Origin: Candidatus Heimdallarchaeota archaeon
Lineage (GTDB): Archaea > Asgardarchaeota > Heimdallarchaeia > JABLTI01
Direction of reading: 5' to 3'
NCBI GenBank assembly: GCA_030614005.1
Contig: JAUWKS010000085.1
Span: forward strand, 1-12,267
DNA length: 12,267 bases
Below are positions 1 through 12,267 of the stretch, in pieces. Each line of letters begins with the position of its first letter. Within the stretch, counting starts at the first letter, position 1. The translations under genes were made by a program, and so were the position numbers. The notes under the pieces are model-generated. The model was not told where the DNA came from. It searched no databases and saw only the letters and a list, made by a program, of their open reading frames with translations.

Positions 1-25
1 ACAAGGAAGAAGCATAGTTCTTTAC

Positions 26-136
26 TGACTGCCAAAAAGTCAACAGCCTTCGAGGCTCCAGCCCCGTGCCGTATACCGACTCGGGAATCCCCCACTCGAC
101 TGTTCCTAGTGGGGGCTCAGAAATGAAATGCATCAA
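26..136 (+). mobile_element. GC-rich multi-hairpin element resembling the right end (and TnpB omegaRNA region) of an IS200/IS605-family element; any upstream transposon genes would lie outside the window
   Basis: Positions 45-117 are 64% GC (47/73 counted). Stems: TGACT 26-30/AGTCA 38-42; AGCCT 45-49/AGGCT 53-57; CCCG 63-66/CGGG 82-85; perfect 8-bp CCCCCACT 89-96/AGTGGGGG 108-115. GAAT (85-88) sits at the foot of the last hairpin and TCAA (133-136) follows it, the guide/cleavage tetranucleotide layout known for IS608-type right ends. The hairpin-to-TCAA spacing (17 nt) is longer than I recall for typical elements. Confidence 0.4.
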
Positions 137-159
137 CTTGCTTGTTACGGTGACTGAGA

Positions 160-191
160 ATGGATAGATGTCCTATTTGTCCATAAAAAAA
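160..191 (-). terminator. Probable terminator of the ABC permease gene
   Basis: A7 at 185-191 reads as a U7 tract on the minus strand about 30 nt past the permease stop. It is adjacent to an imperfect inverted repeat, ATGGATAGAT 160-169/ATTTGTCCAT 175-184. Confidence 0.35.
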
Positions 192-218
192 GGAACGGTT
201 AAGAAATTATTAAATAAG

Positions 219-3074
219 TTAAACTGTTGGCTGTAATGATTCTGCAACTTTATCTCGTCTTGTTCGAAGCAAAGATGGAAAAGCAGCAAGTATTGGTGCT
301 CCCAGGATAAATACAATTACTGCTCCTAACCAAATAAAATTGACGGAATAGCTGAGAGGCAGTATTACTCTTTCCAGTAAGAAGGGTTTGGTTAGATGTA
401 AGCTTAGTAGCACCATTGGAAATGCAATAAGAGCACTGGCCACTAAAGTCGCTAAATTGATTATCAATAACTCAGAAGAAACCATCCAAGATAGATTTCT
501 ATGTGAGTTCCCTAATGCAGATAATATAGCAATATTTTGTTTTCTTTGTGTAAGAACAAAATCAATATTTGTCAATATTACAAGTAAACCGATGATATTA
601 ACCAAAATGATTTGTGCAAAGAAGAAAGCTTCAATGGACGGAACATATCGATAAACATATTCTTCTCCAAAGCTAACATATTCTAATGGAGTGTTTACTC
701 CCACAACTGAAGTTAAAGAAGAAATTTCATTTTCTACATCTGCTAAGTTAGCATTTTCAGTCATACTAGCAAAAAATAAATCAGTTGTCTCAATGCCATA
801 ATCACTGACTATTTTCTCATCACAGATTATCATATAATATGGGTTTGGTTGATCAAGTGCCAGATTTTCCCCTCCGGATAATCCTAAACCTGGGGCAGAA
901 TGAATAATACCTACAATCGTAAAAACATCACTACCAAAGGAAGCACCAATTTGTAAATTACTTATGGTAACTGTATCCCATATTTCCAGATTGAATCTTC
1001 TTACTAGAGAGTCACTAATGAAAGTGCCATTTTCAACCATTTGCAATCTATTTAGCCAATCTATGTGACTATAATCAATATAATCTTCTGACATAATATC
1101 GTCGCTATAAATAAAACTACTATAGTCCCAACGACCGATATTGACGTACTGACTAACATTGACACCATAAAGGGTTATAAAATCAAAACCATATTTCCCT
1201 GATACTTTCATCATTGGCATCACTTCTTCAACACCCTGAATATCAACTAATGTATTTGCAAAATCACGATTAATATTGAGTGTACTAATTCGAAGATCTG
1301 CGCCCTGATTGTAATAAGCGGTATCGATTTCATTTTGATTCAAAGTGCTAATAACGGTCATTGAAAAGATTGTTGTACTCGTAACAATTATCAGAATAAG
1401 CAATATTGGTGAAAATTTGAATTTGGAATTTCGAAGATTTTTTCTTACAAAGAAACCATTTTTTCCAAGAAGATTGTTATAAAGCCATTTAGAACGACCA
1501 AGTAAGCTTGTCAATCCAACTGAAGCACAAACAGCTAGTAAAATCAATAAGATTGTTAGAATAATGAACAGTACAGATCCTTCTTGAGTTAACTCAAGAG
1601 AGAAATAGTAGACATAATTAAAGTCTTTAGCATAAAGAATACCAAAAACGACTAGTAAAATAATTGTTGCTAAAGTAATTGCTAACATAAATCCAAAGAG
1701 AATCCATTTCTGTATTGTTTCTCTAAATTTCATCTCTCTTTCTGAGATTTCAGTGGTGAGTGTTCTATTTATTTTCAAGCTAGCAAAAATCATCGAGACA
1801 ATAATGATAGCTGATATTGTTAGAATTACAGGAATAATACTAATTTTGAGATTTAGTAGAAAAGTGGAGAATGTTAACCAAGTCAGTTGTTGAGTGCCAA
1901 AAGAAGGTATTATTGCTGCAACAACTAATGATATTGCAATTGAAGCTGACAGAGCGAGTAATGCGAGTGATAGAAATTCAAGCAAAAATACACCAATAAT
2001 TTGCTTTTTTTCTCCACCACGTTCTTTTAGTGTAATAATCTCAGTTTTCCTTTTTTCCATAATAACATTGGTCGTAATTAACGCTTGCAATAATCCCAAA
2101 AGAATTACTGGTAACAAGATGAACACGTAGATATTGGCTTTCTTGAATGATTGTTCTAAATCCTTTAATGGAGCATCAAGAATTGCCGGTAATGAACTTG
2201 TTTGAGCAATTTGCAAACGTTCAGTTAATAACTCAATCTTTGGAATAATTTCATTCACTCCATCTACTGTTAGGGCTTCAGCATTCAATTTCACAACTAA
2301 AAGAGGTTCTAACCCATTGTCTTCCATACGATCAATATCATTTGTATCAAGATTTTCTGATAAAAAGATAACCGAATTCTCAATGAAATCTTGAGAAAAA
2401 GAAGATTGCAACATGGTTATTCCGGGAGTGTGTTTATAGATGCCTCTAATAGTAATATTGTAGAAATGTTTTGGCTCATATTGGAACAACCTAGTGCCAA
2501 AATCAGTACTTTGTCTACAAACAGACATGTTTACTTTCATACCTGGAACAATTGTTTGATTATAGACTATTCCTAACTGCATGGCAACTGCTTCAGAAAT
2601 TAACGTATCATTCCCTTTCAAATCGAATTCACCTTCAACTGTAAATTGTTTTGAAATTCTGGTAATGGTATTGTTTGGAAACAATAACAAAGTCGATAAT
2701 CCTACAGGATTACTCATATCATCTTGAGATTCAAACGGCCAGAAACGATAAAATGGATCTTTGTCTTCTGCGTTAAAGAATGCTAAATTGTAGTGAATTA
2801 ATGCGGTAGAATCTACCAAACTATCAGCATCTAACCATTCCCGGATATCAGGAATTCTATCGGGAAGATAGGATCTCACTCGCAGTTCAAAATCTAAATC
2901 AGACATAAAATCAGTGATTGCTAAATTCTCAGAGGTGCTAGACCAAACACTTAGAGATGTAATAACTGTGATTGAAATAAAGAATCCCATGAAATATATT
3001 AGCGACTGTCTTTTCCCATTCCAAATATTCCTAAATGCACTTTGTAAATAGAATGCAAATGCCATTTCAATCAC
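219..3074 (-). CDS. ABC transporter permease, MacB/FtsX-like family, with two FtsX-type membrane domains and two large extracytoplasmic domains
   Basis: 951-aa ORF. N-terminal 'AFRNIWNGKRQS' plus a TM helix, then a soluble domain and a TM bundle with 'EKRKTEIITLKERGGEKKQI'. A second soluble domain is followed by a C-terminal bundle with 'QRKQNIAILSALGNSHRNL'. Both are typical FtsX-domain signatures. The ORF-track start is GTG at 3074; the in-frame ATG at 3065, preceded by SD-like GTGAT, is an equally plausible start. Confidence 0.88.
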   Translation of the reverse strand: MIEMAFAFYLQSAFRNIWNGKRQSLIYFMGFFISITVITSLSVWSSTSENLAITDFMSDLDFELRVRSYLPDRIPDIREWLDADSLVDSTALIHYNLAFFNAEDKDPFYRFWPFESQDDMSNPVGLSTLLLFPNNTITRISKQFTVEGEFDLKGNDTLISEAVAMQLGIVYNQTIVPGMKVNMSVCRQSTDFGTRLFQYEPKHFYNITIRGIYKHTPGITMLQSSFSQDFIENSVIFLSENLDTNDIDRMEDNGLEPLLVVKLNAEALTVDGVNEIIPKIELLTERLQIAQTSSLPAILDAPLKDLEQSFKKANIYVFILLPVILLGLLQALITTNVIMEKRKTEIITLKERGGEKKQIIGVFLLEFLSLALLALSASIAISLVVAAIIPSFGTQQLTWLTFSTFLLNLKISIIPVILTISAIIIVSMIFASLKINRTLTTEISEREMKFRETIQKWILFGFMLAITLATIILLVVFGILYAKDFNYVYYFSLELTQEGSVLFIILTILLILLAVCASVGLTSLLGRSKWLYNNLLGKNGFFVRKNLRNSKFKFSPILLILIIVTSTTIFSMTVISTLNQNEIDTAYYNQGADLRISTLNINRDFANTLVDIQGVEEVMPMMKVSGKYGFDFITLYGVNVSQYVNIGRWDYSSFIYSDDIMSEDYIDYSHIDWLNRLQMVENGTFISDSLVRRFNLEIWDTVTISNLQIGASFGSDVFTIVGIIHSAPGLGLSGGENLALDQPNPYYMIICDEKIVSDYGIETTDLFFASMTENANLADVENEISSLTSVVGVNTPLEYVSFGEEYVYRYVPSIEAFFFAQIILVNIIGLLVILTNIDFVLTQRKQNIAILSALGNSHRNLSWMVSSELLIINLATLVASALIAFPMVLLSLHLTKPFLLERVILPLSYSVNFIWLGAVIVFILGAPILAAFPSLLRTRRDKVAESLQPTV

Positions 3075-3271
3075 TAAATCTACTTTGGATAGTTTACTAT
3101 TTATTACCTTAAATCTTTATTGACTAATGGAATAGAATGAATTCTCACAAGCATAAGAAATAAAACCACTGTATCTATAAAATTAGTGGTCTTTTGAAAA
3201 TTGGCTGCTATTTCAACTGAAACTAATTTCATTTCATTAACAGATAATAGTTAATAGCTTTACTTTGTAAA

Positions 3272-3286
3272 CAAAAGATTTAATTA
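3272..3286 (+). promoter_or_regulatory. Putative archaeal BRE + TATA box of the S9 peptidase gene
   Basis: Purine-rich CAAAAGA (3272-3278) followed by TTTAATTA (3279-3286), 25-32 nt upstream of ATG 3311. No SD is visible, consistent with a leaderless or short-leader mRNA. Confidence 0.45.
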
Positions 3287-3310
3287 TCTTTGAATGTTTA
3301 AATTTGATTT

Positions 3311-5137
3311 ATGACTGACTTTAAGCCAGATCCATTACCTTTTGATGAATTGTTAGGATTGCCATCTTATTCAATGCCTAAATTGAGTAAGGATAAGGAT
3401 AAACTAGCATTTTATTGGGATAAAACGGGTCGAATAGAATTATATGTGTTAGATATGGACAGCAAAGAAATTGAACAAATTTCTCATGGAGAATTGCCAA
3501 AAGCACCAAGAACAGGTTTCGCTTGGGGCAAAAAAGGAGAGAAAATTTTCTTCGGAAAAGATAGTGGTGGAGATGAACAAAATGATATTTGGGTTATAGA
3601 CCTTAAAACTAAAGAAGCAAAAGCTTTGACTGAAACACCAAAGGCACAAGAACACGTAGGTGAAATTAGCAATGATAACCAATGGTTAACTTTTATGAGT
3701 ACACGAGAGGGACAAATGAATGTTTTCAAAATGAAATTAGATGGGTCAGAAATAACACAATTATCAGCTTCAGATGTACCAGTAATGGGCGGAGCTTGGA
3801 GCCCAGATGACAAATTTATTGCTATGGGCACAAATGAAATGAAAACTAACTTAGAGAATGATGATATTTATCTTTACAGCATTGAAACAGGTGAAATGGA
3901 AAGAGTTGTAAGAATTTCCAAAGAAGGATCTCACGATAATTTTAACGAATGGGCTCCAGATGGAAAAAGCTTTTCACTACGATCAGATGCGTCAGGTTTG
4001 AATCAAGTAGGAATCTATAACATTGATTCGAAAGAGATTAATTGGTTGAGTGATGGTTCAGCAGATGAAAATGGCGGTATATTTAGTGAATCTGGAAAAT
4101 ATCTTGCAGTGTTACGAAATCAAGAATCAACAATAAAACCTTTTGTTTATGATCTTACAACAGGTGATAAGAAAGAGTTAGATATCCCAGAAGGGTTGGC
4201 CTTTTTCTATGATTTCATAGGTGATGATAAACTTCTCTTCTTTTACTCTAATCCTCAAGTTAAGGGAGATATTTGGATTTACGACCTAACTACTGATAAA
4301 TATGAAGTACTTCTTGCTTCAGAATATGGTTCAATTGACAAGTCAAAATTTCTAGAACCAGAGTATATCAAGTACAAATCTTTTGATGGATTGGAAATAC
4401 CAGCAATAGTATATAAACCCAAAAATATCCCCGAAGGGGCAAAGTTACCAGCAATTATCAACGTTCATGGTGGTCCTACAGGACAATATTTCAGAATGTT
4501 CGATGTTATGGACTCATATACAGCTTCGGAAGGTTTTGTTGTTATTTTACCCAATATTCGAGGAAGCACAGGATACGGTGTTGAATTTCGAGATGCTTGC
4601 ATCAAGGATTGGGGCGGTAAAGATTTACAGGATGTTGTTTATGCTGCAAAATATCTGAAATCCATACCATATGTTGATCCTGATAGAATTGGTGTTGGTG
4701 GAGGATCTTATGGAGGATTCATGACTTTTCTAGCAGTAACTAAAGAACCAGAACATTGGAAAGCAGGATTTGCCTGGATCGGTATCTCCGACATGTTTGC
4801 AATGTATGATGAATCAATGCCACACTTCAAGTATTTCCTCGCAAGACAAATGGGCGATCCAATTACTGACAAAGATTTATGGTACGATAGAAGTGCTGTA
4901 AACTTTGCTGAAAAGATGACTGCTAAATTACTAATATTCCATGGTGTGAATGACCCTCGTTGTCCTATTAGTCAAGCTAGAATATTTAGAGATAAATTAA
5001 ATGAGCTTGGCAAAAAGGAAGGAGAAGATTATGAATACATGGAATTAGACTCTGTTGGTCATGGCGGTTTCGGTGACATTGCTACTAGAAAGCTTACTGT
5101 AAAAACCATGGTTGAGTTTTTCAAAAGAGCGCTATAA
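3311..5137 (+). CDS. S9 family serine peptidase (acylaminoacyl-peptidase/dipeptidyl aminopeptidase-like): N-terminal beta-propeller plus alpha/beta hydrolase
   Basis: 608 aa. Propeller repeats (WSPDDK, WAPDGK, FSESGK); oxyanion-region 'VHGGP' and 'PNIRGSTGYG'; nucleophile 'GGGSYGG'; Asp in 'HGVNDPRCP'; His in 'GHGG'. The triad is intact and no signal peptide is evident. Confidence 0.93.
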   Translation: MTDFKPDPLPFDELLGLPSYSMPKLSKDKDKLAFYWDKTGRIELYVLDMDSKEIEQISHGELPKAPRTGFAWGKKGEKIFFGKDSGGDEQNDIWVIDLKTKEAKALTETPKAQEHVGEISNDNQWLTFMSTREGQMNVFKMKLDGSEITQLSASDVPVMGGAWSPDDKFIAMGTNEMKTNLENDDIYLYSIETGEMERVVRISKEGSHDNFNEWAPDGKSFSLRSDASGLNQVGIYNIDSKEINWLSDGSADENGGIFSESGKYLAVLRNQESTIKPFVYDLTTGDKKELDIPEGLAFFYDFIGDDKLLFFYSNPQVKGDIWIYDLTTDKYEVLLASEYGSIDKSKFLEPEYIKYKSFDGLEIPAIVYKPKNIPEGAKLPAIINVHGGPTGQYFRMFDVMDSYTASEGFVVILPNIRGSTGYGVEFRDACIKDWGGKDLQDVVYAAKYLKSIPYVDPDRIGVGGGSYGGFMTFLAVTKEPEHWKAGFAWIGISDMFAMYDESMPHFKYFLARQMGDPITDKDLWYDRSAVNFAEKMTAKLLIFHGVNDPRCPISQARIFRDKLNELGKKEGEDYEYMELDSVGHGGFGDIATRKLTVKTMVEFFKRAL

Positions 5138-5191
5138 TTCTTTTTTTCGCTCTTTTTTCACTCATTTTCTCTCTTTTTTTTGTCTTTTTTT
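5138..5191 (+). terminator. Extended polypyrimidine/U-tract terminator after the peptidase
   Basis: About 54 nt almost entirely T/C, with several T6-T8 runs, starting directly after TAA 5135-5137. Confidence 0.6.
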
Positions 5192-5295
5192 ACCTCAAAA
5201 AGAAAAGATATAATTAGGATTGGTTTATTCTTAATTGAATGAAAAGTTATTCATAATAAAATCAATCTGAATTACAATGTGGCGAGAATTCACAA

Positions 5296-7482
5296 ATGAC
5301 CTATTCTGTACCAGAAGAAATTGCCCAAGTAGAAATACTTGTGTCTGAAGGAAAATATTCATCAGCTCTAGATGAATTAGACATCATCGATACTACAAGT
5401 AAATTAGATTCTTCTGGAAATATTCTTTGTAAAACCATTAAGGGAAAGATACTTCTTAAATTAGGCGAATATGAGAATGCTTTAGTAAAAGCTGATGAGA
5501 TTTTACAAAACTATCAATATTTAGGAAACTCGTTGTTTGTTTTTGATGCTTATATAATTAAAATTCATGCTCTTGCTAATCTCAACCAAATACCAGAAGC
5601 ATTTGTGCTCTTAGAAAAAAGTATTGAGATTCTCAAATCACTTTCAAGTGAGAGTGTTTCTGAAATAAATCAAAGAAAAGCAGTCGCTTATCTACTTCGA
5701 GGAATCCTTTACGAAGGAAAAAATGAATTAAAACGTTCTCTTGATAACTTTTTACAGAGTCTTTCTCTCTTTCGAGAATTAGATAATAAACCACAAATTG
5801 CTGAAGCATTAACTGCTAACGCAAGAATTTATTTTAAAACAGGAGACGTTATTCGAGCTCAGTTAATTTATCAGCAAAGCTTAGATATTTACAAGGAACT
5901 AGGTAATGAGCTTGATGCTGCTTATGTGTTGAATAATCTTGGAATGATTTATGCATGGAAAGGAGATTATGGGTTAGCTTTAGAGCACAGTCTCCAAAGT
6001 TTGAGTATTAGTGATGAATTGGAAAACGAACGAGCAAAAGTTATTTTTCTACAAAGTATTAGCGAAGTGTTTTTCAAATTAGGAGAATTAGATCGCTCTC
6101 TTGAATATCTTGAAAAATGTTTATCCATTTATGAAGATCAAAATAATAAATCAGGGATAGCCTCTATTCTGAATTTCTTGAGCAGAATATTTTATCGAAA
6201 AGGTGAGATTGAAAAATCCATGGATTTTGCCAAGCAAAGTAAGGAAATCTATGAACAATTAGAAGAAAAACTTGGTCTCGCATCTGTGAATGATACTCTT
6301 GGTAAATTGGAATTAAGTTTAGGAAATGTAGGAAAAGCTCATTCTCTTTTGAAGGAAAGCTTGAACTTTCGAAGTGATCAAGTAAATCGTATGGAAACAA
6401 CTAGTACCCTATTTTGGTTAATTGTAGTTAGTATCGAAAGCAATGCACTAAATCAAGTACAGACATTTCTCCACAGAATTCAAAAAATCATTGAGAAACA
6501 GAAGAATGAATTGAGTGAATTAAGATATCATTTAGCTTCTGCACTAATACTTAAAACTAGTTCAAAGCAAGATATCCTTCGAAAAGCAAAAAATATGCTT
6601 CGAAGTATACTTTCAGGTGTTCTTCTCGATCATGAACTAGTTTCTCTTGCTCGCTATCATTTATGTGAATTATTAATAAAAGAAATTGAATTATTCCACG
6701 AGAAGGATGAAGTACAAAAACTTGCGACAACCATAGACAAATACTATGAGACCGCAAAGCAAATTGAATCGCATACAATGTATGCAGAATGCTTCTGGTT
6801 AAAAGTGCAATTATCTATGATTCGACATAATTATCAAGAGGCAAGAATTCATCTGGACCAAGCTCAACAAATAACTGAAGATAAAGGTTATAGAAGACTA
6901 GCTATGGATATCCCTCGAATGAGAAAAATGTTGGAATCCTATTTTGATTTGAATGTAGAACCAACAATAGATACTCGAGCTAACCTTGTGAATGATTTCT
7001 CTGAACCACTAAATGAAGATGTAATTCGTTTAGTCAATAAAAGAACAATTGATATGCCGCGATTTGAAGATGAAGAACCAGTACTCCTCATAATTGTCTA
7101 TGAAGGAGGGGTAACAATCTATTCGAAGAAATTCTCACAAAAGGAAATGATTGATGAAATGTTTGTTGGAGGATTTCTAACGGCTATTGATTCCTTTATG
7201 CATCAAACATTTGCAACAGGTGGATCAATTGAACGAATAAAACATCAAGAATATACTCTGTTATTGAAAGTCGAAAATCCACTTCTTTTCTGCTATGTCT
7301 ACAAAGGACAATCATTTACAGCAATCCAAAAATTAGATAATATAATTAGTGAACTAAAAAAATCAATTACTATATGGCATGCGCTTGTTAATAATCTAGG
7401 TGAGCAACTTTCTGATAAAGAAAAAGAGCAAATTGAGCAAATGGCAGATAATATCTTTCTTGAAGAAACCAAGCAAGAATAA
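5296..7482 (+). CDS. Tetratricopeptide-repeat protein with C-terminal longin-like domain (Asgard-type)
   Basis: 728 aa. Six exact 40-aa-period TPR-like repeats (e.g. VLNNLGMIYAWKGDYGLALEHSLQSLSI), additional helical repeats on both sides, and a C-terminal ~135-aa domain (VLLIIVYEGGVTIYSKKF...FVGGFLTAIDSF...SIERIKHQEYTLLL...LLFCYVYKG) with the beta-beta-alpha-beta-beta-beta-alpha pattern of longin domains. Confidence 0.8.
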   Translation: MTYSVPEEIAQVEILVSEGKYSSALDELDIIDTTSKLDSSGNILCKTIKGKILLKLGEYENALVKADEILQNYQYLGNSLFVFDAYIIKIHALANLNQIPEAFVLLEKSIEILKSLSSESVSEINQRKAVAYLLRGILYEGKNELKRSLDNFLQSLSLFRELDNKPQIAEALTANARIYFKTGDVIRAQLIYQQSLDIYKELGNELDAAYVLNNLGMIYAWKGDYGLALEHSLQSLSISDELENERAKVIFLQSISEVFFKLGELDRSLEYLEKCLSIYEDQNNKSGIASILNFLSRIFYRKGEIEKSMDFAKQSKEIYEQLEEKLGLASVNDTLGKLELSLGNVGKAHSLLKESLNFRSDQVNRMETTSTLFWLIVVSIESNALNQVQTFLHRIQKIIEKQKNELSELRYHLASALILKTSSKQDILRKAKNMLRSILSGVLLDHELVSLARYHLCELLIKEIELFHEKDEVQKLATTIDKYYETAKQIESHTMYAECFWLKVQLSMIRHNYQEARIHLDQAQQITEDKGYRRLAMDIPRMRKMLESYFDLNVEPTIDTRANLVNDFSEPLNEDVIRLVNKRTIDMPRFEDEEPVLLIIVYEGGVTIYSKKFSQKEMIDEMFVGGFLTAIDSFMHQTFATGGSIERIKHQEYTLLLKVENPLLFCYVYKGQSFTAIQKLDNIISELKKSITIWHALVNNLGEQLSDKEKEQIEQMADNIFLEETKQE
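5686..6405 (+). repeat. Six tandem 120-nt (40-aa) TPR-coding repeats, diverged at the DNA level
   Basis: Repeat starts at 5686, 5806, 5926, 6046, 6166 and 6286 align without gaps in the protein (x2-L-G/S-x2-Y/F-x3-G-x4-A/S-L-x3-x-S-L-x-I/L). Confidence 0.75.
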
Positions 7483-7490
7483 TTTTTTTT
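7483..7490 (+). terminator. U8 tract terminator of the TPR gene
   Basis: T8 immediately after TAA 7480-7482, in the short gap before the convergent cupin gene. Confidence 0.5.
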
Positions 7491-7506
7491 CGCAATCCAT
7501 TTATTA

Positions 7507-7839
7507 TCATTTTTTAGGAATATTCAATGTAATTAGCTTTAATTCTTTTGAGCTATTATTTTTGTATCCGTGTTTTTTTCCTGCAGGAACTTCAACAACA
7601 AGATTCGGTTTAATTTTATATTCCTTGTCTTCAATCCAACCTATCCCAGTTCCCTCTAGATAGAAGAAAATGTGATGATATTTATCAATATGAGATGGAA
7701 ATTCTCCTCCTGGTTCAACCTTTGTGATGACCATTTTTACATCAGACCATTCTTGAGGAATGAGTGATTTTCCAAAAACCTTTGAAGTTAAATTTGATCT
7801 TGTTTGTTTCCAATTTTTTTCATCAATGTGATAATTCAT
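7507..7839 (-). CDS. Small monocupin (cupin_2-like) metalloprotein
   Basis: 110 aa. Motif 1 'PGGEFPSHIDKYHHIFFYLEG' and motif 2 'VEVPAGKKHGYKN'. Ends in TGA followed by two in-frame TAA. Confidence 0.85.
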   Translation of the reverse strand: MNYHIDEKNWKQTRSNLTSKVFGKSLIPQEWSDVKMVITKVEPGGEFPSHIDKYHHIFFYLEGTGIGWIEDKEYKIKPNLVVEVPAGKKHGYKNNSSKELKLITLNIPKK

Positions 7840-7889
7840 ATTTTCAACAGACCTTACGTTTCTACTATATTCAAAGATGCTTTATTTGA

Positions 7890-8084
7890 ATAAAAAATTT
7901 TGTTGGTAATACTAAAATATCCTTAGAAAATCAAGAAGATGTCTTACAATGCCCTAAATGTGAATCATATTTTCAGGGTGAATATCTAAGAGAATGGGTA
8001 AAAGAAAAGAAAATCTGCCTAGTATGCAAATTTCCCTTAATGATTGTCACTAAAGATAAACCAAGAATCAATCTTTATCCGTAA
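7890..8084 (+). other. Unannotated RING-finger-derived reading frame (single-zinc variant or pseudogene); no in-frame ATG/GTG/TTG upstream of the Cys motifs
   Basis: 64 open codons between TGA 7887-7889 and TAA 8082-8084: IKNFVGNTKISLENQEDVLQCPKCESYFQGEYLREWVKEKKICLVCKFPLMIVTKDKPRINLYP. This matches the pattern CxxC..I..x..CPxCxxxFHxxHLxEWxxxxxxCPxCxxPL of archaeal/Asgard RING proteins. It overlaps the convergent DegV stop by 17 nt. Confidence 0.6.
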
Positions 8085-8955
8085 ACCAACTTTCCGTCCA
8101 ATTTCCTATCCAAGTAATGGCTAAAGCTCCAGTGCCTATATGTGCACCTATTGATGGTCCAATAGCAACAAGAGCAACATCTTTTGGTAATTTTGGTAAA
8201 TCTTTGATTGATTCGTAATATTTTTCTGCAAGTGATTTATCATTTGTATAGCCAATCCAAAGGATATCATAATCCAAATTTGCGATAATCTTTGGGGCGA
8301 TTCGTACCATTCCTTTGTATGCTTCTTCAGAGCCGGTAACTGAAAGGAAGCTTTCAACCAAACCATCTCTAACTTGCATTATTGGTTTCTTGTTCAATAA
8401 TTTACCAAAAATTTTCTTTGCTCGTCCTATCCTTCCGCCACGATGGAGATATTCTAACGTGTCCAATGTGCAAACAATTCTTGATTTTGGAATGAGACTA
8501 TTTTTAAGAGCGGCTAATATTTCTTCTTTGCTTTTTCCTTCTTGATTTAGCTTTCCAGCAATCAGAGCAATCATTCCTAAAGGAAGCGTAGTAGTATTTC
8601 CATCTATAGGATTAATATCCTTATCTGGCAATTGATTTATTGCTAATTGTACTGAATTCATTGTTCCTGACATATTTGGTGTGATGTGTATTGAAATAAT
8701 TGTTTCATAACCTTGGTCGAAAATTTTTGTATACACTTCTAGGAATTCCTTTGCAGAAGGTTGAGAAGTTTTAGGCCATTCATATATTCCGCTTTCAACC
8801 ATTCCGTAAAACTCACCAGGTGTTAAAGTAACTTTATCCTTGAATCGATCCTCACCAAAGAAGACATTTAGTGGAACTATCTCAATATCATACTTTTCTG
8901 CTAAATCTTTAGGTAAATCACTTGTAGAATCTGTAACTATTTTTATTTTTGACAA
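8068..8955 (-). CDS. degV: DegV/FakB family fatty-acid-binding protein, paralog 1
   Basis: 295 aa. Family motifs 'IVTDSTSDLP', 'TSQPS', 'SGT..S', 'LEYLHRGGRIG', 'KPI...DG' and 'IGAHIG'. TTG start with CAGGAGA SD. Confidence 0.93.
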   Translation of the reverse strand: MSKIKIVTDSTSDLPKDLAEKYDIEIVPLNVFFGEDRFKDKVTLTPGEFYGMVESGIYEWPKTSQPSAKEFLEVYTKIFDQGYETIISIHITPNMSGTMNSVQLAINQLPDKDINPIDGNTTTLPLGMIALIAGKLNQEGKSKEEILAALKNSLIPKSRIVCTLDTLEYLHRGGRIGRAKKIFGKLLNKKPIMQVRDGLVESFLSVTGSEEAYKGMVRIAPKIIANLDYDILWIGYTNDKSLAEKYYESIKDLPKLPKDVALVAIGPSIGAHIGTGALAITWIGNWTESWFTDKD

Positions 8956-8962
8956 ATTGTTA

Positions 8963-8969
8963 TCTCCTG
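8963..8969 (-). promoter_or_regulatory. Shine-Dalgarno CAGGAGA of DegV paralog 1
   Basis: tctcctg on the + strand, 7 nt upstream of TTG 8955. Confidence 0.7.
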
Positions 8970-9141
8970 CTATATTAAAACTATTAAAAAATCAAAGTAG
9001 TAATTTAAAAAACTTGCTAAATAGAAAAAGATGCTAATGACTTGACTATTTAATTAACATTTGTGGAGAGAACAAAGAAATTGAAATATTACTACTCCCT
9101 ATTTCTCTTTTCCATTAGTTTTTTTTATTTAAATTCAAAAA

Positions 9142-9846
9142 TTATTCTTCTATAACTTTCTTCAATTCCCTGGCATTAGCAACATTGTGTTCAAGATCTT
9201 TAAGATTTGGTATCATTCCATCCCAACTAGATTCCTCTACAAATTTAGTTAAAAATTCATGTAACTCTTCTGGTTCGAATTTTGCTACTTCAAGTGGAGA
9301 ATCTAAACCAGCATCATAATACAATCGTGAAAGTTTAGTTCTAACATATCCCATTCTTGTTATATCTGAAAGCTTTACTAATTCTAAAACCGCTATTTCT
9401 GGTATATCTAATTGTTTTGCAATTTGCTCTCTCTGAACTTTTGTTTTACCAGCTTCTAACATCTGTTCAACATCTTTTATTCCGATGGAAGCGAGTTTTG
9501 TTACATATTCTTGATCGATATTAAGGAACCCTTTAATTGGAAATATTCTTCTTGATTTTTTAATTCTCTCTTCTCTTAGAGTTCTTACACAATCAAGCAT
9601 CTCATCATTTTCAATAAATCGAAAATAGTTCATAAGAACATAAAGAAATCCTTTTGCAGATTTCTTTGTTGTTTCAATTTTTTTAACATAAGATTCAATG
9701 TCATCTAATCTCACTTCTGAGAGTTTTTTGCTCTTTTCGTTTCCAAGATACTCACTGAATCGTTTCACAGTAAGAACATTTCTCTCAACGACATTTTGCT
9801 TCTTACCTTTTCTTCTTAGATATTTTCTAAATTTTTCTTTATCCAT
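9142..9846 (-). CDS. Integrase N-terminal SAM-like (core-binding) domain fused to a DUF4332 helix-hairpin-helix domain; putative nucleic-acid-binding protein
   Basis: 234 aa. Residues ~1-95 (FRKYL..KGKKQNVVERNV..VKRFSEYL...L.EV..DDI..YV...SAKGFLYVLMNYFRF) follow the four-helix integrase SAM-like pattern. Residues ~105-230 (KLASIGIKDVEQMLEAG.T...R..IA.QLDI...VLELVKLSDITRMGYV..KLSRLYYDAGLDSPLEVAK..PEELH...PNLKDL...VANA) follow DUF4332. No R-H-R-Y catalytic domain. Confidence 0.72.
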   Translation of the reverse strand: MDKEKFRKYLRRKGKKQNVVERNVLTVKRFSEYLGNEKSKKLSEVRLDDIESYVKKIETTKKSAKGFLYVLMNYFRFIENDEMLDCVRTLREERIKKSRRIFPIKGFLNIDQEYVTKLASIGIKDVEQMLEAGKTKVQREQIAKQLDIPEIAVLELVKLSDITRMGYVRTKLSRLYYDAGLDSPLEVAKFEPEELHEFLTKFVEESSWDGMIPNLKDLEHNVANARELKKVIEE

Positions 9847-9874
9847 CTATATCATTCCCATTATTATTCATTTG

Positions 9875-9882
9875 ATATTAAA
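9875..9882 (-). promoter_or_regulatory. Putative TATA box (TTTAATAT) of the DUF4332 gene
   Basis: ATATTAAA on the + strand, 29-36 nt upstream of ATG 9846. Confidence 0.35.
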
Positions 9883-10031
9883 TCATCTTCAAGATAATGA
9901 TAATAATTCAAACTAAAAAAAATACCTCAATTTTCTTTGTGAAGTATTAATTTCAACTTGGTTTAACAAAAAGTAAAAAGGGATTGTTGTATCTGAACAT
10001 GCAAGTTAATAATAAATAAAAAGAAGTGAAT

Positions 10032-10055
10032 GATAGATTAAGAAAATAATCTATC
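10032..10055 (-). terminator. Perfect 9-bp inverted repeat directly after the DegV paralog 2 stop (terminator hairpin or protein-binding site)
   Basis: GATAGATTA 10032-10040, 6-nt spacer, TAATCTATC 10047-10055; followed on the minus strand by CACTTCTTTTT. Confidence 0.45.
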
Positions 10056-10939
10056 TATTTATTGAAAAACCATTCTTCGTTCCAATCGCCAATCCAAGTT
10101 AGAGCCATTACATTTGGTCCAATATGAGTACCAACAGCAGGTCCAATATCAGCTTGCAAAATATTTTTGGGTGCATTTGGCAATTTACGAATAGCACTTT
10201 CGACTTTATTTGCTAGTTCTTGATTACTGGTATATCCAACCCAAAGTGTATCATATTCTAAAATATCACAAACCTTAGGAGCCATCTTCATGAGACCTTC
10301 GAAACCTTCATCAAGATTTTTTGTTGAACCAAAACTATCTACTAAACCATCTGTAATTTGAATTAAAGGAAATTTTTTAAGAAGAGTGCCGAGTATTTTC
10401 TTTGCTTTACCAATCCTTCCACCTTTATGGAGATACTCTAAACTTTCAATAACTCCAACTATATGAGAATTTGGAATAATATCTTCGTTTAATGCTTTAA
10501 CTATCTCATCTTTGCTCTTACCTTCTTTATTGAGCTTGGCAGCTACAAGTGCAATCAAACCTAATGGCAATGAAACAGTATTCCCATTTACCATTATGAT
10601 ATCCTTGCCTGGCATTTTATTGATTGCTAATTGTACAGAATTTTGTGTACCAGAGAGTTTTGGGGAAATATGAATTGAAATTATTGAATCATATCCTTCT
10701 TTGAATATATTTTCATATAATTCTACAAATTCTCTAGCAGATGGCTGAGAAGTTGTTGGCCATTCATATATTCCACTATCACACATTCCGTAGAATTCAC
10801 TTGTGGTAATGGTGATTCGATCTTTGAACTTTTCATCACCAAAAAAGACGTTTAAAGCGATAACACTTATATCATATTCTTTTGCGATTTCTTTTGGAAT
10901 GTCACTTGTTGAATCTGTAACTATTTTAATTTTTGACAA
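10055..10939 (-). CDS. degV: DegV/FakB family fatty-acid-binding protein, paralog 2
   Basis: 294 aa with the same motifs (IVTDSTSD, TSQPS, LSGT, LEYLHKGGRIG, VGTHIG). About 58% identical to paralog 1 by hand-counted ungapped alignment (171/295). TTG start. Confidence 0.93.
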   Translation of the reverse strand: MSKIKIVTDSTSDIPKEIAKEYDISVIALNVFFGDEKFKDRITITTSEFYGMCDSGIYEWPTTSQPSAREFVELYENIFKEGYDSIISIHISPKLSGTQNSVQLAINKMPGKDIIMVNGNTVSLPLGLIALVAAKLNKEGKSKDEIVKALNEDIIPNSHIVGVIESLEYLHKGGRIGKAKKILGTLLKKFPLIQITDGLVDSFGSTKNLDEGFEGLMKMAPKVCDILEYDTLWVGYTSNQELANKVESAIRKLPNAPKNILQADIGPAVGTHIGPNVMALTWIGDWNEEWFFNK

Positions 10940-10946
10940 AATACTT

Positions 10947-10953
10947 TCTCCTG
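10947..10953 (-). promoter_or_regulatory. Shine-Dalgarno CAGGAGA of DegV paralog 2
   Basis: tctcctg on the + strand, 7 nt upstream of TTG 10939; identical motif and spacing to paralog 1. Confidence 0.7.
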
Positions 10954-10956
10954 AAT

Positions 10957-10978
10957 TGGATTAACATAACATAATCCA
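10957..10978. promoter_or_regulatory. 7-bp inverted repeat in the DegV paralog 2 leader/promoter, possible operator
   Basis: TGGATTA 10957-10963, 8-nt spacer, TAATCCA 10972-10978, just upstream of the SD. Confidence 0.35.
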
Positions 10979-11194
10979 CAAGTAATTATTTTCTAGCTAT
11001 ATTTTTACTATTAACCAACTAAAAACTTATTATTCTTTTACTGTAAAAGAAAAAAAGCATTAATCGACAGTAATTATTAAGAAATGATTTAAAAACAGGT
11101 TCAGTAAACATTCTCTTGAGAGTAAGGAGCCCTCTTTTAGCCACTTTGCTATCAATAAAACTCCACCAGTATAATTGAACTATTGGTGTAACTG

Positions 11195-12133
11195 ATGATG
11201 GATATTGTAGCAAAATTTGGCCGTGATGATTTAGCGATTCTGTATATTGCACGAAATGATGAAAAATATCTTGAATTTGTCGAATCCTTACAACCACCGA
11301 TCGCTCGAGAAGAAAAATGGGTTGTTATTATTTCTACCATGTATGGTTGTCCTGTGCGTTGTGAAATGTGCGATGCAGGCACATACTATAAGGGAAAAAT
11401 ATCTTATCAAACAATGCTAGACCAAATTGATCATATAGTTGCCAAAAGGTATCCAGATAGGACCGTTCCGGCGAAAAAATTCAAGGTTCAATTTGCGCGA
11501 ATGGGTGAACCAGCGTTGAATAATGATGTTTTAGAGGTTATGAAAAAACTTCCAGAGATTTACAATGCTCCGGGATTATTACCGTGCATCTCAACAATTG
11601 CACCCGCAAAAGCTGAGAAATTCATGAATGAAATGATAGATATTAAGAATGAACTTTATTCTAATGGTTATTTTCAATTGCAATTTTCAATTCATTCAAC
11701 AGATGAAAAAACGAGAAGAAAAGTTATTCCCTACAACATCTTGTCTTTAGAAGAAATTGCAACTTATGGTGAATCTTACTGGAAAAAGGGTGACCGAAAA
11801 ATGACTTTGAATTTTGCTGCAGAAAAATCCAATCCACTTGAACCTGAAAAACTCGTTGAAATTTTCGATCCAAAAAGATTCTTCTTAAAAATAACTCCTA
11901 TCAACCCAACAGGCATCGCTAAAGCTCATAGCTTGCAGTCAATGATCTCTGTTGAAACTGGAGAGTTCGCTAAAAAGAAAATAAAAACATTAGAAGATTT
12001 GGGTTTCGATGTTCTCCTAAGTATTGGAGAATTAGAGGAAAATCACATTGGCAGCAATTGTGGTCAACACGCATTAAAATTCCAAGATGGAACCTTTACC
12101 ATAGAAAACTACCAAAAGTATGAAGAGTCTTGA
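11195..12133 (+). CDS. Radical SAM protein of the RlmN/Cfr-like (class A methylsynthase) fold, divergent
   Basis: 312 aa. 'ISTMYGCPVRCEMC' (CxxxCxxC at C52/C56/C59), 'RMGEP', 'LQFSIHS.DE..R..VIP', 'KITPINP' and C-terminal 'IGSNCGQ' (C289, equivalent to the RlmN ACGQ cysteine). Not called rlmN because key elements differ. Confidence 0.85.
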   Translation: MMDIVAKFGRDDLAILYIARNDEKYLEFVESLQPPIAREEKWVVIISTMYGCPVRCEMCDAGTYYKGKISYQTMLDQIDHIVAKRYPDRTVPAKKFKVQFARMGEPALNNDVLEVMKKLPEIYNAPGLLPCISTIAPAKAEKFMNEMIDIKNELYSNGYFQLQFSIHSTDEKTRRKVIPYNILSLEEIATYGESYWKKGDRKMTLNFAAEKSNPLEPEKLVEIFDPKRFFLKITPINPTGIAKAHSLQSMISVETGEFAKKKIKTLEDLGFDVLLSIGELEENHIGSNCGQHALKFQDGTFTIENYQKYEES

Positions 12134-12155
12134 GAGCTAATATTGTGTGAAGAAG

Positions 12156-12267
12156 ATGAAAAAAGAGCACTATTTTACAAATGAGAATCGTGAAGCGAAA
12201 ATTGCAGAATGGAAAGAAATTCTCTCTAATTATTATTCTAGTAAAAAAAAGTTCACCTTTGAAATGG
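12156..12267 (+). CDS. N-terminal fragment of a downstream ORF running off the window (MKKEHYFTNENREAKIAEWKEILSNYYSSKKKFTFEM...), function unknown
   Basis: ATG 22 nt after the radical SAM stop; 37 open codons to the window edge with protein-like composition; possibly co-transcribed. Confidence 0.45.
   Translation, partial: MKKEHYFTNENREAKIAEWKEILSNYYSSKKKFTFEM

Follow-up and report, generated by a model that had tools for sequence, protein, structure and literature searches.

A hidden reading frame between a cupin and a DegV gene

The window, i.e. the whole stretch of 12,267 nucleotides that was analysed, harbors on its forward strand a hidden reading frame of 64 codons (7890–8084), located within the 228-nt gap that separates a cupin gene from a DegV gene and open from stop to stop, from a TGA at 7887–7889 to a TAA at 8082–8084. 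An earlier reading of this DNA, made from the sequence only, had quoted a 64-residue translation of this frame with four Cys, which we reproduced exactly, with the Cys codons at 7950, 7959, 8016 and 8025 and a Trp codon at 7995. Upstream of codon 51, the frame contains no ATG, GTG or TTG (Met51 is the ATG at 8040–8042), and the ATA at 7890 is the sole nominal table-11 start before that codon. Gln29 and Tyr32 of the peptide occupy the positions of the His-x2-His motif in full-RING paralogs. The features of the locus are given below, with reference to L051, which carries an intact ortholog (P0040), and to two sister genomes, G001 and G010.

7507–7839, reverse strand: cupin gene (Pfam Cupin_2, 3e-14), a synteny anchor that starts 51 nt away from the remnant frame; the same neighbor is present in L051, G010 and G001
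7890–8084, forward strand: probable remnant of a transmembrane (TM)-anchored, putatively one-zinc RING gene, 64 codons from stop to stop, with no ATG, GTG or TTG before codon 51
7890–7909, forward strand: codons 1–7 (IKNFVGN), outside the RING; upstream intergenic DNA in the intact ortholog
7904–7910, no strand: deletion junction, 6 nt replacing 394 nt of L051 (2954–3347)
7911–8081, forward strand: homologous remnant, corresponding to codons 117–178 of the P0040-type gene, from the ligand-2 Thr to the C-terminus (BLASTP)
7950–7961, forward strand: C-P-K-C knuckle with ligands 3 and 4, part of the retained zinc site 2; no variation across the family alignments
7974–7985, forward strand: Q-G-E-Y, in the place of ligands 5 and 6, which belong to the lost site 1; H-x2-H in full-RING paralogs, with Q and Y also in the intact ortholog
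7995–7997, forward strand: helix Trp, kept, an E2-contact residue in RING E3s; present in 57 of 57 half-pattern representatives, and W54 of the predicted E2 interface
8016–8027, forward strand: C-L-V-C knuckle, ligands 7 and 8; the nearly invariant CPVC Pro is replaced by Leu (8019–8021), this Pro being P62 of the predicted E2 interface
8068–8955, reverse strand: DegV gene (Pfam DegV, 1e-73), convergent with the remnant and overlapping its last 17 nt; a genus-wide anchor

The frame is real and not the product of an assembly or homopolymer error, since contigs from three public runs belonging to two studies carry no indel over positions 7881–7917; this also excludes a sequencing frameshift at the A6T4 run. 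The runs containing the window come from cold-seep and marine-sediment metagenomes; no RNA run is listed for this stretch, which speaks neither for nor against its expression. Around the junction, one strain differs from the window by substitutions only, at 7874 and 7897. A search of metagenome contigs with the 64-aa peptide confirmed no relative.

The frame is the 3′ part of a gene truncated by a 394-nt deletion

Among the cluster representatives retrieved with a profile of the half-RING domain (see below), P0040, a protein of 178 aa with three predicted TM segments, matches the window peptide from Thr8 onwards with 64% identity (BLASTP, E 4e-24). Its domain reads C-M-I-T-K-I-A-L-D-K-Q-E-N-I-L-Q-C-P-N-C-E-S-Y-F-Q-E-D-Y-L-R-E-W-V-K-E-K-K-I-C-P-V-C-K-F. 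The gene order on L051 is that of the window, namely TPR, cupin (reverse strand), P0040 (forward strand), DegV (reverse strand, with a 17-nt overlap) and a second DegV (reverse strand), and the nucleotide identity between the two over 7910–8040 is 87%. Window positions 7507–7903 align with L051 2558–2953 and positions 7910–9031 with L051 3348–4483, the 394 nt of L051 in between (2954–3347) corresponding to 6 nt in the window. Missing from the window are a TATA-like stretch, the ATG (L051 3001), codons 1–116, which encode the TM helices, the linker and the N-terminal β-hairpin, and the C-M-I of loop 1. An 8-bp direct repeat, TATGATTA, flanks the deleted segment (L051 2957–2964 and 3342–3349), which suggests a repeat-mediated deletion, with the note that the simple product of such an event does not match the junction exactly.

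The RING homology of the window frame starts only at Thr8 (7910/7911); ligand 1 was therefore physically deleted and not substituted. The first seven codons (IKNFVGN) derive from DNA that lies upstream of the intact gene in L051. The position of ligand 2 is Thr8 itself, and a Thr is already found there in the intact ortholog (C-M-I-T). The initial assignment of the ligands thus holds for Gln and Tyr at positions 5 and 6 and for Cys at positions 3, 4, 7 and 8, but not for Asn and Gly as ligands 1 and 2, as these residues (Asn3 and Gly6) belong to former intergenic DNA. We also considered that the long C-terminal tail might result from a stop codon lost in the window only, a possibility discarded by P0040, which reaches the same TAA and ends in ...RRINPYL; the genes of G010 and G001 end earlier than both, at a TAG.

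These data make it probable, with good confidence, that 7890–8084 on the forward strand is a pseudogene fragment, the 3′ third of a P0040-type Heimdallarchaeial gene, which inherited its half-RING from its parent family. The parent gene would have encoded 178 aa: two to three TM helices at the N-terminus, then a linker and, at the C-terminus, a RING-H2-like domain. Through the loss of ~390 bp, upstream intergenic DNA would then have been joined to codon 117. Gone with this segment would be the ATG and the promoter-proximal region before it, the membrane anchor, the β-hairpin of the domain and the Cys1-Met-Ile of loop 1, leaving a remnant with the knuckles of zinc site 2, the helix and the Trp but no canonical start. 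The half-RING ligand pattern would predate this damage, as the normal state of the parent family. The window copy does not pass as an intact gene, having no canonical start and lacking codons 1–116 of its 178-aa ortholog, and is most likely neither translated nor functional. Recognizing a gene remnant at this position averts its wrong annotation as a “mini E3”.

Further lesions of this gene in sister genomes

G001, whose DegV is 92% identical, has the same junction as the window. Its C3/C4 region is wrecked by several indels and its in-frame leftover reads W-V-E-E-E-T-I-C-P-V-C-K-F-K-L-K-I-T-I-K-K-stop. In G010 (DegV 91% identical), the gene is full-length and includes the TM helices, but its Trp codon TGG has become TAG and its Cys7 has become Tyr. 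RING-like genes adjoin the DegV ortholog in G003–G006 and G008–G010; in the more distant genomes of the same genus (G003–G006, G008 and G009), they usually form a tandem pair, one member of which is cut short in G008 and G009. As the sister genomes bear other lesions of the same gene, we conclude that the locus is undergoing loss in the lineage of the window.

The half-RING ligand pattern is a property of the parent family

The genome holds about twenty RING paralogs, nearly all of the form C-x2-C...C-x2-C-x4-H-x2-H...W...C-x2-C. The best matches from the same genus are proteins of 165–190 aa with N-terminal hydrophobic helices and a C-terminal half-RING domain, C-[RM]-I-S...Q-C-P-x-C-x-S-Y-F-[IL]-x2-Y-L-x2-W...C-P-V-C. 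Their RING core aligns without gap to that of the eight-ligand paralogs. C1 and all four site-2 Cys are retained, but the other three ligands of site 1 are replaced (C2 by Ser or Thr, H5 by Ile, Leu or Gln, and H6 by Tyr). Site 1 thus reads C, S/T, I/L/Q/K and Y/L in the family and (deleted), T, Q and Y in the window, site 2 being made of four Cys. Since diverged intact relatives carry the same site-1 changes, the half-RING is a trait of the intact-gene family. Close orthologs that all keep eight ligands would have spoken for mere decay of this one copy; the intact ortholog P0040 and the family lack three of the four site-1 ligands, and 26 intact sequences show the half pattern without exception.

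A profile of the half-RING domain was run against 1.84 billion cluster representatives, of which we analysed the best 150 (50%-identity clusters). The four-Cys pattern was defined as at most two Cys/His at site 1 together with four Cys at site 2: 57 of these 150 representatives display it (CSCCIYCC, CSCCLYCC, CSCCKLCC, CTCCQYCC and others) and 81 the full CCCCHHCC pattern. A TM segment is predicted in 54 of the 57 half-pattern representatives and the Trp is present in all 57. Within the family, W54 is invariant and I25 and P62 are nearly so. Against the family profile, the window peptide scores 59.7 bits (E 3e-16, among the 27,346 ORFs of the genome), well above anything expected by chance. 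The named database members that we saw are all “hypothetical protein” entries, from Heimdallarchaeota or Asgard-group MAGs, with one labelled Zixibacteria.

When the four site-1 columns are left out of the alignment used for the tree, the half/full label needs 8 changes, at least two of them forced by supported branches, compared to 36.7 for shuffled labels. This means that the half-RING state arose few times and then persisted for long. The loss of site 1 with site 2 and the Trp kept is a selected, heritable state of the family, not random decay. The proposal that the ligand pattern reflects selection rather than decay therefore stands for the family, with its dozens of intact, diverged proteins and their clustering on the tree.

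Predicted fold of the domain and predicted pairing with an E2

For the domain of an intact relative (69 aa), AF2 gave a model with a pLDDT of 93.7, made of an N-terminal β-hairpin, two short strands, a helix and a C-terminal strand. The window peptide, modeled from the same alignment, reached 66.6, with confidence limited to residues 17–50 and both ends below 50. The top Foldseek matches of the family domain are RNF165, RNF38 and RNF13 (TM 0.6–0.7, rmsd 1.7 Å, 57 columns), and the VIA matches have Z scores of 8.2–7.5 over 60–65 of the 69 residues. Structural neighbors comprise RNF165/Ark2C, RNF38, RNF12, RNF13, RNF24, Hrd1 and RMR1 in the PDB, and RNF181, NIP, RHA and ATL proteins among the Swiss-Prot models. 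A profile search of PDB sequences retrieved Arkadia (E 4e-8), then RNF24, RNF165 and RNF38 (up to 1e-6). As modeled, the family domain has the cross-brace RING fold of RING-H2 E3s and is not the plain zinc ribbon that would have spoken against a RING origin.

The genome encodes three UBC-type E2s. One of them, of 157 aa with an HPN motif and a catalytic Cys, was co-folded with the domain of the intact ortholog P0040 rather than with the remnant, and gave an ipSAE of 0.67 (best control, 0.01), passing a mark reached by 58 of 80 solved complexes and by 2 of 110 mismatched pairs. The three runs agreed on at least 96% of the contacts, with a partner pLDDT of at least 81. The predicted interface is in the canonical RING–E2 mode, engaging M24–I28 of loop 1, Y50/E53/W54/E57 of the helix and P62-V63-K65 of loop 2 on the RING side, and helix 1, the P67-F68 loop and T99-P100-A101 on the E2 side. 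RING and E2 being a textbook pair, this score may express no more than likeness to solved complexes and is not a proof. The co-folding suggested at the outset thus bears on the P0040 domain. The E2 contacts with the lowest expected error involve I25; the window copy has lost this residue together with M24 and carries Leu in place of P62, so that two of its three E2-contact elements are damaged.

The domain of the parent family would bind only one zinc, through ligands 3, 4, 7 and 8 of the distal site, site 1 being replaced by the packing of Cys, Ser/Thr, Ile/Leu and Tyr. The intact proteins would act as membrane-anchored E3s that recruit an Asgard E2 with the Ile of loop 1, the Trp of the helix and the Pro of loop 2. 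The family, sizeable and so far unannotated, consists of TM-anchored proteins with a RING-H2-like domain from Asgard archaea of the Heimdallarchaeia type, stably devoid of the E2-proximal zinc site with the E2-contact residues retained, and found alongside eukaryote-like E2s. If active, its members would be simple archaeal counterparts of membrane E3s of the ATL/RNF24 type and, like SP-RINGs, an independent natural experiment on how a one-zinc RING works.

Preservation, age and origin of the remnant

The good preservation of its core is the weakest point of reading the locus as a pseudogene. Between the window and L051, the core (Thr8–Pro49) shows 11.5 nonsynonymous and 8.5 synonymous changes (pN 0.111, pS 0.375), i.e. 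a pN/pS of 0.30, well below 1, as compared to 0.11–0.21 for the neighboring genes. It retains the four Cys, the Trp, the Tyr-Phe and the Lys that follows C8, with Pro44Leu as the sole change at an almost invariant position. Changes polarised by eye with G010 and G001 assign 3 nonsynonymous (Asp>Glu, Ile>Val and Pro>Leu) and 5 synonymous changes to the window's own branch, where both Cys codons of the last knuckle went from TGT to TGC. Note that four of these five synonymous changes fall in one 12-nt cluster over this knuckle and are perhaps a single event rather than independent ones. Gene conversion from a paralog was considered for this C7–C8 cluster and rejected, as no donor was found in the genome. 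Note also that dN/dS values against G010 are unreliable, the ~25 synonymous sites being near saturation. In neutral simulations, the open frame, the four Cys and the Trp survived together in 13% of the runs at 0.08 substitutions per site, and in 2% at 0.16.

Could the truncated frame still be expressed, for instance from the ATA at 7890 on a transcript diverging from the cupin promoter, as a soluble 64-aa protein acting as a weak one-zinc E3, an E2 decoy or a dominant negative against the intact paralogs? The retained core residues with their pN/pS of 0.30, the branch-specific changes that lean synonymous and the improbable retention of the frame at the faster simulated neutral rates would fit such a protein. 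The ATA start is nominally permitted, a TATA-like element (7862–7870) lies ~25 nt upstream of 7890, and short relatives devoid of TM segment exist (P0036, P0039 and P0041; 73–103 aa). However, the cupin gene suffices to explain this element, which precedes the cupin ATG by ~26 nt, and the three short relatives keep Cys1 and the hairpin and may be fragments at contig ends. More directly, the frame has no canonical start, it has lost Cys1, the loop-1 Ile and the N-terminal β-hairpin, its CPVC Pro has become Leu, and its model is of low confidence outside residues 17–50; the orthologs of the sister genomes are broken, and the very same truncated allele has decayed further in G001. We therefore consider a product expressed from the frame unlikely, and do not retain the mini E3 or E2-binding inhibitor that the sequence-only reading had placed at the locus.

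A recent arrival of the deletion allele through recombination would also explain the preservation. In the TPR gene, the RING core and DegV, the nearest sequence to the window is L051 (89.2, 87.2 and 89.5% identity, respectively), but it is G001 in the cupin gene and the junction (89.4 and 90.0%, as compared to 85.3 and 76.9% with L051). The derived V-K-E-K-K-I and Y-F-Q are common to the window and L051. The simplest reading of this mosaic, which has modest support, is that the deletion allele entered by homologous recombination from a G001-like lineage, beside a 3′ part that was intact until recently. If so, the remnant is young, and its good state is explained without any present function.

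Two further readings of the frame were weighed against that of a pseudogene fragment. An ATG at 7877, 13 nt upstream and in the +1-shifted frame, opens a short frame (MLYLNKKFCW*) whose TGT at 7901–7903 aligns with the would-be C1, such that a programmed +1 shift could give a 68-aa protein with this Cys replacing ligand 1. However, the TGT, like the whole short frame, is homologous to the intergenic DNA upstream of the intact gene (L051 2935–2953) and hence is no frameshifted remnant of Cys1; no slippery or stimulatory signal is evident and the short frame is one codon shorter in G001, making this scenario very improbable. That the frame is open by chance, or encodes a generic CxxC...CxxC zinc ribbon unrelated to RINGs, has a practically negligible probability: the peptide taken by itself does match Pfam only weakly (zf-RING_2, E 0.006, 17 bits, sub-cut-off), but this reading is refuted by the E value of 4e-24 against the intact syntenic ortholog, and contradicted by the match of the family fold to RING-H2 E3s over 60–65 of 69 residues and by the gap-free alignment of the RING core to eight-ligand paralogs.

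Comparison with known RING and one-zinc systems

With respect to Pfam zf-RING_2 (gathering cut-off, 27.3 bits), the window peptide scores 17.2 bits (E 0.006), the intact half-RING proteins that were scanned 19–24 bits, and four eight-ligand paralogs 27.5–33.7 bits; with an E-value limit of 0.01, zf-RING_2 recognizes 50 of 51 family domains. In formal terms the family falls short of a RING, on the count of eight ligands and two zinc sites as on the Pfam cut-off. By descent and fold, it belongs with the RING-H2 fingers of small membrane-anchored E3s. It shares the arrangement of N-terminal TM helices and a C-terminal RING with the eukaryotic ATL/RHA/NIP proteins of plants, RNF24, the PA-TM-RING proteins RNF13/RMR, and Hrd1/gp78. 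Also common to the small membrane RING-H2 E3s and the Asgard family are the loop-1 Ile, the helix Trp, the CP-x-C and, behind the last Cys, a basic residue. Unlike in RING-H2 E3s, where site 1 consists of C-x2-C and H-x2-C/H, site 1 of the Asgard family keeps the first Cys only (C-x-I-S/T and [I/L/Q]-x2-Y), and the second ligand pair of the archaeal family is a C-x2-C knuckle instead of C-x-H.

The sequence-only reading had seen in the ligand pattern an intermediate between RING and U-box. This is too strong, since SP-RINGs and further RING-like domains already display such a one-zinc arrangement (PMC10873205; PMC4678705). U-boxes have the RING fold with fewer metal sites, and Prp19 and other U-boxes are found among the weaker structural matches of the family domain; yet a U-box is devoid of any zinc site, with salt bridges or hydrogen bonds in place of both, whereas the four site-2 Cys are invariant in the Asgard family, which is thus not a U-box. 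The SP-RING keeps the distal zinc site (PMC10873205). In these SUMO E3s (Siz/PIAS and Nse2/Mms21), the E2-proximal site is replaced by non-metal contacts, and the half that is kept is the same as in the Asgard family, which, by its ligand pattern, would have the single distal zinc of an SP-RING. Neither zf-MIZ nor zf-Nse is among the 25 Pfam families listed for 51 family domains, and Siz, PIAS and Nse2 are absent from the matches of the PDB-sequence profile search (E up to 0.01), which are almost only chains of RING E3s, mostly of the RING-H2 type. Since the family derives from archaeal eight-ligand RING paralogs, we take the likeness to SP-RINGs to be convergent; it implies no SUMO system.

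Another parallel in ligands is the C-terminal RING-like domain of α-COP, in which the ligands of the second site are strongly conserved and those of the first are substituted, except for a highly conserved first Cys (PMC4678705). This is exactly the pattern of the Asgard half-RING family. The Pfam family Zf_2nd_IFT121 matches 35 of the 51 family domains weakly (best E 2.9e-6) and does not match the four eight-ligand paralogs scanned (E up to 1); this link, below the curated cut-offs, may reflect only the shared ligand pattern. Unlike the Asgard family, the α-COP/IFT121 fingers terminate large β-propeller/solenoid coat proteins that are not known as E3s. SP-RING, α-COP and IFT121 chains lie outside the 50 best structural matches, a result still compatible with a likeness in fold.

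The hemiRING of UBR4 is another one-zinc, RING-related E3 module that still binds its E2 (PMC10873205). As defined there, its zinc occupies the proximal site and the distal site is the one lost, the reverse of the Asgard family. According to the summary given in PMC11354881, degenerate RINGs that have no more than two ligand pairs are also described from prokaryotes, and Pfam Prok-RING_1 weakly matches 39 of the 51 family domains. Compared with the Prok-RING families, the present one comes from Asgard (Heimdallarchaeia-labelled) MAGs, is TM-anchored, is closest to RING-H2 fingers and has a UBC-type E2 in the same genome. Overall, one-zinc RINGs that keep site 2 were already known, as SP-RINGs, the RING-like domain of α-COP and degenerate prokaryotic RINGs. 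That the intact family is a working membrane one-zinc RING E3 of Asgard archaea and, in addition, shares a common ancestry with α-COP/IFT-type fingers or with SP-RINGs is a conjecture to which we give little credence; if this shared ancestry were true, the one-zinc RING design would be older than eukaryotes.

Deletion in the remnant and mosaic relatedness of the window

On L051, the contig with the intact positional ortholog of the remnant, an 8-bp direct repeat, TATGATTA, is found at 2957-2964 and 3342-3349. Its two copies bracket the segment that both the window and the sister genome G001 have lost, and may have served as the substrate of the deletion. We compared window positions 6800-8750 with L051 and with one locus from each of the two sister genomes, L030 (G001) and L042 (G010). 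The nearest relative of the TPR gene, the RING core and DegV is L051, while that of the cupin gene and the deletion junction is G001. This mosaic relatedness suggests that the window contains a recombination patch of ~400 nt.

Two cold-seep runs gave short contigs of high depth (67x and 43x) that match only the 34 bases at window 7980-8013, with 91% identity, and run on into unrelated sequence outside them. They probably derive from a different organism of high abundance or from an A/G-rich stretch of low complexity.

Further downstream, the two DegV paralogs of the window flank a gene:

9142-9846, minus strand, 234-aa protein with DUF4332 and a weak match to the phage-integrase SAM-like N-terminal domain

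The corresponding gap of L051 measures 677 nt versus ~1100 nt in the window and has no called gene, and the two gaps align in short patches only.

Half-RING genes in the genus

The sister genome G010 carries the same gene as the remnant:

L029 1031-1480 (G010:C44), positional ortholog of the remnant, full length

It has a TAG at the conserved Trp codon and a Cys7 to Tyr change; inactivation in G010 hit the same gene as the remnant, independently. In six more distant genomes of the genus, two TM-anchored half-RING genes lie in tandem, convergent on the 3' end of the DegV ortholog:

L014 (G009), L015 (G005), L016 (G004), L033 (G008), L034 (G006) and L037 (G003), DegV-adjacent half-RING pairs

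In G009, the upstream member of the pair is a 75-aa form that lacks a TM segment and has Tyr in place of Cys7; in G008, it is a fragment of 46 codons. The half-RING genes next to DegV are a small, dynamic gene array. Elsewhere in the window's own genome (G000), we found a half-RING gene and a further fragment:

G000:C93:9680-10597, plus strand, intact gene of another subtype, ~250-300 aa with TM helices
G000:C63:14664-14861, minus strand, second short fragment, matching loop 1 only

The former reads C-M-I-T ... K-x2-L ... CPVC. At least one half-RING gene, of a subtype other than that of the remnant, is thus still intact in G000.

Relation to other RING-like domains

In other families of the class, ~1000-aa proteins (L017, L020, L022, L024-L027) have a C-terminal RING whose first pair is displaced by three residues (C-I-I-C-R-x-S), with Ser, not Trp, at the helix position (L-x-E-S-V-K). 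Their appearance in a profile alignment is that of site-1 variants, but all eight ligands are present.

Within the half-RING family (alignment A6), 35 of the 51 domains match Pfam Zf_2nd_IFT121 (best E-value 2.9e-6, just under the family cut-off), and a weak match to COPI_C also occurs; at E-values up to 1, none of the four eight-ligand paralogs scanned matched Zf_2nd_IFT121. The RING-like domain of alpha-COP is reported to retain site 2 and, of site 1, the first Cys alone (PMC4678705), a ligand pattern identical to that of the half-RING family.
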